In this document: one piece after another, positions 1 through 64,000 of the stretch | How positions within the stretch are numbered: the stretch's first letter is position 1 | How the letters are laid out: each line of letters opens with the position of its first letter | Source: a virus | Length of the DNA: 64,000 nt | IMG/VR virus record: IMGVR_UViG_3300045988_117195 | Location: 31,385-95,384 of that record | Direction: 5' to 3' (one strand) | Position numbers and translations under genes: made by a program | The notes under the pieces: model-generated | What the model was told of the DNA's origin: nothing | What the model saw: only the letters and a program-made list of their open reading frames with translations | Database searches by the model: none

Positions 1-17
1 TTGATTATGAGTCGGCA

Positions 18-3000
18 ATGGAAGATCTTTTGTCTGCACCTATAGAGGTTAAAGAACGTATCGTAGATAAGATATATACAGGTAATCAAGATCTTTTATC
101 TCCAAGGGAGAAGGAGATATATGAAAAGTATAAACAGGATATTGATGATTATATATCAAATCTTGGTGATAGTCCGGCTAAGATGATAAAAGATTTATCA
201 GATAAAGTTAGGAGGCTTACTGAACCTCGATCTGTGTATGAGGATAATAAAGCTATTATTGATATGGCTAAATCCAATTTAGAACCAGATCAAAGGAAGG
301 AACTTGATGATGCTATTTCTTCGTATGTTGATATAATGAACAGACGGGATAAAGGGGAGAAGGTTGACGAAGATAAGCTTGCTGATTCGGTATTTACCAT
401 AGAAGATCTTGGTCAGGTTGGAAACATCACAGATCTCCTTCCTTATATTGAACAAAACAGGATTATTGACAAAGGTCGTATTTCCGAATCTACGTTAAGT
501 AATTTTGGGGAGGATGATGCTAATATAGATTCTCTTGTAAATGAATTAGACGAATCTGATAATACACCTGGAACTAACATAGATAGTGCCCAGAATCCAG
601 AGATGTTGATGGTAAGAAGAATCTCCAATGATGGCAACGAAAGGTATGAAATTGCGGGTCTTAGAGCTGATAAATTTATATCTTCTATAAAATCATTGGT
701 TCCTATTCAAATAAGCTCTGAAACGAACGCTAATGGGACTAAAAGGTATTTCCTTAACATAGGTGGAGAAACAGCTACCGTGATAGAACGTCCTTATCAT
801 GCGAGATGGTCTATAGACAAAGAATCGGCTCGTGTTCTCAACCGTTACACAGATGTGTCTATTCAGGACGTGGGTAATTCATATTCTTTGGTTTATAAGC
901 GTCTTGATTCAGATGAGTTGGTTCCGTACAGAACAGGTGTTGGGTTCGGAGAGAATGAGGTAGATAAAATAGATCAGGAAGCATTATCTTCTTTGAAGAA
1001 AGGAGATAAGGTTAATCTCGAAATAGATGCAAATGATACCTATAATCAGTCTCTTTTTACCGAATACAATGACGCTGTTCAGTCCGGCGATAAAAAAAGA
1101 ATAGAATCTGCTGAGAATAAACTGGTGTCCAATATGGTTATCAAGGTCATGAGTGGGAACAGATTCGTTTCTGTTGTAAAAGCTGATACAGGAGGCATAG
1201 ATGGTATAAGTAAAATAAGAAGAACGGCTTTTAACAACTGGAAGAAGGACGCCGGCCGGTCGGCTACCATCGGCGTCGGCACGCATGTTGTTGCCCAGAC
1301 CCTTCCTGGAAGACCGGTGTTTAACATGAGAGTAAACGGTCAAGGATATGGTCAGGTAGAAAATCTACCTATTACCGAAAAAGGAGCTGAAAAAGTATCT
1401 GATGTGGGGTATGTCTTAAATGGCAAAGTCGTGCTTAAGAACGGTTCTAAATACACAGGATTCCCATTTGCTTATTCTATATTAAACGATAAGAAAAACA
1501 ATTACAAAAATGTAAGAGTTCCGGTAGTCGTTATCAAGGGTAAGAATGGTCTTAATTATCTTTTCCCGGTTAGTCTACGTTCTGTGGAATCAGAGGAAGG
1601 AAAGAAATGGATGTCTTTTATAGATATGCTGCTTGAATCTGGTGATTCTGAATTGCTACAGATGGGTCAAGATGACATACAAGATCTTAATGCGTATCTG
1701 ACCAAGTTAGGTCTTGATCCAGCTTCGTATCAAGTATCGTATTTGAATCCTATTTCAGGTCTTAGAAAAGCTCGTGAGGCTATAGAAAAATTATCTACAG
1801 TTCCTGATGTTGTTAAGTGGGTAGAAGATGAAAGTAGGAGTGTGAAAGACATTGTGACGTCTGAGGTAGAATCTGGAATAGATTTCGAAGGTGAGATGTT
1901 TGTTGCTCCTAAGATCAGGATTCAGTTTGGTAAATCATCTTCCAGACCTAAATCACTTATAGAAGATGATCTCCCTTTCTCCGATGAGGGTAAGACCGTT
2001 ACTTCCAAGGAAGATGTGGATATTTACGAAGAGGAAATGCCAGAGGAAGAGCCTGTCCAGGCGACTCAGCCGACGCCATCAACTCAGCCGGCTCCTGCGG
2101 CACAAGCTGCGCAGTCTTTACCTGGCAAGAAGCGTACCTCCAGGAAAAACTTCTCTCTTATGTTAAACGAAATAGAATCTCATATAGAAAAAGAAGGATT
2201 GCCGCCTTATGCTAATATTTTTGATTTTATAGCAAGGAAGATTGTAGGAGGCGATTTGAGGTTTCTTCGTGATAGAGGTAATCCAAAAAGTCTTAAGGAG
2301 GAAATGGGATTAGAACCTAAAGGAACAGTAGGTGATAAAATATCCACTCCTTCTAAAAAGGGAGGTAAGACCTTAGATGAATACGTTTCTTGGCTTCGTT
2401 CTCAAACGGATCAGGTAGTAGCGGATTATGTTGGGCCAAGATCTGACGAACAAATTATATCAGAGTTGAAAAACTTTTTGAAATATATTAATTTTGTTCC
2501 AAGCAAGGCTTTGAATTATTCTCTTAGAGTCAATGGTATGGATACCCTAAAAGAATATGGCACAAAAGAGGAAGTAGAAAAAATGGAATCTGACATCAAT
2601 AGTTTGGTTTCTGAAGTTTTGCCTACGGTAGATAATCAAACTGTAGAAGATGTTTCTACTGCAATAGAATCAAATAACTTGCCTGCCATATGGGAGCCTA
2701 TGGAAAGCCTTGATATGACAAACGAGGAAAAAATAGAGTTTTTGAATAACGTAGCAGATTTCCTTAGTGGCATTCCAGAGTATGATGCTGTTGTGGAGTC
2801 TATAGAGTCAGAATCAGATAATATTTTAAATAATGGAAAAGAAGGAAGTGCAGAAGGCGGTGCAGTACGCACTGAGGAAGATGGCGATAAAAAGGGAGAT
2901 GGAGAAGGCAAAGGACAATCCAGAACAAATGTCGAAGTTAAAGGAAATGTCGAATTACCTGGATCTCAAGAAGGAAGAGTAGATAACTATAGAAAGAACG

Positions 3001-3758
3001 GAGATAAGTTCTCTGACATTGCTGAAGTTACTTTATGGCTACTTAGAAGGGCTTCCGGCATAACCTCTATTCCGGAAGGAGAAGAGGTTTATGTAGAGGG
3101 AGATGAGGTTAATAGCATTATGACCGATATGGAATCAAGGTACGGGATAGACACCATCAACCACTCGCATACGACTAAGGCTATAAGGGATCTTAACGGC
3201 GTGTCGGGTTATAAAGTAGAATACGGCTTAACCTTTTTGACATACGATCCTTTTATTAGAATATCCAATCCAAGGAAAGAATCTAAGGCTGAGAAAGATG
3301 AGCTTCGTATATCCGAAGAGCCGCTTACTCACATATCAAGGGTAACAACCCCTTATTTCCTGTACGGCGGTGATGAAGCATATACATCTGTTCCGGCTAA
3401 GGTAGAGCCTATACCGGAGAAGATAATGGGTCGTAATGGTATTAAATTTGGTATGAGTGTAACTGAGCTAACCAAATTAGGGTACAAAAAAGCTGGTGGA
3501 AACTGGATATATAAATTCTATATGAACTCAGGTGTGTATGATTTGTATAATATCAGTACCGGTGAAGCGTTTAGGGCGAAACCGGATCTTGGAGTTAAGA
3601 TAAGCTCCAGCGCATTCATCCGCTCTTTATCTCAATCTGGTAGAAAAATACAAAATATGATGAGCAACATGAGCCAGGAAGAGATAGATAGGAATAAGAA
3701 TCTTGTAGAAGGTTCTGATAATTCGGATTCGATAAATGAGTTAAATAAAGAGTGTTGA
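18..3758 (+). CDS. large (1246 aa) probable virion-associated protein, function unknown; frame is open to window start so may be 5'-truncated
   Basis: Long uninterrupted ORF in plus-strand block; Pro/Thr/Gln-rich linker (PTPSTQPAPAAQAAQ); no catalytic motif recognised. Confidence 0.6.
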   Translation: MEDLLSAPIEVKERIVDKIYTGNQDLLSPREKEIYEKYKQDIDDYISNLGDSPAKMIKDLSDKVRRLTEPRSVYEDNKAIIDMAKSNLEPDQRKELDDAISSYVDIMNRRDKGEKVDEDKLADSVFTIEDLGQVGNITDLLPYIEQNRIIDKGRISESTLSNFGEDDANIDSLVNELDESDNTPGTNIDSAQNPEMLMVRRISNDGNERYEIAGLRADKFISSIKSLVPIQISSETNANGTKRYFLNIGGETATVIERPYHARWSIDKESARVLNRYTDVSIQDVGNSYSLVYKRLDSDELVPYRTGVGFGENEVDKIDQEALSSLKKGDKVNLEIDANDTYNQSLFTEYNDAVQSGDKKRIESAENKLVSNMVIKVMSGNRFVSVVKADTGGIDGISKIRRTAFNNWKKDAGRSATIGVGTHVVAQTLPGRPVFNMRVNGQGYGQVENLPITEKGAEKVSDVGYVLNGKVVLKNGSKYTGFPFAYSILNDKKNNYKNVRVPVVVIKGKNGLNYLFPVSLRSVESEEGKKWMSFIDMLLESGDSELLQMGQDDIQDLNAYLTKLGLDPASYQVSYLNPISGLRKAREAIEKLSTVPDVVKWVEDESRSVKDIVTSEVESGIDFEGEMFVAPKIRIQFGKSSSRPKSLIEDDLPFSDEGKTVTSKEDVDIYEEEMPEEEPVQATQPTPSTQPAPAAQAAQSLPGKKRTSRKNFSLMLNEIESHIEKEGLPPYANIFDFIARKIVGGDLRFLRDRGNPKSLKEEMGLEPKGTVGDKISTPSKKGGKTLDEYVSWLRSQTDQVVADYVGPRSDEQIISELKNFLKYINFVPSKALNYSLRVNGMDTLKEYGTKEEVEKMESDINSLVSEVLPTVDNQTVEDVSTAIESNNLPAIWEPMESLDMTNEEKIEFLNNVADFLSGIPEYDAVVESIESESDNILNNGKEGSAEGGAVRTEEDGDKKGDGEGKGQSRTNVEVKGNVELPGSQEGRVDNYRKNGDKFSDIAEVTLWLLRRASGITSIPEGEEVYVEGDEVNSIMTDMESRYGIDTINHSHTTKAIRDLNGVSGYKVEYGLTFLTYDPFIRISNPRKESKAEKDELRISEEPLTHISRVTTPYFLYGGDEAYTSVPAKVEPIPEKIMGRNGIKFGMSVTELTKLGYKKAGGNWIYKFYMNSGVYDLYNISTGEAFRAKPDLGVKISSSAFIRSLSQSGRKIQNMMSNMSQEEIDRNKNLVEGSDNSDSINELNKEC

Positions 3759-3760
3759 GT

Positions 3761-4339
3761 ATGAGAAGGAGATATGAAGATGTTTCAGGTCTTGTTCAGT
3801 ATCAGTTGAAGACCAATCAGCAGGGGAATATAGAGGTTTATGTTGATGACGGGTTTGTTGGAAACGTAAGTGAAGGAGTCTGTAATTGGAAGGATGTTGA
3901 ATACAAGAGTAAGGTTACTATATCTTTGAAAGGAGTCGAGAATAAGGCTAAAACTTCAAGTAAAAGAGTCGGTCCCTATTGTCACATTTATAGCATATTT
4001 GGAGGAAATGAATCTTATCATGAAGGTCCGGATAGTAATATAAAAAAGAGTCCGGTTACCACCTTTATAATGTATTGTTATAAAAATGGGGATATTACAA
4101 CTACCACCACTTATACTAAAAATTTATCTGGAACTCTTCAGATAGGTAAAACACAATTGACTATCAATTACAAACAAAGTAAAAGTCAGTCTTTTTCTGG
4201 TGGTGATAAAGATTATGTAACATCCGTATCTGATTTCCCTTTTGTTACTGGTCCAGGAGATAATAGCGTTGAGTTTGAAGGAGAGGGAAGATTAATAGTT
4301 GAAACAAAGGCTTCGCATTATGAAATAGAAGTTTCATAA
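3761..4339 (+). CDS. hypothetical protein, cassette gene 1 (N-terminus MRRRY; ORF track uses GTG at 3752)
   Basis: ORF with AAGGAG-like SD inside duplicated junction; Thr/Ser-rich. Confidence 0.5.
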   Translation: MRRRYEDVSGLVQYQLKTNQQGNIEVYVDDGFVGNVSEGVCNWKDVEYKSKVTISLKGVENKAKTSSKRVGPYCHIYSIFGGNESYHEGPDSNIKKSPVTTFIMYCYKNGDITTTTTYTKNLSGTLQIGKTQLTINYKQSKSQSFSGGDKDYVTSVSDFPFVTGPGDNSVEFEGEGRLIVETKASHYEIEVS

Positions 4340-4472
4340 TTTCTATTTTTATAGTATTTTGTCTAAAATATTTATCACTATGGGTGTCAAATGTCAGATA
4401 GAAAAATAAGAATCTCGTAGAAGGTTCTGATAATTCGGATTCGATAAATAAGTTAAACAAGGAGTGTTGAGT

Positions 4473-5003
4473 ATGAGAAGGAGATTTTTTAATGCTGCGG
4501 ATAATTTCGTGGGAGGATGTTATAATAAGTTATCTAATGAGGATATAAAAAGGCTTGGAGGAAAAAGATCTTATGTATGTCAGTTTAATAAAATTCATAT
4601 ACATATAGGACCTGTATTAAAAGATAATGATTCCGAAGAAAGTTATATAATGTTTAATAGTGATTGGAATCATGGTGGTTATGAATCTATAGTTTATCAC
4701 CATAGTAATAATGGTATTTTTATATTAGGTGAAAATAAAATTGGTAATATAGAAGATCATATACAGGATCTAACATATTGGTACGAATATGATCCAAACA
4801 TTAATGAAAATTATTGTTATTGTTATTATGAAGCTGATAACAGCGGAAATGCTATTAAGTTGAGCCGTGAGTTTGGTGATGTTTGCACTGTTTTTAATAT
4901 TCCCAGTTTGAAAGTTACTACTCTTCGTGATGGCGGTTTAAGTTTTCCAGAGATTTATATAGAAGGAGTTTGGGATCCGTTATTGTATAAGTCGGTTTTA
5001 TAA
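4473..5003 (+). CDS. hypothetical protein, cassette gene 2 (N-terminus MRRRF; unrelated body)
   Basis: ORF preceded by the duplicated junction with the same SD/start context as cassette gene 1. Confidence 0.5.
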   Translation: MRRRFFNAADNFVGGCYNKLSNEDIKRLGGKRSYVCQFNKIHIHIGPVLKDNDSEESYIMFNSDWNHGGYESIVYHHSNNGIFILGENKIGNIEDHIQDLTYWYEYDPNINENYCYCYYEADNSGNAIKLSREFGDVCTVFNIPSLKVTTLRDGGLSFPEIYIEGVWDPLLYKSVL

Positions 5004-5029
5004 TTAACTTTGCAAAAAAGTTAATCATT

Positions 5030-7288
5030 ATGGGTGTCAAATGTCAGATAGAAAAAAAGGAAAATGAAATAAAACGGGTTAAGGCTCCTAACGGGGAGCC
5101 TTCCGTTCTTTACGAAAGTGCCTTAAAATTATTAGGAAACAGCGAGCGGGCCCTTCAGGTATGGGCTAAGGCTTACACTCCTGGTTTTTTGTCGTATTAC
5201 GGTCATTGGAATAACCCGGCTCCAGGGGAGATGTTTAATACCGATTCCAATGGTGAACCTCTTTTAGAAGACGTGCTGTCGTATATGAAGCGTCAAACTT
5301 ATTTTGCCGATCCTCTAACGGATCAGGATGTTAAGGATGTAAGAGATTTTCTTTTATCTACCTATGGTGTTTATACGGCACCATCATTATCCAACATCAT
5401 TCTTCATTATTTTTATGTAGATGGTAGTTTGATACTGAATGAGCAGAATTTAAGAAGATCAGGCTTGTATAATGAAACAGAGATAAGTAGAATCTTATCT
5501 GATCCTTCTGTTCTTAATGAAGTTTCGACATCCATGAGGAAGTTATTGGATTATTCCAATAACGAACATGATAGGGAAAAAGATAATTATTTTATGTCTG
5601 TTGACTATCAGTATGGTCCTATTGTTTACAAGGAGGGAGTGTTTAACCAATTTGGTAAAAAAGTACCATATAATCCTTCTGAGCTTTATTATGCTATGCG
5701 TAAAACAGTAGCCGGCATAAAAAAATTTTCTGAATTTTCATCTGCTTTTGAATCGTTGAGAAACTCATATCCTGAACTGGTTGAGAAATTTGTTTCTGAT
5801 AAAGAATTTGCCGAATCTATGTTTGATGAGTTTTTATCTACGAATAAGATTCCGGTAATAAACATAGAAGGGGATGATGTGGTAGAAGGCAAGAGAAGAT
5901 CCTTGTCTAAGCTACAAGATCTGTCTTATTACAATCCTGGCAAAATAGAGTTCCTAAGAGCTCGTATATCAGCTTATTTAAATAGGGCTAACGCTGACAC
6001 CGAATCTGATTTAAGAAGCATGATATGGGATATAGAAGAGGCTTGTACGTGGTTTGGCATAGATATAATAGGGGCGTCAGAAACTTATGATGGCACAGAA
6101 GAATCTTTGAATAAGATAGATAATTTGATGCTGGATCTTGATATTTATGTGGCCAGGCACAATGATGTAAATTATGCTCCTACGTTGGCATCTTCTATTG
6201 ATGATGTTCTTGGTGATAGTACAGACTATTATTTTGGATTATTGCCGGAGTATATGGATAATTTGAATATCGTTTATTCTGAATCAAATATAGACCCAGT
6301 AGAAGCATTTGAGAAACATTCATTGCTTAAGGTAGGAGATAATCTATATCAAAGGATCAGCAAAGATGATCTTAACGAGATGTATCAAATATCAACAGTG
6401 TTAGCCAAGCACAACCTAACTCACTTTCCTGCTAAAATATATCCTGAATCTTGTTTTAAGAACGGCGTTTTGGATAAAGAGAAAGTACGGAACGTAGATA
6501 ATAATACGCTCATGGATTCCATTAAAAAATACGTCAGATCGTTCATGGATTCTCAGAACACGGAGGACATGATAATGACCAGGATGGCGTTTGGGCACCC
6601 GGCGGTACTTGATGTTTCTTACGCGGATGTGGATCGGGAATTTAGTCGGTACATGAACAAAAAACAAGATAGCGAAAACCCATTATCCTTATTCGATTTA
6701 TACCAATATTACCTTGACAACAAACTCCATAAAACAAAATTATATGATAATGCCTATAAGTATCTTGACTTCAAATCTGGTCCATCTTTGGGTCTTATTT
6801 CTGATGATCCTGATATTTTGAAATCAATAGAATTATCTTTATCTGGAAAAGACAGGTTGATGTTGTTTGATTATAGCATGACCAGCACCGACCCTTTTTT
6901 ATCAAAATTGTTTTATTTGGATAGGTATGACCCTTCGTATGCCGAGAATGATTTTGAACACTATTTTTACACCAGGCACCCGTATCTGTTAAAAGAAAAA
7001 TCGGGCCCTAATATCGTAGAGCAAGATGGTGTTATAACAGCCGAAGGTATTTATGATAATTTTATAAGAGTAGGTAATAAGATATGGTCTAAAGTAAGCG
7101 AAAGTAGTTCCGGCTCTATCTACCAAAATCTGACAGGGACCGAATCGGAGGTGAAATACGATTCTACCCAGAAGGCTAAGACAGTAGAAACCGATTACGC
7201 TCCATACCAAAACAGATCTGGCTTGACGCAAGATATGACCATAAGCAAGTCTGAATTGGATGATCTTAACAAATTAGAATGCAAATAA
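5030..7288 (+). CDS. hypothetical 752-aa protein (probable structural/virion protein)
   Basis: Long ORF in plus block; no recognisable motif. Confidence 0.6.
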   Translation: MGVKCQIEKKENEIKRVKAPNGEPSVLYESALKLLGNSERALQVWAKAYTPGFLSYYGHWNNPAPGEMFNTDSNGEPLLEDVLSYMKRQTYFADPLTDQDVKDVRDFLLSTYGVYTAPSLSNIILHYFYVDGSLILNEQNLRRSGLYNETEISRILSDPSVLNEVSTSMRKLLDYSNNEHDREKDNYFMSVDYQYGPIVYKEGVFNQFGKKVPYNPSELYYAMRKTVAGIKKFSEFSSAFESLRNSYPELVEKFVSDKEFAESMFDEFLSTNKIPVINIEGDDVVEGKRRSLSKLQDLSYYNPGKIEFLRARISAYLNRANADTESDLRSMIWDIEEACTWFGIDIIGASETYDGTEESLNKIDNLMLDLDIYVARHNDVNYAPTLASSIDDVLGDSTDYYFGLLPEYMDNLNIVYSESNIDPVEAFEKHSLLKVGDNLYQRISKDDLNEMYQISTVLAKHNLTHFPAKIYPESCFKNGVLDKEKVRNVDNNTLMDSIKKYVRSFMDSQNTEDMIMTRMAFGHPAVLDVSYADVDREFSRYMNKKQDSENPLSLFDLYQYYLDNKLHKTKLYDNAYKYLDFKSGPSLGLISDDPDILKSIELSLSGKDRLMLFDYSMTSTDPFLSKLFYLDRYDPSYAENDFEHYFYTRHPYLLKEKSGPNIVEQDGVITAEGIYDNFIRVGNKIWSKVSESSSGSIYQNLTGTESEVKYDSTQKAKTVETDYAPYQNRSGLTQDMTISKSELDDLNKLECK

Positions 7289-7333
7289 TTTTTGTATATA
7301 TATAATATAGTTTTTTCATAGTTATAATTTGGG

Positions 7334-7366
7334 AAGTGAGGCTTGTGAAAGTCTCACTTTTCTTAT
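7334..7366 (+). terminator. rho-independent terminator (11-bp stem with one G.U, GTGA GNRA loop, T-tract)
   Basis: aagtgaggctt-gtga-aagtctcactt then ttcttatat, 45 nt after stop of 752-aa gene. Confidence 0.5.
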
Positions 7367-7786
7367 ATATGCACGTATATCAATAACATACAAGAAAAGT
7401 TAGATTTTCGTTGTTTATGAATTATTTTTATTAAGTTTGCAATATTAGTTTCAGGAAGGGATTATAGAAAATAGGGAAGGTAAGAACAGAACGTAACTAA
7501 TAACGGTAGGAAATGAGAATCAGTACCATCAAACGTAATAACAGCATTCATCTTATGTATAAAAACATTATGAATGATTTAGGTCAATTAAGAACTGTAG
7601 TTTCAAAATCCTATATTTATAATCTGATACGAAATCAAACCGGATTAAGTATCAGAACTATATCCCATGTCTTGAATCACACAAAAGAACAGGATACAGA
7701 TTCTTTGTGAAAAGCGTACATTTTCATACATTTGTGTATTCTTTAGTTTTTAGATTTAAGTTTTTTCATGGTATTAGTTTAGAGAT

Positions 7787-7822
7787 CAGGGCTCGCAGTG
7801 ATGCGGGCCCTGGTTTGATTTA
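7787..7822 (+). terminator. hairpin terminator-like element (11-bp stem, GTGA loop, T-tract) inside 690-bp non-coding region
   Basis: cagggctcgca-gtga-tgcgggccctg followed by gtttgattt. Confidence 0.45.
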
Positions 7823-8035
7823 CAGCGCTTTACCCAAAATGGGAAAAGCGTAAGTTTCTGATTATCAGTTTTTCACCTTAAATGGGGAAAATTAATTATT
7901 GTGTATTATACTTCCGTTTTTGCTGAAAATACTTCTCTTCTATAGGAAATAAACACACCTGTATTCCACCCTGCAATCATGATCTTTGTTACGTGCTTCA
8001 TGCACGTATGTTTAACAATTAAATACTATAAAATT

Positions 8036-9043
8036 ATGGGTGGTGATAAAATCGTCCTTTTAGATGGAGCCGGGGCTAACGGTGGTGGTGCAGCCACTAA
8101 CGGTCTTCTTTCAATGATTCCCGGCATGTTTGCTAATTTGATAGGTGGTAATAAAATGGATCCGAATCTGGTAGCGGCTTTGATGAACGGTCGTAACAAC
8201 CAGGACGGTTTCGGTGGGGCTAACGGTTGGTGGCTCTGGATAATTGTTTTGTTCTGGCTGTGGGGTGGACGCGGCTTCGGTAACGGTTTTGGAAATGGTG
8301 GTGATTGTTGCGCCAATGGTTTGCCGGCTCAGTTGAATAACGATTACGGTCGTGAACTTTTGATGCAGGCAATTCAAGGTAATCGTAGTGCCATAGATCA
8401 GATCGCTTCTGCTTTGAACTGTTCTACTACTCAACTTCAGAACGCTATCTGCAACGTACAGGGTGCTATTGATAAAGTAGCTGGTCAGGTAGGTATGACT
8501 TCTCAGGCTGTTATCAACGCAGTTCAACAACAAGGTTGTGAAATAGGAAATCAAATCAGCTCTTGCTGCTGCAATCTGAGTTCGTTGATCAATCAAAGCA
8601 CTTGCCAGACTCAGGGAATGATTACTCAGCAAGGTTTTGATAACCAGCTTCGCACGTTGGAACAAACCAATATCTTGCAGAACGGTCTCAACCAAGGTCT
8701 GGCTAACAATCGTGAGCAAGCTACAAGCCAATTCAATATCTTGTCTGCGAAACTTGACGCTCAAACCGTTATGATCAACGACAAATTCTGTCAGTTGGAA
8801 ATGAGGGAGATGCAGAACACTATTGCTCAACTTCGTGAAGAAAAAGCGGCTTTGACAGCTTCGGCATTATCTCAGCAACAAACCCAGAATATCGTTGGTC
8901 AATTACGCCCGACGGCCGTCCCAGCCTACCCCTCTTGTTCTCCTTACCAGGCTTATTCTTGGGGACAGGTATTCGGAGGAGGTTACTGCAATAACGGATG
9001 TGGATGTAACAACGGATGTTGCAATAACAACGCTGCTGTCTGA
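8036..9043 (+). CDS. Gly-rich, Trp-rich transmembrane, coiled-coil protein with Cys-rich C-terminus (GYCNNGCGCNNGCCNNN); function unknown
   Basis: ORF 7979-9043, likely start at MGGDK (8036); GFGNGFGNGG repeats; hydrophobic WWLWIIVLFWLW; Q/N-rich heptads; terminal CxxC-like clusters. Confidence 0.55.
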   Translation: MGGDKIVLLDGAGANGGGAATNGLLSMIPGMFANLIGGNKMDPNLVAALMNGRNNQDGFGGANGWWLWIIVLFWLWGGRGFGNGFGNGGDCCANGLPAQLNNDYGRELLMQAIQGNRSAIDQIASALNCSTTQLQNAICNVQGAIDKVAGQVGMTSQAVINAVQQQGCEIGNQISSCCCNLSSLINQSTCQTQGMITQQGFDNQLRTLEQTNILQNGLNQGLANNREQATSQFNILSAKLDAQTVMINDKFCQLEMREMQNTIAQLREEKAALTASALSQQQTQNIVGQLRPTAVPAYPSCSPYQAYSWGQVFGGGYCNNGCGCNNGCCNNNAAV

Positions 9044-9066
9044 TTTTATTAAGAGAGGAGGCTAAT

Positions 9067-9480
9067 ATGGCTTGTGTTTCTAAAATAGGATCGTTGTATG
9101 AGATGGTTACGAAGAATGTTATTGTCAGTACGACAAATACAATCTTCGGTATTAACCCACGGGCTTGGATCGCCCTTCCGTGTGAGGGTCTTATCCTTCT
9201 TAAGATAAGGCAAGTAGTCCCCACAGCCGGAAGTGCTCTACCGGTACAGATTGCGGTCCCGGCAAACAGCACAGTTTCAACAGTAGGAGCCGACACCTGT
9301 TGCTCGGTTACGGGAGTGAATGTCGTGAACCCTATTAACGTAGCTGTAACGGGTGCTGCTATGGTAAATGGCACAGAACGCCTTCTGTACTTCAATAAAG
9401 TTCGTGGCGTGTTAAGATTAATGGATTGCTGTGTTCCAGTAGCGGCAGCCCAGGCGTCTGAAGTTAAAGCAGGTAAATGA
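9067..9480 (+). CDS. hypothetical protein (Val/Thr-rich)
   Basis: ORF with strong SD agaggagg 7 nt upstream of ATG. Confidence 0.5.
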   Translation: MACVSKIGSLYEMVTKNVIVSTTNTIFGINPRAWIALPCEGLILLKIRQVVPTAGSALPVQIAVPANSTVSTVGADTCCSVTGVNVVNPINVAVTGAAMVNGTERLLYFNKVRGVLRLMDCCVPVAAAQASEVKAGK

Positions 9481-9530
9481 TTTCAGTAGGGTGATGGAGA
9501 TCATCACCCTATTTTCACCTAAATAATATT

Positions 9531-10025
9531 TTGATCATGTTTTCAGATTTGAAGAAGGGGTTTCAGGTACATACCCTTGATACTAATACAGTACCTAAAT
9601 ACGAATTGGGAAAGGTAGTAGCCGTATCCGAACCCAGGTATCTTCCTCCTCAGCCGGGTCAGTATCAGGCGATGCAGACCCGCGTGGTGGATCTGACGGT
9701 AGAGCTCACTGGCGAAACCAAGACCTATACGGTTCCGGAATCCCAGAATGTGGCTAAGGCTATGGGTATAACATTATCTACCAGCATAGATCCGATTATG
9801 AACGAACTGAATGCTATAAAAAGCACCAGTCAAGACATAATAGACAGCGTAGATACCCATCGTGCCAAGATAGAGGCTTGTGAATCTATATTAGAAGACA
9901 TCAATCCGGCATTCAAACAAACGAGAGAGCAGGATCGTAAAATAGCTGGTATAGAAAATAAGGTGAATGACCTTACTGATTCATTCGAAGATTTAAAGAA
10001 GTTAATTGTAGAACGTTTGAAATAA
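9531..10025 (+). CDS. hypothetical coiled-coil protein
   Basis: ORF in plus block. Confidence 0.5.
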   Translation: MIMFSDLKKGFQVHTLDTNTVPKYELGKVVAVSEPRYLPPQPGQYQAMQTRVVDLTVELTGETKTYTVPESQNVAKAMGITLSTSIDPIMNELNAIKSTSQDIIDSVDTHRAKIEACESILEDINPAFKQTREQDRKIAGIENKVNDLTDSFEDLKKLIVERLK

Positions 10026-10032
10026 GTATAAT

Positions 10033-10410
10033 ATGATAGTATATGATTTAAATTCAGGACACAGAGAATATCCTGGATATGATGAGATAGAAGACAGGCG
10101 AGGTGGAGGCAGAGGCAGAAGCCGGCGTGCTGATGGAACGTACATGGAGTACGGACATGGGTTCCTTCCTCCTTATGATCATTACGGTATGCATGAGAAG
10201 ATGAAGGAAATGGAAGAACGCGAAAACGAGCTGGAAGAAAGGGAAAGAAGGCTTGAGGAGCGCGAACGTCGTCATGAAATGGAGGACCGGGAATACCGGA
10301 GGATGGGTTACGAATCCTACCCGACCGATTACTATGGAGACGACAGATACTACGGTGACGGACCTCAGATGCGTAGAGGTCGCGGACGTGGCAGAGGTCG
10401 TTCTTATTGA
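10033..10410 (+). CDS. RGG/RG-rich and Glu-Arg repeat (EERERRLEERERR) low-complexity protein, possible nucleic-acid-binding
   Basis: N-terminal RGGGRGRSRR, central ER repeats, C-terminal RRGRGRGRGRSY, many Tyr. Confidence 0.5.
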   Translation: MIVYDLNSGHREYPGYDEIEDRRGGGRGRSRRADGTYMEYGHGFLPPYDHYGMHEKMKEMEERENELEERERRLEERERRHEMEDREYRRMGYESYPTDYYGDDRYYGDGPQMRRGRGRGRGRSY

Positions 10411-10503
10411 GGAGCAGACGCAGAGGATCCAGCTTATCAGAAATATGTAGATACTTACGGCTACCATTTTTCTAATGCTCTTGCTGATGAGGCGGTAAAG
10501 AAG

Positions 10504-10797
10504 ATGGTCAACGTCGATGGATCCAAGAGGATCTGGAAGCAGCCGGAAATAAAAGATATTTTTGAAAAGTGCGGAGCGAAGAAGCCGGATAAAGCGACAT
10601 GGGGCGATGTCCAATATGTCTTTGCAATGTACTATTCGGATGGTTTTCCGAAGGTCTTCAAATGTGAGAACGAGTTGGTGAAAGCTACGTTAATGTATTT
10701 GGATGATCCGGATGCTCCCGAAGGAGTAGCCTTTATAAGATGGCTTGCCGTGCAAGATTACCTCGGCGAAAAAATAAACTGGAAGGATCTGACCTGA
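10504..10797 (+). CDS. hypothetical protein
   Basis: ORF in plus block. Confidence 0.45.
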   Translation: MVNVDGSKRIWKQPEIKDIFEKCGAKKPDKATWGDVQYVFAMYYSDGFPKVFKCENELVKATLMYLDDPDAPEGVAFIRWLAVQDYLGEKINWKDLT

Positions 10798-10903
10798 GAT
10801 CCAGGCCCAGGCCCTTCCGGTGGTGCGGGAGCCATAGTAAAAAATATGATTCCCGCATTCCCGTTTTTCCCGTTTGGAAAAAAAGGAATAAAAAAAATGT
10901 TAT

Positions 10904-10960
10904 ACCGGTCGGCGGGCAATAGAATACCCGTGGCCGGTTTGTTTCACATAACTTTTTTTT
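10904..10960 (+). terminator. imperfect GC-rich hairpin followed by T-tract
   Basis: accggtcggcggg...cccgtggccggt then ttgtttcacataactttttttt. Confidence 0.35.
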
Positions 10961-11141
10961 GGACATGAATATGGCACACGAATCTAAATCAAATAAAACC
11001 CCATTGTATTTAATAGGAGAGTTGATTGGCGTACCGAATACGGTTATGGACTCAGCATTGCATGAACTGAAAGATAGAATAGACAAAGACCCTAAATATA
11101 AAGATGTTAAAAATTGGCTCGAATCTTTACCCAAGATCTGA
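10959..11141 (+). CDS. hypothetical small protein
   Basis: 60-aa ORF between two terminator-like hairpins. Confidence 0.3.
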   Translation: MDMNMAHESKSNKTPLYLIGELIGVPNTVMDSALHELKDRIDKDPKYKDVKNWLESLPKI

Positions 11142-11164
11142 ACCTATTTTTTTTCAATACCAGG

Positions 11165-11200
11165 CCCGATGCGATTTTAACGTATCGGGTTTTTATTTTA
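11165..11200 (+). terminator. rho-independent terminator
   Basis: cccgat...atcggg stem then tttttatttta. Confidence 0.4.
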
Positions 11201-11269
11201 ATTCATATTGTTTTATTTTAAATCTAATTAATTTATGAATGTCGTACTTTTGTTGAAAAAGTATTTTTT

Positions 11270-11497
11270 ATGGAAAATAAGGAAGATTACGTTGGTTACG
11301 AAGATCAAGAACTGTGTAACCGGTATTACAAAGAGGCTGAAGCCATGAGGCAAAAGCAGGACTGGTCTCGGCTTAGGGCTGTCCCTGCTCCGGCTAAGGG
11401 AACGCCATCGCCCGGCTGGGGTCAGCTTGGACGTGGAAATGATGTCCGTGTCAAGTATGTTAGCATCAATTCAGGATTAGGAGGGGACAGATTATGA
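11270..11497 (+). CDS. hypothetical protein
   Basis: ORF in plus block. Confidence 0.35.
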   Translation: MENKEDYVGYEDQELCNRYYKEAEAMRQKQDWSRLRAVPAPAKGTPSPGWGQLGRGNDVRVKYVSINSGLGGDRL

Positions 11498-11709
11498 CCG
11501 TAGAAGAATTGGCTAATAAAAGATACGGTGGCGAATTTGTTTTCATGTTTGGTCATCTTGAAGGTAGAACAAGATTCGTTTTTGAATGCTTTGATCCAAG
11601 ACCTGATCATGAAGGTAAAAACACTTATATAGTTTCTTATTTTGATAAGGGACTTCGTAGAAGAGATGTGGTAGATGTGCCATGTTATATGAATGTTTTA
11701 GCAAAATAA
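11494..11709 (+). CDS. hypothetical protein
   Basis: ORF with SD aggaggg upstream; overlaps previous stop (ATGA). Confidence 0.45.
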   Translation: MTVEELANKRYGGEFVFMFGHLEGRTRFVFECFDPRPDHEGKNTYIVSYFDKGLRRRDVVDVPCYMNVLAK

Positions 11710-11729
11710 ATTAAAATATTGTAAATATC

Positions 11730-12365
11730 GTGGTTAGAATCGCATATTTCGGAACCGATGGCTGCCCCGGTCATCACGTTATTCCAATACGAGGTAAATT
11801 CACAGAAGAGGATATTAAGGTAATAGAATCTGTAGATTGTGATGATTTCTATAAGGTGTTTGATGTCATGCGTTTTAAGATAGCTGAGTTTAAAGGATGG
11901 ACGATATTGGGAATCCCGGCAAGCTTAGACGATCATAGACCTGGAAGCAAAACCGTTATCTTCATAGAGGGTGAAGCTAACGAAGCTGATTTTATAGAAG
12001 TCACACAAGAGTATTCTTTTCTTAAAAATAAGGTAAAGAAACTTGCCGAATTGTATCATGATGGAGAATGGCTTGCGACTGGTAAATTGAATCAAGATCC
12101 GCCTACTAACAAGGAGCGGTTTCAATTTACGTTAGACAAGGATGATATTATTAACATGATTAGGGGAGTCGATTTAGATCCTTATTCTGATGTGGCGAAT
12201 GAAATGGAGAAAATCGGATTGGGATCATCATCTGATTCTTCATATGAGGGTCCCACATGGTCTTGGTTTGTTAACAAAGTAGAACTTTGGCAGAAGAATA
12301 ATGTATGGGATAGTTTCTCCGCTGAGTTTTTGTGGGGTTTGTATTGTAGGATAAAGAAAGTATAG
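11730..12365 (+). CDS. hypothetical protein
   Basis: ORF in plus block. Confidence 0.5.
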   Translation: MVRIAYFGTDGCPGHHVIPIRGKFTEEDIKVIESVDCDDFYKVFDVMRFKIAEFKGWTILGIPASLDDHRPGSKTVIFIEGEANEADFIEVTQEYSFLKNKVKKLAELYHDGEWLATGKLNQDPPTNKERFQFTLDKDDIINMIRGVDLDPYSDVANEMEKIGLGSSSDSSYEGPTWSWFVNKVELWQKNNVWDSFSAEFLWGLYCRIKKV

Positions 12366-12388
12366 TAACAATTAATTTAAAACAAATC

Positions 12389-13264
12389 ATGGAATTAAAA
12401 GATTTTAAAGATGTGGTTAGAGTAATGACAAAAGAAGAGTTCGAATCAACAATCGAAGAAGATATTAAATTCGTTGAGGGATTCAAGAATTTCTTAAAAC
12501 ATGATGATGCCACGAGGATAGTAGAGCATATCAAGTCTGTGTTAGAAGCATCAGTAGATTACTACTATCCTAATCATCCTGAAGTAGAATTTGAAAAAGA
12601 TTTTAATATACAATACGATGTCAATAATATCTTGAACAAATACGGCCACACCGAAATGGGTATGTATAAAATACAGCTCTATATAGAGAATATTTTGGGT
12701 AGTATTCAAAACAAGAAGCCTGTAGACGTGGGAGAAGTCTCTGACGGATACCACACTTTCAATGAATTGTATCGGTATCGCATGTTGTATAACGCTGCCT
12801 TCTTTAATCTATTAGCCAGAAGCGGACAGGTTGAAGTTTGCAAATCAAGGAGACACAGCGACGGAGAAAAATGCTTCGGTTCTGATGATTGGTTTATTGT
12901 GATGGCGATCCTGCCTACCGGTCAGGTATCTAATCACTATGAAAGCAAATACTGGGATTTGTTTGATGTTCCTGAAAGAAAAACCGCTTTCGAATACGAT
13001 GGCCATACACCAAATGAAGCCGCCGACAGACTTGAAAAGTATCTCAAACTGCCTCGTCATGGCATGACATTCGAAAAGGCTTTAGAACAGCTTAAATTAG
13101 GTCGTAAGATAAAAAGAATCGATTGGGGTAAAAAGTATATCTGTATGTTTATTGTAGAATCTGACGTAAATATATTGATGGTAGATACAGGTCAAAAAGT
13201 AGCATCAAATTGGAATCCAACCGAACATGATATTATGTCTAATGACTGGGAGATTGCGGGATGA
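12389..13264 (+). CDS. hypothetical protein with C-terminal DUF2829-like motif (tentative)
   Basis: C-terminus FEKALEQLKLGRKIKRIDWGKKYI...NWNPTEHDIMSNDWEI resembles small phage DUF2829 module. Confidence 0.5.
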   Translation: MELKDFKDVVRVMTKEEFESTIEEDIKFVEGFKNFLKHDDATRIVEHIKSVLEASVDYYYPNHPEVEFEKDFNIQYDVNNILNKYGHTEMGMYKIQLYIENILGSIQNKKPVDVGEVSDGYHTFNELYRYRMLYNAAFFNLLARSGQVEVCKSRRHSDGEKCFGSDDWFIVMAILPTGQVSNHYESKYWDLFDVPERKTAFEYDGHTPNEAADRLEKYLKLPRHGMTFEKALEQLKLGRKIKRIDWGKKYICMFIVESDVNILMVDTGQKVASNWNPTEHDIMSNDWEIAG

Positions 13265-13536
13265 GTTTGTTTGTATGTTCAAAATGTGGCTGGGTAGATA
13301 AAAAAACCACGTCCCGTTACTGGGCTCTTGTGAGACCTTGTAAGAATCGTGTCTATGATGAGTCGCTAAAGGGATATGAAGGCAAGCCTCTTTGTTCTGA
13401 ATGTGCCGCTATTGAATATCATAAGGATGATAAGCCGGTGGTGGTTCCTGGAACGTGGCATGGTAATTTCAAGAAGGAATGGCCTACTGAAGAAGAAAAG
13501 AAGCATATTGGTAAAAATGGTATTTTAAATTATTGA
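13261..13536 (+). CDS. zinc-ribbon protein
   Basis: CSKCGW...C and CSEC pairs; overlapping start/stop with neighbours. Confidence 0.45.
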   Translation: MSLFVCSKCGWVDKKTTSRYWALVRPCKNRVYDESLKGYEGKPLCSECAAIEYHKDDKPVVVPGTWHGNFKKEWPTEEEKKHIGKNGILNY

Positions 13537-13539
13537 TTT

Positions 13540-13845
13540 ATGTGTGATAAGGAAATTGTTATATGCGCAGCTATCTGGGTTCAAGATTACAAGAACAAGC
13601 CTCACGGTCCAGTAAATATACCATCTGGAACCGTATTTTGTGGATTGAGACACTGTTCCATAATATCGCAACTTGCGGCATACGGTATAGCTCATAAAAA
13701 CCGCAGTGTTCAAGGATTTTTGACAAGCAAGAACCGGTTTCTGACGAGAGAAGAAGCGTCTGAGCTTGTTAAGAACAATAATCAGGAGATGGTAGTAGAT
13801 AGGAATGCTATTAGAGAACAATTGTATTCAGAAGATTTATATTAA
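13540..13845 (+). CDS. hypothetical protein
   Basis: ORF in plus block. Confidence 0.45.
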   Translation: MCDKEIVICAAIWVQDYKNKPHGPVNIPSGTVFCGLRHCSIISQLAAYGIAHKNRSVQGFLTSKNRFLTREEASELVKNNNQEMVVDRNAIREQLYSEDLY

Positions 13846-13862
13846 CTAAAAAACAAAACAAC

Positions 13863-14219
13863 ATGGGGTTTAAAATCAAAAAGTCAATCATTTATAATAT
13901 GATGAACGGCAGTCGGGTAGAGTACGAATTTGACAATACCAAGGATTTTGATTATATTACATTTAAGGGTGATGGCAAAGAGTCTTTTTCATTTAACGCA
14001 ATCCTTGTTAAACAATTAATTGAAACATTTGAAATCATGTTGCAGGATATATATTCTGATAATTATAAGCTTAAGGTTTATGCTGGTAATTGCATAGCTC
14101 AATTGAACGTAAATCCAAAGGACTCAAGTGAATCCTTTTTTGACGTATATGATAAAGATGAAACGAAACTGATATATGGAATAGAGATCGGTATTCTGAA
14201 AGAAATGTTTGGCATATGA
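13863..14219 (+). CDS. hypothetical protein
   Basis: ORF in plus block. Confidence 0.45.
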   Translation: MGFKIKKSIIYNMMNGSRVEYEFDNTKDFDYITFKGDGKESFSFNAILVKQLIETFEIMLQDIYSDNYKLKVYAGNCIAQLNVNPKDSSESFFDVYDKDETKLIYGIEIGILKEMFGI

Positions 14220-14536
14220 TTACTAAACAAGATATACAAGCAGCAGCATCGTATATTTTCCGAAGCAGTTTTGTCTCAGAAGACCAGGCAAGGAAAGTAA
14301 CGATAAGAGCCGGTAATAACGCTACCAAGAACCTTGTCAAGACCTTCAGAGGAAAGTTGTTCAAGAAGGCTTTTGGAAGAGCTCGTAGAGGAAAGGATAT
14401 CAGTTCTTTTGAAAGACAAGAAAAAGAAAGTGGTTTTAATTTTCTTTATAATCCTAATAATGGTCGTATGCGAAGCGGTCATATTATAATAGACGGAATT
14501 GGTCTGTTTAAACAAATAATAGAGTCGGGTACGTAA
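14216..14536 (+). CDS. hypothetical basic protein
   Basis: ORF overlapping previous stop. Confidence 0.4.
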   Translation: MITKQDIQAAASYIFRSSFVSEDQARKVTIRAGNNATKNLVKTFRGKLFKKAFGRARRGKDISSFERQEKESGFNFLYNPNNGRMRSGHIIIDGIGLFKQIIESGT

Positions 14537-14564
14537 GTTATCCGACTTTTTATATATTTGTGGC

Positions 14565-14888
14565 ATGGCAAGAGGTTATTATTGGATACCACAAACAGAT
14601 GAAACGTTAAATGGCAGAAGCTATTACGTGGCTAAGATAGTAGGGGATATCACGTTTGATACTAAACGAAAAAGAATCGTATTTCAAGCTGATAGGTATT
14701 TCCCTGTAGGATCTGTTTTCCATTTTACGCACAATTGCTTCAATTATATCATAACTTGCCGACTTCGTAAGCCTGGGTTGTGGTATGAGGCAAGGAGGGA
14801 AGACTGCGGACCTATTGGACCGGATGATGTGGAAAGGTTCGAATCAGGAAGGTTTATTCATAGAAATGGGTACAAATACAATGCATAA
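14565..14888 (+). CDS. hypothetical protein
   Basis: ORF in plus block. Confidence 0.45.
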   Translation: MARGYYWIPQTDETLNGRSYYVAKIVGDITFDTKRKRIVFQADRYFPVGSVFHFTHNCFNYIITCRLRKPGLWYEARREDCGPIGPDDVERFESGRFIHRNGYKYNA

Positions 14889-14939
14889 GCGTAACTTGAC
14901 GATTTGCGTCAGATTATAATTTTTTTTCATATTATTTTT

Positions 14940-14978
14940 AAGCCATCAGACTGAGAAGTTAGATGGCTTAATTTTTTA
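14940..14978 (+). terminator. rho-independent terminator (8-bp stem aagccatc/gatggctt, T-tract)
   Basis: Perfect 8-bp inverted repeat then aatttttta, upstream of giant gene. Confidence 0.5.
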
Positions 14979-15029
14979 TGATATGCTTGATTTTTAGCTA
15001 CCTTTGTCTCATAACAAAAATGTTTTATC

Positions 15030-18000
15030 ATGGTATCAACGTGTATTATTAAAAGAGATAATAAAAAGAAAGTTGTTTCTGTCTCTACCAGATCAGGGGA
15101 CAGGTCTATGTTATTCGATAAGATAGCATCTATTCCTCTTATGGAAAATAGGGAACGGGCTACTACTGTTTTTAAAACCGTATTTTCTAATAAGTTCTTA
15201 AAGGCTTTTGGTGACTGGAGAAGGAATGTGCCTATCAACAAACAGGCTTACAATAAGGTAAAATCCAATATCGACCTTATTCCGGAAGCCTATAGAGAAA
15301 GGGTGCTGGATAAGGCTTCTAAGATGAGCAACCCTATTCTTGTGTCGAAATCAGATGCACCTTATGGGATTCAAGAATCAGGCTTTGGATTCTATAGCCA
15401 GGATCTGGGTGATAATATTATGTTGGTGGATGCTATGGTTCCGTCAGGTATTTCCATACCGGAAGGACCGGGAATAGACGCCGGCCAGTATCTACAAGAT
15501 GCTATATCTTCAGACTTCACTCCCGTATCTATGGTACAGGATAAGGGTGTTGATTATATGGTCATAAAAGACGGTCTTAAGATATTTAGCCCAGAAGAGC
15601 TACCAGAGGCAGATTCTAATCCTGTGGGTGTAACGTATCAGACTGGAGAGCCTCGTTTGTTTTTCATGAACGATCGTAATCAATTATTTGAAGATTACGG
15701 AGAAGCTCTTCGCTCTGGAGGGAATGATATTAGAATAGGATTCTTATCAGGCATCGTTCAAGAATCTACCGTGGATGGAGTGGCAGACATTACTTACAAG
15801 GCTGGAAAGTATGTTCTTAATAATCCCAAGTCTTTTATACCGGTCATGACCGCTTCCGCTTCTACTTCTTTATCAACAAAAGGCGGTATAATTAACTACC
15901 TTATAAAGAAAGGTCTTTTGTCCGGATCCAAGATATTCGATCCGGAAACAAGAAGCTATTATATTACAGGAGAAGGACATACAGGACAAATTAGACTTTT
16001 CAATTCAGCATTATCCTACACTGAGCTCCGTAATCATTTTGGTTCTGATGTTTCCATGAATGATCAAGGCATGATAACCATAAATTCATTGGATAATAGT
16101 AAGGTAACTATGAGACTCGCCACCGGAGGAACGGAAAGGGTTAGCAGGGGGCAGATAAAGAACGATCTCAAGTCAGGAAGATACAATGAATTGGATGCTA
16201 AATACGATCACTTTGATGCGCTTGTAGTTTCATTTATATTAGAAGACAATGATCTTTATGCTGATACTAAAGCTAAGATAGTATCGGATTATAGCCAAGA
16301 GGAACGTAATCAACGAAATTCTATTGTTGAGATACTGAAAACGCTGGGCGTTAGTGTCGTTGGCATGACCGATTATATAGAGAAGTACCAAACTAAATAC
16401 GGACACGAACCTTCTGCTAAAGCATTGGCGGATATTGCCAATAACGTAATAGCAGTCGGTGAAGATGCTACTTTGTCTGACTTAGTAGAAGAAACAGCAC
16501 ACTTTCTCGTAGAGGCGTACAGAGATCAGAATGCTGTTGAATCTGTTTTGCAAGATGTAGAAGGCACTGAAGAATGGAATCAGTATGCAGGTCAGTATTA
16601 TAATACATACGGTAAGGTATATGAAGGCTCTGAACTTGATAATGCTGTTAGGAGAGAAATTCTTGGAAAGATCCTCGCCAGGGAGATGCAGACCGGCACA
16701 GCACAGGCGCCGGTAGAGCCTACCTCCTTCCTGGGGCGCGTCCGGCAGCTTCTCTCTGGAATAGTAAGCTGGCTTAAATCAGCTTTATCTACCCAAAGAC
16801 AAGATTTGAATAATGTTATTAAAAACATTCGCGATCTTGCTATTACCGACATAGATAAAGGATTTGACACCTCTCTGTTAAAGGATAATGATTTTACATT
16901 ATACTCTCTTTCTTCTATGAACAAGAACAAGTTTCTTGAGTCTAAGATCAGATCACTAAGAAAAACCTTAAGAGACTTACGTCAGATAAGCTCTGATAGG
17001 GCTGTAACTACGTCTATGACTCTTGCTCAGCTTAAGACCATAGAAGATAAGATAAATAAGGTAGAGACCGAAATAGACAAGAATGAGATGGCGGCTGCCA
17101 TGAACAGCATGATCTCCACAGCCGAAGCTCAGGTCAGATACTTAAGTAATGTGGTAAACACCATCCTTCATGGTGATACCAAAGACGGTAAGCTTCACTT
17201 CAATACCAATGATCGAAAGAACGTAGATATTATCAACAATCAGGTTCTTCCGATCATGAACGATCTTCGAGGATATATCCGTAACAGAAGTACCGAATTT
17301 GATGAGCGTGAAAAGCAGGATTATACAAATAGGATCAATACCGTCATTGCCGACATCAACGGTATTCAGTCTGATATTAAATCAGTACAAGATCTTGATG
17401 AAAGTACGTTGCTTGACAAGTTAATGAACGAACTTCATGTGCCGGCAGATAAGGTAAAGAGAGTAAAAGAGTTCTTTGATAAGGTTCAACACGATGTTTC
17501 TTGGATAAGTAGGTGGTTCGGTATATTAGAGCATTCTTCCAGCCCGTTCAACAACGCTCTTGGAGCTATGATTGCCAAAGACAATTACAATGCGATGGTG
17601 AATGCCCAGCCCGCCATATCCGACTTCCTGGCATATGCGAAAAAGCATGGTTTCAATAAATCTGAATTTGAAAAACTGCTTCAGAAAGTAGACGGCAAAA
17701 CTTCTAATTACCTTCGTAGTGCTCTTGATATGGCTAAATACGATCGTAATAAGAAGCTGGCGCAGATGCGAGCGTTTGCGACCGCCATGAACATAGAGAT
17801 ATCAGAAGAAGAAATCAATGATGTGGTTGACAATAACCGTAATTACGTATTTAAAAGAGAAGTAGTTGACAAGGACGGAAATACGGTTACTGAGAACGCT
17901 AAATTTAAACCGTCGTCCGATAGGGTTAATACCGATATTTTTACTATCGAACAGGAAAAAATCTATACGGAACAGATGGAAAAATGGGATGCTGAAAATT

Positions 18001-21000
18001 CGGAACTGGAATTTAGCGAAAGTTATGCCACAAGAATGGAATCCATATACAAAAAGGCTGAAGAAGAATTAGGGCATCCGGTTTCTCAAACAACCAAAGA
18101 ATACCTTAATGCTCTTTCTCGGCAGAAGCGGATATTGAGGCAGCCTTTTATTGATAGCAATGGTAATTTTGATGAGGTTGCTTACTATAAGAGTAGTAAC
18201 TACGAAGAAGAAGGACTGCTTCGTAAACAACGTAAGGAAGCAGCTTCAGAATACATATATGTAGGAACCAGGAGAGTGGAAAAAACTGGCGACCAACTTA
18301 AGATGGCCAAAGAAATACAAGCCATAAATGAAGTTTGGAGAAAAGAATCAAATAATGCCACTAATGCCGTATCAGAATCGTTTTTGCAAAAATTAAGAAC
18401 GATTCAGAACGAGTCAGGAGGAGAAGCTGCGCTGAAGACACTTATGTTGGGGGGGCACCTGTCATTCAACGATCGGTTTTGGAATGACGTAGAATCAGAA
18501 CAATCGGCGCGTACCGAATCAAATAACAAGGCTTCGTATCTTAAAATGGCACAAGACATCATTAGTTCTACGACAAGTGATAGAGATGCAACTGACGTGG
18601 ATTCGATTGTAAAAGATATAGAAAAAAATAAGGCTATTATAAAGGAAATAATCGGAAACAATCGCGATGTGGCTGATATCGGAGAAATTAATGAAGCGAC
18701 ATTTACCTCATCTGAAAGAGATGCTTTTAGGGCCGCATCTGAAGCTATTGAAGCCGATTACGCTATCTTAATAGATTATGCTAAGATGGTGGGTCTTGAA
18801 GATATTGATAAGTACCTTACTAAAAGCAGTAAGGCTGAAAACGAAGTAAATCAGTCTTATTTAAATGCTCTTGCTGACTCCAAGGAAGTGGAATGGAAGT
18901 TCGTACAACGTCATACTACGGCGAAGAAAGCAAAAAGGATTCAAGCCTTAAGGGATAAGTTATTCAAAGCTGCTGATAACCGGTATCTGTTTACCGTATC
19001 TGAAACCAACTACTTGTCAGAAAAGCTTGGAATAAGCAAAGAATTAGACGGTAGAGATTTTAGGAATGCCGTCAATGCTAAAATGGCCAGCTTGTTTTTA
19101 AATAACACAAGAGAATCAGGTATAGAAGAGGCTAATGCTATTGTTAATGAATTTGCCAGGAGCCAGGTCTTTTCATACTATAAACGCATGGCGCCTACCG
19201 GATATGCGGCTATGATCGACAAAATTGGTCGAGGTGAGATAGATGTGGCGCAGATGGTTAAGGACGTACAAAACGGTACATCCACCCAAGATTATGGCAT
19301 GGACATATCGTACCTGTCTTTCGACCCTGCAAGGGCATGGGTGGCTGAATCTGAAGCCGAAAATAGCGGTCGTAATCCTGATTATGTAAAAGATCATGGG
19401 TATGGTCATCGCATGCCTAAGAAAAGCCTGTATCGTGATGAATCGTATCTCAATGACTTTGGTATCAAATATGATGCTGATGGTAATGAGGTCGCTACTA
19501 AAAACGTAGAGCAGTGGAATATGATTCAAAAACTCAAGGAAATAAAAAGACAATCCCTTGATCTATACAAAGAGCAGAGCCCGAACCTGTATGCTATTCC
19601 ACAGATATCCAAACAAGATATAGAACGTATAGAAGGGTTAGGTATCAGCCTTAAAAGTACGGTCAGGAACTTCGTATCCGACTTATGTCTTGACCGCGTA
19701 GATGACTCCCTGTATGGTAAAACACGCCAGGGTGAGGTATATGATCCGGAAGATAGGGTTCGGTCCATACCTAAATACTACATATATGAATTAGAGAACC
19801 AAGATGACGTATCTCATGATTTTGGTTACTCTTATTCGATGCTTATGATGCAATCATCATTATACAACGAAAAGCAGAAATCTATAGAGCTTGCCCAAGG
19901 ACTGGAGCAGATGTTACTGAATAAACAATTTGAGGGCGGTAAGAAGGCTGAAGCAACCCAAGCATATCAGATGTTCAGGGACTTCTTCAACGATCATTAT
20001 TATGGCATTAGGATGAACACCAAAAAACTTACGGTGAACATCGGAGGATATACGGTAGACCTTACAAGAATTATGATGGCCGTTGAAAGATTTATGTCGG
20101 TTATGAACCTGGCGCTGTCTCCGTTTGTGGCAGCTACCGGCGCCTTAACAGGTCATATCAACCTCATCATGGAATCTGCCGTAGGACAGTATATAAGCAA
20201 AGACTCCCTTAAATACGCATCGGCTGAATTTTCACGCCTTGCTCCATCTTGTATAGCAGAAACCGGAGACATAGATAGGAAAAGCAAATTATATGTCATA
20301 GGTGAGAGAATGGGGATATTCAATATCCGAAATCGTATGTATGGTGCCGGATACAATAGAGTGGCCAGGACCTTAATGCGTTCGCCTATGTATGCTTTTA
20401 TGGAAATCCTGAACTACCCTCTTGATCCGCAGGTTATGATTGCTACTATGGACAATGTTCGTTATTACAAAGGTCGGTTCTACACGTTCCAAGATTTCAA
20501 GATGGAAAAAGAACGTAATAAAGAACAGAGTACCATAAAAAGAGAATGGAATGCATTAAAAGATCGTACTTTATGGAGTATGGTAGATGTCGTGGATGGG
20601 AAGGTGGTTGTAAAGCCCGGATCAGGTGTTACTGTTGAGGAAGTTGAAACCCAGATGGCTATAACCAGAAATCAAGTTCGTAGCTTGTCGCAGATATGTA
20701 ACGGATCTTTGAATGAAGAAAACCGAACTGCCGCATCGCGCAACTGGATAGCCAGGTTCATGACCGCCCACCGAGGATGGTTGGTGCTGGCGGCTCAACG
20801 TCTGTGGAAAAGACGTGGCTTCAATTTCCAGACAATGCAAGAAGAGGAAGGACTGTCAATTACGTTAAAGAATATGATAGCCAAAACATTTAGCTTAGCT
20901 TCCGAGTCTGGTATGAAAAACATCATAGATGCCTGGAACGAAAATAAAGACAATATGAATGAGGTAGAAAAAACCAATCTCAAACGTCTCAGTGTCTATG

Positions 21001-21452
21001 CCGGCACGTTCCTTATCATGCAGGCCGTATCTATGCTTCTTGCCGGATGGCGTGATGATGATGAAAACGAAGAAAGTTGGCTTACTCAATTTGGATCCTA
21101 TGTCGGATTCAGAACCATAAACGAAATAGCTTCACAGATGCCGTTTATTATGGAGCTTAACGTGGTAGATATCATTAACGATCCGTTCGTCATGGGACGG
21201 AAGCTGAAGGATCTTACCGATCTTAGGAATTATTCACTTGATAAAGTAACATCCGGTACATACAAGGGAGAGTCTAAGTTATTTAGGCAACTCGCCAAAC
21301 AGACGTTTATCAAACAATGGTATAATATCAAGACGCCGGAAGACGTAGCGCGCGCCTATAATTGGTGGCAGCAGACGAACAACAAGTCAATGATGTTCTT
21401 CATCGGCGCCACTCCTGATTCGGAAGGAGACGATGATGTTAGCTACAAATAG
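15030..21452 (+). CDS. giant 2140-aa protein, probable virion cargo/structural or tape-measure-like protein; C-terminal hydrophobic segments
   Basis: 6.4-kb ORF; coiled-coil-rich middle; hydrophobic stretches near C-terminus (LSPFVAATGALTG, FLIMQAVSMLLAGW); no DxDGD RNAP motif found. Confidence 0.65.
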   Translation: MVSTCIIKRDNKKKVVSVSTRSGDRSMLFDKIASIPLMENRERATTVFKTVFSNKFLKAFGDWRRNVPINKQAYNKVKSNIDLIPEAYRERVLDKASKMSNPILVSKSDAPYGIQESGFGFYSQDLGDNIMLVDAMVPSGISIPEGPGIDAGQYLQDAISSDFTPVSMVQDKGVDYMVIKDGLKIFSPEELPEADSNPVGVTYQTGEPRLFFMNDRNQLFEDYGEALRSGGNDIRIGFLSGIVQESTVDGVADITYKAGKYVLNNPKSFIPVMTASASTSLSTKGGIINYLIKKGLLSGSKIFDPETRSYYITGEGHTGQIRLFNSALSYTELRNHFGSDVSMNDQGMITINSLDNSKVTMRLATGGTERVSRGQIKNDLKSGRYNELDAKYDHFDALVVSFILEDNDLYADTKAKIVSDYSQEERNQRNSIVEILKTLGVSVVGMTDYIEKYQTKYGHEPSAKALADIANNVIAVGEDATLSDLVEETAHFLVEAYRDQNAVESVLQDVEGTEEWNQYAGQYYNTYGKVYEGSELDNAVRREILGKILAREMQTGTAQAPVEPTSFLGRVRQLLSGIVSWLKSALSTQRQDLNNVIKNIRDLAITDIDKGFDTSLLKDNDFTLYSLSSMNKNKFLESKIRSLRKTLRDLRQISSDRAVTTSMTLAQLKTIEDKINKVETEIDKNEMAAAMNSMISTAEAQVRYLSNVVNTILHGDTKDGKLHFNTNDRKNVDIINNQVLPIMNDLRGYIRNRSTEFDEREKQDYTNRINTVIADINGIQSDIKSVQDLDESTLLDKLMNELHVPADKVKRVKEFFDKVQHDVSWISRWFGILEHSSSPFNNALGAMIAKDNYNAMVNAQPAISDFLAYAKKHGFNKSEFEKLLQKVDGKTSNYLRSALDMAKYDRNKKLAQMRAFATAMNIEISEEEINDVVDNNRNYVFKREVVDKDGNTVTENAKFKPSSDRVNTDIFTIEQEKIYTEQMEKWDAENSELEFSESYATRMESIYKKAEEELGHPVSQTTKEYLNALSRQKRILRQPFIDSNGNFDEVAYYKSSNYEEEGLLRKQRKEAASEYIYVGTRRVEKTGDQLKMAKEIQAINEVWRKESNNATNAVSESFLQKLRTIQNESGGEAALKTLMLGGHLSFNDRFWNDVESEQSARTESNNKASYLKMAQDIISSTTSDRDATDVDSIVKDIEKNKAIIKEIIGNNRDVADIGEINEATFTSSERDAFRAASEAIEADYAILIDYAKMVGLEDIDKYLTKSSKAENEVNQSYLNALADSKEVEWKFVQRHTTAKKAKRIQALRDKLFKAADNRYLFTVSETNYLSEKLGISKELDGRDFRNAVNAKMASLFLNNTRESGIEEANAIVNEFARSQVFSYYKRMAPTGYAAMIDKIGRGEIDVAQMVKDVQNGTSTQDYGMDISYLSFDPARAWVAESEAENSGRNPDYVKDHGYGHRMPKKSLYRDESYLNDFGIKYDADGNEVATKNVEQWNMIQKLKEIKRQSLDLYKEQSPNLYAIPQISKQDIERIEGLGISLKSTVRNFVSDLCLDRVDDSLYGKTRQGEVYDPEDRVRSIPKYYIYELENQDDVSHDFGYSYSMLMMQSSLYNEKQKSIELAQGLEQMLLNKQFEGGKKAEATQAYQMFRDFFNDHYYGIRMNTKKLTVNIGGYTVDLTRIMMAVERFMSVMNLALSPFVAATGALTGHINLIMESAVGQYISKDSLKYASAEFSRLAPSCIAETGDIDRKSKLYVIGERMGIFNIRNRMYGAGYNRVARTLMRSPMYAFMEILNYPLDPQVMIATMDNVRYYKGRFYTFQDFKMEKERNKEQSTIKREWNALKDRTLWSMVDVVDGKVVVKPGSGVTVEEVETQMAITRNQVRSLSQICNGSLNEENRTAASRNWIARFMTAHRGWLVLAAQRLWKRRGFNFQTMQEEEGLSITLKNMIAKTFSLASESGMKNIIDAWNENKDNMNEVEKTNLKRLSVYAGTFLIMQAVSMLLAGWRDDDENEESWLTQFGSYVGFRTINEIASQMPFIMELNVVDIINDPFVMGRKLKDLTDLRNYSLDKVTSGTYKGESKLFRQLAKQTFIKQWYNIKTPEDVARAYNWWQQTNNKSMMFFIGATPDSEGDDDVSYK

Positions 21453-21588
21453 ACGAAGAATATCGGACTTGCATTGTTTTGGTATGATTCCAATATGCTA
21501 TATTAGCATCGTCAAAGAGTAGATTGTACGTTTTTTGTTCTTACTTGAAAGATTATGTAGGTTTAATTTTTTCTGAAATTGTTTTCTT

Positions 21589-21630
21589 ACCGGTTCTCAG
21601 TCAGGGATGATAGGGAACCGGTTTCTTTTA
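21589..21630 (+). terminator. rho-independent terminator ending plus-strand block
   Basis: accggttc...gaaccggt 8-bp stem then ttctttta. Confidence 0.55.
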
Positions 21631-21673
21631 TGTTGTACCAAACAATTGCGATATGAGTTTAAATAAAAAACAA

Positions 21674-21703
21674 TTATGGCACCAAGAACTATTGGTGCCA
21701 TAA
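21674..21703 (-). terminator. terminator for minus-strand block (11-bp stem tatggcaccaa/ttggtgccata)
   Basis: Perfect 11-bp inverted repeat; on minus strand followed by TTGTTTTTTATTT. Confidence 0.5.
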
Positions 21704-21820
21704 TTGTTAAAACCGTTTATTGTAACAAGAGTCCACTACCTTTACCCTCTTTTCTTCTTTCTTACTTCCCCATTAGTTGATTTCCTTTCAACTATTCTAA
21801 GAGGAATATGAAACAAGTTT

Positions 21821-22309
21821 CTAAGCATTAATTTCATGACCTTCCCTATTTGTGAAAACTAAACCAATACCTTCTATAATATATCCTACTACAGGAGCTT
21901 TGTCAAATTCCTCCTTCGTAGCCCAGGTAGCATTATCAGGCATCAGATCCTTGAATGCGTCCGAAACATCACCTTGACACCAGCAGTTATTTGATACAAC
22001 AATGCCTTTCCCTTCGATATTGATATACATTTTTCTTCCACCACATCCAAGGGTGTTCCATCCGCTCGGTACGTTTTCCACCATAGGCTTAAGCACCCAG
22101 CTTACACCGTCTATCCTAACCCATCCAGGATCGTCTTTGTGCTTGTCGTACAAGTTTTGCCAAAAAGAGCATTCGTAGCACCACCCCCTGTCTTCCATGA
22201 CAGTTCTTATCTCACACCTTTCAAATCCATTTGCATCCATCGTGTGCGGAGAATGAGGCTGGTGAGGGGTGCCACATTTCGGACATACGAGTTTTAAATT
22301 ATTTTTCAT
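21821..22309 (-). CDS. zinc-ribbon protein, function unknown
   Basis: N-terminal CPKCG...H..H and further Cys pairs; last gene of minus block. Confidence 0.5.
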   Translation of the reverse strand: MKNNLKLVCPKCGTPHQPHSPHTMDANGFERCEIRTVMEDRGWCYECSFWQNLYDKHKDDPGWVRIDGVSWVLKPMVENVPSGWNTLGCGGRKMYINIEGKGIVVSNNCWCQGDVSDAFKDLMPDNATWATKEEFDKAPVVGYIIEGIGLVFTNREGHEINA

Positions 22310-22411
22310 ATTATTTCACTTTTACGATCTTAACAGAATCTCCGATATTGTATTCCCCTTGGTATCCACTGAATCAATAAAAGACTCTTTATTTTTTTTT
22401 TCTGAAAAGAT

Positions 22412-22906
22412 TTAGGCATTTAACTCTGATTTATAAAACTTCATTGTTGTTTCTTTGGAGATATAAACTTCGCATCTATCAGCTGGGCCATAACCTACAC
22501 GCGCTTGTATCCAAGGCAACTCTCTATGTATTGCTGTTTCAAGCTGAAACTGATTCCATTCTGAAAGATTTTCCAAAACAGTACTCACTAAATCTTTCTG
22601 GTCTGTTGTTAATTTGGCAAACTCAGCGTCAACATCTATATCACCGGGAGCATAACTATAGGACAATTCTGAATATAAAATTGATTTGTCTTTTAAACTG
22701 TCGTACACTTTACGGCTAACTGGCCCATGAACCCACGCTTGAAATTTATCAGAAACCAATTCTGTACCAAAGTAAGCAAGATGGTATGCGTCACAATAAA
22801 ACAACAATTTTTGCAATTTTAAGTGAGACATAGAGCCATAATGCTTAACAATATATTCACATAAGACTAATGAGTCTATCTTTTGAAGTTTTCGGCTCGT
22901 TTCCAT
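22412..22906 (-). CDS. Panacea-domain (DUF4065, SocA/PanA antitoxin-like) protein
   Basis: HLKLQKLLFYCDAYHLAYFG...AWVHGPVSRKVY matches Panacea core (LKLQKLLYFaqgwhL...W.yGPV..VY); ORF track start at 23002 is TTG, first ATG at 22906. Confidence 0.7.
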   Translation of the reverse strand: METSRKLQKIDSLVLCEYIVKHYGSMSHLKLQKLLFYCDAYHLAYFGTELVSDKFQAWVHGPVSRKVYDSLKDKSILYSELSYSYAPGDIDVDAEFAKLTTDQKDLVSTVLENLSEWNQFQLETAIHRELPWIQARVGYGPADRCEVYISKETTMKFYKSELNA

Positions 22907-23143
22907 TTTTCTATTTTTTTGATGACAAAAATACCCTTTTGTTTTTCTAAAACAAAGAAAATCCTTTATTTGTTTGTTAAACGTGTTTACAAACACTTTC
23001 AATAATAATCGGTATATATCACACGTTCACCATTTAAAGGAGATAGATCATATATAACCCATCCGTCATTAACCTGATTATCATCATGCGAACATGATGA
23101 TAACACAAGTGCCATCAATAAAACAAAATACCTCATATTATTT

Positions 23144-23335
23144 TCAGCATAAAAATTTGTAACCTGGTTTTACAGCTTCCGCTTCTTCTCTCGTATCAAA
23201 CATTAAGGTAGTGACAGCTCCTATTCCTTCACAAACGTAAGACACTTCCACCCACCACCTAAAAATCCCAGAGCCGTAATCATCATAGTACGGCTCAGAA
23301 AGAACTTCTTTCACGTACCCATCCAAATAATTCAC
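23144..23335 (-). CDS. small acidic hypothetical protein
   Basis: 63-aa ORF. Confidence 0.35.
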   Translation of the reverse strand: MNYLDGYVKEVLSEPYYDDYGSGIFRWWVEVSYVCEGIGAVTTLMFDTREEAEAVKPGYKFLC

Positions 23336-24048
23336 GATCGTTCCTCCTTGTTTTTAGATTCTGCCTCTTCGAGTATGCTGATCACCTTGTCAACAATATC
23401 CGAATCAGACATTTTCTCAATAAAAACATCCATTGCCTTAGTTATGTCATTGGCTTCTTTTTCTTCAAGAGCTATTTCTCCACCGGTAATAGCATCAGAT
23501 AATGATGTAGATAAGTGTCTTATCTTATCAATGCTCATAAACGTAAATGGATTACCACCTTGACCTCCACCCATTTCTTTCATGATCTGATATCCACCTG
23601 AGATAAGTCTGCCTGATGTCGTAGCCAAGGAGGATACGATTAGGGACAGTACCGCCGCTTCCGTCCGCTCCTCGGACACGCCCTTCGACCACACGGCTGC
23701 CCTTATAGCGCCGGCCAGGTCGTCTATGTATGGCATGAGGCAATCTTCCATCGCTTGTGTTATATCAGCTATAACCCCACTACGCTCTTTATTTATGTAG
23801 TAGATAGAAGCATTGTACCTCTTTATCTCTTTGTCCATGTCATTTAAAAGACGCTTGATATTGTGCTTATACATAGGACTGGTTTTAATTACTTCCTTTA
23901 GCTTAAGAATGTAATTATAAGCCTGGTCGTTTACAAATAATGTCATGGTCTCAACCGTTGAATGAAGTGTGTTAAGACTGTTAAGAATCTTATCGAAATT
24001 GTTTATCAAATAAGCCTTCCTGGCTTTTGCTGCGTAGTTAATCATCAC
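23332..24048 (-). CDS. hypothetical protein
   Basis: ORF in minus block, start/stop overlap with neighbours. Confidence 0.5.
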   Translation of the reverse strand: MMINYAAKARKAYLINNFDKILNSLNTLHSTVETMTLFVNDQAYNYILKLKEVIKTSPMYKHNIKRLLNDMDKEIKRYNASIYYINKERSGVIADITQAMEDCLMPYIDDLAGAIRAAVWSKGVSEERTEAAVLSLIVSSLATTSGRLISGGYQIMKEMGGGQGGNPFTFMSIDKIRHLSTSLSDAITGGEIALEEKEANDITKAMDVFIEKMSDSDIVDKVISILEEAESKNKEERS

Positions 24049-24568
24049 ATTCGAATTTTAGATTTTCAAGTTCATTCAATTGTTTCTTAATTGACTCGAT
24101 CAGGTGCGTTCTCCGTTCCTCTGCATGTTTTAAAGCTTCTTCTTTGCTCTCAAAAGCATCCCTTCCTATTTCATAAGAAGTGATCCTATCAGGAATGTCG
24201 GCTAACAAAAGACCACCATACTCTTCTATTTTAGCTTTTACTTTTCTTATTATACCGTCTCTCATGCACGCATCTGTAATCCATATAAACCTATCACATT
24301 CTTCTAATTCCCTTTCGTACAATTCATACCATTCTGGTTTAGGAAATCTTAATGTAAATCTAATCTCGGTATCTTTTTCTAAGACATTAATATCATACGC
24401 CTCCGGCCACAGTTCTTTTATGCTGTCTTCATCTTCAGCATACGCTACCAATACAAATGAATTACTGGATTCTGCGCTACACCAATATGGATATTTTATA
24501 GGCCATTTGACTGGACGGTAATCATTGTCACAGTCATCCTTTCTAATGTAAAATCTTGCTCTAATCAT
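24038..24568 (-). CDS. hypothetical protein
   Basis: ORF in minus block. Confidence 0.5.
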   Translation of the reverse strand: MIRARFYIRKDDCDNDYRPVKWPIKYPYWCSAESSNSFVLVAYAEDEDSIKELWPEAYDINVLEKDTEIRFTLRFPKPEWYELYERELEECDRFIWITDACMRDGIIRKVKAKIEEYGGLLLADIPDRITSYEIGRDAFESKEEALKHAEERRTHLIESIKKQLNELENLKFECDD

Positions 24569-24569
24569 G

Positions 24570-24878
24570 TTATTCTACTTTTTTGATTTCGCTCAAATCG
24601 TCTTCATACACCAAATAAGATCCTCTTCCAGGTCTTCCTTCTTTATTAGTTTTCTGGATTGTAAATATAACTGTTCCAGTATTCGTGATTTGCACGCTCT
24701 TAAAGAAACCAACAATAGGCTCTTTCGAACGTTTGTAAAGAACACTCACTTTATCTCCCTTCTTTAACCCATAAACAGAATCGAAATATTCCTTTTTAAT
24801 TCTTTCAATATTACTTCTATGTTTGTTCATTGCATCAAACTCGTCGTCTAACAGTTGAATCATTTGTTCTTTTGTCAT
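24570..24878 (-). CDS. hypothetical protein
   Basis: ORF in minus block. Confidence 0.45.
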   Translation of the reverse strand: MTKEQMIQLLDDEFDAMNKHRSNIERIKKEYFDSVYGLKKGDKVSVLYKRSKEPIVGFFKSVQITNTGTVIFTIQKTNKEGRPGRGSYLVYEDDLSEIKKVE

Positions 24879-25441
24879 TTCTTTTCCTCCTTATTTAATG
24901 GTATTAACCCTTTTCCGTGCTTATCATACCACAGCATAGTTATAACATTCCATGCAGCCGCAGCTAAATGGTGCACGTTCGTCTCTTTATCCATTCTCTC
25001 TCCTTTCAGGTATGCCATTATATGTCTGGCAGCCGCCGCACGGTACCGTTCAAAGCCGTTGTCAAGATCCTGCCAAGTATTAGGACCATATTTCTTGGCT
25101 CCGGCATGATAGACTCTTACAATATCTTCAATCTCTTCCATCGGAAGCAAATCCCATCGTAGTTTGTCGTCAATGATGTCATTTTTCACTGATTTTATTG
25201 AAGTACTTTTTTCTGGATCTCCTATACGAATAAGTTCCATAATGTCTGTTTCTATAATAATTGCGTCTCCATTGTAATAAACTTCAGCAAACTTGTCATT
25301 TTCTTTTATGTTTGTTGCTGAAGTCACTAAAGATCCTTTGTATATTATAGTGTTTTTATTTATCTTATCATCTTTCAGTGTTTGAAAAATAGATCCTTTT
25401 GGATAAAGGATGTTTTTAGTATTATTGTCCATTTTTTCCAT
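24875..25441 (-). CDS. MazG-like dATP/dGTP pyrophosphohydrolase (dNTP PPase N-domain family)
   Basis: RWDLLPMEEIEDIVRVYHAGAKKYGPNTW...ERYRAAAARHIMAYLKGE..DKETNVHHLAAAAWNVITML matches phage dATP/dGTP diphosphohydrolase domain. Confidence 0.7.
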   Translation of the reverse strand: MEKMDNNTKNILYPKGSIFQTLKDDKINKNTIIYKGSLVTSATNIKENDKFAEVYYNGDAIIIETDIMELIRIGDPEKSTSIKSVKNDIIDDKLRWDLLPMEEIEDIVRVYHAGAKKYGPNTWQDLDNGFERYRAAAARHIMAYLKGERMDKETNVHHLAAAAWNVITMLWYDKHGKGLIPLNKEEKK

Positions 25442-25485
25442 CGTTTTATCGTTGTTTTAATCAATTAGTATAATGATATAGTCCA

Positions 25486-25833
25486 TTATTTTTCTTCTTC
25501 GCCTATAAAGCGATCAAATTCTTCTCCGCTCATAACAATGCGGTTAATGATAATTATGCCGTTATCGCTATAATCACCACTTTTAACTCCCATATCATCA
25601 AGCTCCTTCTTTAATTCTTCAAATGTGGGACCTGTCTTGCTTTTAAAAAATAAAGTAGCATGTACAACCTTTCCGTTGTTTAGTTTTACTCTCACGGTAT
25701 AGACATATCCTTTTTCCTCTTCATCCTTTTTGTTGACACCATCAAGGATGCTATTTATCATGTTCTTATCCTCACGTGATAGGTTAGATATGGCTATTCT
25801 GCCCTTTAACCTAAATATTTCGTTTTCGTTCAT
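25486..25833 (-). CDS. hypothetical protein
   Basis: ORF in minus block. Confidence 0.45.
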   Translation of the reverse strand: MNENEIFRLKGRIAISNLSREDKNMINSILDGVNKKDEEEKGYVYTVRVKLNNGKVVHATLFFKSKTGPTFEELKKELDDMGVKSGDYSDNGIIIINRIVMSGEEFDRFIGEEEK

Positions 25834-26117
25834 AACCTTCCATTTTTGTTGTTTTCAAAATATTGTCTTACAGCTTCTATAGCCTTATCATCATCAAAAG
25901 CCTCTTCAAACTCCGTATAGAACCTATCTCGTTCCATGCAGAACGTGTTCTTCCCTTCTGGTATAGGACGGAATACAACCACCCTCTCTTCAGCGTGATT
26001 GGTTCCTATTATTCTATTATCTAAGATAATAGAATATCTTCTTGAACTTTTGTTGATAACAACATCATGTTGAAGACCATACAATTTAAGTATTTCCCTT
26101 AATTCACTTGTTTCCAT
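25830..26117 (-). CDS. hypothetical protein
   Basis: ORF in minus block. Confidence 0.45.
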   Translation of the reverse strand: METSELREILKLYGLQHDVVINKSSRRYSIILDNRIIGTNHAEERVVVFRPIPEGKNTFCMERDRFYTEFEEAFDDDKAIEAVRQYFENNKNGRL

Positions 26118-26859
26118 TATTTGAAGATTTTATATTTTTAGAAGATACTGCTCCCGATCCCCACTTTTTCTTATATATAGTCCCCATCATGTTTATTAAA
26201 TCGGAAAAAGAAGATATGGTTCCCATTTCTATACAAAATGCAAGATTGGATTGAAGCATTTCAAGTTCTTTTAACTGCTCTTGAGTCGCTCTGTTTCTTA
26301 TCATGCTCTCATGTTCGTTAAAAACGATCCAATTGAGGCCTTTAGCCATTCTTGTATAATCTGCATCAGGAAATCTTGATATAGCCCTTGATAGGACATT
26401 ATATTTATCTCCCGCCTCTATCCTATTTAAAATAAGTTTGTCCGTCAACCATGTTACTACTTCAGCATACAGCATAGGGTTAAGCTCCATAGCTACAAGA
26501 ACCCATATATAAGGATTGCACATCGTTCTCCTATTCTCTCCTCTTCCCATAGTTTTATAAGCCCCCATCTTTTTCATCACTTTTATAAGTGATTCTTTTT
26601 CAACAGATTGGATAAAACCAGGAAATCCTGCTTCTATCGTATATCCTTGTTTTTCAAGGATATAGTATATTCGTTCAGCACTTTCTTTGTTGGACAGAAT
26701 GTTTTCTATTCTCTTTTCATTCCATCCCATTTCTATCCTTTTTCTCGTATAAGCCTCTTGTAGGTCTGTTAAGGACATAAATGATGTTTTGGTGTCTTGT
26801 TTAATTATAACACCAAACAGTTCCCGATCTTTCGATACCATTGTAACATTTGTTTTCAT
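26104..26859 (-). CDS. KilA-N-like DNA-binding domain protein (tentative)
   Basis: N-terminal FMSLTDLQEAYTRKRIEMGWNEKRIENIL pattern resembles KilA-N/APSES; ORF track start 26871 is GTG, ATG at 26859. Confidence 0.4.
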   Translation of the reverse strand: MKTNVTMVSKDRELFGVIIKQDTKTSFMSLTDLQEAYTRKRIEMGWNEKRIENILSNKESAERIYYILEKQGYTIEAGFPGFIQSVEKESLIKVMKKMGAYKTMGRGENRRTMCNPYIWVLVAMELNPMLYAEVVTWLTDKLILNRIEAGDKYNVLSRAISRFPDADYTRMAKGLNWIVFNEHESMIRNRATQEQLKELEMLQSNLAFCIEMGTISSFSDLINMMGTIYKKKWGSGAVSSKNIKSSNNGNK

Positions 26860-26962
26860 GAAATATAACACTAAAAAAAAATATCATGATGCAAATATAT
26901 GCATCATGATACATTAATAAAAGATTATAGTGTTAAATTTTACTTATAGTGTTTTTATGGAC

Positions 26963-27319
26963 TCACATTATTCCTTCCAAATTTACTTTAATAGAACCAT
27001 TTATAGTTTTAATGCTCCCATCTATGGTTGAAATCACATCATCTAAATCATTTATAATACTTTCTATGTCATCAACCACCTCCTCCATATCAGTTACAGC
27101 CTGATCTGATTCCCAATATCTTTCTGAGTCTTGTAACGATTCCGGTATATTATCTCTCGCCTCAGTCTCTTCATCTAAAATCATATCAACATCATCCTTG
27201 GCTGAATTTATGTTGTACTTCAACTCCGATAACTTTGATTTGATGTATTCAAAATCTGTTTTATACTTATTTACGTTTTTGACAACATCTGATATTTTTT
27301 TTCTTCTCTTGTTGTTCAT
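26963..27319 (-). CDS. acidic coiled-coil hypothetical protein
   Basis: ORF in minus block. Confidence 0.45.
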   Translation of the reverse strand: MNNKRRKKISDVVKNVNKYKTDFEYIKSKLSELKYNINSAKDDVDMILDEETEARDNIPESLQDSERYWESDQAVTDMEEVVDDIESIINDLDDVISTIDGSIKTINGSIKVNLEGIM

Positions 27320-28737
27320 GCCTTTATCCTATTATAATATTCGATAATCTTTTCTTTCCTATCTCCCGGTTTTACTGCCATATTCTCAGCTAAGAACCTA
27401 AAATACGACACTGGTATGTCCTTGAATCTAATTCCTTCATATTTTCCAAACCACATTATTATGCTGTCAAGATCGTCTTCTCTTCTACCATCTCCATTCA
27501 CAGATTTAAGCGAGGCTGCCCGACGAAGGATCTCGTCTTTGGTAATAATATCACCCATCCTTATATTGGACAGAAGTTGATTGCCGGCAAACATACACCA
27601 GCCCTTAGAAGGAAATTGTTCGATCGTCAAGTCTTCTATCCGACCAAAACGTCTCATGTTGTCGCAGCAATCAACTATCAGCGCCTCTTTCTTATCAGGA
27701 TGGATGCGGACGGCGCGGCCTAATATTTGGTAATACGTTGAATATGAGAAAGTTGGTCGACCAAACATCACACAATCAAGTTCAGGAAAATCAAATCCGG
27801 TAGCAAGCGTTGAATAATTAAAAACCACCTTCAACTTACCTTCTTTGAAATCTGATATGATTTGCTCTCTTTTCTTTTTGGTTGTTAGCGATGTTACGAC
27901 ACCTGTTATGGCTCCCATTTTGGCATTCATAAACTCTGATATTCTATTACATGATTCGATAGAATCCATACAAACCAAAATGGCTTTACGCTCGTTCATA
28001 AGCTGAAGAAGACGCTTGTAGATAGAGTTGTTTAAGCCATTTCGTACGATGCTTTCTTTAATAGATTCGTTGGTATATTCGGCTCCGGTACTGTTTAACA
28101 TCAGAGCCGATTCATCAAACGACCATCGTTCGTACTTAAGAGGGCACCAAAATCCCTGAGAAGTTAGCTCTTGTATTTGAGTCACATGAACTATCTTCTT
28201 AAAGAAATTATGCTCGTCTTTCGTCAGCATATTAAGTTTGCTGTAGTTTCCTTCCAGCATGGAGCTGTAGGTCCGGAGGCGGCAGGGCGTGGCGGTGAAG
28301 CCCAGCACCTTCGCCTCTGGGAACCTGTTCATAAACTCCATAAATTCAGAACCTTCTTCAGGAGAATACCCGCTATGCACCTCATCTATCAATAATGTGT
28401 CTATCCCTATATCTTTCAACCTTGCTACGTCTTTCTTTATGCTTTTAAGTGTAGCATAAGTCATAGCCGATAACTCTTTTTTTTTACATGAAGCAGAATA
28501 TATGGTAGGTTTAGAACCGAATGATACAGCCTTCGCATAATTCTGCTCCAGAATCTCTTTAGATGGCTGTAATACAAGGATAGGTCTTTTTAATTCATGA
28601 GCTATCTTGCTAATTATCAAAGACTTCCCCGCTGCACACGGCAAGACTTCTATGCCAGGCTTCTTAGATCTTCCTGTAAGGAACTTAAGCCCGGCATCTA
28701 CTGCCTCTTTTTGGTAAGGTCTAAGTTCAAAGCCCAT
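27316..28737 (-). CDS. SF2 DExH-box DNA helicase
   Basis: Walker A PCAAGKSLI, motif II LLIDEVH, motif III FTATP, motif VI QILGRAVR. Confidence 0.8.
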   Translation of the reverse strand: MGFELRPYQKEAVDAGLKFLTGRSKKPGIEVLPCAAGKSLIISKIAHELKRPILVLQPSKEILEQNYAKAVSFGSKPTIYSASCKKKELSAMTYATLKSIKKDVARLKDIGIDTLLIDEVHSGYSPEEGSEFMEFMNRFPEAKVLGFTATPCRLRTYSSMLEGNYSKLNMLTKDEHNFFKKIVHVTQIQELTSQGFWCPLKYERWSFDESALMLNSTGAEYTNESIKESIVRNGLNNSIYKRLLQLMNERKAILVCMDSIESCNRISEFMNAKMGAITGVVTSLTTKKKREQIISDFKEGKLKVVFNYSTLATGFDFPELDCVMFGRPTFSYSTYYQILGRAVRIHPDKKEALIVDCCDNMRRFGRIEDLTIEQFPSKGWCMFAGNQLLSNIRMGDIITKDEILRRAASLKSVNGDGRREDDLDSIIMWFGKYEGIRFKDIPVSYFRFLAENMAVKPGDRKEKIIEYYNRIKA

Positions 28738-29104
28738 CGCAATCTATTTTACTGTTTTTTGAAAGTTCTATTATCGCCTCTTTCAACATCTCCCTTGCTT
28801 TATCTTCGTTATCTTCAAGCAAGCATACACTGCACGATATGCCCATACGATCCCCATAAGCCTCGGCATTACCTAATGTGAATGCGCAGCAGTAATCATA
28901 ATCCATGTTTTTTGCTACGGCAATAAACTGATTATCTTCTATCAGTACAGCATATTCAGCATCAGTTTCACACATGATAATGGCTTTATCTTTTTTTATA
29001 GACAACACCTTGTTTCTGAAAAGTCCGTTATAAATCCATAGTTCTTTTCCTGTATTTTTATAAAACGCAGCTATATCTTCCTTGATTGTGACTTCTTTTT
29101 TCAT
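28727..29104 (-). CDS. hypothetical protein
   Basis: ORF in minus block. Confidence 0.45.
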   Translation of the reverse strand: MKKEVTIKEDIAAFYKNTGKELWIYNGLFRNKVLSIKKDKAIIMCETDAEYAVLIEDNQFIAVAKNMDYDYCCAFTLGNAEAYGDRMGISCSVCLLEDNEDKAREMLKEAIIELSKNSKIDCDGL

Positions 29105-29107
29105 GAC

Positions 29108-29437
29108 TTACTTGTGTTTAACATCAGTAATTAAAATGTGTTTTTTAACAATATCTTCAAGACTCACAGAAGAACGTATATATAGTTTTTCTTCGTACTC
29201 ATATAGAACGTACCCTTCTTTTATGTCTAATATCTTAATCACATGCTTGCCTCTTTCAAATGGATCCTCAAAGTAGTTCTTATGTTCGTATCTTTGACCT
29301 ACTTTGATTTTGTCAGTTTTCTTCTTCATCTTATAACGATCTACTGCTCTACCTGTTTTTATGAAAGCTGTCGTGAGCAAGTATAATAAAACTAAATACA
29401 AAAGGATCGCTACTCCACATATTAGATCTTCTTTCAT
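29108..29437 (-). CDS. hypothetical membrane-anchored protein
   Basis: N-terminal hydrophobic helix. Confidence 0.45.
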   Translation of the reverse strand: MKEDLICGVAILLYLVLLYLLTTAFIKTGRAVDRYKMKKKTDKIKVGQRYEHKNYFEDPFERGKHVIKILDIKEGYVLYEYEEKLYIRSSVSLEDIVKKHILITDVKHK

Positions 29438-29454
29438 TGGACCTCTTTTAAGTA

Positions 29455-29607
29455 GTTAAACCATATATCCTCCAGCTTCTCCTGAAGCTCAAATGCTTTC
29501 TTGAAATTCCCGCATCTTACAGCAACATCTCTCATGTATTCTACGTTTATAACTTCCGGATCTTGCCGGTATTTTGTTCTTAACTTTTGAACGTCCTCGT
29601 ATTTCAT
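29455..29607 (-). CDS. small hypothetical protein (50 aa), translationally coupled (ATGA) to nuclease gene
   Basis: Unlisted ORF MKYEDVQKLRTKYRQDPE... with ATGA stop-start overlap at 29604-29607. Confidence 0.3.
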
Positions 29608-30623
29608 CGTTTTATCTTTTTAGACGGATCCCAATCTGAAGAGAAAGGGCATTCGTTTTTGTTATGTAATCCAAAGTCACAATAATAACACAGTGCCGAC
29701 GGGCAGGGCAGCTTGTTTTGCGAAACAGGCTGGCTTAGGGTGGCACGCCGCTTGCTATACCTGGCTCCTTCTGCTCCCTGGATGTACGCTTGAAATGATT
29801 TTACACTATTATCTTCAAAATCATACATTTTAGACAAAGTGTCATTTAGCATCTCTATAGATTTTGTTTTACGTTCCTCATCCACCTTAACCTTTTGGTA
29901 CTGCCTGGTCCTGGTAAAGAAATAGATGTTCATATCTGGAAGAACTCCACCATATTTTCTATAGATGTAAAATGAATATATAGGATGCTGTAAATTCGTT
30001 TCCAACTTCTTAGAATCAAAAACCTTATTACCTGATTTCCAATCTATGACATAATGGTGAACTACGTTCTTGCTTTTTATAGCCAGATGAAGGTCTACCG
30101 ATCCTACTATGTACACATGAGTATGAATTACTCCATTTATGTTAACAGGCTTAGGAAGACGGTACGGCAGCACAAAATCTTCTTCGACTCCAACTATAGC
30201 GCCGTGTCTGATAAGTTTCTCGCAGGGATTAAGATCACTATCAGCTATCATAAACCTATTGCCGTCTTTTTTGAACAGATCCACAATCCAAGCAAGAAGC
30301 TCTCCAGATTGCTTCATGGCTATCATCATATTTTCCGGTGATTGCCAAGGTATGTCTTCTTGGTAAGCATAGTAACTTATAGCTTCCCCCAGGTCTTTGC
30401 CAGAAGGCTGTCTTCCGTTCTTGAAGAAGTATTCCAGTGTCTTATGAATAACCGTACCATAAGACGTAGCTTCTTGTTTTTCCGTAGACCTTTTGCCCTC
30501 CACGTAAGTCTTATACCATTTCATTGGACAAGTAAGAAACGTATCTATCTGGGAATAAGATATGGCAAGACGTTTCACGCCATTAAACTCCTTATATAGC
30601 AAATGCGTTTCCGGGACCATCAT
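29604..30623 (-). CDS. Cas4/RecB-like PD-(D/E)XK exonuclease with 4-Cys Fe-S cluster
   Basis: N-terminal Cys (CPMKWYK) plus C-terminal CPSALCYYCDFGLHNKNECPF; GSVDLH...IDWKSG (D..D-x-K) and QHPIYSFYIY (QxxxY) motifs. Confidence 0.75.
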   Translation of the reverse strand: MMVPETHLLYKEFNGVKRLAISYSQIDTFLTCPMKWYKTYVEGKRSTEKQEATSYGTVIHKTLEYFFKNGRQPSGKDLGEAISYYAYQEDIPWQSPENMMIAMKQSGELLAWIVDLFKKDGNRFMIADSDLNPCEKLIRHGAIVGVEEDFVLPYRLPKPVNINGVIHTHVYIVGSVDLHLAIKSKNVVHHYVIDWKSGNKVFDSKKLETNLQHPIYSFYIYRKYGGVLPDMNIYFFTRTRQYQKVKVDEERKTKSIEMLNDTLSKMYDFEDNSVKSFQAYIQGAEGARYSKRRATLSQPVSQNKLPCPSALCYYCDFGLHNKNECPFSSDWDPSKKIKR

Positions 30624-30979
30624 AAGTCATTGTCTTTAAATCCTTCCGGGTAATATACGACATACTTCTTACCGTCCTCCGGCGTCATGGCAAACTGCAT
30701 GTAGTTATTACGATTACGATGCTTGCCATCTAATCCTCGTTTCCAATACAGGATACCGTCTATATCCACATAAGACCGTCCGCGTTCGGCTCTAACCACG
30801 TCCGTGTGTAGCAGATACCCGTCGGAAGACACGATCCACACTTTATCCCCTTTGTTTAAATAAGATATTCTTTTTCTTACAACAACCTTTTTCTTATTAT
30901 CCAATACAAATTCCTCGTCAGTCATACTCTTCATCCTCCTCTTCTTCTGTTTCAAAATCAATTCCATAACACTGATCAT
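30620..30979 (-). CDS. hypothetical protein
   Basis: ORF in minus block. Confidence 0.45.
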   Translation of the reverse strand: MISVMELILKQKKRRMKSMTDEEFVLDNKKKVVVRKRISYLNKGDKVWIVSSDGYLLHTDVVRAERGRSYVDIDGILYWKRGLDGKHRNRNNYMQFAMTPEDGKKYVVYYPEGFKDNDL

Positions 30980-31142
30980 AATGCTTGGTCAGTTCTTCTG
31001 GTTCTAAATCTTGTCCAAAATCCATGTTAAAAATATCGTAATTAGTAAAGCACTTAAAATCACTGTTCCCGCAGGCAGGAAATCTATGAATGCTGCTTTT
31101 ATTTCTTCAATTAGGCCCAAGTGTAACCTTGGGCCATTGTAT

Positions 31143-32843
31143 TTATTTTTTGTCATCTCCTTTTAATTTCTTTAAAGTATCTGCAATCGGAAGCTGATCA
31201 ATGACTCCCAATGCCGGAGCGACGGTCTTGACAACATTGTTAAGGAAATTACCGGTACTGTTCTGACCGCCGTCAAATACCGTGATATTTCCGAGATTAA
31301 TGTGCTCAAATGCTTTAACCTGTTCTCCAGCAATTTCTTTCCACTGATTAACCATCTTGTACTGGATGGCGATCTGAGGATTGGATTCTGCTGCTTCCAC
31401 CATAGCCTTAAATCCGTCGGCTTCTGCCATTAACGACTTTTTCTTACCTTCGGCTTCTGCCTCCAGCTTCATCTGAATAGCTTTTGCCTCTGCCTCAGCT
31501 TTTGCCAAATGTGCTGATGCCTCAGCCTCAGCCCGGCGTTTGATCTTCTCGGCCTCGGCATCAGCTTGCAAGATAGCCTCTTCCTTCTGGGTTTCAGCCG
31601 GCACAATCTTTTCAGCCTTAAGCGCAGCCTGAACTTTCTTAGCCTTAGCTTCTTCCACTTCTTTGTCTGCAAGCTCTTTTGCTGTTTTTACAGCCGCTTC
31701 CGATTTAACTTTTTCTTCTCCGGCCTTCTTTTCTGATTGAGCTTTGATAATCTGCAATTCTGATACTGACACAGCAACCTCCTTCTGGGCATTGTTGTAT
31801 CCTATAGACGCATTTTTCTCAGCCTCAGCCTTCTTAATCTGAGCTTCAGAGTTTTGTATTGCTATAGCTGCTTCCTTGTCAGCTTCAGCCTTGTTCTTTC
31901 CGACTTCTTCCATCCTTTCAGCCTCGGCTTTATTTACTTCAAGTTCTGCCTTAGATCTTACGATCGCCGATTCCTTGTCGGTTAAAGTTTTTGCGATAAC
32001 CGCAGCCCTATCTCTATCTGCTTGAGCTACACCAATCTGTTTTTCTTTATCGGTTAAAGCCAAAGCTATTTCTTTTTCTTTCTTCGTTTCAGCTACTATT
32101 GTTTCCTTTTCTTTTTCAGTACAAGCAATTTGAATCTCTTGTTCTTTTTTGGTATTAGCCACAGCCGTTTCTTTCTCCTTCTGCTGTACAGCAATCTTAA
32201 TAGCCCCCAGCTTCTCCTGTTCTTCGATATTAGCCTGTGCTTCGTTCAGAGCCCTACTTTCAGCCTCCTTACCAAGGTTCATAATATAACCGGCTTCGTC
32301 TCTAATGTCACTGATGTTGATGTTCAGGAGGTAAAGACCTAACTTGTTAAGCTCGTTATCAATGTTCTTTCTTGCCTTATCCAAAAACTCATCCCTGTCA
32401 GAATTAAGTTTTTCGATTGTCATTTCAGCAATAATCAAACGCATCTGACCGTAAACGATGTCCGTAATAAGATTTTCAGTAGATTCGGTATCCATTCCCA
32501 AAAGTCTTTCTGCCGCATTTTGCATGATCTCTGGATTTGTACTGATAGCTACTGTAATAGTCGTAGGAACATCTACTCTAATATTCTGAGATGACAAAGC
32601 ACCGGTAAGCTTGCAATCTATTTGCATAGGCTCCATTGACAAAACATCATAGCTTTGAATAATAGGCAAGACAAATGCCGCTCCACCATGATATAATTTC
32701 GCCGATTTCTTTTCCCCACCTGTCTTACCATAAACGACCAAGACCTGATTAGGCTTACATCTACGATACCTTGATAAGACTCCGATGATTGTCAAAATAA
32801 TCACTACAGCTAAGATAGCTGACACGTACATGATTGTTGTCAT
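31143..32843 (-). CDS. flotillin-like SPFH/band-7 protein (FloT/YuaG family) with N-terminal TM helix and long Ala/Glu/Lys coiled-coil
   Basis: Collinear with B. subtilis FloT: YRRCKPNQVLVVYG, GGAAFVLPIIQ, AGYIMNLGKEAESRALNEA, EA-repeat region, C-terminal NITVFDGG. Confidence 0.85.
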   Translation of the reverse strand: MTTIMYVSAILAVVIILTIIGVLSRYRRCKPNQVLVVYGKTGGEKKSAKLYHGGAAFVLPIIQSYDVLSMEPMQIDCKLTGALSSQNIRVDVPTTITVAISTNPEIMQNAAERLLGMDTESTENLITDIVYGQMRLIIAEMTIEKLNSDRDEFLDKARKNIDNELNKLGLYLLNINISDIRDEAGYIMNLGKEAESRALNEAQANIEEQEKLGAIKIAVQQKEKETAVANTKKEQEIQIACTEKEKETIVAETKKEKEIALALTDKEKQIGVAQADRDRAAVIAKTLTDKESAIVRSKAELEVNKAEAERMEEVGKNKAEADKEAAIAIQNSEAQIKKAEAEKNASIGYNNAQKEVAVSVSELQIIKAQSEKKAGEEKVKSEAAVKTAKELADKEVEEAKAKKVQAALKAEKIVPAETQKEEAILQADAEAEKIKRRAEAEASAHLAKAEAEAKAIQMKLEAEAEGKKKSLMAEADGFKAMVEAAESNPQIAIQYKMVNQWKEIAGEQVKAFEHINLGNITVFDGGQNSTGNFLNNVVKTVAPALGVIDQLPIADTLKKLKGDDKK

Positions 32844-32875
32844 AACTTTTAAAATTTAATTGTTGATAAAAAAAA

Positions 32876-33370
32876 TTAGATACTTAATTCTCCTTCTTCG
32901 TATTTTATATTCGCCTTGTCACCGTTTTTGTAAGTTTTTCCAGACAAGCATCTTACTCTCATTTGCTCCTGTCTTCCATTTTTCGAAATATTTACCATAT
33001 AATGATTCTTCCCTGATCTAAATACTATCTCCACCTCTCTGCCATTCAAATCTTCCGGACATTCGTACACCATTTCTTGTTTTAACTTAAGAAGTAACTT
33101 ATATACGTAAAACAAAACGATAAAGAAAAATGACCCTATTACGATCCCTACTAAATGGGAACCCGAAAAGTACGTAGTCCAGCTATATCCAAGAATAAAA
33201 TGTGTTATGCCTTTGAATGATATGATGTCCGACAAAGACATGCTTAAATCAGAAGCGTTATCAATGTCAATATCCGTATCCAGATCAGATCCTAATATCG
33301 ACAATAAAAACTGTATAACAAAAGCAAATGACGCTATTAAAGCCATGCATAAAATTATATCATTTCCCAT
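32876..33370 (-). CDS. NfeD-like (YuaF-type) membrane protein with C-terminal OB-fold
   Basis: Three hydrophobic helices then beta-rich C-terminus (DLNGREVEIVF..GKNHYMVN...GDKANIKYEEGELSI); immediately upstream of flotillin gene as in yuaF-floT. Confidence 0.65.
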   Translation of the reverse strand: MGNDIILCMALIASFAFVIQFLLSILGSDLDTDIDIDNASDLSMSLSDIISFKGITHFILGYSWTTYFSGSHLVGIVIGSFFFIVLFYVYKLLLKLKQEMVYECPEDLNGREVEIVFRSGKNHYMVNISKNGRQEQMRVRCLSGKTYKNGDKANIKYEEGELSI

Positions 33371-33611
33371 ATCCTTCTGTTATTATTTTGTAAACAAGAT
33401 CAGTCATATCTTTGATGGATTCTGTATCATAATCAATAATAACGATATTGAATTTTTGTTCCACCATCGTATCAAGCTCAATTCGATCAATAGAATCTAA
33501 TCCAAGTTCTTTAAACGACACATCTTCTTCATGAACTATATCCATTTCCGAATTAAGAAACTGAGTAATAATTATATCCTCTATTATCTTTCTAATTCTT
33601 ACTTTTTCCAT
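33360..33611 (-). CDS. acyl carrier protein-like (phosphopantetheine attachment Ser in LGLDSIDRIEL)
   Basis: 83 aa, acidic; alignable along full length to AcpP (VRIRKIIEDI..., FKELGLDSIDRIELDTMVEQKFNIVI, DLVYKI). Confidence 0.7.
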   Translation of the reverse strand: MEKVRIRKIIEDIIITQFLNSEMDIVHEEDVSFKELGLDSIDRIELDTMVEQKFNIVIIDYDTESIKDMTDLVYKIITEGYGK

Positions 33612-34312
33612 TGCTTTCTAATTTTGTTAAATAAATACGTTTTTATGTTTTTCAACCTCTCTTTGTCTGTTTCCGAACTTCCGGTAAACAAATAATCCGG
33701 ATTGCCTTTAGCCGGCGGCGTAGGCAATTTAGATACGGCAAACAACCAATCCATTTCCTTATTCTTCTTAGGCTCCAAATAAGGCTCGGTAGCGATCTTA
33801 AATTTTTCAGCTATTAGGTCAAAGAGCTTTGAGTTTTTAAGGTTCATATGGACTGAAAAAGCCTGAGAAGGCGGTTTCCATATGAAGTTACATAAGCTCA
33901 TTGTGTAATCTCCTGACTCTGCTATATAAGATTCCGTTACTTGAAGTATGACCTCTTTCTTAAATGAAGTATTACCCATAAACCAACACAATCTGGATTC
34001 CGCTTCTTTTCTGCTGACACCTATGTCTTTTGAATATGATTCGTACATTCCTATCATAATCTTCAACGTTTCCAGAACCTCGTCCGTCATTTCCGGTGTC
34101 TCTATATAATTCACAAAAGACGTTCCTTTGTTGGTTAATCTCATCACGCCTGATTTTAATTTCTCAACCAGGCCAAGCTCTATATATCTTCCAGCGTCTT
34201 CTTCCGGTATGGCTTCGATCATAACCGCATCCTTCTGTCTTATGGCAAGAAGATTAGCGAGATCATTAGGAGTCATGTCTGATGCTGTAAGTTGTCTGAA
34301 ATTGATGTACAT
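33599..34312 (-). CDS. hypothetical protein (first gene of ACP-NfeD-flotillin operon)
   Basis: ORF overlapping ACP start by 13 nt. Confidence 0.5.
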   Translation of the reverse strand: MYINFRQLTASDMTPNDLANLLAIRQKDAVMIEAIPEEDAGRYIELGLVEKLKSGVMRLTNKGTSFVNYIETPEMTDEVLETLKIMIGMYESYSKDIGVSRKEAESRLCWFMGNTSFKKEVILQVTESYIAESGDYTMSLCNFIWKPPSQAFSVHMNLKNSKLFDLIAEKFKIATEPYLEPKKNKEMDWLFAVSKLPTPPAKGNPDYLFTGSSETDKERLKNIKTYLFNKIRKQWKK

Positions 34313-34314
34313 TC

Positions 34315-34521
34315 CTAATCAGCTTTAATGAAAATAACATCTCTATTATCCTCCCTCTCCGCGTGACTACACGGACCTGCAATCACATCCACTGCCCCGC
34401 ATGTAAAGTAATTGAATATACATCCTTCACATCCTGCATTTGGCGCCGTAGGTTCCACACATTTTAATCTCACAAGTCCGGCATCAAACACTTCTCCTAC
34501 TTTAAATTCCTTCTTTTCCAT
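34315..34521 (-). CDS. small Cys-rich protein (5 Cys), possible metal-binding
   Basis: 68-aa ORF with CVEP...CEGC...C...C. Confidence 0.4.
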   Translation of the reverse strand: MEKKEFKVGEVFDAGLVRLKCVEPTAPNAGCEGCIFNYFTCGAVDVIAGPCSHAEREDNRDVIFIKAD

Positions 34522-34536
34522 ATTTCCTCCTTGTTT

Positions 34537-35139
34537 TTAACTGTTGTACCCTTCTTTGATAATCGAATTTCTACCGGTAGATACCGACTGTCGAAGATCG
34601 TCATGTACAGAATCTACCGTAGAATACTTGTTTCTGGTTGTAAAAATCACTTCCAGCATCTCCTTGTAATCACCTAAAGCTACTTCGTATCTCGGATCCA
34701 CTTTGGCTTTTCTTTCAGCCTCGGCATTACTTTTAGCCAGCTCTCGGTCGAGAAGGTCTTCTTTGATCCGGTCAGCAATCATATCAAGTTCTTTTTTAAT
34801 AACTTCTCCTGCTGCCCGAAGTTGACCTTCTACGTCACCAAGCTGGTCTTGGACGGTACCTATTTCTTTCTTTAGACGATCGTATTCGTTAATCATACCC
34901 ATATCACCTGCATAACCAGAAAAGTCTTTGATTATTCTGGTCCCTTCTTTAAGAAGCTCAATGACTCGTCTTTTGCGTTCTCTGCTTATTAAAGACGGAA
35001 GACGATAATTCATATCCGCTACTGCTTTATCATGTATGGAGTTGATTAAAAACATCTCTCTTTCATCCCCTGCGAACTCAGTAAGAACCAAAAGGAACTT
35101 ACTTATCAGGTATTCGTTTTCTTCTACGGTAAGTCTCAT
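34537..35139 (-). CDS. hypothetical coiled-coil protein
   Basis: ORF in minus block. Confidence 0.5.
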   Translation of the reverse strand: MRLTVEENEYLISKFLLVLTEFAGDEREMFLINSIHDKAVADMNYRLPSLISRERKRRVIELLKEGTRIIKDFSGYAGDMGMINEYDRLKKEIGTVQDQLGDVEGQLRAAGEVIKKELDMIADRIKEDLLDRELAKSNAEAERKAKVDPRYEVALGDYKEMLEVIFTTRNKYSTVDSVHDDLRQSVSTGRNSIIKEGYNS

Positions 35140-35152
35140 ACGTTTCTTTTTT

Positions 35153-36277
35153 TTAATATACTGACTGTTCTTCCTTTACCTCTTGTTCTTGATCTTGATT
35201 GTTCGTAACGTCTTCCACAGTATAGAGCTTGGGCGGCGTCGGCGGCTGGTTGGGGTTCACGAACTTCGTCCCTCCCTCCCCGTACATCCATCCATGCCCC
35301 GGCAGGATCTCTGGGTGGATTGTATTAGTAAGCTCTTCCATACTAACTTGCCTTACCTTCAGTATATGATGAAACACCAGTCCGGCTGTCCTGAATGATG
35401 TTTTGTTTTCAGTTTTAAACCGGTCAAGAGTCTGATACCAATCTTTTCCAAATATCATATACTTATCCAGCCCGTATCTGCGAGGATTATGCAAGCCTAT
35501 CATTAACGTACATAGTTGTCCCAACGTATCAGATTGGTAAAAATCAGAAAGACGCGGAGGCTGCTCTTGGGGACTTTTTATCCGTCCTTCTATTTCTCTG
35601 TTGAATTGGGATATAATGAGAAAAAATATGTTTTTATACACTAATTTGGCTTCATTCATTACCGCCACCAAATCATCTATAGCCGACTTAGGATCCAATC
35701 CCATTCTTTTTATCAAAGCAATATGATCGACTTTAAATATTATAAGACGTTTGTCCTTGTGTCTGGTAGCTATATGATACACAGCCGCCTCAAATTCTTT
35801 TACCGTACATGGAGCATCAATGTATATTATATTATTTCTGATTTCACCCTGAAGGATTTCAAACATCCTCATCTCTTCTACTGTATTAGAATCTTGCCTT
35901 CTTAATATTTCAGGAGCCCGCTTTTTCATATCCTGGCTCATCCTGCGAAGAAGAAGATCTTGAGGATTCATTTCGAACTCGCAATTGACAAGAAAATAAT
36001 CTTCTGCTTGCGGGTTGATCATCGGATTCATCACATTTTCCAATATCTTTTGGGCCACATACGATTTACCCACAGATGGCCGAGCTCCTATGGCAATAGC
36101 ATGCTGAGGGAAAATACCTCCAAGCAAAGCCTCATCAATATAATCGTATCCGGTTTTAGCGGGGATAAGCTCTCCCCGCCTGTATTTTAAGATATTCTCA
36201 TACGCCTCCTCCATAACCTGTTTAGAGGTTTTGAATATCCTTCTTATATCTATCCTATTTGCTATCTCCTCTTGCAT
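35153..36277 (-). CDS. DnaB-like replicative helicase (RecA-fold ATPase domain)
   Basis: Walker A IGARPSVGKSYVAQKI typical of DnaB C-domain; Walker B-like IIYIDAP; ORF track start 36286 is GTG, ATG at 36277. Confidence 0.7.
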   Translation of the reverse strand: MQEEIANRIDIRRIFKTSKQVMEEAYENILKYRRGELIPAKTGYDYIDEALLGGIFPQHAIAIGARPSVGKSYVAQKILENVMNPMINPQAEDYFLVNCEFEMNPQDLLLRRMSQDMKKRAPEILRRQDSNTVEEMRMFEILQGEIRNNIIYIDAPCTVKEFEAAVYHIATRHKDKRLIIFKVDHIALIKRMGLDPKSAIDDLVAVMNEAKLVYKNIFFLIISQFNREIEGRIKSPQEQPPRLSDFYQSDTLGQLCTLMIGLHNPRRYGLDKYMIFGKDWYQTLDRFKTENKTSFRTAGLVFHHILKVRQVSMEELTNTIHPEILPGHGWMYGEGGTKFVNPNQPPTPPKLYTVEDVTNNQDQEQEVKEEQSVY

Positions 36278-36533
36278 TTTTGTCACCTTTCGTATCCGAT
36301 TTGGATCCCCTATTAGCTTTTACTGATTTATACCTAAGACCGTTCTTGGTATGAGAACAATCCTTGCCTTTCCTCCAGCTTTTGCCCTTCTTCTTGTCCG
36401 TTTCGTAGTTTTTACGACCAAGCTCCCGGCGTTTGGCTTTCTGTTCCGGTCTGGCATTTATCTCCTTGTCCTTTTTAGCCTTTTTCTTCCTGGCTTCGGG
36501 ATGAGTCCTGTAGTACTCTGTCGATCTACCCAT
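36255..36533 (-). CDS. Lys/Arg-rich highly basic small protein (tentative)
   Basis: 92-aa low-complexity ORF in minus block between zinc-ribbon gene and DnaB. Confidence 0.35.
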   Translation of the reverse strand: MGRSTEYYRTHPEARKKKAKKDKEINARPEQKAKRRELGRKNYETDKKKGKSWRKGKDCSHTKNGLRYKSVKANRGSKSDTKGDKNARGDSK

Positions 36534-36585
36534 GTGCTTATGTTTTTTTTGATTAATAATAGCACAAAGATAGGCAATTCGCGCC

Positions 36586-37152
36586 CTATTTCAATCTGCC
36601 GTAACTCATATCAGGATCACACCAGACATACCCGTCTTTCTCATCATGAAGATACTCAGGGCATCCTCTGCATGCGCTACTGCCTGACACTATTTGGTTG
36701 TTCTTATTAGGGCACTTATCTCCAGGCTTATGCCATTCTATTCTCGAACCTGATCGTTCTTTGTTTACATGACAGAACTGAAAGACTTTTCCCATCGTCT
36801 TCTCGCCGAACATACCTATATGTGTGTATTCTTCCGGTATAGATAGAAATTCGGATAAATCTTTATACATCCTTTCCCGTTCCTCCGGCGTAGACCATAG
36901 TCTATCAAGTTCGGCATGGACTCTTATCTTAAGAGACCTCAGTGATGGCCCCGCAAGCCGGCCTTTAGCTTTTCCCTTATTCGGCCCTGATTCATGAACA
37001 CCGACATAAGCATTGCATGGTTTACACATCATAACCATCCCTAAGCCTTTTCTGCTATATATTTTATCGGCATTGACCAACTCGGTTTCTCTTCCGCAAT
37101 AAGGGCAAATTTCGCCTCTTAAAATCCGTTGTTGCCGCACATTGAGTTCCAT
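36586..37152 (-). CDS. zinc-ribbon protein
   Basis: CPYCG...CKPC and CRGCPEY Cys clusters. Confidence 0.5.
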   Translation of the reverse strand: MELNVRQQRILRGEICPYCGRETELVNADKIYSRKGLGMVMMCKPCNAYVGVHESGPNKGKAKGRLAGPSLRSLKIRVHAELDRLWSTPEERERMYKDLSEFLSIPEEYTHIGMFGEKTMGKVFQFCHVNKERSGSRIEWHKPGDKCPNKNNQIVSGSSACRGCPEYLHDEKDGYVWCDPDMSYGRLK

Positions 37153-37397
37153 ACTCTATCCTTTTGTTTCTCTTTAAACTTTTCATACAAACTGCTTTCA
37201 GTTTCCATTTCCGAGATCTCCACCTCTACGTCCTCTCTTTTGAAAATTACTTTCTTGGCTGTAGGATACGCACATTTAGAGATACGAATAGCATTACGAA
37301 TAGCGTAAACAAAATACGTTTCTGGTGATGATTCGATCACCACTACCTCGTTTAAAGTGTTTTTATAATTTTCCATGTTGTTATCTACTTGCTTCAA
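37119..37397 (-). CDS. hypothetical protein
   Basis: ORF in minus block. Confidence 0.4.
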   Translation of the reverse strand: MKQVDNNMENYKNTLNEVVVIESSPETYFVYAIRNAIRISKCAYPTAKKVIFKREDVEVEISEMETESSLYEKFKEKQKDRVWNSMCGNNGF

Positions 37398-37734
37398 TTA
37401 CACACCCTGGATTATCTTCACATGCCTCTTTGTATTCGATAAGAAACTTAAGAAATGAATCATAAGACCCCCATCCGTTTTCTGGTTCGTATCTCAAAAG
37501 ACTCTTTCTCTTGGAGATCATAATATATATACCTTTTGTGAGTATCTTCGCCATCTCTTTGGTATCTATTTCCCTACCCAATTCTTCCGGTCTCCAAACA
37601 TAATCGTATAGTGTTTCTTTGTTTTCTGATACGAATATTTTTTGTGCCATCTTGTTCATGTTGTGGGTGATGTTTGCAACCCATTTACGATCCTCTTCTT
37701 TCTTCTTGCTCTTAATATAAACGTCCAGGCTCAT
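37381..37734 (-). CDS. hypothetical protein
   Basis: ORF in minus block. Confidence 0.45.
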   Translation of the reverse strand: MSLDVYIKSKKKEEDRKWVANITHNMNKMAQKIFVSENKETLYDYVWRPEELGREIDTKEMAKILTKGIYIMISKRKSLLRYEPENGWGSYDSFLKFLIEYKEACEDNPGCVIEASR

Positions 37735-38725
37735 AATATTTCTCTTTTACTTTGTTATTAATTATCAAATCTGCCACATCATCTCCGTCCCCTACATTCT
37801 CAACACTCTGAAGATAGTCCGATACTTTTATCCTTGACTTCATCATCATCCCATCTATCTTTTTACTCCATGTGTCAAATGCTTGTCCTTTGTCCGGAAA
37901 AGCTACAGTCTTTCTATCTTTTAAAACATCTATCACTTCCGGTCTTAAGTTCTGCAACCCACCGGTAGCTACAAACAACTCATCTGGTTTATTCACGGCG
38001 CATATAATAGCCGTCTTTTCTGACTCCACCAAATTAACTACCTTATCTGGATACTGGCTTAGAAGATGTTCTCCAAACAGGCATTGTCTAAACAAGAAGT
38101 CTCTTGCATGCAACGAGTGATAAAACATGACATGAGGTCGCTCATTGTCACCGTCTTTTTCCTTCACTCTTTTTACATCAATCTCATTCCCCTGGCTGTC
38201 GGTCTTTATATAAAAGTCCATGATCTTGCCGGTTCTACATACAAAATCTTTGTCTATCTGCCAGAATATACAACACCCTTTCCATCCCCATAAGTCCATT
38301 GTTCCAACATGATACCTTCTAAATACGTCAGATACCCTTTCTTTTCCCCATAGAGACGATAAAAATCTAAATACGGTGTTTCTATCGTCTGGAACTACAG
38401 TCCTCTCAAACTCGCTAAAAGGTATGTAATTTACAACGTCAGGATTTACAGGAGGACGATAAGCTCTTATGCACTTATTTCCCGAAATCCAAAGATCTTT
38501 GTCACCTACATCCTTGCCGGTAGGTCGTTTATCATAACCGCAAGTTCGTTCATGATCGCATCTTCCAAACTCATTGCCAACGACCTGACCGGTCGCCACA
38601 TCAATATAAGGGGTAAGGCACCGGCTTTTCCCGCAAGCCGGGCAGGTTAGCTTCAGTCGGCTCCTGCCAGGCCTGCGGTCAAGTTGAAACCGAGGTACGT
38701 TTTCGTATTTTCTAAAATCAAGCAT
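37712..38725 (-). CDS. DNA primase-like (zinc finger plus TOPRIM)
   Basis: CPACGKSRC...C..H..C zinc finger; TOPRIM-like VVNLVESEKTAIICA and downstream acidic DxD-like region. Confidence 0.55.
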   Translation of the reverse strand: MLDFRKYENVPRFQLDRRPGRSRLKLTCPACGKSRCLTPYIDVATGQVVGNEFGRCDHERTCGYDKRPTGKDVGDKDLWISGNKCIRAYRPPVNPDVVNYIPFSEFERTVVPDDRNTVFRFLSSLWGKERVSDVFRRYHVGTMDLWGWKGCCIFWQIDKDFVCRTGKIMDFYIKTDSQGNEIDVKRVKEKDGDNERPHVMFYHSLHARDFLFRQCLFGEHLLSQYPDKVVNLVESEKTAIICAVNKPDELFVATGGLQNLRPEVIDVLKDRKTVAFPDKGQAFDTWSKKIDGMMMKSRIKVSDYLQSVENVGDGDDVADLIINNKVKEKYYEPGRLY

Positions 38726-39068
38726 TTTTAATTCCTCTCATTGCTTCTATGATTCTATCTGCTATAGTTATAGACCATGACACCACATCCGGTACATATA
38801 CTCCGCAATCTATTTCACCTTTTCTATTTTGTGCTTTAATAAACTCAATAGAATAAGCCTTAACAAGATCGAATCTACGTTGCTCCCAGTCTACATCTTT
38901 GTTTTCATCATCCACAGGAAGGGTATCGAGATAAAAATTTAAACTCTCACTTATCACACTCCCATTATTACCATAGAACTGTATTCTGTCATGGTCGCTT
39001 CTTGTAGTTGAGCTACTAAAGGTGATTACGTCTATTATCTCTCCTGTTTTTCTAATTTTTCTCTTCAT
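38718..39068 (-). CDS. hypothetical protein
   Basis: ORF in minus block. Confidence 0.45.
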   Translation of the reverse strand: MKRKIRKTGEIIDVITFSSSTTRSDHDRIQFYGNNGSVISESLNFYLDTLPVDDENKDVDWEQRRFDLVKAYSIEFIKAQNRKGEIDCGVYVPDVVSWSITIADRIIEAMRGIKNA

Positions 39069-39298
39069 ACTCTTCTTGTATTTCTGACCAGTATAGGCAT
39101 TATTGTTTCAACGGTCTTGCCATATTTCTTATGAGATGCAAGTACGCATATTGCATATTTATCTCCTATTCTCAAATCTTTCGATAATCTTAATCTCGAA
39201 CCCCTTTCGATATTAATAAAATAATCACCAAAAGGATTGATATGTATCGGTTTTACGATTTCCACATAATCTCCTTTAGGAATAACAATATCGCTCAT
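39065..39298 (-). CDS. hypothetical protein
   Basis: ORF in minus block. Confidence 0.4.
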   Translation of the reverse strand: MSDIVIPKGDYVEIVKPIHINPFGDYFINIERGSRLRLSKDLRIGDKYAICVLASHKKYGKTVETIMPILVRNTRRV

Positions 39299-40614
39299 AT
39301 TACGAATCTTTTAGACATTTCCTCTGCAATATCATATACAACCGTATGATCTTCTTCATTGTACGGCTTATTGATATTCAACACTCCTTTTCTCACTTTG
39401 AACTTCTTATCTTTTCTAAGGTGATTCAACATACCTTGTTGGAACACACAGTCCGCCTTTTCAAGTGCCACACTGTTTTCTGTCCATTCTTTCAGCGTAT
39501 ATCCTTTACTGCTCGTGCTTTTTGGAGAAAAGTTCATAATACGTGCATCAATGCCATACCATGCTTTAACCATTCTTCTTTCAGCTTCCAATTGGAATGC
39601 ATATGATTCCCATATTCCTCCCGATTTAAAGTCAAGAATGACCACTTCTTCTTTTTCCACTTCTCTTACTTCCTTCTTCGGATCACCTTTTTTGAACTGT
39701 CCGGTAGCCCTTTGATATACGGCTCCAAAATAACCTTCTTCTTTGTATTTGAATGTCATTTTAACCATCGCATCAATAGGTGTTGCTACAAGGTAATCCT
39801 CTAAAGAAAGGATTCTTTCTATCATCATCGGTTTCACCTTGTAATCAGAACAGAATTTGGCAAACTTCATGACCCTGACAATCATATCGTCAAGATCATC
39901 TATGCTATTAAAGAACCGATCAAGATTTTTCTTAGATATCTTCAGCTTGCCTTCTTGCACTGTCTTAACTACAAAGCTTCGATTTAAGACCATATCTCTA
40001 CCTGTTAGGTACAATCCGTATAAGTAGTGCATGATCGTTCCCTTATCGGCTTCATACTGCGCTACCTCTTCTGGATTGCGACCAAGCATCTTCATCTCTT
40101 GCTTCCATTCCTGAAGTGCTGTCTTATCATCTACATACCCATCTTTGATTAAAGTTGTTACCGAAGCATATATCTTAGCCGTCCCATCATCCATCTTTCT
40201 TACATAAAAACGATTATCGTCTAATGTCAATCTTACGAATTTGGGTGTCTCAATCTTCTTCAACTCATCACAGATATAAAACGGCTCTAACGTTTCCTGG
40301 TTTTCTGTAAACGGATTCGAGTCTTCTTCTCCAGGGTTAGGAGCGGCTTCCTCCGCCGGAGCTTCCGGTTCCTCTCCCTGGACCGGCTCTGGCTCAGGCG
40401 CCGGCTCTTCAACTACTGGAACCTGTCCGCCTCTTTCTGCTATGTCTCTGTTCTTTATTAAAGACATAACCTCCTTCTTCAACTGCTCTGGTGTTTGGTT
40501 AGGATCTGATACTGACATCACAACGTCGTTCATTCTAAACAACGTATTTCCTTCTCCTTCCACCATAGGTACAAACCCTAAATCTATTAATATTTTAATC
40601 TTTTCTTCTATCAT
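39295..40614 (-). CDS. PD-(D/E)XK-family nuclease-like protein with Pro/Glu-rich linker (recombination exonuclease candidate)
   Basis: VVILDFKSGG (D-x-K) and YAFQLEAERRM motifs; PAPEPEPVQGEEPEAPAEE linker; ORF track start 40623 is TTG, ATG at 40614. Confidence 0.5.
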   Translation of the reverse strand: MIEEKIKILIDLGFVPMVEGEGNTLFRMNDVVMSVSDPNQTPEQLKKEVMSLIKNRDIAERGGQVPVVEEPAPEPEPVQGEEPEAPAEEAAPNPGEEDSNPFTENQETLEPFYICDELKKIETPKFVRLTLDDNRFYVRKMDDGTAKIYASVTTLIKDGYVDDKTALQEWKQEMKMLGRNPEEVAQYEADKGTIMHYLYGLYLTGRDMVLNRSFVVKTVQEGKLKISKKNLDRFFNSIDDLDDMIVRVMKFAKFCSDYKVKPMMIERILSLEDYLVATPIDAMVKMTFKYKEEGYFGAVYQRATGQFKKGDPKKEVREVEKEEVVILDFKSGGIWESYAFQLEAERRMVKAWYGIDARIMNFSPKSTSSKGYTLKEWTENSVALEKADCVFQQGMLNHLRKDKKFKVRKGVLNINKPYNEEDHTVVYDIAEEMSKRFVI

Positions 40615-41113
40615 ACCTATCAATTATTTCAATAATCAACCTACCTCTTTCCTTGATCATTCCTCTGCTTTCCATATCCAGTACCTTCTTTACCGCATAC
40701 TTCCACACAAAAGGAAATTCTGTTTCAAGTTTATCAAATTCCATCCGGTCAAGATACATGTCGAATACCGTATGCTCCGATTCATGAAGGAAAACTATAT
40801 TATCCCTGCAAGTAGCAACCGACTTATATATCCTTTTCGGAAGTATGTGACAGACGTTACATACTGTAGGAAAATGAATAGCCTTACCGGTCATAGACAT
40901 CCGACTATTATTTAACTCTTCCAGCATAAGACGAAAAAACCCGGATAAATCCGGGTTCTCTAACTTTTTCTTCTTGCTGCTGCTTTTAATGGATGTAATT
41001 CTGTCTTTTTTCTTCGGAGTCAACTCTTTGCTCCTGCAAGCCTGGCATAAGCCATGACTTCTTATCATCACTTTTCGTCCGCATCTTTCGCAGACGTACA
41101 ATTTCTTTTCCAC
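40595..41113 (-). CDS. zinc-ribbon / HNH-like protein (NinG/Rap-like guess)
   Basis: N-terminal CERCG...CQAC; C-terminal CNVCH...CRDN..LHESEH. Confidence 0.4.
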   Translation of the reverse strand: MEKKLYVCERCGRKVMIRSHGLCQACRSKELTPKKKDRITSIKSSSKKKKLENPDLSGFFRLMLEELNNSRMSMTGKAIHFPTVCNVCHILPKRIYKSVATCRDNIVFLHESEHTVFDMYLDRMEFDKLETEFPFVWKYAVKKVLDMESRGMIKERGRLIIEIIDRYDRRKD

Positions 41114-41298
41114 TCTTTATATTTCAATACAAGTGATATAATTGAAAAGGATCCTGCCGTTAAAGATAACGTATATGGTAAGTTCATTAACCATCTCGGT
41201 ACTTCTTCGGTCTTAATCACTATCAGCAAAGTAGCACCTGCTACTACCAATAATACAATTGCCGTCGCAAGTGCTACACGGGAAACAACATCACTCAT
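41068..41298 (-). CDS. small two-helix membrane protein
   Basis: 76-aa ORF filling gap; two hydrophobic segments. Confidence 0.35.
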   Translation of the reverse strand: MSDVVSRVALATAIVLLVVAGATLLIVIKTEEVPRWLMNLPYTLSLTAGSFSIISLVLKYKEWKRNCTSAKDADEK

Positions 41299-41761
41299 CA
41301 GTTTTCTTTTCTCCCAATTTTTCTACACCTTTTTGCAGATCGTATTTAAATACTTCAATGATTTTCGTTTCTGCAATAGACTCGCAATTCCAGTCGCCCA
41401 ACGTACCTTGCATCCCCTTAGTCAACACAGCTTCGGCGTCTTTAGGATTGCCGGCCTGGACATACATATAGCATGGCGTTTTCTTTTCTTTACCTTTCTT
41501 TTCATCCAGTGTAATGTAATTCACCTTACACTTATACCAGTACTCAGCTTCTCCGTTGAAGAAGATTTCCGACACTTTAATAGGGTTAATTTTTACAACC
41601 TCGAAAGAATTGTACAAATCTTTAAAGATCTCCAACGATCTTGATTCTGCCTCTGTATAAGACAAGGCATCTACCAAATACTTTTCAGTTACTTTCTTTT
41701 TTTTGCCGTTCTCGATATTATCAATCTCGGCTTTTACCGTAATTTCAAACCAGCGATTCAT
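41291..41761 (-). CDS. hypothetical protein
   Basis: ORF in minus block. Confidence 0.5.
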   Translation of the reverse strand: MNRWFEITVKAEIDNIENGKKKKVTEKYLVDALSYTEAESRSLEIFKDLYNSFEVVKINPIKVSEIFFNGEAEYWYKCKVNYITLDEKKGKEKKTPCYMYVQAGNPKDAEAVLTKGMQGTLGDWNCESIAETKIIEVFKYDLQKGVEKLGEKKTDE

Positions 41762-41772
41762 TGTATTAATAT

Positions 41773-42027
41773 TTAATTAGTTGATTTCTTTCCTTTCTCT
41801 ATACTGTTTTTAAATCTTTCAGAACACCACTGCAAAACGTCCATCATCATCATCTCATTGTTGGATAAGATACCTTTTATAACTAACGCCAATTGATGCT
41901 GTGACATTCTTTGACTCATATCAAATCTTCTTTCCTCTTCATTTACTATCGTAGCCACGAAATACTTACACCCCTCTAAGTGCGTCAGGGCTTCAATCAT
42001 AGCTTCTTTTATCTCTTTTTCTTCCAT
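41773..42027 (-). CDS. hypothetical protein
   Basis: ORF in minus block. Confidence 0.45.
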   Translation of the reverse strand: MEEKEIKEAMIEALTHLEGCKYFVATIVNEEERRFDMSQRMSQHQLALVIKGILSNNEMMMMDVLQWCSERFKNSIEKGKKSTN

Positions 42028-42102
42028 TCTGTTTGTTTTTTTTTGGACAAAGATATGTCTTTTGATAATAAAAAAGATTCAAAATGATTTAATTTAGCTT
42101 AA

Positions 42103-42771
42103 TTACTGCTCTTTTGATTCGTCCGGTATAGGCATGTCAAACTTTTTTCTGATAAACGACTCTGTTTCTTCATTGAATGGATAGGCCTCCTTAATAAAAT
42201 TCATAGCTACCTCCATATCACCGTCTGCTATATCTTTATACCTTTCAAAGATACCAACCAGGTCATTGTTATATGAACGCTCTTGTTTTATGTTGTACAC
42301 GTATTTCAACACCCTGTCTTTAATTTCATTGGCTTTTTTCACAGTATCATTGAAGGAATTTATACTTTCCAATTCTGGATCTTTGTTTTCCTTGTTTACC
42401 TTATCAAACTCTTCCTTGCTATATCCTGCTTCTCCTGTAATGGCTGGGCAAACACTTCCATTTATGATCCAAAACTGTTCATACGATCCTATCAGAAACT
42501 TTGATTCCATTTTAAATGCATTATATTTAACAAGCAAATTAGCCACCTCAGTTGCACCTTCTACGGTTCTAAAACCGATGCCGATATCTTTTAACATAAA
42601 TACCGGAACTCCAGTTCTTGGATACACGACTTCTTTTTTGTTCTTTATATTCCAGTTTTTAGCTTCAATTGGAATACCTTTACCAGCAAGCTCTTTGTCT
42701 ATATACAGATATATCTCTTTGCATGTCAATGACACAATCTCATCTCTGCTTAAATCAAAAACTGTTTTCAT
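42103..42771 (-). CDS. hypothetical protein
   Basis: ORF in minus block. Confidence 0.5.
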   Translation of the reverse strand: MKTVFDLSRDEIVSLTCKEIYLYIDKELAGKGIPIEAKNWNIKNKKEVVYPRTGVPVFMLKDIGIGFRTVEGATEVANLLVKYNAFKMESKFLIGSYEQFWIINGSVCPAITGEAGYSKEEFDKVNKENKDPELESINSFNDTVKKANEIKDRVLKYVYNIKQERSYNNDLVGIFERYKDIADGDMEVAMNFIKEAYPFNEETESFIRKKFDMPIPDESKEQ

Positions 42772-42971
42772 TTCTTTTTATTTATTAAATTAAACAACTT
42801 ACTTCTTTGTTCAGGCTCCGTATATTCCACCCATATATCGGCCGCCACATTTCTAAGAAATTCCATAAAGTCTTGATGATCTCTGTATTCAGTAGAATCA
42901 ACTTTTCTCACAAAACTTAGAATTTCCTTTAACATCTTATTGTTTTCTTCAAGAAGTTCTCTGTCGGTCAT
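42768..42971 (-). CDS. hypothetical protein
   Basis: ORF in minus block. Confidence 0.45.
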   Translation of the reverse strand: MTDRELLEENNKMLKEILSFVRKVDSTEYRDHQDFMEFLRNVAADIWVEYTEPEQRSKLFNLINKKK

Positions 42972-43091
42972 AACCTTTCATATTTTCTTCTTAAGTCTTT
43001 ACCTGCCCAGATATCATGATCTTTTTCTTGTTCTTGATAAATCTTTGCTGCTTTTTCAATATCTTCTCTTTTCATAATTTTATACTTTAAT

Positions 43092-43340
43092 CTAACCTCC
43101 AATAAAATCATCGGGAGTTATATATCCTACTGATTCCATACGGTCTATAATCTCATTCGCATTCATTTCTGAACCGTTCCATTCAAGTATGATTTCATTT
43201 CCTGAAGCCATGCTCAAATTAGGCTCATTATCTCTAAATCCTGAGAAAGCAAGATGTTCCCAAATGGATTGCAGTGCAAGGTCCGCTTCGTTTTGTTTGT
43301 TTTCTGCTTTCTTTATGGCATTTCTTAATTTTTTATTCAT
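43092..43340 (-). CDS. hypothetical protein (internal start MNKKLRN chosen to avoid overlap)
   Basis: ORF 43092-43427 trimmed to ATG at 43340 adjacent to upstream stop. Confidence 0.4.
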   Translation of the reverse strand: MNKKLRNAIKKAENKQNEADLALQSIWEHLAFSGFRDNEPNLSMASGNEIILEWNGSEMNANEIIDRMESVGYITPDDFIGG

Positions 43341-43342
43341 TA

Positions 43343-43594
43343 TCACCCCCTTTCTTCTTCGCATGGGAGCAAGTCCTCGATGTATGCCCAGCGCATATAA
43401 TGATCCTTTTCTGAAAGTTCTTCCCATGGCTTGCTCTTGGTTGAATAGACCAAATCATAAGCACCGTCAATATCCTCCACAATGAGCAGCTTCCCTTTGT
43501 CTGGCTTTTCTCTTGCATCGTGCCACACGCTGTTAATGCGCCATTCTGCACCAGCTTTAAAAAGAGGAACAGCATATTCTATATCTTGTTTCAT
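43343..43594 (-). CDS. hypothetical protein
   Basis: ORF in minus block. Confidence 0.45.
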   Translation of the reverse strand: MKQDIEYAVPLFKAGAEWRINSVWHDAREKPDKGKLLIVEDIDGAYDLVYSTKSKPWEELSEKDHYMRWAYIEDLLPCEEERG

Positions 43595-43638
43595 GTCTTA
43601 TTATTGTTTAATTAATTTAAATATTTTTAGTTTTGAAA

Positions 43639-43884
43639 TTATTTAATATGCTTATCGGCTGGATTGATTATCAATCCATCGTCACATGAAGGGAATGATA
43701 TGTTAGATTCTCCATTATCAAGATTAGTCAGTTTAACCGTTCCAGCATATTCATCATCCACAAAAAACAATTGACCCGAAAAAACCACAAACCTGCATTG
43801 ATATGCATTCATCATTGCTCCAAGTTGTCTAATCTTAGTTTTAATCTCTAAAAGTTGAGCGTTGTTGATTATATTCTTATTCAT
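43639..43884 (-). CDS. hypothetical protein
   Basis: ORF in minus block. Confidence 0.4.
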   Translation of the reverse strand: MNKNIINNAQLLEIKTKIRQLGAMMNAYQCRFVVFSGQLFFVDDEYAGTVKLTNLDNGESNISFPSCDDGLIINPADKHIK

Positions 43885-44037
43885 ATTTTATTAAAGTTTA
43901 TCTATTATTTTGTTACCCATTTCCTGCCATTCATCACTCACGCTTATAACCAATCCTATGACAGTGAATGATAATAACAACGTAAAAATAAGCCATAACA
44001 GAAAGCAGATAAAAACACATACATACCTCATGATTTT

Positions 44038-44784
44038 TTAGTTGTTAGATAAAAGCAAAATCGGTTCATTTGACTCCGCAATTGCTTTTATTTGTTCTGG
44101 ATTGATAAAACTCTTGACTTGTTCACTTATCTCACAAATAGATTTGATCATATCAACGAATAATTTTGAGGTGCATTCGTTGCATTCCACTTCCATTACC
44201 GGCTTATATCGATTGTATGATATGCATGTTACATAATTCAGCCAGTGCGCATAAGTTCCTTTTTCTGTATTTACCCTGCCGTATTCTACTTTTGTCTCTC
44301 CATTACCATATTCAATTACTCTTTTTAGAAATGGTTTTGCATAAACACTAAAACCGAAAGGTTGGGTGTTTAAGGCATCTAAACGGGAAGTTCCATCCCT
44401 CCATTTTCCATTCTCATCATTTCCTGTCCATTCCTTAGAGGGGTTAGGGACAATATTTCCGTTTTTGTCATAGGAAAACATGCAATTCGTTTCCAGTTGA
44501 TACTTAATAACAGGCACTTCTTCTACTATTTTATAACTTAAACATCTCTTCAGAACTTCCCTGATTTGACTTTCCAAATCAGAAAGTGCTATACTATTGA
44601 AATATCCTTCGTTGCCTAATCTGTTTGTAGGTAATTTGATCCCATAAGAATGAATCTTATCCACATCTTCTTTTGACAAGGTAGTGGTAAACACTCCTTC
44701 TTTGGTGACATTCACTTTAACAGTTACGGACAAACTGTTATTAGCGTTCTTTTCCGTTATATTTAGTGTTGTTAATGCTGCCAT
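44038..44784 (-). CDS. hypothetical protein
   Basis: ORF in minus block. Confidence 0.5.
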   Translation of the reverse strand: MAALTTLNITEKNANNSLSVTVKVNVTKEGVFTTTLSKEDVDKIHSYGIKLPTNRLGNEGYFNSIALSDLESQIREVLKRCLSYKIVEEVPVIKYQLETNCMFSYDKNGNIVPNPSKEWTGNDENGKWRDGTSRLDALNTQPFGFSVYAKPFLKRVIEYGNGETKVEYGRVNTEKGTYAHWLNYVTCISYNRYKPVMEVECNECTSKLFVDMIKSICEISEQVKSFINPEQIKAIAESNEPILLLSNN

Positions 44785-44802
44785 AATCAGATCTTTTTAA
44801 AA

Positions 44803-45054
44803 TCAATTCGAATAAATATAATACATTCCTGCTTCATATACCCTATGTACATCAGGGTCATTCTTGTCTTCCGGTTCCAATTCACTCTCTTCAAGAGTAT
44901 AATCCCATTCAGAGTTGTAGTACATATTCTCATTTGTTTTCTCCAAGGAGCAATCTTTCATCAAATTCAGATATTCTCCCCAAACTGCAACTTCCTGCTG
45001 TTGCTCTTCTTCTGTCATAAGAGATATTTTGTCTTTCAATTCTTTCCAGGTCAT
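44803..45054 (-). CDS. hypothetical acidic protein
   Basis: ORF in minus block. Confidence 0.45.
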   Translation of the reverse strand: MTWKELKDKISLMTEEEQQQEVAVWGEYLNLMKDCSLEKTNENMYYNSEWDYTLEESELEPEDKNDPDVHRVYEAGMYYIYSN

Positions 45055-45083
45055 AGCTTGATTTATAAAAGGTGATTACTAAT

Positions 45084-45467
45084 TTATTCCACATCAAAAA
45101 GTTGATCCAATATCAATAATTCTGCATTCATATCTTCATCTTTTTGGAAACGAACTTTTATGTTCCCGAACTTAGATGTCTTAAACAAGATGTAGGGGTT
45201 CATATCCTCGGCAGTTACCGGCTTATATTCCTTAACCTCCGACATCTTGAGATACCAGTCACCTATTTTCACAAATCCGGAGAAGACAGAACATAGATGC
45301 GCTTTCACGGACAGTATTTCCCTTTTATCTTTAAATGGTATAATTTCCTCCTTCCCTCTTATCCTGATTGATAGGAAAGGACGAATGTTATCTGTTTCAT
45401 TTTGAAACTTAAAGCCTGTTATAGCTTGCTTGGGAATCCTTCTCCCCATTAATATAAAATAGCTCAT
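45084..45467 (-). CDS. hypothetical protein
   Basis: ORF in minus block. Confidence 0.45.
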   Translation of the reverse strand: MSYFILMGRRIPKQAITGFKFQNETDNIRPFLSIRIRGKEEIIPFKDKREILSVKAHLCSVFSGFVKIGDWYLKMSEVKEYKPVTAEDMNPYILFKTSKFGNIKVRFQKDEDMNAELLILDQLFDVE

Positions 45468-45469
45468 TG

Positions 45470-45778
45470 TTATAAGTGATTTTGTTTTATATCAGGTAAG
45501 TAATTTGTAATAACATCAAGTGATATCCATAACTCTGGCTCTATGCTGTTTTTTATTCTATCACTGAAAAGAGAATTATCATCACAATCACAATGAGAGA
45601 TTGTGATATAACAATCTTGATAATCCCACCAATGAGCCGATTTAAAATCGTCTCCTCCATTCCAAAACCCTATTCTTATACCTCTTGGGTTGAAATCTTC
45701 ATCTATCCAACTTGGGTGATAAGCCAACACTTCTTCTCCCTCTGAAGGTTTTTCCTCTTTGAATTTCTTCCAGTTCAT
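45470..45778 (-). CDS. hypothetical protein
   Basis: ORF in minus block. Confidence 0.45.
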   Translation of the reverse strand: MNWKKFKEEKPSEGEEVLAYHPSWIDEDFNPRGIRIGFWNGGDDFKSAHWWDYQDCYITISHCDCDDNSLFSDRIKNSIEPELWISLDVITNYLPDIKQNHL

Positions 45779-45878
45779 CTCACCTTTAATTAATTAGACA
45801 CAAATATACAAGTTTTACTAAGATGCCCTTCTGTCATCTCTTTGACATACTCCCACACCTAAAGTTCGCGGTAGTATG

Positions 45879-46112
45879 TCAATCTATTGATTTCTTCCTA
45901 ATCTTTTTAATCTTTGTTGGTCTTGACAATCGATAATCCTTTTCTATCGGCCTATCGAATACGTCATTCCTATATCCTTTATATCCTTTCTCGTAAATAC
46001 TAACCCTTGCACAAAACTCAACCACATCGCCTGGTAATAAATCGGCGCTTTCGAATCCTTTTGTCAAATCAAACCACAAATGATCTGTTACTATTTTGCC
46101 ATCGAGTAACAC
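45879..46112 (-). CDS. hypothetical protein
   Basis: ORF in minus block. Confidence 0.4.
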   Translation of the reverse strand: MLLDGKIVTDHLWFDLTKGFESADLLPGDVVEFCARVSIYEKGYKGYRNDVFDRPIEKDYRLSRPTKIKKIRKKSID

Positions 46113-46238
46113 GTCTTGTAAAAGTATTGTCTTTACAGGTCCTTTATACCCATCCCTGAATCAAAAACGAATGAATGTCGCTGTAAATACGTGCCGATCT
46201 CTTGATCCTATTATTTTCAGTTCTTTTCTCATTCTCTT

Positions 46239-47051
46239 TCATTTATTTGTTTCACTTATGAAATTGACAACATCCTTTAGATATCCTTCTGTCATCTCTA
46301 TGAAATTCACACAATCTAATTTGCTTAACTTGTAAATCAATGCCGGATTGTGTACTATGGCTATAATTTGCGTTTGTAGTTTATGGAATGACAATACATT
46401 ATAAATTTGCATTATATTGTCAATGTCAAGATTCCTGTCTGGCTCATCCATGAGAACCGTGTATTCAAAACTGCTTTCTGCTAATGTTATGCGGTTTCTT
46501 TTATAATACTTCAACAGACTATCAATCCTTTTAATCCAAAACGCATTTGATTTTTTCTTGTATTCTACAAGATCTTGTATTGGAAACGTATAATCCTTTT
46601 GACCGAACATTAAATTGAAAAGTGATTCCAATGATAACACCACTTTCTCTCCATAAGATCTTCGAATATTATTCACATACAAATCTAAGTTGCTGATGTT
46701 TTTCAATACGCTATCTCGATTTATCTCCGCCGATGGCAATAAACGGAATACTTTCCCTGCATAATCGGATGATATGTCAATCCCATCAAGAACCTTGTCA
46801 TCATCATCATCATCAAATATAGGTGGAAAATCCAGTGCCTCGATCGGTATTTCAGAGCACATGGATTTCTCACATAACGCATACATTGATATGATGTTAA
46901 GCAAGGTTGATTTTCCACTACCGTTTTTACCTACAATCACATTCACTCCTGGCTTGAAAATAAATTCTCTGCCATTTTCAAACGCTTCTATGTCAGAAAC
47001 ATATTCAAATGGAGTTTTCGTATTGTCTTTTATTTTTACTGATGTTATCAT
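46239..47051 (-). CDS. ABC-type ATPase (AAA_21/OLD-like stand-alone ATPase)
   Basis: Walker A VGKNGSGKSTLLNI, signature-like SYGEK, Walker B TVLMDEPDRNLD, H-loop IAIVHNP. Confidence 0.7.
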   Translation of the reverse strand: MITSVKIKDNTKTPFEYVSDIEAFENGREFIFKPGVNVIVGKNGSGKSTLLNIISMYALCEKSMCSEIPIEALDFPPIFDDDDDDKVLDGIDISSDYAGKVFRLLPSAEINRDSVLKNISNLDLYVNNIRRSYGEKVVLSLESLFNLMFGQKDYTFPIQDLVEYKKKSNAFWIKRIDSLLKYYKRNRITLAESSFEYTVLMDEPDRNLDIDNIMQIYNVLSFHKLQTQIIAIVHNPALIYKLSKLDCVNFIEMTEGYLKDVVNFISETNK

Positions 47052-47062
47052 TGTAATCCTTT

Positions 47063-47917
47063 TTAAAAATCAATTACCGTCCGAACCATGTCTCCGATGT
47101 GCTTGTTGCCAGTGCCCGTGAGGCCACTGGAGAAGACCACGTACCACGCGACGGCCTGGCTGCTCTCAGTACTGGACCAATACCACGTCGAGGAGAGGGG
47201 AGATGCCGAAACATAAGTGAATGCTTTGTTTAGTTCGTCCATATTATGGGCCATTAAATTTAATTGACCAAGAGATGGTATATACTCGCCATCTTCCAGC
47301 AGATTTCTCAATTTTGGATTTCTGGCTACAAGGCGTTCCGTATTGCCGCGTCCGTCAATGTCAAACAGCGCATCACATTCACGTTCATAATATGTCCCAC
47401 TTCCGGATTCTTCACGGCTATCATCGTCAAGCAATTGTACGATATCATGCTCCGTCAGTGAGATTGCAAATGACATGTATCTGTGCTTCAACCCGATGTA
47501 TCGTACACAATCTTTGGAGTTATCGCCGGTAAACGGCTCTGCATGTCCGTCTTTGTAGATTATATACAGTCCGTCAGTTGACTCTTTCTTATCCTCTTCG
47601 GATGGTACTCTGTTTTCACATGTACATTTCTCACTTTTGGATCTTACGATTATATTCAACTCATTTAATACATGATCCCTGATGACGCTCTCGCACGCTT
47701 TTCTTACAAAATCATGATCTCTTCGTTTGAGTTCATCATTCACCATGCATCTGATCCAGTTTTCTATCTGGTTGTCACCTCCATATGTATTAACCATGTA
47801 CCGTTTTACGTGTTTCTCCAATAACGGCTCTATGTTTTTGATTATATCTTCTTTGGTAAGGTGAAGTTCATTTAATATACAGTTCCTTACTGCCTTGCAT
47901 TCTTTACTTGTGCTCAT
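47063..47917 (-). CDS. protein with C-terminal DUF1566 (Lcl C-terminal-like) domain; 3' end of gene is a GC-rich patch
   Basis: C-terminus IPSLGQLNLM...WYWSSTESSQAVAWYVVFSSG matches DUF1566 pattern; 47063-47200 far more GC-rich than surroundings. Confidence 0.5.
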   Translation of the reverse strand: MSTSKECKAVRNCILNELHLTKEDIIKNIEPLLEKHVKRYMVNTYGGDNQIENWIRCMVNDELKRRDHDFVRKACESVIRDHVLNELNIIVRSKSEKCTCENRVPSEEDKKESTDGLYIIYKDGHAEPFTGDNSKDCVRYIGLKHRYMSFAISLTEHDIVQLLDDDSREESGSGTYYERECDALFDIDGRGNTERLVARNPKLRNLLEDGEYIPSLGQLNLMAHNMDELNKAFTYVSASPLSSTWYWSSTESSQAVAWYVVFSSGLTGTGNKHIGDMVRTVIDF

Positions 47918-47928
47918 GATATGCCCAT

Positions 47929-48396
47929 TTAATACTGTGAATCATATTTTCTTTCTCTCCCGCTGTCTTCCCCTATAGGATTATCCCATCCGTATTTTAC
48001 AGCCGTAGCTTTAAATAGAGGTAGCCCGTAAAATCCATAATCATCCTCATCCCAGTCTTCAAGACCTTCTTCCAGGATGTAGTTCCACATCATCACACAT
48101 TCAAACATTAAACTGGCTGATATCCCTCTCTGATTTAATGCCTTTTCAAAACCGAATCTTACATCTTCTTCAAGCTGTTTCAAAACATTCTCCCTGGTAA
48201 ATTCAACTACAGTACTGTTCCACCTTTCTTCGTTATTGTATTCTTCGTTCGGCTCCATACCGAAATCCTTTATCATGTTATATGGGATAAATTTAGCCAG
48301 TCTGTTAAAATCTCTACCGTCTAAACATTTTGATGCTAATTCTTTAAGTTGTTCTAATGTTTTCATAAGCAATTTTGTTTTATAGGTTAATCCCAT
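47929..48396 (-). CDS. hypothetical protein, overlaps NTase gene by 10 nt (possible partner)
   Basis: ORF in minus block. Confidence 0.45.
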   Translation of the reverse strand: MGLTYKTKLLMKTLEQLKELASKCLDGRDFNRLAKFIPYNMIKDFGMEPNEEYNNEERWNSTVVEFTRENVLKQLEEDVRFGFEKALNQRGISASLMFECVMMWNYILEEGLEDWDEDDYGFYGLPLFKATAVKYGWDNPIGEDSGRERKYDSQY

Positions 48397-49049
48397 CCTC
48401 CAGTAGTGTACAAAGATACATCTTCCTCCTCTACGTTTACACCTTTAATAGCCTGTAGAAGTTTTTTCTTTGTCTCCCGGCACATATTGTAACCATATCC
48501 TTTATACCGATATGAGCGCTCCCATGTACTTACTGGAAAAGGGATATTTTCGTCAATAACCAGCCTCTTCATATGAAGATGTTCGAAGAATTTCTCATGA
48601 TAGAGTAGTTTGTACTCGTATGCTACTATACTTGCAGATGAGAATGGAAAATAATCATCTTCTTTTTCTTCGTATTTGGGCTCCTTATAGTAAGCCATTT
48701 TTGTCACAGTAAAATCGAAGCTCCTAAGAATCTCTTTCGGCTTTCCAAACTCTGACTCTATGAACTCTATCCATACCTTTTCTCCCTCTTTCTGGAACGC
48801 ACATACCTTCTCATTTCTGTACTTAAATTTCCATCCTTCTTTCTGATGTTTTTCATCATTGAACGAATCAATAGCCTCCTGAAAATCGCTTTCACTTTCA
48901 AAGAAAATATCAATGTCTTTTACTCTTTCTCCGGAAAGGATATTTTTAAAACATCCACCAGCTATGAATCCTTTGTGGCCTTCCATATACTTGTCAAGCC
49001 ATCTTATTTGCCAGAAATTATCTGGAGTATCTATTACAAAATTATTCAT
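48387..49049 (-). CDS. Pol-beta-superfamily nucleotidyltransferase, CCA-adding/poly(A)-polymerase head-domain-like
   Basis: GFIAGGCFKNILSGERVKDIDIFF aligns with class II CCA-adding motif GGAVRDLLLGRPVKDIDI (GG-x10-DxD). Confidence 0.6.
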   Translation of the reverse strand: MNNFVIDTPDNFWQIRWLDKYMEGHKGFIAGGCFKNILSGERVKDIDIFFESESDFQEAIDSFNDEKHQKEGWKFKYRNEKVCAFQKEGEKVWIEFIESEFGKPKEILRSFDFTVTKMAYYKEPKYEEKEDDYFPFSSASIVAYEYKLLYHEKFFEHLHMKRLVIDENIPFPVSTWERSYRYKGYGYNMCRETKKKLLQAIKGVNVEEEDVSLYTTGGWD

Positions 49050-49067
49050 ATTGTTTATGTTTTGCCG

Positions 49068-49322
49068 TTACCAAGCGAGATAAAAATTCCGCTTCACAAT
49101 AATACAATGAGTGTAATTACTCAGGTCGATTCCGTTGTCCGTAAATGCATCCAGGACCCGTTTTTCCACGTATTTGAGTTTTACTGTTATCCCCTTCTTA
49201 AACACTTCTATTAACTTCTCATTGCACTCAATAGGTCCAATAAAACAGTACCTATTTGAAGGACTGTCTGATATACAATATGTCTGACATCCTAACATGT
49301 TGCTTAAAATATTCTCATACAT
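49068..49322 (-). CDS. hypothetical protein
   Basis: ORF in minus block. Confidence 0.4.
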   Translation of the reverse strand: MYENILSNMLGCQTYCISDSPSNRYCFIGPIECNEKLIEVFKKGITVKLKYVEKRVLDAFTDNGIDLSNYTHCIIVKRNFYLAW

Positions 49323-49447
49323 ATTTTCTATATTTTACAATTTTTAGCTATGTTACTTAATTCAGCGGTCATTATCAAATCTGATAGTGATCGCCCCGCA
49401 TGCACATTTTTGAATAAATTTTATCTTTAATAATTTTCTCATTAGAG

Positions 49448-49921
49448 TTATCCTCTATTTACTTTTTTCTTTATTTCTTCCGCGATCTCTTCTAATGTTG
49501 TTGGAGATAAATAATCATCTATCCTCAACTCTCTTACATAACCTAAGCAATCCAAATCTTTAGCATCCATCTCCTGCTTCTCTTCGTCGACCCACCTTAA
49601 AGTGCCATTTTCTCCACATTCCGGGCATTTATCTGCCCCACACGGAAGAAGCATTTGCGCCCCACATAAGACACATCTTACCCAGTCTCCGTGCTGCACC
49701 CCTTCGTATGTTCTTGTTTTCATATTTGTCATTTTATCATTTACAACTTTCACTTCTTCGCTCCACAAACGTCTCTTATATATCGGAGTGATGCCGATCA
49801 GAATACCACTATCTTCACCCCAATACTGAAGTGTTTTGGACTCAATTTTATGATGCAATTCCTGTATTCCTCCTTTGTTTCTGTCATAAGGATAAAAATC
49901 AGATAATTTTACCATTTTCAT
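49448..49921 (-). CDS. zinc-ribbon protein
   Basis: CVLCGAQMLLPCGADKCPECG. Confidence 0.45.
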   Translation of the reverse strand: MKMVKLSDFYPYDRNKGGIQELHHKIESKTLQYWGEDSGILIGITPIYKRRLWSEEVKVVNDKMTNMKTRTYEGVQHGDWVRCVLCGAQMLLPCGADKCPECGENGTLRWVDEEKQEMDAKDLDCLGYVRELRIDDYLSPTTLEEIAEEIKKKVNRG

Positions 49922-50655
49922 TTTTCTGGATTTTCAGTAGTTCCTAAAAGACATTCATTACCCTCAAAATGAATACAATAATCCCATAATGTTCCATTGG
50001 AACATTCGTACTTATAAGGCAATCTATTATAATCGTCCACAATTTCCCTTGCAAACAAACTGATATTCCATTTTTTATTTCCTTCTTTTCTTACCAGCAC
50101 TTTATCAAACGGCTTAAACTCATATTTCGGCTCTTCTTTAATCCCGAAGAAGCGTTTCAGATACTCTTTAGCTTTAGGTTCTTTGCTTGCCTTTAATGCG
50201 TCAACCAACTTTTGTCTTTCGGACTCAGTGGCAAATCTGTATTTTTCTATCTGATTTTCCCCAGCAGATAAACCATCTTTTATTTTAAGAATACCTTTTT
50301 GATTTAAAGAGGCATAAAAAGACGTTAAATATTTCCCATGTGTATTTAAAATAAAGATATAGCTACCATCTTTATTACTTAACACCTCTCCATCTTTAAA
50401 TGTAATATATTCTGGAACTTCAAGAAGGAGGCGATTTTCGCTGCTAAGTGCTTTTCCTGTAGCAGAAAACCAGTCTGCCGATACAGAAATCGAATGAATT
50501 ACAACCAATAACGGACAATTTGACGAATTGTCTTCATATACGATTTCTGCTCTATTTTGTCCTTTCTCTGTCACAATACGACCTGCTATTTCCCCTATGT
50601 TTATTTTTTTCGCCGTTTCTAAATCAAACGGAATTGTTGCTGTTCTCTGTTCCAT
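49918..50655 (-). CDS. hypothetical protein, tandem paralog B
   Basis: Shares N-terminal (IPFDLETAKKI..GEI.G) and C-terminal (FKPFDKVLVR...W.NLHLFAR...YKYEC...G.E.LLGT) blocks with adjacent gene. Confidence 0.5.
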   Translation of the reverse strand: MEQRTATIPFDLETAKKINIGEIAGRIVTEKGQNRAEIVYEDNSSNCPLLVVIHSISVSADWFSATGKALSSENRLLLEVPEYITFKDGEVLSNKDGSYIFILNTHGKYLTSFYASLNQKGILKIKDGLSAGENQIEKYRFATESERQKLVDALKASKEPKAKEYLKRFFGIKEEPKYEFKPFDKVLVRKEGNKKWNISLFAREIVDDYNRLPYKYECSNGTLWDYCIHFEGNECLLGTTENPEK

Positions 50656-50659
50656 GATC

Positions 50660-51403
50660 TTATTTGCTTTTATTAGTTCCTAAAAGATGCTCATTTCCTT
50701 GGTATGGAATACACTCTTTGTATCTCAAACCTCCCAAGCATTCATATTTGTATTCTTCTTCTCTTACTCTGGCAAATAAGTGTAGATTCCAATTTCCCAA
50801 ATTGCTTGCTCTCACCAAGACTTGATCGAATGGCTTAAAATCGCATTTCTTTTCTTTAGTCAGCAAGTATTCGTACTCACTTAGATATTGTTTTATTATT
50901 CCTGCTTTTTTAAGGTTTTCTGTATTAGCAATTCTTTCAGCAAAAGATTTTTTCTCTTCCTCTGTGGCTAATCTAACATACTTGGATTTATCCTCACCAC
51001 ACACACTTGTCCATATTGGAACTTCTTCAGATGTAATCTCGCCATATGCCGATATACCATATATGCATCCCATATCTCCTTCTCTATTAATAATACCATT
51101 ATATATAAATGGGTTCCCAAGCGTGCTTATTAATACATCTCCTTTCTTAAAATACGCTCCAGCCTCTACTTCCAATTCCAGAACGTTGTTGAAAAAAGTA
51201 CGACCTTCTGTATCGGCATATATAGCACTTATCCCAGATTCATCTTTTTTTACAAAAAGTAAATTATAACGATCTGCACAGTCTTTTGACTCATATACAA
51301 ATTCTATTTTAATATTACCAATTAATACTGAACCTTCTATTTCTCCGCTTTTAATTTTTCTCGCCGTATTTAAATCAAACGGAACAATAATTGGATTTTC
51401 CAT
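50660..51403 (-). CDS. hypothetical protein, tandem paralog A
   Basis: Paralog of 49918-50655. Confidence 0.5.
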   Translation of the reverse strand: MENPIIVPFDLNTARKIKSGEIEGSVLIGNIKIEFVYESKDCADRYNLLFVKKDESGISAIYADTEGRTFFNNVLELEVEAGAYFKKGDVLISTLGNPFIYNGIINREGDMGCIYGISAYGEITSEEVPIWTSVCGEDKSKYVRLATEEEKKSFAERIANTENLKKAGIIKQYLSEYEYLLTKEKKCDFKPFDQVLVRASNLGNWNLHLFARVREEEYKYECLGGLRYKECIPYQGNEHLLGTNKSK

Positions 51404-51449
51404 ATCTTTTTATTTTTAATTATGTAATCAATAAAACAAGATGGGTTAC

Positions 51450-52511
51450 TTAAACCCATCCCAGTTGTTTTGCTATTCTCTCCATTTCGTTATATGCTAT
51501 CCTATGACATCCAGCGGTTAGCAAATCGTTTTCGTACCGATTTAGACTCCACTGGTGACCGGTGATGTCCTCCACCAGACCGTGCCGAAACTCGGCGCCC
51601 CGGTGCATTGCCGACACAGCCCTCCACAGTTTTCTGGCTTCTGCTATTCCAATCTTTATCTGTTTACTTGTCTCAATAATATTTCCTTTTATACGAATCC
51701 AGGCGTTAGGTTTTTCACCAGGAATATAGAAAGGTGTATTCAAGAAATTGATTTCTCCTGACTTCCACTCTTCCAGTTTTTCATCAAAATCCTTGTAACG
51801 GGCTTCTTCTTCCTTTCTTAATCTCTCTAATTTTATTCTTTCTCTTTCTTCCTCACCCTTTCTCCATCTTTCAGATCTTTCTGAATACTTAATCCATGTA
51901 CCTTCCCCGCAAACTTCATCAACAATCACATTTACGGTCCCTAACACTTTTAATCCTTGATGATCCAATAAAATTTGAAAGATGCGTTTTAATTCATGTA
52001 CGTGCTTACGCTTGATACTATCTCCGCTCTTGGATAATTCATGATTGGTTCCAAGCCAATCATTAGCACTCTTTTTAAGGATACTCTTAGCAGTCCCCAT
52101 GTTAAAGAACTGAATGTAATCCATCATATTCCCAAAAGCGCCCCAAATATCTGTATAAGATAATTCTGTTTTAGCTCTTTTGTATTTTTCAATAGACTTC
52201 TTAATTGATTCCAGTTTGCTGGCAACAAACCTCATATTACCAGTATCCGATATATTATCCCCTACACTGAAAACCATTGCCCAAGTTGGTATCGCATTAC
52301 GAACATAGCATTGATGTTTGCTCGTGGTAGCAGAATAATAATCTTCATTTATCAGGCATGCTTTCTTCCCTTGTTTGTTTTTTACTATTCTCCCGACTTC
52401 AAAGTGATGCCCATAAGAATAAATACTTGTACCTACAAAGAAGAAATTGCTCCCTGATGCTGATTCTTCTTGTTCATGAGCCCACAAGTGAGCGACCATT
52501 GAATTGTTCAT
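51450..52511 (-). CDS. hypothetical protein
   Basis: ORF in minus block. Confidence 0.5.
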   Translation of the reverse strand: MNNSMVAHLWAHEQEESASGSNFFFVGTSIYSYGHHFEVGRIVKNKQGKKACLINEDYYSATTSKHQCYVRNAIPTWAMVFSVGDNISDTGNMRFVASKLESIKKSIEKYKRAKTELSYTDIWGAFGNMMDYIQFFNMGTAKSILKKSANDWLGTNHELSKSGDSIKRKHVHELKRIFQILLDHQGLKVLGTVNVIVDEVCGEGTWIKYSERSERWRKGEEERERIKLERLRKEEEARYKDFDEKLEEWKSGEINFLNTPFYIPGEKPNAWIRIKGNIIETSKQIKIGIAEARKLWRAVSAMHRGAEFRHGLVEDITGHQWSLNRYENDLLTAGCHRIAYNEMERIAKQLGWV

Positions 52512-52523
52512 ATAAATATCTTT

Positions 52524-52838
52524 TTAATTGTTTAACTTACCTCTACTATATAATCCTCTTTGTTCATATTTTTCAATACATTCGGTTATCATATCGCAGA
52601 ACACTTGCCCTTCTTTTTCGGAACCTCTGAAGTAACCAATCATCTTCAGGATATTCCCGTTAAACTCATGGACAAACTTGTTGTAATAATGTTCCCCCAT
52701 AACTTTCCCGTATTTTTCCATGAACAAATCTTTGTCCAACGACTCATCCTTAAAACAACGGTTGTAATCCCATCTTACAACACGAAACAATGTTTCAAAA
52801 TTCAATCTTTCCATATCCTGTATTTTATTTAAGCTCAA
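52524..52838 (-). CDS. hypothetical protein
   Basis: ORF in minus block. Confidence 0.45.
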   Translation of the reverse strand: MSLNKIQDMERLNFETLFRVVRWDYNRCFKDESLDKDLFMEKYGKVMGEHYYNKFVHEFNGNILKMIGYFRGSEKEGQVFCDMITECIEKYEQRGLYSRGKLNN

Positions 52839-53721
52839 ACCTAATATCTTCCGGCAACTGAGAGCGGTCCACCTTGTTCACAAAATCATCAAACTCTTCC
52901 TGTGTGATTTTTTCTCCATAACTGTTCCAGTTGAAAGATAAAGTATTTAAGTGAGGGTAATATATAGCATTATCAGTAGACAACCCATAATCAAACACAC
53001 AGAGCATTATCTTTTTTTCTGCTTCTGCTTGTCTGATTCTCTTATCGTATCGCTCACAAATTTCAGCACGCTTTTTCAACATCTCTGCCTTATGATCCTC
53101 TTCCCTACGTTTTTCGATATTTTCTGCGGAATAATACCTGGCTTTAACGCGCTCTTCAATAAGAGATCGTTCCTCGTCCGTTAATGTCAAAGTAAGCCTT
53201 TCCTTTTCCGGCGTATGCGGATTTACCCATTTCTTGCCACACAGGTCTTCAAGTTCAACAAGAAGCTCGTCTGATTCACGTTTCCATCTATCCACAATCC
53301 CCAGATTGAAAAGCATATATTTGAAATACAGCTCATCCTCAGAAGCTATATATAATTTTACGCATTCTTGTTCTGATATACGCAGATACTTCATTGCCAC
53401 AGATATACCACTTTTTCTAATATGATATATTCCATTTCTAACCGGATACACAGGAGCACCATAATGATTACTGCAATGCAATGGTATAAATTTCGCCAAT
53501 TCCGGAAAATGTTTTGCAACCTCACCGTGGCAGCAACCTCCCATATACTCTACATACGTTCCTTGTTGATCTTTCTGTCTAATATCAGCCGTTACGCTCC
53601 AGTCACACATATTGTTATGACAATCATCATCTAAAGATATTGTGACTGTTATTCTGTATTCTTCTTTGTTTTCTATAAAGAATTTTGTACTTGAATAAAT
53701 TAGTTTGTTTGCAGTTTCCAT
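52825..53721 (-). CDS. hypothetical Cys/His-rich protein
   Basis: ORF in minus block. Confidence 0.5.
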   Translation of the reverse strand: METANKLIYSSTKFFIENKEEYRITVTISLDDDCHNNMCDWSVTADIRQKDQQGTYVEYMGGCCHGEVAKHFPELAKFIPLHCSNHYGAPVYPVRNGIYHIRKSGISVAMKYLRISEQECVKLYIASEDELYFKYMLFNLGIVDRWKRESDELLVELEDLCGKKWVNPHTPEKERLTLTLTDEERSLIEERVKARYYSAENIEKRREEDHKAEMLKKRAEICERYDKRIRQAEAEKKIMLCVFDYGLSTDNAIYYPHLNTLSFNWNSYGEKITQEEFDDFVNKVDRSQLPEDIRFELK

Positions 53722-53732
53722 ATTATTTTAGT

Positions 53733-53969
53733 TTAATCATTACGCTTGTAAAAAATAAAATCTGCACATTCCCCCGGTGTATTATTAGCGTTATTGTACC
53801 AATAAAAACCTTCTGTTTTCCAGTCTACATCTACGGGATCTTCTTTTACTCGTTCCAAGAAATTCCTTATTTCTCGTTCTTCATTATCTGACAAACCTGT
53901 ATAATCACCATTTATCAGAGCACAAGCCCAATAAACTGGAAGCCTGTATCTTGTTACCTTTATACTCAT
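53733..53969 (-). CDS. hypothetical protein
   Basis: ORF in minus block. Confidence 0.4.
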   Translation of the reverse strand: MSIKVTRYRLPVYWACALINGDYTGLSDNEEREIRNFLERVKEDPVDVDWKTEGFYWYNNANNTPGECADFIFYKRND

Positions 53970-54358
53970 ATCTTCATTAGTTTACAATTACTATCTTCAA
54001 ATACAGGGACCATGCCCTGTCCCCTGAAATAAGCAGTAGCTAACTTAAAAGCGTACAGCGGATTCACTTTCTTAATTTCTCGCTGTGATTTATAGAAAGA
54101 TAACGGCTGACATATATAGAAATTTTCATTGCCAAGACTTCCAAAAAGCCAATCCATACCACCTTCATCACAATTAGTGCCACCCAGTATTATTAAATCA
54201 CATCCGGTCTTCCTGGTTCCCAAAATAAATGCCTTATTTTCATTTTCTGGTCGCATAAATATCTTTTTATCAACTTCAAACCAATCATTCCGACAAGTAT
54301 CTAAATCTCGGCGGACAATTTCGTCAATTTCAAATGCATATTCTTCTTGTGTTTTCAT
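53966..54358 (-). CDS. hypothetical protein
   Basis: ORF in minus block. Confidence 0.45.
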   Translation of the reverse strand: MKTQEEYAFEIDEIVRRDLDTCRNDWFEVDKKIFMRPENENKAFILGTRKTGCDLIILGGTNCDEGGMDWLFGSLGNENFYICQPLSFYKSQREIKKVNPLYAFKLATAYFRGQGMVPVFEDSNCKLMKI

Positions 54359-54426
54359 AAGATATGTTATTAAATGTAGTTATATAATTTCTGGATAAAA
54401 TCACTCATGGCATCAGCATACACAAC

Positions 54427-55236
54427 CTATTCTTCTAAGCCATTCTCTATCATGACTTCCTTTATCAATTCATCTGTCTCCTCGTAACATCCCCAGCAAG
54501 AATCAACCTCTTCCCATTCTTCGCAATCTTCATCCTCTCTTGATTTGTCTTTGTATTTCTTGGTAAATGCTACCTTCTTTTCAAGAACGTACCCTTTTAC
54601 ATCTCCCCACATCCACATACCTATGGACTTTACTTCATTATCTATAATTTTGACACAATCTTCTCTCCAATCTCCTTCTTTGTCGCAGACTTCATTATCA
54701 TATTTTTCTTTTGTGGCGTATGCTATCCCTTTTATATAATCACCTTGGCTATAACCCCTTGTTGACCACTCTATGGCCAACACATCTTTTCCGTATTTGG
54801 ATATGATATCTAACAAATCTTCGTCATCCAGATCCTCTATTAATTCTCCTCTGTAATCAAAGTCCTTCAAATCACTTGGAAAAAACTCTTGACCTATATA
54901 TGGACTTGTCTTATGCTTCAACTCCCATACATTGCCACCTCTGTTGTATGTGAATGAGATCCCATTCGCTTCCCCTTTCTTTAAATATTTTACAATGTCT
55001 TTCTGTTCTATATGCTTCATTACAATAGCATCAATAACATCTCTAAGATTATGCTTGTTATCGTAGAAGAAAATTTTCCAATTGCATTCATCATGCAATC
55101 GATGCGTATCAGAGTATTCAAAGAAGAATGACCCAAACAAACCCCAATTAGTTATAGGGCATTCTGAATCACGGCAATAATACACTTTAATGCGATAATC
55201 GCCTACTTCTTTTGTTGTAATAAGGTTGTCTTCCAT
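54427..55236 (-). CDS. hypothetical acidic protein
   Basis: ORF in minus block. Confidence 0.5.
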   Translation of the reverse strand: MEDNLITTKEVGDYRIKVYYCRDSECPITNWGLFGSFFFEYSDTHRLHDECNWKIFFYDNKHNLRDVIDAIVMKHIEQKDIVKYLKKGEANGISFTYNRGGNVWELKHKTSPYIGQEFFPSDLKDFDYRGELIEDLDDEDLLDIISKYGKDVLAIEWSTRGYSQGDYIKGIAYATKEKYDNEVCDKEGDWREDCVKIIDNEVKSIGMWMWGDVKGYVLEKKVAFTKKYKDKSREDEDCEEWEEVDSCWGCYEETDELIKEVMIENGLEE

Positions 55237-55247
55237 GTCTTTATATT

Positions 55248-55706
55248 TTAAATAGTTCTTAACTTTTTATCAATAAATTCATCTATTTCATCATAGTATG
55301 ATCCATCAAAATCACAATTCCCATATTTCTCTGTAAACTCTTTAGCCCACTCTCGAATGATGTTAAATGCCTCTTCCCTGCTACATTCTTTTAGTCCTGG
55401 TAGATACTCCACGGCTTCCGCCGATAGCTCTTGCAGATTTCGTAAATAATTCAAATCTATGCTATATGGCAGCTTACCTACTTCTATACATACATAATGA
55501 CCCTGTTTAAAGGCATCCTGTAAATCTTCCAAACTTTCTATCAATGACTCGGACTCATCATCTACCCTCACCTTGTATAACTCAAAATCTTCATTTTCTG
55601 CCGACACCCATATCTTGTAGGCTTTTTCGTTGGACAATCTTTTCCAAACAAATCCGTCACTGAATACAATTAGGCTACCTGTTACTATCGTATTTTTCAT
55701 AATCAC
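55248..55706 (-). CDS. hypothetical protein
   Basis: ORF in minus block. Confidence 0.45.
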   Translation of the reverse strand: MIMKNTIVTGSLIVFSDGFVWKRLSNEKAYKIWVSAENEDFELYKVRVDDESESLIESLEDLQDAFKQGHYVCIEVGKLPYSIDLNYLRNLQELSAEAVEYLPGLKECSREEAFNIIREWAKEFTEKYGNCDFDGSYYDEIDEFIDKKLRTI

Positions 55707-55709
55707 TTT

Positions 55710-56024
55710 CTAATCTGTTACTCTGTAATAATAATCAAGCTCTTCTCCCTTAAAGTTGTTCATGGCATACTCGTCAGCCTCCCGCCACAACCGGTCATAC
55801 AGTGCAGCCAGTTCACGATTGCTGTCATAATGCTGCCAGATTTTATGATTCAATACGAGCGTTAATTCCGTGAAAAACTTATAATCATCTTTCCATTCAC
55901 TGAATGCACGTTTGTAGGTATCTTTGACACCTGCTACACCATACTTGTCGGCTATGCTGAAATCTTCCCAAAAGGTAGTCAGTAGGTTATAGCCCACTTC
56001 TTTCATAAATTCTTTGAATGTCAT
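55710..56024 (-). CDS. hypothetical protein
   Basis: ORF in minus block. Confidence 0.45.
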   Translation of the reverse strand: MTFKEFMKEVGYNLLTTFWEDFSIADKYGVAGVKDTYKRAFSEWKDDYKFFTELTLVLNHKIWQHYDSNRELAALYDRLWREADEYAMNNFKGEELDYYYRVTD

Positions 56025-56040
56025 AATCTAATTGTTATCC

Positions 56041-56799
56041 TTATTTCTTCCAACACCAAAAATTTATAGCATATTTATTACGAAGAGTAATGAAAATTTT
56101 TTCTCCACTTACCTGAGCAAGAACTTTCTCGCCAAGTATCCTTTCAAGAAGAGGTGCGTATTTTGCGTCAACAGGGAGATCTCTTGTCTCCGTTATTGGC
56201 TTGTACGGAAAAAATATCCTGTTCCCATATACCATTTTTAAATATAATCCATCCGGCGATTCAAATACGTCTTTCTTTGTTTGTCTCATCCCGGATTGTA
56301 TTACCTTCTCTTTTAACGATCGGATATATGATTTCTCATTGACCTCATTTATCTTATCAATTACCTCTTTCTTAAATTCGTAATACTCATATATACGACC
56401 TTTATAATCAGCCACCATTTCTTCAACCTTGCTTTTGGATGCCCATAGCCCGCAATACACATAGCAATCCAATAATCTATCTACTGAAGAAATGCCAATA
56501 AGCATCATCTCAGAAAAAGAATTTCCTTCTTTTTCTAATTCTTCTCTGGCTCTATCTGTCACCGCATCCCACCATTGTCCTTCACACTTCTCTACCTCTC
56601 CATTATCAAGTACGATATCGAACTTTCTGCCTCCGAAAGCTTCTCTTCTCTCATTTCTCTTTGCAAGGAAATCATAGAATATACCTCCTATTCTTCCAAT
56701 AATGGTATCATCTCCGTACTTTGTGCTAATTTTATCAGGCATTTCGTCGAAGACAAGAAACTTCGATTTTCCTGACTCTACTAAGTATAATAGCTTCAT
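56041..56799 (-). CDS. hypothetical protein
   Basis: ORF in minus block. Confidence 0.5.
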   Translation of the reverse strand: MKLLYLVESGKSKFLVFDEMPDKISTKYGDDTIIGRIGGIFYDFLAKRNERREAFGGRKFDIVLDNGEVEKCEGQWWDAVTDRAREELEKEGNSFSEMMLIGISSVDRLLDCYVYCGLWASKSKVEEMVADYKGRIYEYYEFKKEVIDKINEVNEKSYIRSLKEKVIQSGMRQTKKDVFESPDGLYLKMVYGNRIFFPYKPITETRDLPVDAKYAPLLERILGEKVLAQVSGEKIFITLRNKYAINFWCWKK

Positions 56800-56810
56800 G
56801 ATTTATCTCT

Positions 56811-57290
56811 TTAGATGTAAGTTATGCTGCCAACATTAATCTGCATTATATCGTTTTCCAGCGTAATGAAATTATTTTGTTTTATGGGTCCAAACATCAA
56901 TCCATATACACTTACTGTATTAAACAGCCTAACAGTGTGAAAATTTTCATTTAGCTCTACCCTGTTTTTATCCCAATATCCCAAATCGTTGATAGTCGCC
57001 GGGAATCCTCCTATATCGTTATGCCTGTAGTAATCGTTTTTATTGAAAACGATTCCCTTTATTAACAGGTTACCGATGCTTTTCATGTTGAATCCGGACA
57101 ACGCGATCTGCTCTGAGATATAACTAATCAAACAATTATGATACGTGTTTGGCCTATCTCCTCTCTCGTTAATAATTTTCTTCCATTTCTTCGTTAATGG
57201 AACCCTAATATCCATATATGTACCAAATACGACTATGTTAGGACATTCTCCTTCAAACTTCGTTAAATCTTCTACTTTCATAATTAACAA
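56811..57290 (-). CDS. hypothetical protein
   Basis: ORF in minus block. Confidence 0.45.
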   Translation of the reverse strand: MLIMKVEDLTKFEGECPNIVVFGTYMDIRVPLTKKWKKIINERGDRPNTYHNCLISYISEQIALSGFNMKSIGNLLIKGIVFNKNDYYRHNDIGGFPATINDLGYWDKNRVELNENFHTVRLFNTVSVYGLMFGPIKQNNFITLENDIMQINVGSITYI

Positions 57291-57383
57291 ACATTTGTAT
57301 TGTTTTCGTTGTTCACTATCTGATTAATGTATGATCCTGGCCACGAACAGCCAGGCTGACCTCATAGCAGGACGGGCGCTGCC

Positions 57384-57572
57384 CTACTCTAGCTGTTCTA
57401 CCCACTCTCTGTACCCTACGTTAAAACCAATAGGATCATACCTTTTGATCATAGTACCATAATTCTCTCTACCGCAATACCTGTTTTTTCCTCCAATAAT
57501 CCATCTCTCATCGTCTCTATCTGGAGATATGGAGTTAAGATACTTTTCATAATCCTTTCTACTCTTTCCCAT
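57384..57572 (-). CDS. hypothetical small protein
   Basis: ORF in minus block. Confidence 0.35.
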   Translation of the reverse strand: MGKSRKDYEKYLNSISPDRDDERWIIGGKNRYCGRENYGTMIKRYDPIGFNVGYREWVEQLE

Positions 57573-57918
57573 CTTTGTCTTGATTTAAACAATAGTTAAT
57601 AAAATAAGCAACCTGTTCATTTTCCCCTGTATTATCAAAATCACCTAAAGTCATATCATCATAATCCAGCAGAACCATACGAAAACCGTTTTTTTTGACA
57701 TACACCTCCGTTAAAAACATAGGAATCCCAGCAATTTCTATTATCACCGGAAACTGATCATCAAAGTCAAACGCATTATTATCTTCTCCCCATTTTTTAA
57801 ATTTTAGCTTTATACTTCCACCGTTCTCCACTAATGCCTCTTTGATGTACTTTAATCTTTTTGCATTCAGATCAATCTCTGCTTTTTCTATTTCTTTGTA
57901 CAATTCATTCAGATCCAT
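57559..57918 (-). CDS. hypothetical protein
   Basis: ORF in minus block. Confidence 0.45.
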   Translation of the reverse strand: MDLNELYKEIEKAEIDLNAKRLKYIKEALVENGGSIKLKFKKWGEDNNAFDFDDQFPVIIEIAGIPMFLTEVYVKKNGFRMVLLDYDDMTLGDFDNTGENEQVAYFINYCLNQDKDGKE

Positions 57919-58420
57919 ATTCCACTATATTTATGTTGTCAAATTTTTCTTTTATAACATCCAAGGCTCCACACTCGTTTGTTATCATAGCATGCATCCC
58001 TGGCTTCATTCTCCACAGATTAAAATACCTTGTCACATTCATAGTGGCATTAAATAATGATATTTCATATCTTGTGTTTCCATTTTTATCACGCCCTATG
58101 TTTTTAATATAACATATGTCTGGCTTGTATTTGAAATAATTAAAAAGCCTATACCATCCCTTCCCGTTACATGTTTCACGATTCCATATTCCAGCAAGCT
58201 TCCTATATCCCCTTACTGGTATTTTCTTTATTTCTTTTGGTACGATCTTGACATACTTTCCTTCTCCGATTGGTATGGTCATATTACCTGCCTCTTCAGT
58301 ACAAAAGTATTCTATTTCAGATGCCATTCCTTTATACACATAGAACCGGTATAAGTTCCCGTCAGGGTCTACCCGATCCATGTAATATAATATCACTTTG
58401 TCTACTTTTATCTTTTTCAT
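57905..58420 (-). CDS. hypothetical protein
   Basis: ORF in minus block. Confidence 0.45.
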   Translation of the reverse strand: MKKIKVDKVILYYMDRVDPDGNLYRFYVYKGMASEIEYFCTEEAGNMTIPIGEGKYVKIVPKEIKKIPVRGYRKLAGIWNRETCNGKGWYRLFNYFKYKPDICYIKNIGRDKNGNTRYEISLFNATMNVTRYFNLWRMKPGMHAMITNECGALDVIKEKFDNINIVEYGSE

Positions 58421-58668
58421 TCCTTTATTCTACTTATCTTTAAATTGTTATTCCCACAGTATTCCTTCAGCCAACTATCCGTTAGATAACGATTAACTCT
58501 ATCGTATTTCTTTTTCGGACCCTTGCTCCAGAATTTCCATTCGTTTGTGATATTGTACCCATATTTATCAAACCAATAGATATAATACACTACGTTACCA
58601 TATAAATCCACTCTTTTTCTTTCCTGTATGACTACCTCGTAAGGTATCTTCTTGTCTCTTTTCTCCAT
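58417..58668 (-). CDS. hypothetical protein
   Basis: ORF in minus block. Confidence 0.4.
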   Translation of the reverse strand: MEKRDKKIPYEVVIQERKRVDLYGNVVYYIYWFDKYGYNITNEWKFWSKGPKKKYDRVNRYLTDSWLKEYCGNNNLKISRIKE

Positions 58669-58745
58669 CTTTGTCCTCCTTTATTGAATAAAAAAACGGC
58701 ACCTATCTTCGCAGACCAGTGCCGGCAACTAACTTACATGGAAAA

Positions 58746-59156
58746 CTACTTAACCTCAACTAATTCTACAGAGCCGTAGAATTTAGTGAAGCTACCAACA
58801 AATTCTCTTATATTTTTATATTCTTCTGGTCGTTTTCTGTTACCATCTTTTATATAATTCACCCACAGTCTATCCTCTATGTTCTTAATCGCATTCTCTA
58901 TCGTAAATTCGTCGCTGACGCTCATTAAACACGAAGACCCGGTTTTCTTATGTGGTTTATATATCCTTGAAAAAGACCACATTTTTATTCTATCATATAT
59001 ATATCCGTTGTTGGGATAAACGAATCCTATCCGGCTGTCACCTTCTTTAGCGTAAAACACACCTGGCTCCTTCCCGCCCTTTCTATATACTACAAATCCT
59101 TTTTCTTTTAGGATATTAACCACTTTATCTAATTTATTTTCTACGTTCATTTTCAT
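58746..59156 (-). CDS. hypothetical protein
   Basis: ORF in minus block. Confidence 0.45.
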   Translation of the reverse strand: MKMNVENKLDKVVNILKEKGFVVYRKGGKEPGVFYAKEGDSRIGFVYPNNGYIYDRIKMWSFSRIYKPHKKTGSSCLMSVSDEFTIENAIKNIEDRLWVNYIKDGNRKRPEEYKNIREFVGSFTKFYGSVELVEVK

Positions 59157-59607
59157 GCAAAAATTTAAAAACGACTCTCATTATAGTTGCGAAGTTCTCT
59201 ACCTTAATCCACTCATGAGCTACTGCTCTAAGTACAGACGTTTCATATGTTGGAATATTGTCTTCTTCAAGCACCTTACAAGAAGCCAGAACTCCTTCGG
59301 TCGGCTTTAGTCCACGGTCATGCAGCTCGCAGAGACCGTCTGGCCGGCGGAATGCGCACCACCCGTCTTTCTCTGTCGGCTGGATCATCGCTATTGGTTT
59401 TTCCTTCACTGCAAGATACCCTACCATCCACATTGTTTCTTTTAACCTATCAGCGTATCCGGCATCTATGATAGCCTCTATGTCTTTTGGCGTACCAATA
59501 CAAGGAACCTTACACATGTTCTTGCATTTATCACATGTACAAGGTTGCTCCCATCTATTATGATCTATGCCTACCAACTTCTTTATCCGTTCTACTTCCT
59601 CTTTCAT
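59134..59607 (-). CDS. Cys-rich hypothetical protein
   Basis: ORF in minus block, several CxxC-like pairs. Confidence 0.45.
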   Translation of the reverse strand: MKEEVERIKKLVGIDHNRWEQPCTCDKCKNMCKVPCIGTPKDIEAIIDAGYADRLKETMWMVGYLAVKEKPIAMIQPTEKDGWCAFRRPDGLCELHDRGLKPTEGVLASCKVLEEDNIPTYETSVLRAVAHEWIKVENFATIMRVVFKFLHENERRK

Positions 59608-59608
59608 G

Positions 59609-59890
59609 TCACACTTCTTTCGTTAGTTTATCATAATATGCTTTCAATTCCGGTGAAGCATATTCCATAAATGCCTCAAATAAACATGGTACTTCTACTA
59701 TCGCGTATATAGCGCACCCTTTCATCGTTGAAAGCTGTTCAAGATCATTACTGTACAGGCACGTAACATAAGCACCTACATTAAATACATGTAAATCTAT
59801 CCTTACGTATTCCATACATAAAGATAATGACTTAAACAAATCCTTTACATCATTCTTATCAAAGAGTTCTACAAATTCTCTCAATTTCAT
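59609..59890 (-). CDS. hypothetical protein
   Basis: ORF in minus block. Confidence 0.4.
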   Translation of the reverse strand: MKLREFVELFDKNDVKDLFKSLSLCMEYVRIDLHVFNVGAYVTCLYSNDLEQLSTMKGCAIYAIVEVPCLFEAFMEYASPELKAYYDKLTKEV

Positions 59891-60270
59891 CTTACTACCC
59901 TTTCCACGTGTTTAATTAATACTACTGCCATCCCTTTGCCGGTTTTTATCGCACATTCCGATCCTTTTATCCATTCTACACATCCTACATACTTTTCTGT
60001 AGAATGAAAACCTGGATTGTATTTCCCGGATGTACTAAACTCTACCGTATCCCCTACCTTCAGATCCTCAAAAGCAATAGCCCATGTGGTCCAAATTCTA
60101 TCATGTCTTCCAGGCTGAATGGCTCCGATTACGCCTTTCTTACGACCGTTTTTTATTGCCCTTAGTATTATCTTCCTATCACCTTCGATAAGGCTGCAAA
60201 AGCGCCCGTAAAAGGTCAAATCAACCTGTTTTCCTCCTATTTCTTCTCTTATTTTTGTTATTCTGTTCAT
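59887..60270 (-). CDS. ASCH/PUA-like domain protein (tentative)
   Basis: EGDRKIILRAIK and KVGDTVEF resemble ASCH GxKxxExR and beta-barrel core. Confidence 0.4.
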   Translation of the reverse strand: MNRITKIREEIGGKQVDLTFYGRFCSLIEGDRKIILRAIKNGRKKGVIGAIQPGRHDRIWTTWAIAFEDLKVGDTVEFSTSGKYNPGFHSTEKYVGCVEWIKGSECAIKTGKGMAVVLIKHVERVVR

Positions 60271-60514
60271 TTTCTGATTTTGTTTTATTTTTTTCTTTGT
60301 TTTTTCTATCTTCTATAGAAGATGATAATAACATTATCTTTTCTATGTTACTTTTTGACTGTAAAAAAGAATCGCATTTCATTACTACTACCACCTTCTT
60401 AAGTTCCCCATTATCATACAGCGATACACGCATCATGTTTTGCACCTCGTCCACTATCAGACCTGGAGTAGTCTTAGCCATTTTGCGTAGCTTATTATAC
60501 TCCGGTCTTTCCAT
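60221..60514 (-). CDS. hypothetical basic protein
   Basis: ORF in minus block. Confidence 0.35.
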   Translation of the reverse strand: MERPEYNKLRKMAKTTPGLIVDEVQNMMRVSLYDNGELKKVVVVMKCDSFLQSKSNIEKIMLLSSSIEDRKNKEKNKTKSENEQNNKNKRRNRRKTG

Positions 60515-60779
60515 TTCCTCTGTTTATTACTCTATAGTATTTATCCTTATCCCCTTCTTTCAACTTCTCCAGATAGAAAATTCCATCATGTAAATGAGAC
60601 AAACAAAACCTGTATCCGTATTTCTGTACTCTTCTTACATGATCCCGCAGTCTTATCTCTTCACTTTTGTCTTGTACTTTGATTTTAATACTGTCTCCTT
60701 CTTTGATTGTGTATAAAATAGTTTGAATCTCTTCTTTTTTCATCTTATAAAATATTTTAACGGCAGCACCTATACTCAC
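60495..60779 (-). CDS. hypothetical protein
   Basis: ORF in minus block. Confidence 0.4.
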   Translation of the reverse strand: MSIGAAVKIFYKMKKEEIQTILYTIKEGDSIKIKVQDKSEEIRLRDHVRRVQKYGYRFCLSHLHDGIFYLEKLKEGDKDKYYRVINRGNGKTGV

Positions 60780-60806
60780 GCACCACTACTGCCTTATGTT
60801 TAACAA

Positions 60807-61616
60807 TTAAATACTTAACTCTTCAATGGTCAAGCCTTTTTCTTTTGCCCACTTTAGCATCGCGCATAATTCTGTTTCTGACTTATATTTCGGATCACGC
60901 CACGCCCATCCGAATTTATCCAGGACATGATGATATAATTCGTCGGCCTTTGCCGTGTAAATGTCTTTGAATAAATGCTCCGAACCTTCCGGTATAAGCA
61001 TCTCTGTTGTTGCAAAATCGGAATACGATAAACATCCGTAAGCATATTCTGTTATTTCACTCCATGCTTCTCCGGCTTTAAATCCAAATTCTTTTACAAA
61101 AGCCAAAGTTAGATACATATTTAATAATATTGTTACATCATATCCGGAATCCGACTTTCTTTCTATTATTTCCTTTTCAAATTCCTTTAAATCTTCAGGC
61201 CCTAAAAAGATGTATCCTGATACCGACCGGTAATTAGTCTCCGCATACTTCTTGCATTTATCATCATTGACAATCTTACTAATGTTAGATAACATCTTTT
61301 GCCTCCATTCATCACAAAACTCTACCTCTACGTTCATCCAATCAGTACCATAATTATATTCTTTCGGATATCCGACCGATGTTACCTTTATACTATTCAC
61401 GCCATATCCGTAAAGGCGTTCACTTACCTCATTCGCCCATTCCTGTACAAAAGGAATAAACTTATTGTAATAAGAATCAAAATCAAAATCCGATTCCTCC
61501 TCATATTCTGGCATCTCTTCATAATCCTGTTCAAAGAAATGACGAGGATCTGCTATTGTTTCGTAGAAACTTACGTTAATGAAACAAAACTCGTTAGTTG
61601 TCGTTTTTAATATCAT
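60807..61616 (-). CDS. hypothetical acidic protein
   Basis: ORF in minus block. Confidence 0.5.
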   Translation of the reverse strand: MILKTTTNEFCFINVSFYETIADPRHFFEQDYEEMPEYEEESDFDFDSYYNKFIPFVQEWANEVSERLYGYGVNSIKVTSVGYPKEYNYGTDWMNVEVEFCDEWRQKMLSNISKIVNDDKCKKYAETNYRSVSGYIFLGPEDLKEFEKEIIERKSDSGYDVTILLNMYLTLAFVKEFGFKAGEAWSEITEYAYGCLSYSDFATTEMLIPEGSEHLFKDIYTAKADELYHHVLDKFGWAWRDPKYKSETELCAMLKWAKEKGLTIEELSI

Positions 61617-61867
61617 AACTTTTTGTATTTACGTACATTTTTCTTGCCATAGAATCTACACATGGCACGAATCTGACTATAAAATACTTTTGTCCTCCTG
61701 GCCTCAAAGTATTTAAACATTTCTTCATTCTTTGTTTCCCAAACGTAATCCGTTTGGGAACTCATGCGATCTTTCTCCTTGCGTGAATAATGGTAATATG
61801 ATACCACAACACGTTTCATACCATTCTTTACAGGTACGATATTTACGTCTATACTATTCTCTGTCAT
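61613..61867 (-). CDS. hypothetical protein
   Basis: ORF in minus block. Confidence 0.4.
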   Translation of the reverse strand: MTENSIDVNIVPVKNGMKRVVVSYYHYSRKEKDRMSSQTDYVWETKNEEMFKYFEARRTKVFYSQIRAMCRFYGKKNVRKYKKL

Positions 61868-61986
61868 ATTATTATTGTTTTATGCATTATACAAATACAA
61901 AGAGCGCATACCTTCACAGGCCGGCGCTCCTTTCAATAAAAATGAAAAAACTAATATTACATAAACATATTGTTTTCTACTCTTTA

Positions 61987-62220
61987 TTACAATACTTTTG
62001 TTCCGCAATTATTATATCTTCCGTACTCTTTTTTCGTATCATTCAAGATTTCAAAAACCATCTTCTTGTGATCTTCGTTTGGTAACCTATCCTTAACAGC
62101 CGATATTACGCCCGCTATAGACGTAAAGCCTGAATCTGTTATTGAACACAGCAACACGCCTCTGTCGGCTCCGGTGCTTATTGCTGACGCCTTTATAATA
62201 TCATTCTTATATATTCTCAT
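61987..62220 (-). CDS. hypothetical protein
   Basis: ORF in minus block. Confidence 0.4.
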   Translation of the reverse strand: MRIYKNDIIKASAISTGADRGVLLCSITDSGFTSIAGVISAVKDRLPNEDHKKMVFEILNDTKKEYGRYNNCGTKVL

Positions 62221-62241
62221 AACTTTTTTGTTTTATTGTTT

Positions 62242-62336
62242 GTGAGATGCCCAGAATCGAACCAGGACCGGCACATACGCACCGGCACGCCGCGTCATCC
62301 CCTCTATGATGCAGAAATAGGCATGCCTATCCTCAC
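62242..62336 (-). tRNA. putative tRNA or tRNA-like element A (canonical T-arm GGTTCGATTC and 3' acceptor half ...ATCTCAC; 5' half non-canonical, anticodon undetermined)
   Basis: GC-rich 95-nt island in 175-bp intergenic gap; minus-strand CCTGG-TTCGATT-CTGGG T-arm followed by CATCTCA-C; preceded by palindrome TAGGCATGCCTA. Confidence 0.35.
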
Positions 62337-62395
62337 GAACCGACATGCCAAAACCCAAAACTTAATTTGATGAATAAAATAGATTAACAAAAATA

Positions 62396-62710
62396 CTATT
62401 CTAATTCTTTTATAATATCTTTCACAATATTCAGCCTTACCTCCTTCGTTTCTGGACTAATACAACCAAACCACCCATAAAACTTTCTTGTTTCCTCTGG
62501 TTCTGTGGCCATACTTATCTTCTCCTCCAATTCCGGGAAATATATTCTCACCATTTCGTCTGAACGAAACTCATAGATATTTTTATGTGTTTTGAAATAC
62601 ATAAACACTACATTTCTTAACGCAACACATATGTATTCCCCATCCTCTAACCTATCAATCATCTCATATACCTTTTTCCATATGAATAATCGCTCTTCTT
62701 TTGTAAACAT
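62396..62710 (-). CDS. hypothetical protein
   Basis: ORF in minus block. Confidence 0.45.
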   Translation of the reverse strand: MFTKEERLFIWKKVYEMIDRLEDGEYICVALRNVVFMYFKTHKNIYEFRSDEMVRIYFPELEEKISMATEPEETRKFYGWFGCISPETKEVRLNIVKDIIKELE

Positions 62711-62724
62711 ATCCTTCTTTATTT

Positions 62725-63066
62725 TTATGGTATTATTTGACTGTATGCAGACTTTTCCATGTACACAATATTATGCTCCTGTCCAAATATCTTCTTTGCC
62801 ACCTCTTTCTTTATCGCACAATATCTTCCTGTACGATACGGATTCTTTTGATCTGATCCATCCTCGACTTCGATAATAAAACAACCTCCGTCATCTATTA
62901 TCTTTTTGCAATTGTCACATATTTCTCCCGTGCATATATGATGCGGCGCCTGCCCTTTGATGTTATTCCCTAATAAAGCAATCCCCATCTCTTCACCGCA
63001 TACTATGCATAGTTCTATGGATGGATTCAACCCATGCTCTGGATGCAATACAATACCGTCTTTCAT
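62725..63066 (-). CDS. Cys-rich hypothetical protein
   Basis: ORF in minus block; CIVCGEE...C..C..C. Confidence 0.45.
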   Translation of the reverse strand: MKDGIVLHPEHGLNPSIELCIVCGEEMGIALLGNNIKGQAPHHICTGEICDNCKKIIDDGGCFIIEVEDGSDQKNPYRTGRYCAIKKEVAKKIFGQEHNIVYMEKSAYSQIIP

Positions 63067-63467
63067 TTTCTATCCTCCTTTATTAATTCTATTATAAACT
63101 TTTTATCTTGTTCCCACAATGGCAGCCCTTCTTTTACTGTGTATGCCACTGTTTCCCTCTCTCCTATTAATCGCACGGCAATCTCTCTTGCTTTCAAGTC
63201 ATCCTCCTCATGCGATTTGTTTATTAAATCATAGGCACATGATTCCACCTTTTGCCTTTCGATTATTATCGAACCCATTAACTCGCTTATATGCGATCCT
63301 AAAAACGATAAGACATTAATAGCTTTCCCAATATCATTTGAAATAGCACTTGCTAAATACATCTTATCCATATACTCCGGCAAAGCCTCGTATGCCGTTT
63401 CTATGTTTTTATACTGATTTTCGTTTACCTCCCTTTTAATCAGTTCTTCAAATTCTTCTTTTAACAT
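63063..63467 (-). CDS. hypothetical protein (start moved to MLKEEF to avoid tRNA-like element)
   Basis: ORF 63063-63536; N-terminal 23 codons coincide with tRNA-like element B. Confidence 0.45.
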   Translation of the reverse strand: MLKEEFEELIKREVNENQYKNIETAYEALPEYMDKMYLASAISNDIGKAINVLSFLGSHISELMGSIIIERQKVESCAYDLINKSHEEDDLKAREIAVRLIGERETVAYTVKEGLPLWEQDKKFIIELIKEDRK

Positions 63468-63488
63468 GTTCTTCCCTATTTTAATGTT

Positions 63489-63535
63489 GTGTGAGATCGC
63501 CGGAATCGAACCGACTTGCTGCACCATGAATCCCA
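63489..63535 (-). ncRNA. tRNA-like element B: 3' half of a tRNA (GTCGG-TTCGATT-CCGGC T-arm plus GATCTCA-C acceptor strand) without recognisable 5' half
   Basis: Shares TGTGAGAT-NCC-GGAATCGAACC 3' signature with element A. Confidence 0.3.
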
Positions 63536-63543
63536 TAAATCAA

Positions 63544-63571
63544 ATGCTCCGATCTTCGCAGATGGGAGCAT
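63544..63571 (-). terminator. minus-strand hairpin terminator (ATGCTCC-c-ATCT-GCGA-AGAT-c-GGAGCAT, GNRA loop) then TTTGATTTAT
   Basis: Extended near-perfect inverted repeat immediately 5' (minus-strand sense) of element B. Confidence 0.4.
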
Positions 63572-63744
63572 TCTGTCTAAAGCATAAGAAAATTAATGAA
63601 GAAAATTTTTCTCACTTACGCCATAGCATCTAAAATAGCTATCAACACTATTTCTATGACAAGCACAATAGAGAATGTCTTAAATATCTTTTTCATATCT
63701 CCTCCTTTTTTATCTGTTCTTTTCACGTTCCACAATAAACTGTT

Positions 63745-63826
63745 CCGGCTCTGCTCCGAACTACGTTCCACCTACAACCGCAGGCCTTAGCCCAAGGCGC
63801 CGCCTACTCCCCCTCTATGGCAGCCT
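63745..63826 (-). other. GC-rich element C sharing a 27-nt motif (CGCCGC.T..TCCCC(C)TCTATG) with tRNA-like element A; degenerate copy or related structured RNA
   Basis: 63797-63824 vs 62287-62314 about 20/27 identical; lies in ORF-poor terminal 450 bp. Confidence 0.25.
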
Positions 63827-64000
63827 GTTCGTACCTACAAATCCAATCTCCATCTACACAACTATCACTACGCGATAATAAACATTTATCCTTATAACAA
63901 TCATAAAAAATACACCTATCACAACTGTAATCCTTAACGTCTACACAGCTAACTACCTTAGCATATACTATACCATCACTGCCTTCTATTCCTTTTATCC

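Follow-up and report, generated by a model that had tools for sequence, protein, structure and literature searches.

Organization of the locus

We analysed a window of 64,000 nucleotides from an IMG/VR virus record (IMGVR_UViG_3300045988_117195, positions 31,385 to 95,384), in which a slot between two large genes holds two small genes in tandem, here called cargo genes A and B (Table 1). The phage is an epsilon crAss-like phage of the human gut, ~90% identical to its genus-level relative crAssE-Sib, an epsilon crAss-like member of Epsilonunovirus (PMC11054128). The slot is bordered on the left by a giant virion structural gene and on the right by a conserved 752-aa gene that is intact in 78 of 79 related contigs. 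The left neighbour had been described in the initial annotation as a 1246-aa gene; it is indeed a large structural gene, but this length covers only its C-terminal part, because the left edge of the window cuts it and its frame contains no stop codon before nt 18. The full protein comprises ~2,200 aa, and its counterpart in crAssE-Sib (WOZ57301.1, 2208 aa) is annotated as 'structural protein'. crAssE-Sib, the closest annotated genome, has a single slot with A only, at 97% amino-acid identity to A of the window.

Table 1. Features of the doubled slot and its flanks (window coordinates)
Feature	Position (nt)	Strand	Remarks
Giant virion structural gene, 3' part (1246 codons)	18..3758	+	cut by the left edge of the window
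Left junction, copy 1 (81 nt)	3693..3773	+	structural-gene tail, TGA, GT, then ATGAGAAGGAGAT
Cargo gene A (192 aa, ORFan)	3761..4339	+	start 2 nt past the structural-gene stop
A-type intergenic region	4340..4379	+	imperfect Bacteroidota-type -7 box TAGTATTTTG, 4352-4361
Right-junction repeat, first copy	4346-4412	+	67 nt, 78% identity to 4996-5062
Dead stub, MGVKCQIEK (9 codons) then TAA	4380..4409	+	first 27 nt of the 752-aa gene
Join J1	4405..4406	+	microhomology: AA ends the stub and opens left-junction copy 2
Left junction, copy 2 (81 nt)	4405..4485	+	77/81 identical to copy 1
Cargo gene B (176 aa, ORFan)	4473..5003	+	framed by left-junction copy 2 and the functional right junction
Right junction, functional copy	4996..5062	+	core 5029-5056 contains the ATG of the 752-aa gene
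B-type intergenic region	5004..5029	+	-7 box TAACTTTG, 5005-5012, inside a hairpin
Conserved 752-aa gene, right anchor of the slot	5030..7288	+	ATG within the 28-nt core

The left junction takes in the last 63 coding nt of the structural gene with its stop and, after the GT spacer, ATGAGAAGGAGAT, which specifies MRRR plus 1 nt. Its two copies agree at 77 of 81 positions, in exact runs of 11, 33, 7, 2 and 24 nt, and their 5% difference (4/81) approximates the divergence between genomes. The right-junction repeats share an exact 28-nt core (4379-4406 = 5029-5056) that holds the first 27 nt of the 752-aa gene, and the stop codon of the resulting stub arises at the join. These direct-repeat matches lie far above chance, and both junctions recur in hundreds of related contigs. 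Head-to-tail flank repeats of 81 nt and 67 nt in the same orientation, together with a truncated gene copy, are what a tandem duplication leaves behind. The earlier description of duplicated junctions framing two unrelated small genes thus stands in all its elements, with small refinements of coordinates (192 and 176 aa), and the tandem of two slot units is real.

In every lineage, those with an empty slot included, a promoter-like TAnnTTTG box precedes the ATG of the 752-aa gene by 18-25 nt. This box appears to belong to the downstream gene; the first cargo gene, whose ATG follows the upstream stop after 2 nt, seems to have no promoter of its own. At the -7 position of the A-type intergenic region, most A-type relatives carry a perfect TAnnTTTG. 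A significant hairpin (9 bp, A/U-rich, 5003-5025, -6.3 kcal/mol, z = -5.6) occurs in the B-type intergenic region only, and sigma-70-type sites are not enriched. B could plausibly be driven by the duplicated promoter-like region before the stub, together with the AAGGAG in the duplicated structural-gene tail.

Slot content among related phages

Among 79 close relatives, the slot holds B in 48, A in 21, B then A in 6 and A then B in 3 (the window included), and it is empty in 1; genomes with A only or B only are therefore the majority. Empty slots were found in L061, L068, L230 and L231, the case of L068 being additional to the single one in this tally. In more distant relatives the slot is empty (at 69% identity), contains B split by a TnpB insertion sequence (IS; at 76%) or contains an antirepressor (at 47%). 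The comparison across related genomes that the initial annotation had proposed thus reveals variable content between conserved junctions, including empty alleles, as expected of an insertion hotspot, and the two genes are not fixed. The slot does vary across relatives (empty, A, B, A-B, B-A, IS, antirepressor), but the term 'hypervariable' of that annotation does not suit the close relatives, which have essentially two slot alleles, A or B.

The A/B state is unlinked to flanking single-nucleotide polymorphisms (mean r2 0.01-0.09, maximum 0.21), nearest neighbours switch approximately every 1 kb, and a cassette of A, J1 and B is 100% identical in three backgrounds. These data provide a well-resolved natural example, in hundreds of genomes, of an abundant uncultured gut phage lineage that keeps two alternative optional genes circulating.

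Phages are known to carry accessory-gene ('moron') hotspots, for example the morons of lambdoid phages and the anti-CRISPR slot of Mu-like Pseudomonas phages. The present slot resembles moron and anti-defence slots in its conserved flanks, its variable small ORFan cargo, its empty alleles and the dispensability of that cargo, as well as in a promoter-like element at the slot edge and exchange by homologous recombination through the flanks. It differs in having two cargo alleles in the close population rather than many, and in that an anti-defence or other role for A and B is putative. Furthermore, the first cargo gene appears to be coupled to the structural gene, starting 2 nt past its stop, in place of an autonomous promoter-gene-terminator unit. 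Idiomorph-type dimorphisms, in which unrelated sequences persist over long periods as alternatives at one locus, offer a second parallel, since A and B are unrelated, occupy one position, are as deep in diversity as a core gene and are unlinked to their flanks; unlike idiomorphs, both or neither may be present here, knock-outs are frequent and neither allele is required.

Conservation and loss of the cargo genes

A and B show no homology to each other by BLASTP, and profile-profile comparison gave a probability of 1.4% with only MRRR aligned. Neither matched Pfam, PHROGs, NCBIfam, PADLOC or PDB, and an exhaustive profile search with B retrieved its own lineage only. AlphaFold models of A and B were unusable (pLDDT 35 and 30, respectively). 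Neither gene has a known anti-defence homologue or an aca-type regulator, and no HTH gene lies within the slot. The suggestion that the slot holds injected or anti-defence cargo received no direct support from these searches; both genes are strict ORFans, unmatched by any family, structure or defence-library entry.

Both genes are old and under purifying selection (dN/dS ~0.2): the ratio is 0.24 in A, 0.20 in B and 0.15 in the 752-aa gene, and the corresponding synonymous diversities are 0.09, 0.15 and 0.10. Judged from metagenomic genomes rather than plaque assays, A and B are also non-essential, given the empty slots, IS insertions and broken copies. Roughly 16 of 65 distinct B sequences and 9 of 60 distinct A sequences are broken, in otherwise intact genomes, by frameshifts, nonsense mutations, deletions or IS disruptions; in the same contigs, 78 of 79 copies of the 752-aa gene are intact. 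Our best guess, drawn from the population pattern alone, is that A and B are conditionally useful accessory proteins of host interaction or counter-defence, made late with the virion genes. Their age and constraint, set against recurrent loss and occasional pairing, mark A and B as good candidates for such functions.

Inactivation falls mostly at homopolymer tracts. Recurrent frameshift sites among the relatives are an A6 tract in A (4042-4047, +1) and, in B, a T6 tract (4485-4490) and an A5 tract (4547-4551, +1). We considered whether the slot is a contingency (bet-hedging) locus, in which direct repeats and short homopolymer tracts serve to turn A and B on or off, or to remove them, at high frequency within a phage population. 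The T-tract at codons 5-6 of B is T6 in 52 distinct sequences, T7 in 5, T5 in 2 and T9 in 2; such frame-switching variation in a 5' tract among otherwise close genomes is the sequence pattern of a slip-strand phase-variable gene. The A7 run of the 752-aa gene, moreover, is never shifted in the same contigs in which the A5 of B and the A6 of A are hit recurrently. However, programmed slippage would normally call for tracts longer than these 5-6 nt, and ordinary loss of a dispensable gene at its most mutable sites fits equally well, so that we consider programmed switching distinctly unlikely.

Two recurrent tandem joins

Across three public collections, the tandems contain just two join sequences, found in >20 independent contigs. 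J1 (A-B) reads GAAAAA/TAAGAATCTCG, with AA shared between the two sides, and J2 (B-A) reads GAAAAA/TTCGATAAATG, with A shared (the slash marks the join); both are novel, have short microhomology and are missing from single-copy forms. Within IMG/VR, J1 and J2 together occur in 13 contigs by exact pattern and in 15 by an A-based search, and 9 further metagenome contigs with J1 or J2 are independent assemblies that differ in single nucleotides and homopolymers. Flanks common to A and B can confuse assemblers, and a mixed A-type and B-type population could in principle be mis-assembled into one contig. Such an artefact, which the initial annotation had named as a possible refutation, is hardly credible here: the sequence …GATAGAAAAA/TAAGAATCTCG… is present in neither parent, whose ends share 2 nt only, and identical J1 (at least 10 contigs) and J2 (at least 12) come from different studies and assemblers, with differences in single nucleotides and tract length. 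A B::A fusion protein has also been recorded independently; this is the in-frame fusion B(1-63)::A(141-192) in P0022, as a deletion within a B-A tandem would give.

The stubs of J1 and J2 both end at nt 25-27 of the 752-aa gene, whereas their left breakpoints and left-junction haplotypes differ. Two genes framed by the same left and right sequences are also what a site-specific cassette system would produce, integron-like or recombinase-driven, with the junctions as attachment sites. We regard this as very improbable: the repeats are mere copies of flanking coding sequences, attC-like inverted repeats are absent from the unit boundaries, no recombinase is annotated beside the slot, be it in the window, in crAssE-Sib or among the relatives, and the two joins keep different lengths of left junction before the ATG (68 nt and 36 nt), unlike the products of a site-specific reaction. 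Structured sites at the boundaries and an adjacent integrase, the marks of an integron-like array, are both absent; the slot's neighbours are the structural gene and the 752-aa gene.

Origin of the doubled slot

We interpret the locus, with a probability of roughly 75%, as an accessory-gene insertion hotspot with two alternative alleles, of which the window represents the rare form with both, generated by out-of-register recombination. The hotspot lies between the stop codon of the structural gene and the conserved promoter-like element and ATG of the 752-aa gene, and A and B are non-homologous alternatives that would be freely exchanged by homologous recombination through the shared flanks. 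The order of events that we infer would begin with co-infection or with replication of mixed genomes, in which an A-type DNA end or nascent strand terminated within the A-run at nt 25-27 of the 752-aa gene. This end would then have joined, out of register, to a B-type genome 68 nt before the start codon of B, through 2-3 nt of microhomology or through a 9-nt match reached by slippage (AGATAGAAA). The right junction shares AGATAGAAA with a variant of the left junction found in some B-type genomes. The product would be an extra unit of 712 bp, comprising the dead 9-codon stub, a second structural-gene tail and B. The resulting direct repeats of 81 nt and ~30 nt would make the arrangement metastable, with recombination between the repeats yielding A-only, B-only or swapped cargo.

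Several observations sit less easily with this reading. That J1 and J2 stubs end at the same nucleotide is unexpected for a purely random illegitimate event, and the left-junction haplotype of copy 2 was found solely inside J1 tandems, with no B-only parent carrying it among the sampled genomes. In addition, the promoter-like element is imperfect in the first copy of the window (TAGTATTTTG), and A and B lack any family or structure match.

The units carry different cargo, and the event must therefore have taken place between different genomes, unless a replacement followed. In the latter scenario, which is the one that the initial annotation had put forward, a genome would first have doubled its own slot unit (A-A or B-B), and homologous recombination with a second genome would later have put the other allele in place of one copy. 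Cargo is indeed replaced while a join stays fixed: L307 is arranged A-J2-B and the other J2 genomes B-J2-A, showing that the two genes can change places around it, and pervasive mosaic recombination makes such replacement easier. The replacement part of the claim was thereby confirmed; the duplication-first part was not, as not one A-A or B-B tandem occurs among >20 tandem contigs, and the 5% by which the left-junction copies differ is about what separates genomes. As an explanation of the window, a single out-of-register crossover between an A-type and a B-type genome is at least equal to duplication followed by replacement, if not superior, and it is more parsimonious; we consider duplication first rather unlikely.

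The doubled slot has the features of tandem segmental duplication by unequal or microhomology-mediated events or template switching, namely head-to-tail units, a novel join with 1-3 nt of microhomology, a gene cut down to a stub and relatives that retain the parental forms in single copy. It departs from them in that its units carry different cargo and that two joins have one breakpoint in common. Considered by itself, the doubled slot is an ordinary outcome of unequal recombination; it is also a clear, if fairly ordinary, example of optional-gene shuffling by phages.

A TnpB insertion sequence at the slot boundary

In ~12% of the relatives, the ATG of the 752-aa gene is the exact insertion point of a 1.4-kb insertion sequence encoding TnpB (PF01385, 2.7e-20; PF07282, 8e-13). 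The same IS occupies at least 12 sites, each preceded by ...TAT; the slot junction ranks first among them, with ~20 of 53 copies. In IS-free genomes, the predicted match of its guide RNA is to the first 16-20 nt of the 752-aa gene. Element, conserved transposon-adjacent motif (TAM) and a guide predicted to match the vacant site thus coincide as in a TnpB homing target. For ISDra2 TnpB, the cleavage positions lie 15 bp and 20-21 bp from the TAM (PMC8612924), and TnpB is described as a homing nuclease acting on vacant sites (PMC10690162).

These features raise the speculative possibility that TnpB cleaves the predicted TAT/GGGTGTCAAATG... site during mixed infection, and that out-of-register repair of the one-ended break into the other genome yields both the tandems and the A/B exchange. 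Such a programmed break would account for the shared nt 25-27 end of the J1 and J2 stubs, which stop within 1-2 nt of each other and slightly past the predicted cut, despite their different left breakpoints and haplotypes. By analogy with ISDra2, however, the cut would fall at about nt 17-23 of the 752-aa gene, 2-6 nt short of the observed stub end, and the breakpoint lies in an A7 run, a sequence liable to slippage or stalling in its own right. The window, furthermore, contains no copy of this IS, the coincidence involves two join types only (n = 2), and J2 could in principle derive from J1 by deletion. We therefore consider a TnpB-made break unlikely as the source of the tandems. If it were true, an RNA-guided transposon nuclease would be an engine of accessory-gene shuffling in a crAss-like phage, and the locus would be a tractable example of how homing by an RNA-guided nuclease shapes the gene content of phages.

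Boundaries of exchange between phages have been associated with homing endonuclease genes (PMC10448857). Compared with such nuclease-associated boundaries (PMC10448857) and with TnpB homing (PMC10690162, PMC8612924), our slot is similar in that a TnpB gene lies exactly at its right boundary in a subset of genomes and chimeric flanks adjoin it; it is dissimilar in the few nucleotides between predicted cut and breakpoint and in the element-free state of the window. In IS-positive B-type genomes, the intergenic region is a B/A chimera, with at least 2 different microhomology joins directly left of the IS, a structure that fits repair with one-sided homology.

Two unrelated genes framed by repeated junctions

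We read positions 3500-5300 of the window alongside a repeat search. Both confirmed that the slot between a giant structural gene (left) and the 752-aa gene (right) is doubled, and that two unrelated cargo genes, A and B, are each framed by the same left and right junctions, as the initial annotation had described.

Features of the doubled slot in the window
Feature	Position	Size	Remarks
Left-junction repeat	3693-3773 and 4405-4485	81 nt	77/81 identical
Gene A	3761-4339	192 aa	
Right-junction repeat	4346-4412 and 4996-5062	67 nt	78%
Exact core of right junction	4379-4406 and 5029-5056	28 nt	includes initial 27 nt of the 752-aa gene
Stub MGVKCQIEK (truncated start of the 752-aa gene)	4380-4409	9 codons	closing TAA arises at the join
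Gene B	4473-5003	176 aa	
Stem-loop	5081-5102	9-bp stem	G+C-rich, then T-rich tail

The left-junction copies share exact runs of 11, 33, 7, 2 and 24 nt; each opens with the final 63 nt of upstream coding sequence, followed by the TGA stop of that ORF, two spacer nucleotides and ATGAGAAGGAGAT. The AAGGAG lying 8 nt upstream of the ATG of B derives from this retained structural-gene tail. The 1246 aa given as the length of the upstream gene in the initial annotation are only the C-terminal part of a ~2,200-aa gene whose 5' side is truncated by the window edge. Two stretches of this gene (window ~2900-3550 and ~1200-1700, approximate positions taken from alignment columns) are far more polymorphic than the rest, with almost every alignment column informative across relatives, a pattern suggesting that the gene itself contains allelic segments of mosaic or divergent origin.

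A TAnnTTTG motif, the -7 box of Bacteroidota promoters, is located 18-25 nt upstream of the ATG of the 752-aa gene in every lineage compared. This placement indicates that cargo enters after the structural-gene stop but ahead of the promoter-like element belonging to the gene that follows; a tandem genome has a duplicate of this element in front of its second cargo gene. Sigma-70-type promoters and terminators showed no enrichment in the slot, and a general conserved intergenic RNA hairpin was rejected, as a significant hairpin is present in the B-type only. The sole terminator-like match in the region is the stem-loop (AAGGCTCC TAAC GGGGAGCCTT CCGTTCTTTA), ~50 nt into the 752-aa coding sequence.

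A and B are strict ORFans

Sequence searches of Pfam, PHROGs, NCBIfam, PADLOC and the PDB gave no match for A, B, the 752-aa protein or the structural-gene fragment. For A and B, a word-indexed search of 5.8 billion proteins returned same-lineage clusters only; with 6,566 members in a single A cluster, the phage is common. AlphaFold2 models built on the shallow family alignments were unusable (pLDDT 35 for A and 30 for B). The two proteins are unrelated by BLASTP, and diverged homology between them was rejected (hhalign probability 1.4%, with MRRR alone aligned); neither has a paralogue elsewhere in the window.

An exhaustive profile search with B against 1.84 billion representatives identified one full-length cluster and some fragments, besides a single marginal match to a MucBP-repeat adhesin. 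We rejected the latter as noise, its E value of 5.5e-4 being summed over six repeats, and the Pfam MucBP model matches no member of the B family even at E <= 10. The weak resemblance of B residues 88-128 (window 4473-5000) to a MucBP inter-repeat boundary in the Gram-positive adhesin P0108 was likewise treated as chance. Many in-frame internal-deletion variants occur in both the A family (P0007-P0016) and the B family (P0029, P0036-P0051), and these retain invariant N- and C-terminal stretches of ~45 residues each, which may reflect either selection on the termini or merely the ORFs that gene calling picks up.

Slot content varies between two alleles

A protein-guided scan of IMG/VR found ~250 relatives, and a second scan, with the protein of an empty-slot genome as query, recovered nearly the same set of contigs. 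We analysed 80 loci by mapping both junctions and the cargo; one of them (L068), lacking an identified left junction, is classed apart from the 79 mapped slots. B alone occupies 48 slots and A alone 21, while B precedes A in six and A precedes B in three (the window, L002 and L009); two are empty (L061 and L068). A and B are therefore not fixed in the relatives, and the variation between conserved junctions proposed in the initial annotation is real. The open-ended repertoire implied by a hypervariable slot is not, since close relatives carry essentially two alleles. We conclude that this abundant lineage of gut phages has an accessory-gene hotspot with two alleles at this position, and that the window represents the uncommon form with both, probably a product of unequal recombination.

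The closest named genome is the human gut phage crAssE-Sib (OR575929), ~90% identical to this region and assigned on its description to the epsilon crAss-like phages, in a proposed genus Epsilonunovirus (PMC11054128). Its slot is single, running from the structural protein (2208 aa) through A (97% aa identity to the A of the window) to the 752-aa gene, with neither B nor the stub; relative to it, the window thus has one additional 712-bp unit. Host assignment through bacterial genomes found no relatives in a species-representative genome collection.

Beyond the close relatives, a genome whose 752-aa homologue is 76% identical has a left junction nearly identical to that of the window and a B split by a different TnpB insertion. 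At 54% identity, several other genes lie upstream of the homologue, and at 47% an antirepressor (KilA-N/ANT or Bro-N/ANT) separates it from the giant gene. The 30% relative MT839099 served as a weak hint only, since its upstream sequence could not be shown to be homologous to the structural gene. At 69% identity the slot is empty (26 nt), as in both sampled loci of this sister lineage (L230 and L231). The corresponding protein cluster, P0074, has 1,694 members and the lineage seems abundant in public data, which argues that slot cargo is not needed for its ecological success.

A second variable slot is situated directly downstream of the 752-aa gene (window 7289-7978; L001 7345-8705; L230 6968-7852; L232 7007-7639; L233 6902-7816). 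It holds a Bro-N/ANT antirepressor in crAssE-Sib, L230 and L233, which is absent from the window and L231; in L232 a T5orf172/MUG113 nuclease-like gene takes its place.

Two recurrent joins and the origin of the tandem

A gapped pattern that places the structural-gene tail no more than ~60 nt beyond the start of the 752-aa gene retrieved 13 contigs from IMG/VR and nine from a metagenome collection. With A as the guide, 15 of the 67 IMG/VR loci containing this gene were tandems. Only two join sequences occur in these tandem contigs: J1 (...CAGATAGAAAAA joined to TAAGAATCTCG...) in A-then-B genomes, including the window, and J2 (...CAGATAGAAAAA joined to TTCGATAAATG...) in B-then-A genomes. An assembly artefact, raised earlier as a source of the repeats, is effectively excluded: the contigs, which vary in SNPs and tract lengths, were produced by many different studies and assemblers, single-slot genomes lack the join sequence, and the partners have just 1-2 nt in common.

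The second left-junction copy of the window differs from the first at 4/81 positions, about the level of divergence between genomes, and its haplotype is confined to J1 tandems (20/20 occurrences). The A-only genome L065 carries exactly the A-type intergenic haplotype of the window. The window, L002 and L009 have flanks that differ by 1-2% but share an A-J1-B cassette of 100% identity. The simplest history would involve two genomes, one A-type and one B-type, that recombined once out of register, by crossover or template switch. The J1 microhomology is AA; since a left-junction variant in some B-type genomes (...AGATAGAAATAAGAATCTCG) has 9 nt (AGATAGAAA) in common with the right junction, slipped pairing of these 9 nt inside the A-run may have offered another route to the join.

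The initial annotation had instead proposed tandem duplication followed by cargo replacement. The tandem is real, and so is the replacement step: locus L307 has A then B arranged around J2, so that ordinary homologous recombination can exchange the cargo to the left or right of a join that itself stays fixed. Yet no A-A or B-B tandem was found among the tandem contigs of IMG/VR and the metagenome collection, and one crossover between genomes is simpler. Duplication first is a conceivable but less likely order of events. The earlier interpretation was right in part, and the observation behind it stands. Also on record is the in-frame fusion protein P0022, B(1-63)::A(141-192), the expected product of a deletion within a B-A tandem.

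A TnpB insertion sequence at the right junction

J1 and J2 retain unequal left-junction lengths and different left-junction haplotypes, but the stub in each case stops at nt 25-27 of the 752-aa gene, within an A7 run. Nine B genomes carry a 1.4-kb insertion sequence (IS) exactly ahead of the ATG of this gene, and L080 has a 251-bp deletion remnant of it. The element is TnpB-only, encoding a 410-aa protein (OrfB_IS605 plus Cas12f1-like TNB), and occupies at least 12 distinct sites in Epsilonunovirus contigs, always after ...TAT. Its left end has two sequence subtypes; its right end (...CATAACAT) supplies 'AT', by which the downstream start codon is rebuilt. The slot junction, vacant in the IS-free form (CACTAT followed by GGGTGTCAAATGTCAGATAGAAAAAAAGG), is the commonest site, with ~20 of 53 copies. 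Copies directly ahead of the 752-aa ATG lie at ~5610-6000 in L004, L010, L077 and others; L096-L148 have copies at other sites.

In genomes without the IS, GGGTGTCAAATGTCAG... is the sequence that a guide RNA from the slot-junction copy would match. The TnpB of ISDra2 cleaves at distances of 15 bp and 20-21 bp from the TAM (PMC8612924); breaks would accordingly be predicted at ~nt 17-23, which comes close to the observed nt 25-27 without coinciding with it. In most IS-positive B-type genomes the intergenic region is a chimera, B-type on the left and A-type on the right, and at least two different microhomology joins occur directly left of the IS, an outcome that would be expected from break repair with one-sided homology. 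We entertained TnpB breaks at the right junction as a speculative cause of the shared breakpoint. Such breaks would fit the known homing role of TnpB (PMC10690162) and the location of nuclease genes at exchange boundaries in phages (PMC10448857). We nevertheless consider this cause unlikely, as the support comes from two joins, the A-run by itself could account for the hotspot, and the window carries no IS copy. A right-junction variant (GAAAAGAAGG) has G at nt 27 (window 5056), exactly where the stubs end; its enrichment in IS-positive genomes (5/10 versus 7/69 IS-free) shows linkage only, and relatives at 69-76% identity have it as well.

A and B are constrained, freely reassorted and recurrently lost

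A and B are genuine, constrained genes, with dN/dS of 0.24 and 0.20, respectively (0.15 for the 752-aa gene). Their synonymous diversity (0.09 and 0.15) is comparable to that of the 752-aa gene (0.10), indicating that the alleles are as old as the core around them. Slot state shows essentially no linkage to SNPs even <=250 nt from the junctions (maximum r2 0.21), and nearest neighbours switch about every kilobase along the region. On this basis we rejected a pairing of cargo type with a flanking-gene variant, for example as chaperone and fibre.

Counting distinct sequences, ~16 of 65 for B and ~9 of 60 for A are disrupted. Lesions include T6 to T7 or T5 at codons 5-6 and A5 to A6 at ~codon 28 in B, A6 to A7 in A, and nonsense mutations, deletions and IS insertions. 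These are not sequencing noise, because the 752-aa gene, four times longer and containing an A7 run, is intact in 78/79 of the same contigs. Constraint on intact copies, long-term coexistence and free reassortment, combined with empty alleles and repeated loss, are what characterizes accessory genes of conditional use; that the products are injected or act against defence is reasonable as a guess and not a finding. IS-like inserts interrupt B in L024 (at nt 353) and L229, the end of A in L027, and A in L038 (at nt 279). Those of L024 (~4640-5940), L027 (~4700-5900) and L038 (~4700-5900) are ~1.2-1.3 kb and lie on the opposite (minus) strand.

Follow-up and report, generated by a model that had tools for sequence, protein, structure and literature searches.

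What is the role of an antitoxin gene in a phage genome that holds no toxin to go with it? This question is raised by panA, a Panacea (DUF4065) gene in a 64,000-nt stretch of the IMG/VR virus record IMGVR_UViG_3300045988_117195 (positions 31,385 to 95,384, hereafter the window). Here, we compare the gene and its surroundings (Table 1) with related operons and sister phage genomes. The reading we favour, with a probability of roughly 0.6, is that this stand-alone PanA entered the phage genome very recently, out of a panAT operon carried by a temperate Bacteroidales phage or prophage, and acts in trans as a counter-defence against the PanT of prophages or hosts.

Table 1. Features in and around the panA insertion (window coordinates).
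Feature	Position	Strand	Remarks
162-aa Cys-rich neighbour	21821..22309	-	context only, not partner
Lipoprotein gene 3' remnant (...GYQGEYNIGDSVKIVKVK*), start lost	22311..22374	-	aligns to end of the csAssE-Sib 82-aa gene
Captured cassette: donor intergenic promoter region + panA + panT 5' stub	22368..23010	-	99.4% identity to L234:5410-6050
panT remnant, ~17 codons (MPKSFQKK/NKESFIDSV)	22368..22419	-	start codon overlaps panA end; frameshifted
panA, stand-alone Panacea (DUF4065) antitoxin gene, 164 aa	22412..22906	-	ATG start; Pfam PF13274
Codon 126, ATA (Ile) vs donor ACA (Thr)	22529..22531	-	sole amino-acid difference from donor
Captured 5' region, Bacteroidota-type promoter	22907..23010	-	-33 TTTG 22953-22956; -7 TATTTTTG 22926-22933
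Disrupted phage lipoprotein gene, 5' part, 45-aa ORF MRYFVLLMALVLSSC...	22999..23136	-	intact 82-aa gene in csAssE-Sib
63-aa neighbour (acidic), PHROG 8110	23144..23335	-	context only, not partner

The panA gene and its missing partner

The panA protein contains HLKLQKLLFYCDAYH...AWVHGPVSRKVY and matches the Pfam family PF13274 (SocA_Panacea) at E 2.1e-20 with 74.2 bits, well above the gathering score of 25.7 and over HMM positions 1-112 of 113, as well as PHROG 1281 (E 6e-30). The first-pass annotation, which had recognised a Panacea-domain antitoxin-like gene and proposed a profile search as its check, is borne out by these matches. The GPV motif that is conserved in the family and required for neutralisation (Kurata et al, 2022; PMC8832971) is present as G61-P62-V63 within AWVHGPV, and H127 and every other invariant position are retained. 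An AlphaFold2 (AF2) model (pLDDT 91.5) shows about eight helices and strands 55-58 and 61-64, in agreement with the published description of Panacea as compact and helical, with GPV on a small beta-sheet, and its BFVD matches include viral proteins annotated as Panacea. Among solved structures, no relative of PanA was found by sequence and the best Foldseek match had E 0.14; a PADLOC search of the protein gave no match, and with the SocA equivalog model (NF047745) it scores 53.4 bits, below the cut-off of 190. A locally built HMM found panA as the only Panacea ORF in the window. GenBank already contains the protein, unnamed, as a DUF4065 entry from a phage MAG (UVX68124.1).

Where does the gene start? 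The ORF (22412-23002, minus strand) is 196 aa long when counted from a TTG codon, and its first ATG, at 22906, gives 164 aa. Homologues are mostly 157-172 aa long among the best 120 clusters, and those in the contexts examined begin at an equivalent ME... start; the real start is therefore the ATG, to which the first-pass annotation had already drawn attention. The TTG at 23002 was discarded on the same grounds, and a promoter motif lies between the two codons. The span originally marked (22310-23143) does enclose the gene but is wider than it, and also holds an ORF of 45 aa with a lipoprotein signal that had gone unmentioned.

In bacteria, panA is normally the first gene of a pair. All close homologues examined (60-78% identical) are followed by a conserved gene of 145-152 aa, here panT, with a usual overlap of 8 nt, and such pairs occur in Bacteroides, Phocaeicola, Prevotella, Alistipes, Dysgonomonas and other genera. 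When species-representative genomes with a PanA at least 47% identical to that of the window are counted, the partner lies directly downstream in 12 of 13 cellular loci, and the thirteenth has a short remnant. The partner family has no Pfam match at E<=1 and no PDB sequence match; full-length PanT (~150 aa) is predicted to have an alpha/beta fold of the RelE/ParE type. The panAT module also lies beside an IS1595-family DDE transposase in several neighbourhoods on Bacteroides- and Phocaeicola-type chromosomal contigs (L005-L011, L255, L256), which suggests that it travels with an IS1595-family element.

The window lacks this two-gene arrangement. When three partner sequences were compared with the 64 kb by tblastn, the best match had E 0.05, so that a toxin elsewhere in the window was rejected, and what is left of panT is a stub of 17 codons, in line with the earlier remark that no toxin partner was obvious. 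Directly behind the panA stop codon lies ATGCCTAAATCTTTTCAGAAAAAAAAAATAAAGAGTCTTTTATTGATTCAGTG. A poly-A tract has grown here from A8 to A10, which shifts the frame; with the two extra As (22400-22401) removed, translation gives MPKSFQKKNKESFIDSV, which is identical to the N-terminal end of toxin P0122 (contig L234, 6001-6459), and homology to P0122 ends at ...GATTCAGT. The phage genome thus carries an antitoxin homologue without a cognate toxin.

The donor operon and the insertion site

The only close relative in GenBank is phage csAssE-Sib (OR575929, 151 kb, human gut), at 92-94% identity. Its annotation includes ring and muzzle proteins (crAss-like virion names), BACON-type carbohydrate-binding proteins, a diversity-generating retroelement, its own replication genes and tRNAs, and no integrase is found among the features at positions 1-150,000 of the 151,256-bp record. 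The window phage is a crAss-like gut phage of ~150 kb, and its gene content together with the donor described below points to a Bacteroidales host.

Window positions 22375-23013 have no counterpart in csAssE-Sib, where an uninterrupted lipoprotein gene of 82 aa (WOZ57328, MRYFVLLMALVLSSC...) fills the same place with about 50 nt of its central part. In the window, the first ~41 codons of this gene persist upstream, as phage sequence down to about 23011 that is closed by a stop codon from the insert, and its last ~20 codons lie downstream of panA. For a wider comparison, 80 sister genomes were fetched via a neighbouring 238-aa protein that is 97-100% identical among them. Since csAssE-Sib and about 62 of the 80 have the whole lipoprotein gene, the insertion is the derived state. 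It occurs with identical junctions in three of the sisters, is absent from about 75, and is also present on four IMG/VR contigs, and is hence a minority allele carried by a few percent of the sampled sisters.

The lipoprotein gene is a dispensable, insertion-prone hot spot. In about nine of the 80 sisters a TnpB-like gene of 410 aa (Pfam OrfB_IS605 and Cas12f1-like TNB) breaks it up or stands in its place, at about 4500-5750 in each of L174, L176, L190, L192, L194 and L201, a site that corresponds to window 22375-23013; csAssE-Sib has two further TnpB genes elsewhere. Another variable accessory position near panA lies between the genes for 176 and 102 aa, where csAssE-Sib and many sisters carry a cytosine-5 DNA methyltransferase that is missing from the window (about 24584-24751 vs L001 8262-9389). 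Also absent from the window are the plus-strand genes WOZ57324 and WOZ57325 of csAssE-Sib, which in that genome separate the 2140-aa structural gene from the minus-strand block (about 21636-21763 vs L001 4668-5739).

Might one of the neighbouring genes be a toxin that PanA restrains? The flanking 162-aa and 63-aa genes exist as first described, and had been put forward as candidate toxins, with panA as half of a phage-encoded PanAT pair; the 45-aa lipoprotein stub could be considered in the same way. Panacea domains pair with dozens of unrelated toxins (PMC8832971) and the neighbours are uncharacterised: neither the 162-aa nor the 63-aa protein has a Pfam, PADLOC or NCBIfam family, and the 162-aa protein has no PHROG family. 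However, the two genes adjoin, with the small lipoprotein gene between them, in csAssE-Sib and in about 62 of the 80 sisters, all without panA, and therefore cannot be obligate toxin partners; as toxins they were rejected. Moreover, the partner that belongs to panA is known from the donor operon and is truncated to 17 frameshifted codons in the window, and the gap between panA and the 162-aa gene is ~100 nt, in contrast to the 8-nt overlap typical of the panAT family. A phage-encoded pair of this kind is thus extremely improbable, and pairing of PanA with a neighbouring gene as a toxin-antitoxin system is effectively excluded. In some cassette-bearing genomes (L012, L150, L151, L243) the 162-aa gene is cut down to a C-terminal ORF of 69 aa, and therefore this neighbour is itself dispensable.

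The origin of the insert can be traced. The captured cassette (643 nt, 23010..22368) is 99.4% identical to a 641-bp piece of contig L234 (ENA ERZ27293747), which encodes toxin P0122. The two differ by one silent substitution in codon 29, one amino-acid replacement at codon 126 and the 2-nt expansion of the poly-A tract, so that the PanA proteins are likewise 99.4% identical. In the donor, the shared segment begins immediately behind the stop codon of the preceding gene and comprises a 104-nt intergenic region, all of panA and 50 nt of panT. Short microhomology is present at both junctions (TATTAT and, at the 3' remnant of the lipoprotein gene, ATTC.GT), which points to illegitimate recombination. 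The direction of transfer, from donor to phage, is clear because the donor operon is complete, whereas the window copy is clipped and lies inside a broken phage gene. An earlier candidate source, the 78%-identical panAT cluster (L016/L017/L230), was superseded once the stub had pointed to P0122 and L234 proved 99.4% identical.

The donor operon is prophage-like, and its PanA is one amino acid away from that of the window. L234-type contigs are phage-like, with an SPP1-type portal, and a closely related element with toxin P0121 recurs both as contigs of ~52 kb and embedded in contigs of 130-290 kb. A full panAT (PanA 66.5% and toxin 67.1% identical) is also present in the cultured temperate Bacteroides phage BI-TP1, induced from B. 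intestinalis. The donor allele itself is rare in the databases, with three contigs, and an element like L234 presumably lives in the host of the window phage.

The cassette brought more than a coding sequence. Upstream of panA lies TTTG-N20-TATTTTTG, which ends 19 nt before the ATG at 22906 and matches TTTG / TAnnTTTG, which we take to be the Bacteroides -33/-7 promoter consensus. This block is conserved in panAT loci (L017, L002, L234), and the ~100 nt that had been marked as possibly regulatory correspond to the captured promoter region of the panAT operon. The pattern TTTG-N17-23-TAnnTTTG has two matches in the 64-kb window (22926-22956 and 7704-7734) against 3.4 expected by chance; it is not enriched, consistent with other promoter types for most genes. 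With the cassette, a host-type promoter thus enters a genome in which such promoters are otherwise scarce.

By sequence comparison, the capture appears to be very recent, two point mutations away from the event. With two substitutions, selection on the window's own copy is not measurable because the transfer is so recent. Could the cassette then be a neutral passenger, an accidental and functionless product of recombination with a co-resident prophage that hitch-hikes in a dispensable site? Such an origin would be in keeping with the TnpB/IS605 insertions that the same site takes in about nine of 80 sisters, with a transfer too recent for selection to show and with the minority status of the allele. 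Nonetheless, we consider it quite unlikely, as the fragment consists of exactly the promoter and an intact gene, from the first base of the donor intergenic region onward. In addition, the exact 164-aa protein is found in 380 assembly blocks across many studies (165 with contigs of 50-200 kb); at each of the ten places examined it lies in this same phage, and the accessory genes nearby vary. Two further observations against a passenger come from the substitution at codon 126 and from a second group of phage orphans.

Position 126 and a second group of phage orphans

Position 126 is threonine in all 24 distinct toxin-linked PanAs of the fetched loci, down to ~40% identity, and is the only alignment column that separates orphan from operon PanAs in these loci. 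Among the best 120 homologue clusters, residues 126-127 read T-H in 113 and A-H or S-H in three, all three toxin-linked on inspection. I-H is limited to the cluster of the window, in which every phage-borne variant keeps I126, and I-R is limited to clusters of a second phage clade (clade 2), where H127 is replaced by R or C.

Clade 2 comprises about 20 IMG/VR viral contigs (50-110 kb) whose PanA is 58-63% identical to that of the window, and no toxin homologue was found near these genes. In a neighbour-joining tree without bootstrap, toxin-linked PanAs separate the two phage orphan clades; since only one residue distinguishes the window clade from a PanA encoded in an operon, the two must be independent. 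The T126I substitution thus seems to be convergent and to have arisen separately in two phage lineages, although two events noticed after the fact are a lead and not proof. Within clade 2, the median pairwise dN/dS is 0.27 (13 distinct genes; the pairs are non-independent and a few codons upstream of the true start are included). Clade-2 PanA appears to be under purifying selection, and selection appears to maintain orphan PanAs in phage genomes. Both this constraint and the fact that the sole amino-acid change in the window is one shared with an independent orphan clade speak against a passenger without function.

Some clade-2 members carry a second, divergent Panacea gene next to the first (Pfam E 5e-17 and 2e-12) and no RelE-like partner, as in L026 (4007-4480, plus; 4771-5292, minus) and L036 (4007-4480, plus; 5258-5722, minus). 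These paralogues have V-K and S-H at the T-H position, and the paired genes may form a small stock of antitoxins. The 51.7-kb record IMGVR_UViG_3300045988_147180 (L027, L043) contains an orphan clade-2 PanA and a toxin-linked PanA ~10 kb apart, with a toxin 96% identical to the L005 partner over 127 aa; it is either a phage that carries both PanA types or an assembly chimera. In L042 (6197-7642), a DUF5675 gene encodes 481 aa, compared with 142 aa in sister contigs, and the insert, after ...HFEGIL, looks by eye like an intein or homing element.

What could the substitution at position 126 do? A stand-alone Panacea neutralises its toxin directly, and in PanA of B. choladocola neutralisation is abolished by Y56A and H120E, with H120 at the "C-terminal end of alpha5" (Ernits et al, 2023; PMC10440598). 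The mutagenesis primers of that study give AWQ-Y56-GPV and SRLT-H120-QPG, which align with AWV-H60-GPV and ETAT-H127-RELPW of the window, and in the AF2 model H127 is located at the C-terminal end of helix 119-127. We tentatively equate H127 with H120, on the basis of local motifs rather than a full alignment; with H127 as its counterpart, T126I would adjoin a residue needed for neutralisation. The substitution might strengthen or widen binding, protect the protein from proteases, make it unresponsive to an activating trigger or switch it to another partner. In clade 2, the replacement of H127 by R or C could reflect a neutralising function that is changed or lost rather than improved. That phage orphan PanAs are not simple copies and have been modified at a toxin-contact or sensor surface is a tentative suggestion, possible and yet doubtful. 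We also considered T126 alongside T36M and Q131L, mutations that relax specificity (Kurata et al, 2022; PMC8832971); the positions could not be equated, which leaves an analogy only.

Changes on or beside a residue required for neutralisation would also be expected if the protein had been repurposed, that is, if it no longer neutralises PanT and its altered surface (T126I, or I126 with R/C127) binds another host or phage protein. It could then, for instance, be an adaptor for a protease, as SocA is, or a sensor or decoy for another defence system. Panacea has been proposed to be primarily a sensor (Ernits et al, 2023; PMC10440598), SocA is a ClpXP adaptor (PMC8832971), about half of DUF4065 genes lie outside TA-like loci, and the second phage lineage has at least two distinct Panacea genes next to each other. 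Still, a single residue distinguishes the window protein from a genuine operon antitoxin, H127, GPV and the other invariant positions are all retained, and its score with the SocA equivalog model (53 bits) falls short of the required 190. A new function is therefore unlikely.

Counter-defence and relation to known systems

How would a trans-acting PanA help the phage? In the mechanism that we propose, the 641-bp donor piece would have been inserted into the dispensable lipoprotein gene by microhomology-mediated illegitimate recombination, and the captured promoter would allow the host RNA polymerase to transcribe panA early in infection. Phage-made PanA would then bind the PanT of a resident prophage or of a host panAT module, by direct, type II neutralisation, and would keep it silent when infection would otherwise free the toxin. 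With PanT silent, abortive infection or prophage-mediated exclusion would therefore fail. PanT toxicity, phage defence by panAT and neutralisation in trans are steps that we infer. PanAs are reported to be highly specific (PMC8832971), and therefore the window gene would protect only against closely matching PanTs. The first-pass annotation had proposed an orphan antitoxin that acts in counter-defence; the orphan state stands, with the toxin truncated, and counter-defence is the best fit to the evidence assembled here.

The gene family and the concept of counter-defence are both known already. The window shares PF13274, GPV and the stand-alone architecture of B. choladocola PanA with the described PanAT systems (PMC8832971, PMC10440598), and the donor locus is a classic antitoxin-first operon of two overlapping genes. 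The AW-x-GPV and T-H motifs of window and donor match the interface residues Y56 and H120 validated by mutagenesis. The window differs in that its toxin gene consists of 17 frameshifted codons, hence there is no TA pair; the two-gene module is present in donor L234 and in the 12 of 13 close cellular loci. SocA, the type VI antitoxin and ClpXP adaptor for SocB, has the Panacea domain in common with PanA, but PanA stays below the SocA equivalog cut-off and its partner is a protein of predicted RelE/ParE fold, not SocB. Compared to the RelE/ParE toxins RelE, YoeB, HigB and YafQ, PanT is without a family match at the sequence level, has an N-terminal extension of ~35 residues and is paired with Panacea rather than with RelB, YefM or HigA.

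T4 Dmd, which acts against RnlA/LsoA, and pseudo-ToxI are phage-encoded orphan antitoxins that serve in counter-defence. Counter-defence by a phage orphan antitoxin is established for DarTG1, with the DarG-like AdfB (PMC11825919). Like these, the window gene is a phage antitoxin homologue without a linked toxin that plausibly acts in trans. In contrast, it belongs to a different family and would act by binding rather than enzymatically, and its donor operon, breakpoints and toxin stub can still be recognised. A search of the accessible literature found no paper that links Panacea/DUF4065 to anti-defence or to crAss-like phages, and none that mentions csAssE-Sib. New are thus the Panacea/RelE-like combination in a putative counter-defence role, the visible donor, breakpoints and stub, and the apparently convergent T126I.

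If T126I brings tighter binding, resistance to proteolysis, blindness to a trigger or a wider toxin range, the phage protein would be a natural "always-on" antitoxin, and the substitution would give a first natural means of probing the sensor role proposed for Panacea. A role of TA modules in the phage defence of gut Bacteroidales has been suspected and rarely shown, and crAss-like phages are among the most abundant viruses of the human gut. The locus offers a natural experiment, with sisters that do and do not carry the 640-bp cassette, a known donor operon and toxin, and a single candidate adaptive substitution. It makes testable whether a Panacea/RelE-like module of temperate phages excludes virulent phages, whether a phage can escape by taking the antitoxin alone, and what role the conserved T-H surface of Panacea plays. 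Finally, the cassette exemplifies gene flow from temperate phages into crAss-like phages, apparently caught within two point mutations of the event.

Follow-up and report, generated by a model that had tools for sequence, protein, structure and literature searches.

Flotillins and their NfeD partners occur widely in bacteria, and their physiological role is still debated. In B. subtilis yuaF-floT, S. aureus nfeD-floA and E. coli QmcA-YbbJ the logic is shared: an SPFH scaffold is encoded beside an NfeD membrane protein that has an OB domain at its C terminus. Flotillin has been described as a 44-mer cage (PMC11260169), QmcA-YbbJ appears in the summary given in PMC13086221 as a cage of 26 heterodimers, and FloA-NfeD stabilises unfolded membrane proteins (PMC11222466). 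Among phages, flotillin similarity of any kind was found in 11 of 50,697 records, and Vibrio phage KIT04 has a protein annotated as a flotillin family member as well. The phage locus analysed here shares with the three bacterial pairs the OB-domain fold and the presence of Band_7 and Flot domains, but its flotillin is no FloT equivalog, and its partner is missed by the Pfam NfeD model and carries in the transmembrane region an acidic DxDxDxD loop and an SFKGxxHF motif. It differs from KIT04, whose flotillin is about 30% identical and whose annotation holds no recognisable NfeD-like neighbour, in that flotillin and partner appear to have been taken together as a two-gene operon. The same gene order, short spacer and domain layout are found in a chromosomal operon of the presumed host genera, Bacteroides and Phocaeicola (B. 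xylanisolvens XB1A, L096, being one case), from which the phage copy departs by its position in a replication-gene array, its coiled coil, an additional 50-aa transmembrane ORF downstream and its presence/absence polymorphism within a species. The initial annotation of this DNA had suspected an undescribed phage system; the cassette is indeed undiscussed in the literature searched, including the paper on the closest genome, but GenBank already carries the labels "flotillin family protein" and "acyl carrier protein".

The window, a stretch of 64,000 nucleotides of viral DNA (positions 31,385 to 95,384 of IMG/VR record IMGVR_UViG_3300045988_117195), belongs to a phage placed among the epsilon crAss-like phages of crAssE-Sib type (PMC11054128), and in tblastn its capsid protein matched only the Cellulophaga phages phi4:1 and phi17:2. 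Four ORFs lie on the minus strand, exactly where they had first been reported, encoding a 237-aa protein (33599-34312), an ACP-like protein of 83 aa (33360-33611), an NfeD-like protein of 164 aa (32876-33370) and a flotillin of 566 aa (31143-32843). As had also been stated, they are located between a nuclease gene, here identified as PD-(D/E)XK (29604-30623), and a DnaB-like helicase gene (DnaB_C, 35153-36286), and this interval additionally contains small genes of 119, 50, 68 and 200 aa. Translational coupling had been proposed for all four genes, but only two of their junctions overlap, by 13 nt between the 237-aa and ACP-like genes and by 11 nt between the ACP-like and NfeD-like genes, and an AT-rich spacer of 32 nt (32844-32875, minus strand) separates the NfeD-like gene from the flotillin gene. 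Downstream lies the 50-aa ORF (31004-31156, minus strand), for which a single transmembrane helix is predicted; it and the flotillin gene overlap by 14 nt at the flotillin stop. A promoter and terminator scan of the region from 29 to 37.5 kb gave counts at background level (26 vs 22.6 and 7 vs 5.2 in shuffled sequence); the promoter scan used a sigma-70 consensus, which is unsuited to Bacteroides or crAss-like transcription and does not inform operon boundaries. The interval consists of two unrelated sets of genes that adjoin each other within a long array of co-directional genes; the earlier interpretation is partly supported.

By its profile matches, the 566-aa protein is a genuine member of the flotillin family. 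Pfam Band_7 (PF01145, 7.6e-26) matched residues 30-211 over profile positions 4-176 of 176, delimiting the SPFH/Band_7 domain (nt 32211-32756, minus strand), and Pfam Flot (PF15975, 9.4e-10, 39.1 bits vs a cut-off of 27) matched residues 450-559, the C-terminal oligomerisation domain (nt 31167-31496, minus strand). Hydropathy points to a hydrophobic anchor near the N terminus (about residues 4-24; peak at residues 4-22, mean Kyte-Doolittle 2.8), and composition to an A/E/K-rich coiled coil at about residues 212-449 (21% A, 17% E, 17% K). The motif NITVFDGG was confirmed, and the best PDB sequence matches were human flotillin-2 and -1 (8.6e-23). The asserted likeness to FloT holds for the two domains, anchor and coil, but does not extend to orthology, since the protein scored 146.4 bits on the FloT equivalog model (NCBIfam NF058507), below the cut-off of 700. 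Its true relatives are Bacteroidaceae flotillins, with 62-66% identity end to end (residues 4-566) to the chromosomal proteins of Bacteroides and Phocaeicola. This similarity is unevenly distributed: phage and Bacteroides share 85% identity in the Flot C-terminal domain, vs 66% for Bacteroides and Phocaeicola, but only 49% in the coiled coil.

The 164-aa protein has three predicted transmembrane helices followed by a C-terminal OB-fold beta domain (about residues 110-164, nt 32879-33043, minus strand), the architecture of short-form NfeD proteins, and its DxDxDxD loop is invariant. The gene lies directly upstream of the SPFH gene, on the same strand, in the window, in the sister phage L128 and in 14 of 15 Bacteroidaceae loci. 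Placement by profile in the SPFH, NfeD and ACP families had been anticipated; SPFH and PP-binding models did match, but at E<=10 neither Pfam NfeD (PF01957) nor the NCBIfam NfeD and YqiJ models matched the phage protein or its 165-aa Bacteroides homolog, and a 12-member profile of phage and host proteins run against PDB sequences found no NfeD. The wider family comprises 405 clusters, and its phage and Bacteroides members matched nothing in the copy of Pfam that was searched. Among 82 diverse family members, PF01957 matched three (best 6e-5), and the profile built from these 82 had as its best PDB match the C-terminal domain of YuaF, weakly (E 0.027). The protein is therefore called NfeD-like by fold, architecture, operon position and synteny, and not by sequence model.

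Of the 15 Bacteroidaceae loci examined, 11 have a host homolog of the NfeD-like gene, of 165-177 aa, immediately upstream of flotillin. In three more, the ORF preceding flotillin is longer but can be aligned with the family, and in the last one the sequence begins too near the gene to judge. The phage protein is 35% identical over its full length (E 3e-29) to the gene product encoded directly upstream of the host flotillin, lengths are alike (164-165 aa for the partner; 566 aa in the phage vs 546-566 aa in the host for flotillin), and host loci likewise have a short spacer between both genes (about 20-35 nt). That host and phage share the same 32-nt spacer was considered and dropped, the host start codon probably lying 12 nt further upstream. 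This synteny, together with the Band_7 and Flot matches, bears out the original proposal of a phage flotillin and NfeD-like partner in bacterial operon order. Phage flotillins form one clade within Bacteroidaceae, as do the phage NfeD-like proteins, and the cassette is a diverged, host-derived copy of the two-gene operon, similarity pointing to Bacteroidaceae as the putative donor clade. The host operon contains neither an ACP gene nor the 50-aa ORF.

The sister lineage L128 has the same five-gene order, and the flotillins of the two cassette-bearing lineages are 82% identical to each other and 34-38% divergent from any host copy; the cassette was captured once, by the ancestor of these two species-level lineages, and its GC content is partly adapted to the phage. 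The 50-aa ORF has an L128 homolog in the same place (33% identity, E 4e-5), but its dN/dS is 0.29, it carries a 10-nt indel in many loci, and it disappears with flotillin in deletion alleles; it is possibly a cassette member, with weak status as a gene. Conservation of the whole arrangement, which had been proposed as a check, extends to L128. In the L082-L084 lineage (about 61% protein identity) the 237-aa and ACP-like genes are kept and a DNA methylase occupies the NfeD-like/flotillin position, and in more distant relatives the 237-aa gene alone of the four is retained. These comparisons indicate that the cassette occupies an accessory-gene position between the ACP-like gene and the conserved 119-aa gene.

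Variation within the species was examined in 79 informative IMG/VR loci, picked by the 237-aa gene, with deletion alleles taken from metagenome assemblies. Flotillin was wholly or mostly missing in 25 of these 79 genomes (about 32%), with at least 10 breakpoints. The commonest deletion allele (31044-32872), whose junction was found in 13 of the 79 loci, has lost the spacer and flotillin together with most of the 50-aa ORF, leaving the NfeD-like gene intact; a syntenic 41-kb contig carries another deletion, and six in-frame junctions create fusion proteins. No direct repeat of at least 8 nt was found flanking the deleted segment, where AT-rich microhomology alone is present. Where intact, the flotillin and NfeD-like genes experience strong purifying selection, with dN/dS values of 0.038 and 0.064, respectively, vs 0.032 for DnaB (pS about 0.17, intact copies). 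In all 18 clean deletions the NfeD-like gene was intact (pN/pS 0.09, pS 0.157), and since it survives flotillin losses under constraint, its product probably also works with the host's own flotillin. The cassette is dispensable for basic propagation, being absent in about a third of genomes, and its putative benefit is conditional, as it is strongly conserved where present and repeatedly lost.

The reading we favour, with a probability of roughly 0.55, is that the NfeD-like and flotillin genes, perhaps with the 50-aa ORF, constitute a membrane-scaffold cassette of host origin that occupies an accessory slot and is useful under some conditions. During infection, the phage flotillin would use its hydrophobic N-terminal segment as an anchor in the cytoplasmic membrane and would oligomerise through the EA-rich coiled coil and the Flot C-terminal domain into an SPFH cage fencing off a membrane patch. 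By analogy with characterised flotillins, a membrane-attached cage or detergent-resistant microdomain may be formed. The NfeD-like protein, with its three transmembrane helices and cytoplasmic OB domain, would act as the operon partner, as in QmcA-YbbJ and FloA-NfeD. In this manner the phage might supplement or take over the host flotillin's role in membrane-protein stabilisation and stress tolerance, so that the infected cell stays productive. We infer cage formation, partner binding and physiological benefit from these parallels. Phage morons and auxiliary metabolic genes are comparable, being likewise host-like genes in variable slots that are selected yet dispensable. That an abundant group of human-gut phages keeps a diverged flotillin copy under strong selection argues that the scaffold matters during infection, and the coexistence of flotillin-positive and flotillin-negative variants in one phage species offers a natural experiment for Bacteroides infection that requires no genetic engineering.

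A less probable but serious alternative is that the phage proteins form mixed assemblies with the host flotillin, diverting or inactivating it, with the NfeD-like protein as the key effector. Possible aims would be the sequestration of membrane proteases such as FtsH, the blocking of membrane-based defence or the exclusion of superinfecting phages. Such a hijack would fit the closeness of the oligomerisation domain to that of Bacteroides set against the divergence of the coil, and also the constraint on the NfeD-like gene in the 18 flotillin-less genomes, which points to a role that does not need the phage flotillin; moreover, the summary in PMC11260169 describes the SPFH cages of HflK/C as enclosing FtsH. 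Nevertheless, strong purifying selection along the entire flotillin fits an ordinary function equally well, and PADLOC matched none of its known defence or anti-defence models to the flotillin, NfeD-like and ACP-like proteins or the 50-aa ORF. More speculatively, the NfeD-like protein could itself be the core of the cassette, an NfeD mimic that docks onto host flotillin cages and reprograms them, with the phage flotillin as an optional booster on some hosts. Such reprogramming might give the infection cycle a protected membrane platform or disarm a membrane-based host response, and, if true, this would be the first virus known to target the bacterial SPFH/flotillin scaffold.

Improbable by comparison is the model first put forward, in which the four genes form a single operon whose membrane microdomain anchors replication or assembly, with a lipid-carrier step through the ACP. 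It drew on the co-directional, tightly packed genes with their two overlapping junctions, and the repetition of the five-gene order in the sister species is in its favour. Tight packing in a phage gene array does not amount to an operon, and the links to ACP and replication vanish once relatives are compared. The four genes do not behave as one module, given that some phages have the 237-aa and ACP-like genes but neither an NfeD-like nor a flotillin gene, and others have the 237-aa gene but no ACP-like gene. Replication anchoring loses its basis as well, since flotillin is missing in about 32% of genomes with intact replication genes; the position within the replication module reflects an accessory slot and no replication role.

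In the model of the 237-aa protein, a MarR-like winged helix-turn-helix forms the N-terminal part and a helical domain the C-terminal part; its gene is kept in the replication modules of related phages that have no flotillin. It is thus predicted to be a winged-helix DNA-binding protein, not an enzyme, and a conserved part of the replication-gene array. Its Sfp-like length and coupling to the ACP-like gene had made it a candidate phosphopantetheinyl transferase, which was discarded because the model is winged-helix and helical and gave MarR-like matches alone. In PADLOC it yielded one marginal match, to LmuC (E 0.0098).

The ACP-like protein matched Pfam PP-binding (PF00550) with 25.6 bits vs a cut-off of 20.8, its sister copies reaching 32.7 and 33.9 bits, as well as the phage acyl carrier proteins of PHROG 5934 (8.5e-8), but stayed below the cut-offs of the NCBIfam AcpP/ACP models (best about 29 bits vs 66-106). 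It has a net charge of -10, and the previously noted motif LGLDSIDRIEL is present, with Ser40 (codon 33492-33494) at the canonical DS(L/I/V) position. All intact copies from the species have this serine, as does L128, which is what a carrier function would require, but the homologous protein of the L082 lineage has Asp in its place. The protein is 36% identical to the sister-lineage copy, vs 76-82% for neighbouring genes, and its dN/dS of 0.30-0.50 corresponds to a constraint about 10 times weaker than that on flotillin. Truncated or frameshifted alleles occur in 7-8 loci, of 80 or of 54 examined, roughly one genome in ten, and GC is 0.286 vs 0.38-0.42 in the neighbours. The 120 matches listed in one of its homology searches were near-identical copies throughout, which places distant relatives out of view. 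Unlike other PHROG 5934 members it is fast-evolving, loses its serine in a sister lineage and is an orphan by annotation, as the annotation of the related GenBank genome OR575929, with 206 features and many hypothetical proteins, lists neither a phosphopantetheinyl transferase nor an acyl enzyme. Together with the ACP-free host operon, these data speak against the suggested ACP-flotillin link; the gene is a resident, fast-evolving phage gene outside the cassette, and the functions of the ACP-like and 237-aa proteins are independent of flotillin.

It is very unlikely that the cassette is a neutral passenger, that is, host DNA acquired by illegitimate recombination, functionless for the phage and on its way to being lost. 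Frequent, independent deletions and residence in a variable slot are what a passenger would show, but at pS of about 0.17 the dN/dS values of 0.04-0.06 equal the level of essential replication genes, and the cassette has been kept across two lineages, far from any host copy and with GC partly adjusted. Host contamination or a chimeric assembly, about which the initial annotation had been cautious, is refuted: the arrangement recurs in OR575929, a complete genome with 95.7% nucleotide identity, and in ENA and Logan contigs, and the flotillin is merely 62-66% identical to any host gene. The flotillin is encoded in 163 IMG/VR stretches, and in the 80 loci kept from these, mostly on contigs of 76-155 kb, the arrangement recurs with flotillins 96-100% identical as protein; the locus genuinely belongs to the phage genome.

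The NfeD-like gene and the flotillin gene, perhaps together with a 50-aa transmembrane ORF, form a cassette of recognisable identity and of host origin that resides in a variable slot of the phage genome, is strongly constrained when present and is frequently lost. The system is of a known kind, and GenBank already holds annotations for its genes; the new elements are that the partner gene is recognised, that the cassette came from the host and is separate from the ACP and from replication, and that its presence or absence is polymorphic. Among deposited phage genomes flotillin-like genes are scarce, any similarity being found in only 11 out of 50,697 records, and Vibrio phage KIT04 is the one other isolate with a protein annotated as flotillin. 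No link between crAss-like phages and flotillin was found in the literature searched; a 2026 preprint mentions in passing an HflK/C-like SPFH domain in a different Crassvirales genus.

ORF calls placed the four minus-strand genes of the initial annotation exactly where it had put them: a 237-aa protein (33599-34312), an 83-aa ACP-like protein (33360-33611), a 164-aa protein (32876-33370) and a 566-aa protein (31143-32843). The first two genes overlap by 13 nt and the second and third by 11 nt, the 164-aa and 566-aa genes lie 32 nt apart across an AT-rich spacer, and a fifth ORF (31004-31156), which encodes 50 aa with a single hydrophobic helix, extends over the flotillin stop. The surrounding area is a long, tightly packed minus-strand gene array, so close packing does not single out these four genes, and base composition at 31-34 kb does not stand out from that of other parts of the window. 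Phage crAssE-Sib, a 151-kb human-gut phage deposited as GenBank OR575929 under the name 'csAssE-Sib', shares 95.7% identity with the region, and its record already labels the genes 'flotillin family protein', 'transmembrane protein', 'acyl carrier protein' and 'hypothetical protein'. This phage has been placed in the epsilon crAss-like group, proposed genus Epsilonunovirus (PMC11054128), for which CRISPR-spacer work cited in that genome paper indicates Bacteroides, Parabacteroides and Porphyromonas as hosts; the paper itself makes no mention of flotillin, NfeD, ACP or membranes. Host contamination or chimeric assembly, the caveat initially raised, is excluded by recurrence of the arrangement in OR575929 and in the 80 IMG/VR loci retained out of 163 confirmed stretches, mostly on contigs of 76-155 kb and with flotillins 96-100% identical.

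The 566-aa protein had been proposed to be a flotillin, and it matched both Pfam models of the family (Band_7, 7.6e-26, residues 30-211; Flot, 9.4e-10, residues 450-559). Its N-terminus is strongly hydrophobic, its middle part is rich in A, E and K, and the closest solved structures by sequence are human flotillin-2 and flotillin-1. Judged from alignments, its true relatives are the chromosomal flotillins of Bacteroides and Phocaeicola, to which it is 62-66% identical over essentially the whole length. Identity to the Bacteroides protein reaches 79% in the SPFH domain and 85% in the Flot C-terminal domain, but only 49% in the coiled coil, and the C-terminal domain is closer between phage and Bacteroides than between Bacteroides and Phocaeicola (66%). 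Status as a FloT equivalog was rejected (146 bits against a cut-off of 700).

The assignment of the 164-aa protein to NfeD held in part. Fold, architecture and operon position fit NfeD, and the protein is therefore named NfeD-like, whereas membership by sequence appears at best remote: with a threshold as loose as E<=10, the phage and Bacteroides proteins scanned matched no Pfam or NCBIfam model. Its family comprises 405 clusters at 50% identity in a full-library profile search; only 3 out of 82 diverse members individually reached Pfam NfeD, and the family profile searched against all PDB sequences gave YuaF as best match (E 0.027). The AF2 model (pLDDT 75) predicts three membrane helices followed by a C-terminal beta domain. 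Directly upstream of its flotillin gene, Bacteroides xylanisolvens XB1A encodes a 165-aa protein that is 35% identical to the phage protein in a full-length alignment (E 3e-29). Homologous upstream genes of 165-177 aa were present at 11 of 15 Bacteroidaceae loci, three others had a longer upstream ORF aligning with the family, and the remaining one begins too near the flotillin gene to judge. Members of the family also share an SFKGxxHF motif and, following the first TM helix, an acidic DxDxDxD loop that hardly varies.

In neighbour-joining trees, the phage flotillins (those of the window and of L128, a sister phage lineage with the same gene order) formed one clade nested in Bacteroidaceae, and the phage NfeD-like proteins likewise formed one clade inside this family. 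A single nested clade for each protein fits one capture of the two-gene operon, which would then have diverged.

The 237-aa and ACP-like genes do not travel with this cassette, contrary to the proposal that the four genes constitute one unit. The 237-aa family (36-97% identity) is far broader than the flotillin cassette, its homologs lie invariably among DnaB, PD-(D/E)XK nuclease and helicase genes, and the viral proteins closest to the 237-aa protein in structure come from a crAss-like virus and from Cellulophaga phage phi14:2. A lineage at ~61% identity has the order DnaB, 199 aa, 121 aa, 237-aa homolog, ACP-like gene, DNA methylase, 119-aa homolog, 0 or 2 radical-SAM genes and nuclease, keeping the first two genes of the block with neither the NfeD-like gene nor flotillin. 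The 83-aa protein is ACP-like, as had been described, passing Pfam PP-binding and PHROG 5934 with Ser at the canonical position. Across two lineages it is only 36% identical, against 76-82% for neighbouring genes; in a third lineage Asp replaces the Ser, and in distant lineages the small gene downstream of the 237-aa homolog is not ACP-like. Constraint on its gene is the weakest in the block (dN/dS 0.3-0.5), truncated or frameshifted alleles occur at 7-8 of the loci examined (two sets, 80 and 54 loci; truncated forms of 21, 42, 51, 68 and 71 aa), and its composition is an outlier (GC 0.286, GC3 0.226, versus GC of 0.38-0.42 in neighbours). The host flotillin operon has no ACP gene, and no phosphopantetheinyl transferase or acyl-handling enzyme was found among the annotations of the complete genome OR575929. 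Only adjacency ties the ACP-like gene to flotillin, and the suggested roles in lipid-carrier chemistry and in anchoring replication found no support.

Constraint on the cassette was estimated in 80 loci picked through flotillin, each compared against the window. At pS of ~0.13-0.19, flotillin had a dN/dS of 0.038 and the NfeD-like gene one of 0.064, alongside 0.032 for DnaB and 0.043 for the nuclease. Presence and absence were scored in 80 same-species loci picked through the 237-aa gene, a choice unbiased as to flotillin. Among the 79 informative loci, the cassette was intact in 54, the spacer, flotillin and 50-aa ORF were cleanly lost with the NfeD-like gene kept in 18, and other breakpoints occurred in 7. 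As assembled from metagenomes, the commonest deletion allele lacks window positions 31044-32872, with the junction NfeD-stop/TTTAAT/ATGGATTTTGG. Six distinct in-frame fusion proteins joining the NfeD N-terminus to the flotillin C-terminus provide separate evidence of deletion, and a syntenic 41-kb contig carries a deletion of such kind too. Synonymous diversity of the NfeD-like gene among the clean deletions was as high as in the whole species, indicating that they are not one recent clone. The NfeD-like ORF was intact in all 18, with pN/pS of 0.09, so this gene is constrained even without phage flotillin.

Flotillins and other SPFH proteins build membrane-attached cages enclosing a membrane patch (PMC11260169), NfeD partners co-assemble with such proteins (the QmcA-YbbJ cage, summarised in PMC13086221, consists of 26 heterodimers), and FloA-NfeD of Staphylococcus aureus stabilises unfolded membrane proteins under stress (PMC11222466). 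By analogy with this family work, the preferred reading is that the phage provides its own version of the scaffold and so sustains or commandeers the membrane homeostasis of the infected host, with a benefit that would depend on host or conditions. In the main alternative, the phage proteins would join host flotillin in mixed assemblies and redirect it; two results speak for this, the nearly identical oligomerisation domain and the fact that the NfeD-like gene is kept on its own.

Further variation was observed around the slot. A ~360-nt extra segment between the 50-aa ORF and the 119-aa gene (between window positions 30979 and 31004) occurs in 9 of 80 genomes of the species (L136, L140, L150, L154, L173, L179, L200, L206 and L211), marking a second indel hotspot beside the cassette. 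Within the ~61%-identity lineage, two adjoining radical-SAM genes (L082 and L083, 8217-9946 in both), missing from L084, form another variable slot immediately upstream of the PD-(D/E)XK nuclease. The SNF2/ResIII-type helicase of relatives (607-830 aa; L083, L084, L117, L118, L120 and L127) bears intein/homing-endonuclease signatures (Hom_end_hint, LAGLIDADG, Intein_splicing), while its 473-aa homolog in the window (27316-28737) is intein-free; one DNA methylase also contains an intein (L084 6941-8521). The gene downstream of DnaB is annotated in OR575929 as a 756-nt CDS overlapping DnaB by ~140 nt (L001 11529-12284); counted from the first start codon past the upstream stop, it measures 603 nt (200 aa) in the window (34537-35139), the version called in the related contigs examined. 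In tblastn searches, the crAssE-Sib major capsid protein (L122 27336-29036) had no matches other than two Cellulophaga phages, phi4:1 and phi17:2 (34% identity), and one Leptolyngbya phage; classical crAss-like isolates were not among them, in keeping with the outlying placement of the epsilon group. Finally, one relative has an IS605 OrfB/TnpB (Cas12f-like) gene inserted into its replication array in the opposite orientation (L083 1592-2812), and crAssE-Sib carries two TnpB genes elsewhere in its genome.

Follow-up and report, generated by a model that had tools for sequence, protein, structure and literature searches.

The 220-aa protein encoded on the minus strand of the window, the 64,000-nt stretch of viral DNA that was analysed, was interpreted with somewhat better than even confidence as a stand-alone class II nucleotidyltransferase (NTase) catalytic core of the Gad2 family, which would be active, independent of its neighbouring gene, and most likely engaged in counter-defence. 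The gene originated from a gut phage, and its assignment was based on the open reading frame (ORF), the PHROG 4400 match, an AlphaFold2 (AF2) model, and comparisons with Foldseek and hhalign.

48387..49049, minus strand: predicted 220-aa short-form Gad2-family nucleotidyltransferase, composed of the class II NTase head and the first neck helices

Family assignment and conservation

The NTase matched PHROG 4400 with an E value of 6e-66 and PHROG 1614 with an E value of 1.5e-8. The Pfam family PF26128 'Gad2' was assigned by means of precomputed matches on homologues: it was recorded on P0001, a protein whose sequence includes the identical 220 residues, and likewise for 220-aa clusters of 95% identity and for a member of 38% identity. 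Direct scans of the NTase against Pfam, NCBIfam, and PADLOC gave nothing above threshold; the Pfam copy scanned was one without PF26128, in which Gad2 itself was unmatched. By these sequence matches, the window NTase is a new member of an already catalogued phage family (PHROG 4400 / PF26128 Gad2) and not an orphan.

The short-form family contained about 1000 clusters at 50% identity, and its members were about 190–230 residues long, with a near-constant length of ~200 residues and with body and tail domains absent throughout. The carriers were phages of Bacteroidota, Bacillota, and Proteobacteria, including very abundant human-gut crAss-like phages and dairy Streptococcus phages, and the short form was common among the phages of S. 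thermophilus. A literature search on PF26128 and on the phage record csAssE-Sib, which contains both the NTase and its downstream neighbour, found nothing. Among 79 close orthologues, the median dN/dS of the NTase gene was 0.087, a value that indicates strong purifying selection.

Overall structure of the NTase

The AF2 model of the 220-aa NTase had a pLDDT of 90.7. When the model was compared with the PDB by Foldseek, the best 42 matches were all class II CCA- or A-adding enzymes or E. coli poly(A) polymerase (PAP), with a probability of 1.00, E values of 1e-7 to 2e-3, and 200–236 aligned columns. The head and the start of the neck corresponded to those of A-adding enzymes (PDB codes 4WC2 and 1VFG), the CCA-adding enzyme of T. 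maritima (5HC9 and 3H3A), and E. coli PAP (3AQK–3AQM). The matches in BFVD were phage and giant-virus NTases, among them one of Bacillus phage Bak10 with a TM score of 0.84. The small phage NTases of PHROG 1614, found in T7-like phages such as LIMEzero and PP2, are likewise stand-alone proteins of similar structure (BFVD E value of about 4e-5), and they are more distant relatives of the window NTase. Another of these small phage NTases, gp22 of phage Emajogi, carries a Gad2-family annotation, as do its homologues, and over-expression of gp22 was reported to have a mild cytotoxic effect (bioRxiv 10.64898/2026.09.15.751885).

The sequence methods gave weak signals by comparison. In the Pfam profile search proposed in the earlier note, the PolyA_pol head family (PF01743) reached 14.6 bits (E = 0.044), which was under its gathering cut-off of 23. 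A phmmer search of the NTase against the PDB returned a chance ABC transporter as its sole match, and the family profile matched human and other CCA enzymes at E values of 0.05–0.6 by motif A alone. The resemblance to class II NTases, suspected earlier from the sequence, was thus established beyond chance by the AF2 model and Foldseek. The NTase fold was found, and the catalytic acids, whose lack of conservation the earlier note had named beside a missing fold as refuting, were conserved among about 90 diverse homologues.

The same note had described a minimal enzyme lacking neck, body, and tail. The body and tail were indeed missing, whereas the neck was partly retained in the model, in which two helices (residues 172–184 and 191–202) followed the head and the chain stopped at residue 220 after them.

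Active site

The class II head motif that was first noticed in the 220-aa ORF was present, and the residues forming the putative active site were mapped as follows.

48906..48959, minus strand: motif A, residues 31–48 (GGCFKNILSGERVKDIDI), with the catalytic aspartates D45 and D47 (alignment of 93 diverse sequences)
48765..48767, minus strand: E95, on the strand of residues 93–101, presumed to be the third carboxylate that binds metal (91 homologues: 70 with Glu, 17 with Asp)
48708..48719, minus strand: FDFT, residues 111–114, motif-B-like (D112 and F113 invariant or nearly so, F111 about 98%)
48492..48536, minus strand: neck helix, residues 172–186 (PVSTWERSYRYKGYG), with R178, Y182, and G186 invariant (alignment; helix of residues 172–184 in the model)

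Residues 31–47, GGCFKNILSGERVKDID, satisfied the motif A pattern GGxxxDxxxGxxxxDxD, and HMMER paired this motif with the human CCA enzyme sequence IAGGAVRDLLNGVKPQDID. The motif, including its two catalytic aspartates, was near-verbatim that of class II enzymes, and a third acidic residue was located on the next strand as in those enzymes. Among about 90 diverse homologues, D45 was conserved in 100%, D47 in 99–100%, and D112 in 98–100%. Residues G31, G32, R178, Y182, and G186 were invariant in the alignment of up to 93 diverse sequences. The complete set of active-site residues (G31, G32, D45, D47, E95, D112, R178, Y182, and G186) was kept in 100% of the 79 close orthologues.

The role of E95 as the third carboxylate is presumed from the class II fold. 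Compared by eye with the RRDFT of CCA enzymes, the FDFT of the NTase retained the aspartate and had lost both arginines; by eye and by fold, it appears equivalent to motif B. The neck helix, which showed (S/N)-T-x-x-R in place of the E-D-x-x-R of CCA enzymes (by eye), is probably the equivalent of motif D. When the family profile was aligned by hhalign with an approximate E. coli Cca sequence, motif A alone was aligned, with a probability of 3%, and for this reason the equivalences with motifs B and D are ones that we infer. On the basis of the class II fold of the model, the conserved residues D45, D47, E95, and D112, and the strong purifying selection, the 220-aa protein very probably has nucleotidyltransferase activity, as a catalytic core made up of the head and the start of the neck.

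Comparison with tRNA-processing enzymes

The window NTase was about half the size of the class II enzymes and contained neither the body nor the tail that accommodate the acceptor and T arms of tRNA. In addition, the RRD arginines and the E-D pair of EDxxR were not conserved (by eye). Owing to these differences, counting or templating of C-C-A on a tRNA is not expected of the window NTase.

The earlier note had placed the gene next to CCA-less tRNA-like elements. No such elements were found: ARAGORN predicted 0 tRNA genes in the whole window, and Rfam was likewise empty, with nothing at the gathering score and nothing tRNA-like at E ≤ 1 in the 40–58 kb region. Four tRNA genes without an encoded CCA were present in csAssE-Sib, and they mapped outside the window.

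An enzyme for tRNA 3'-end repair or tailing, acting on nuclease-damaged CCA ends or on the phage's own CCA-less tRNAs, was accordingly weighed and is considered unlikely. Among solved structures, those nearest to the model are tRNA-bound A-adding and CCA-adding enzymes, and csAssE-Sib encodes, besides its four CCA-less tRNA genes, a polynucleotide kinase/3'-phosphatase and an NrnA-like phosphodiesterase, which agree with such a role; on a circular reading of the record, these tRNA and RNA-repair genes lie roughly 18–20 kb away from the NTase gene. The idea is weakened by the structure of the family, in which none of the about 1000 clusters had a tRNA-binding body or tail, by the replacement of the templating E-D of EDxxR with (S/N)-T and the loss of the two RRD arginines (by eye), and by the window's lack of tRNA or tRNA-like elements. 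Phages of Streptococcus and Listeria with genomes of 32–37 kb also commonly carry the family. Furthermore, tRNA genes without CCA are already served by the CCA enzyme of the host, which is essential. A further point in favour of repair is a report of tRNA cleavage by nucleases of the OLD family, the relatives of GajA (Govande et al. 2025, as cited in PMC12904381).

Genomic context and the neighbouring genes

The NTase gene was located in a block of small accessory genes. Its context was compared in 82 close relatives, which were near-identical crAss-like loci obtained by a family-alignment search, and in distant loci taken from GenBank phage records. The two flanking ORFs were the following.

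49068..49322, minus strand: upstream 84-aa ORF, a separate gene in frame with the NTase (TAA and five codons between them)
47929..48366, minus strand: downstream gene, PHROG 5706, whose probable product of 145 aa starts at Met11 (the 155-aa longest ORF extends to 48396)

The 84-aa ORF was specific to this phage lineage, with csAssE-Sib as its sole carrier in the phage collection. It was considered as an N-terminal domain of the NTase, as many 311-aa database entries imply, and this candidate was rejected by the stops at nearly all junctions: every one of the 78 junctions recovered in the YLAW context contained a stop codon, often two or three, except for one CAA variant, which gave rise to the 311-aa fusion P0001.

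On the other side of the NTase, the earlier note had reported a 10-nt overlap with a 155-aa partner gene. The overlap holds by the longest-ORF rule (47929..48396, minus strand) and was most likely created by the ORF calling, the actual start being Met11. The equivalent of Met11 (MKTLEQ...) was the start in 32 of the 33 homologues picked for alignment, in which M11 and K12 were invariant. PHROG 5706 spanned residues 11–154 of the 155-aa ORF, and the csAssE-Sib record annotates the gene as 145 aa. A start at Met11 (position 48366) therefore leaves a 20-nt gap between the downstream gene and the NTase.

A two-gene unit with this neighbour, either as a split CCA enzyme or as an MNT/HEPN-type toxin-antitoxin pair, is highly improbable. 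In favour of such a unit, the two genes lie side by side on one strand with 10 nt of overlap between their longest ORFs, and csAssE-Sib has both; the probable start at Met11, however, abolishes the overlap. Among the 82 close relatives, all of which retained the NTase, the downstream gene was intact in 40, substituted by a methyltransferase with a remnant of the gene in 29, and absent in 13, so that the neighbour was replaced or missing in 42. The variable slot 3' of the NTase was occupied by a Dam-like DNA methyltransferase in many sister phages. Co-location was also not found farther away: in 10 distant homologue loci, no homologue of the downstream gene was present within about 4–5 kb of the NTase, phages of the Ackermannviridae carried homologues of the downstream gene without a nearby NTase, and the two genes differed in phage host range.

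The model of the downstream protein was all-helical, with a pLDDT of 87.7, and a structure search of the PDB gave no match at E < 1. Because of this result, the downstream protein is taken to be neither a CCA body/tail nor a HEPN protein. The proposal that it completes a split CCA enzyme, or is a partner of any kind, did not survive the comparison, with 40 of 82 relatives intact and the fold unmatched. The toxin-antitoxin reading fared no better: MenAT1 and other minimal NTase structures were matched at E ≥ 0.12 at best, a HEPN-like neighbour was absent, and PADLOC was empty for both proteins, its search of the NTase and the surrounding genes returning no match except an unrelated ATPase. An obligate pair of the NTase and the 155-aa gene is already refuted, and we infer that the NTase acts alone, without this neighbour.

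The distant contexts also bear on whether the NTase serves the DNA or nucleotide metabolism of the phage as a housekeeping enzyme, for example in DNA hypermodification or as a terminal transferase for recombination and replication. In Bacteroides siphophages, the homologue was located between two thymidylate-synthase-like (dCMP hydroxymethylase) genes, beside genes for dUTPase and a carbamoyltransferase. In S. thermophilus phage 7A5, it was located between Erf and SSB/RusA, and in TR-TP2 amid ThyX, a pyrophosphohydrolase, and a Holliday junction resolvase. As the contexts differ between lineages, an ordinary role in nucleic-acid metabolism is conceivable, and we assign it a low probability. 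The same contexts were inconsistent across the family, the gene was patchily distributed among related phages (S. thermophilus phage 2972 is without it), which fits an accessory gene, and the sole tested relative has an anti-defence phenotype. A DNA-hypermodification pathway was rejected as the main reading, since the context in the Bacteroides siphophages was not common to the other lineages, and it was kept within this alternative.

Comparison with Gad2

The anti-Gabija activity of Gad2 has been validated, and an NTase domain is predicted in the protein; inhibition of Gabija was shown solely for Gad2 of SPbetaL7 and a Brevibacillus homologue (bioRxiv 10.1101/2023.05.01.538930). The reference used here was Gad2 of Bacillus phage SPbetaL7 (OQ921347, 109563–110765; ~400 aa; PHROG 18122). 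The window NTase and this protein were related by BLASTP with an E value of 1e-7. When compared by hhalign, they matched with a probability of 98.2% using the single Gad2 sequence and 99.3% (E = 2.8e-20) using a Gad2 alignment; conversely, a Gad2 query matched PHROG 4400 at 8e-27.

In the hhalign alignment, residues 1–207 of the NTase corresponded to the N-terminal residues 1–180 of Gad2. The AGG...DxD motif, the FDFT motif, and a neck helix with an invariant arginine and tyrosine were common to both, and residues D106, R151, and Y155, invariant in the long-form Gad2, matched the FDFT aspartate and the neck arginine and tyrosine of the short form. Both forms are encoded by phages or prophages in accessory gene regions, and they belong to the same Pfam family, PF26128.

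Several differences were nevertheless evident. The identity between Gad2 and the window NTase was about 20%, and the two proteins fall into different PHROGs (18122 and 4400). The C-terminal ~220 residues of Gad2 (residues about 181–400) had no counterpart in the window NTase, whereas an extra β-hairpin of the window NTase (about residues 118–151) faced a gap in Gad2. At the position of the third metal ligand, Gln88 was invariant in 40 long-form Gad2 sequences, while the short form had E95 (Glu or Asp in 96%). Because a glutamate faces an invariant glutamine at this position, the chemistry of the short form may differ from that of Gad2.

The earlier suggestion of a counter-defence function fits the membership of PF26128 'Gad2' and the homology to a validated anti-Gabija protein. 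A finding that may speak against this function is that, of 14 streptococcal phages tested, which span five genera, the Gabija system of S. thermophilus was protective against every one (PMC12322248), given that the short form is common in S. thermophilus phages. Phage 2972 was the sole one of these phages checked for carriage, and it was without the NTase gene.

Proposed function and implications

The NTase would be a Mg2+-dependent enzyme that moves a nucleotide from an NTP onto a hydroxyl acceptor; a dNTP may also serve as the donor because the ribose-sensing arginines of RRD are missing. The acceptor would probably not be a tRNA being rebuilt to CCA, since the tRNA-measuring body and tail and the templating E-D pair are absent. 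Likelier acceptors would be nucleic-acid 3' ends used without specificity; a small molecule or a protein is the other option. By analogy with Gad2, the role would most likely be counter-defence in early infection, through the enzymatic neutralization of an OLD-family nuclease system that senses DNA ends, for example Gabija.

A more specific proposal, put forward here tentatively and with little confidence, is that short-form Gad2-like proteins extend or cap 3' ends, such as phage DNA termini or cleaved RNAs, and thereby blind OLD-family or Gabija-type nucleases, with the glutamate and glutamine variants representing two chemistries.

The labels 'CCA tRNA nucleotidyltransferase' and 'polyA polymerase', which now stand in two GenBank records, are ill-advised for proteins of this kind. 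Enzymatic action is predicted for few anti-defence proteins besides Gad2, the mechanism of which is listed as unknown in a review of 2026 (PMC12904381). The modelled fold now places the NTase module of Gad2 specifically in the CCA-adding/poly(A)-polymerase class. The ~200-aa short form is much commoner than the long form of Gad2 and consists of the module alone, with the canonical acidic triad kept; as a small and probably soluble enzyme, it narrows the experiments. If the 3'-end capping and the split between glutamate and glutamine were true, they would offer a direct biochemical handle on the mechanism of Gad2.

Fold of the 220-aa protein

The gene of the 220-aa protein, a nucleotidyltransferase (NTase), lay within a long same-strand series of small genes, the functions of which are mostly unknown. 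Positions 47000–50000 of the window shared 92.6% nucleotide identity with the human-gut phage csAssE-Sib (OR575929). The open reading frames (ORFs) called at this site were as follows.

49068..49322, minus strand, 84-aa ORF
48387..49049, minus strand, 220-aa ORF (NTase)
47929..48396, minus strand, 155-aa ORF (the downstream neighbour)

The class II CCA-adding/poly(A) polymerase head motif, which the earlier note had reported, was present at residues 31–48 (GGCFKNILSGERVKDIDI). By sequence methods alone, the NTase resemblance was marginal. The Pfam profile PolyA_pol, proposed in that note as a check, was matched, but weakly (E=0.044; 14.6 bits, with the gathering score at 23). A 93-sequence family profile reached human and bacterial CCA enzymes of the PDB at E=0.05–0.6 through motif A alone, and motif A alone was aligned by hhalign with an approximate E. 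coli Cca sequence.

The AlphaFold2 model of the NTase, based on alignment A1, had a mean pLDDT of 90.7 and a pTM of 0.85. The best 42 Foldseek matches in the PDB were all class II enzymes, with a probability of 1.00, E values of 1e-7 to 2e-3, and 200–236 aligned columns. They included A-adding (4WC2, 1VFG) and CCA-adding enzymes (5HC9, 3H3A, 1MIV), human TRNT1, and E. coli poly(A) polymerase (3AQK–3AQM). The MNT- and MenT-type minimal transferases appeared in the same search at E values of at least 0.12 only. As judged from the predicted structure, the class II resemblance of the 220-aa protein is real, and the model comparison settles the question. In the model, the head sheet was followed by helices at residues 154–159, 172–184, and 191–202; therefore, the start of the neck is kept and only the body and tail are missing. 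The protein had been described as lacking neck, body, and tail, which held for the latter two.

Active site and selection

HMMER, run exhaustively against 1.84 billion representative proteins (E<=1e-3), gave 1005 clusters of the family. Nearly all were 190–230 aa long, truncated and chimeric gene calls aside; shortness is therefore a family trait and does not reflect truncation. Residues Gly31, Gly32, Asp45, Asp47, Asp112, Phe113, Phe155, Arg178, Tyr182, and Gly186 were invariant across about 90 diverse members, and position 95 was Glu or Asp in 96% of them. Residues Asp45, Asp47, Glu95, Asp112, and Arg178 were kept in all 79 sister-phage orthologues, for which the median dN/dS was 0.087 (1887 pairs with dS>0.05). 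The earlier note had staked its reading on an NTase fold and a conserved catalytic triad; a class II fold and conserved acids were found. The enzyme is likely to be active. Two of the 79 orthologues (L059 and L082), otherwise intact, contained an internal stop codon, for which stop-codon recoding, a sequencing error, and sporadic pseudogene formation are possible explanations.

Compared by eye, FDFT (residues 111–114) probably corresponds to motif B (RRDFT) minus both arginines. Similarly, PVSTWERSYRY (residues 172–182) probably corresponds to the motif D helix, in which (S/N)-T would replace the templating E-D pair and the arginine would be kept.

Relation to Gad2

In PHROGs, the NTase matched phrog_4400 (E=6e-66; function unknown) and, more weakly, phrog_18122 and phrog_27100 (about 1e-10) and phrog_1614, labelled 'nucleotidyltransferase'. 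Homologues in a large protein collection carried a precomputed match to Pfam PF26128, the model named 'Gad2', which marked both a 311-aa entry containing the identical 220 residues (P0001) and a 38%-identical member.

The Bacillus phages SPbetaL6 and SPbetaL7 carry Gad2, the second of the Gabija anti-defence genes. The 400-aa protein is toxic on expression, and phage in which it is knocked out becomes sensitised to Gabija. Gabija is also cancelled by a homologue from Brevibacillus, and the nucleotidyltransferase domain of Gad2 is an AlphaFold prediction (bioRxiv 10.1101/2023.05.01.538930). The mechanism was still listed as not elucidated in a 2026 review (PMC12904381).

The reference gene (OQ921347, 109563–110765) was used for direct comparison. 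BLASTP aligned the NTase with Gad2 at E=1e-7 and 21% identity, and hhalign matched the short-form profile to Gad2 with a probability of 98.2% and to an alignment of 40 long-form homologues, all PF26128, with 99.3% (E=2.8e-20), pairing short-form residues 1–207 with Gad2 residues 1–180. Gad2 itself matched phrog_18122 at 1e-89 and phrog_4400 at 8e-27. From these matches, the window protein belongs to the Gad2 family as a short form: a class II-type NTase core that stands alone and is conserved and under selection.

The short form consists of the NTase module alone, without the C-terminal ~220 residues of Gad2, and carries a β-hairpin insertion at about residues 118–151. Residue Glu95 (window 48765..48767) corresponds to the invariant Gln88 of the long form. 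The presumed third metal-binding Glu/Asp is shared by the short form and the class II enzymes, whereas the long form, including the validated SPbetaL7 protein, has Gln instead. The long form of Klebsiella phage KP13-16 (450 aa) also had Gln at this position.

Genomic context

The 84-aa ORF was in frame with the NTase, and many database entries, such as P0001, were 311-aa fusions of the two. At the junction (window 49050..49070), all but one of the 78 recovered YLAW-context sequences carried between one and three stops (TAA, TAG, or TGA). The single exception had CAA and was truly fused (L005:3001-3936).

The 155-aa neighbour had been proposed as a partner gene overlapping the NTase by 10 nt. 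Met11 was the equivalent start in 32 of the 33 homologues chosen for alignment, with Met11 and Lys12 invariant; the PHROG 5706 match spanned residues 11–154, and csAssE-Sib annotates a 145-aa gene. With the start at 48366, the overlap disappeared and a 20-nt gap remained. Among 82 close relatives (NTase 92–100% identical), the neighbour was intact in 40, replaced in 29, and absent in 13. The slot directly after the NTase is variable among sister phages. The replacement (L066:6682-7484 and 28 similar loci among L008–L087, equivalent to window about 47929..48386) was a gene for a 220-aa protein that reads like a DNA adenine methyltransferase of the Dam type; after it came 39 codons left over from the C-terminal end of the neighbour.

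No neighbour homologue was found within about 4–5 kb of the NTase in ten distant loci (Listeria P35, Streptococcus 7A5, Thomasclavelia TR-TP2, Bacteroides BF503P4, Maribacter Molly, Bacillus PBC4, Klebsiella KP13-16, SPbetaL7, and two metagenomic contigs). Most neighbour homologues came from Ackermannviridae phages that infect Klebsiella, Serratia, and Erwinia, and no NTase lay near them in the two Ackermannviridae loci examined (Klebsiella phage Menlow and Aeromonas phage phiA8-29). The AlphaFold2 model of the neighbour was all-helical (pLDDT 87.7), and its best PDB match was no better than E=1.9; a CCA body/tail or a HEPN domain was rejected accordingly. Taken together, these findings speak against the neighbour as a partner, and an obligate pair with the NTase is highly improbable.

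In relatives without the 155-aa gene, the NTase was followed directly by the gene of a 284-aa protein (47063..47917, minus strand), the C-terminal part of which weakly matched the Lcl C-terminal domain (E=3e-4, short of the cut-off) and whose counterpart is annotated DUF3988 in csAssE-Sib. Two genes downstream of the NTase, a 270-aa ABC/OLD-type ATPase without a nuclease domain (46239..47051, minus strand) gave mad3 (4e-17) and AriA of PARIS (1.4e-11, spanning nearly all of a 253-position model) as best PADLOC matches. Further matches were to GajA, PtuA, and LmuB, in their ATPase regions. Such a phage-borne copy of a defence-type ATPase might serve as a decoy, as an anti-defence factor, or as phage-carried defence. 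Adjacent paralogues of 245 aa (49918..50655, minus strand) and 247 aa (50660..51403, minus strand) shared 34% identity over ~250 residues (E=3e-30).

Across lineages, no family-wide conserved neighbour gene was found. In S. thermophilus phage 7A5, the homologue was flanked by Erf and SSB/RusA, and in Listeria P35 it was located among early genes. In 53-kb Bacteroides siphophages (L095:456-6489, L088:1942-5457), it lay between two thymidylate-synthase-like (dCMP hydroxymethylase) genes, beside a dUTPase, an AAA_28 protein, and a carbamoyltransferase, in what looks like a DNA hypermodification cluster. Streptococcus phages made up 54 of the 114 phage records carrying the short form.

Proposed function

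The NTase would bind Mg2+ through Asp45, Asp47, and Glu95 and transfer a nucleotide onto a hydroxyl acceptor. The apparent loss of the RRD arginines may loosen discrimination between ribo- and deoxyribonucleotides.

For such an enzyme, tRNA CCA repair is one candidate role, and csAssE-Sib (L097) has a cluster of four tRNA genes (Cys-GCA, Arg-CCT, Gln-TTG, and Met-CAT), none with an encoded CCA when read directly. They adjoin a polynucleotide kinase/3'-phosphatase gene and one for an NrnA-like phosphodiesterase, possibly as an RNA-repair set; the cluster (2615–7027 of the record) maps just outside the window by collinearity. That record also annotates a diversity-generating retroelement (VR/TR and reverse transcriptase) at 45.7–47.8 kb. 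The tRNA-like elements said to adjoin the NTase were absent: ARAGORN found no tRNA gene in the whole 64-kb window, and Rfam gave no match at gathering score, nor any tRNA-like match from 40 to 58 kb at E<=1. Since the tRNA-binding body and tail are missing, and probably also the E-D templating pair, CCA rebuilding on tRNA is quite unlikely.

Given the homology with Gad2 and the way the gene behaves as an accessory gene, early counter-defence is the best guess at its function, a role suggested tentatively by analogy. An anti-Gabija role specifically is doubtful. Recent work places the action of Gabija at the ends of phage DNA (PMC12904381), and nucleic-acid 3'-end modification might, speculatively, suit this action. 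As a caveat, S. thermophilus Gabija protected against 14 of 14 streptococcal phages tested (PMC12322248); these may or may not carry the short form, which is frequent among S. thermophilus phages.

GenBank already labels homologues 'polyA polymerase' (csAssE-Sib) and 'CCA tRNA nucleotidyltransferase' (TR-TP2); the fold assignment is thus present in annotations, and the family in Pfam and PHROGs. New here are the explicit tie of the abundant ~200-aa short form to validated Gad2 and the assignment of the module to class II, together with the contrast of Glu and Gln at the presumed third metal-ligand position. The partner-gene and tRNA-element claims are also removed. The main value of the short form is as a tractable way into the unsolved mechanism of Gad2.
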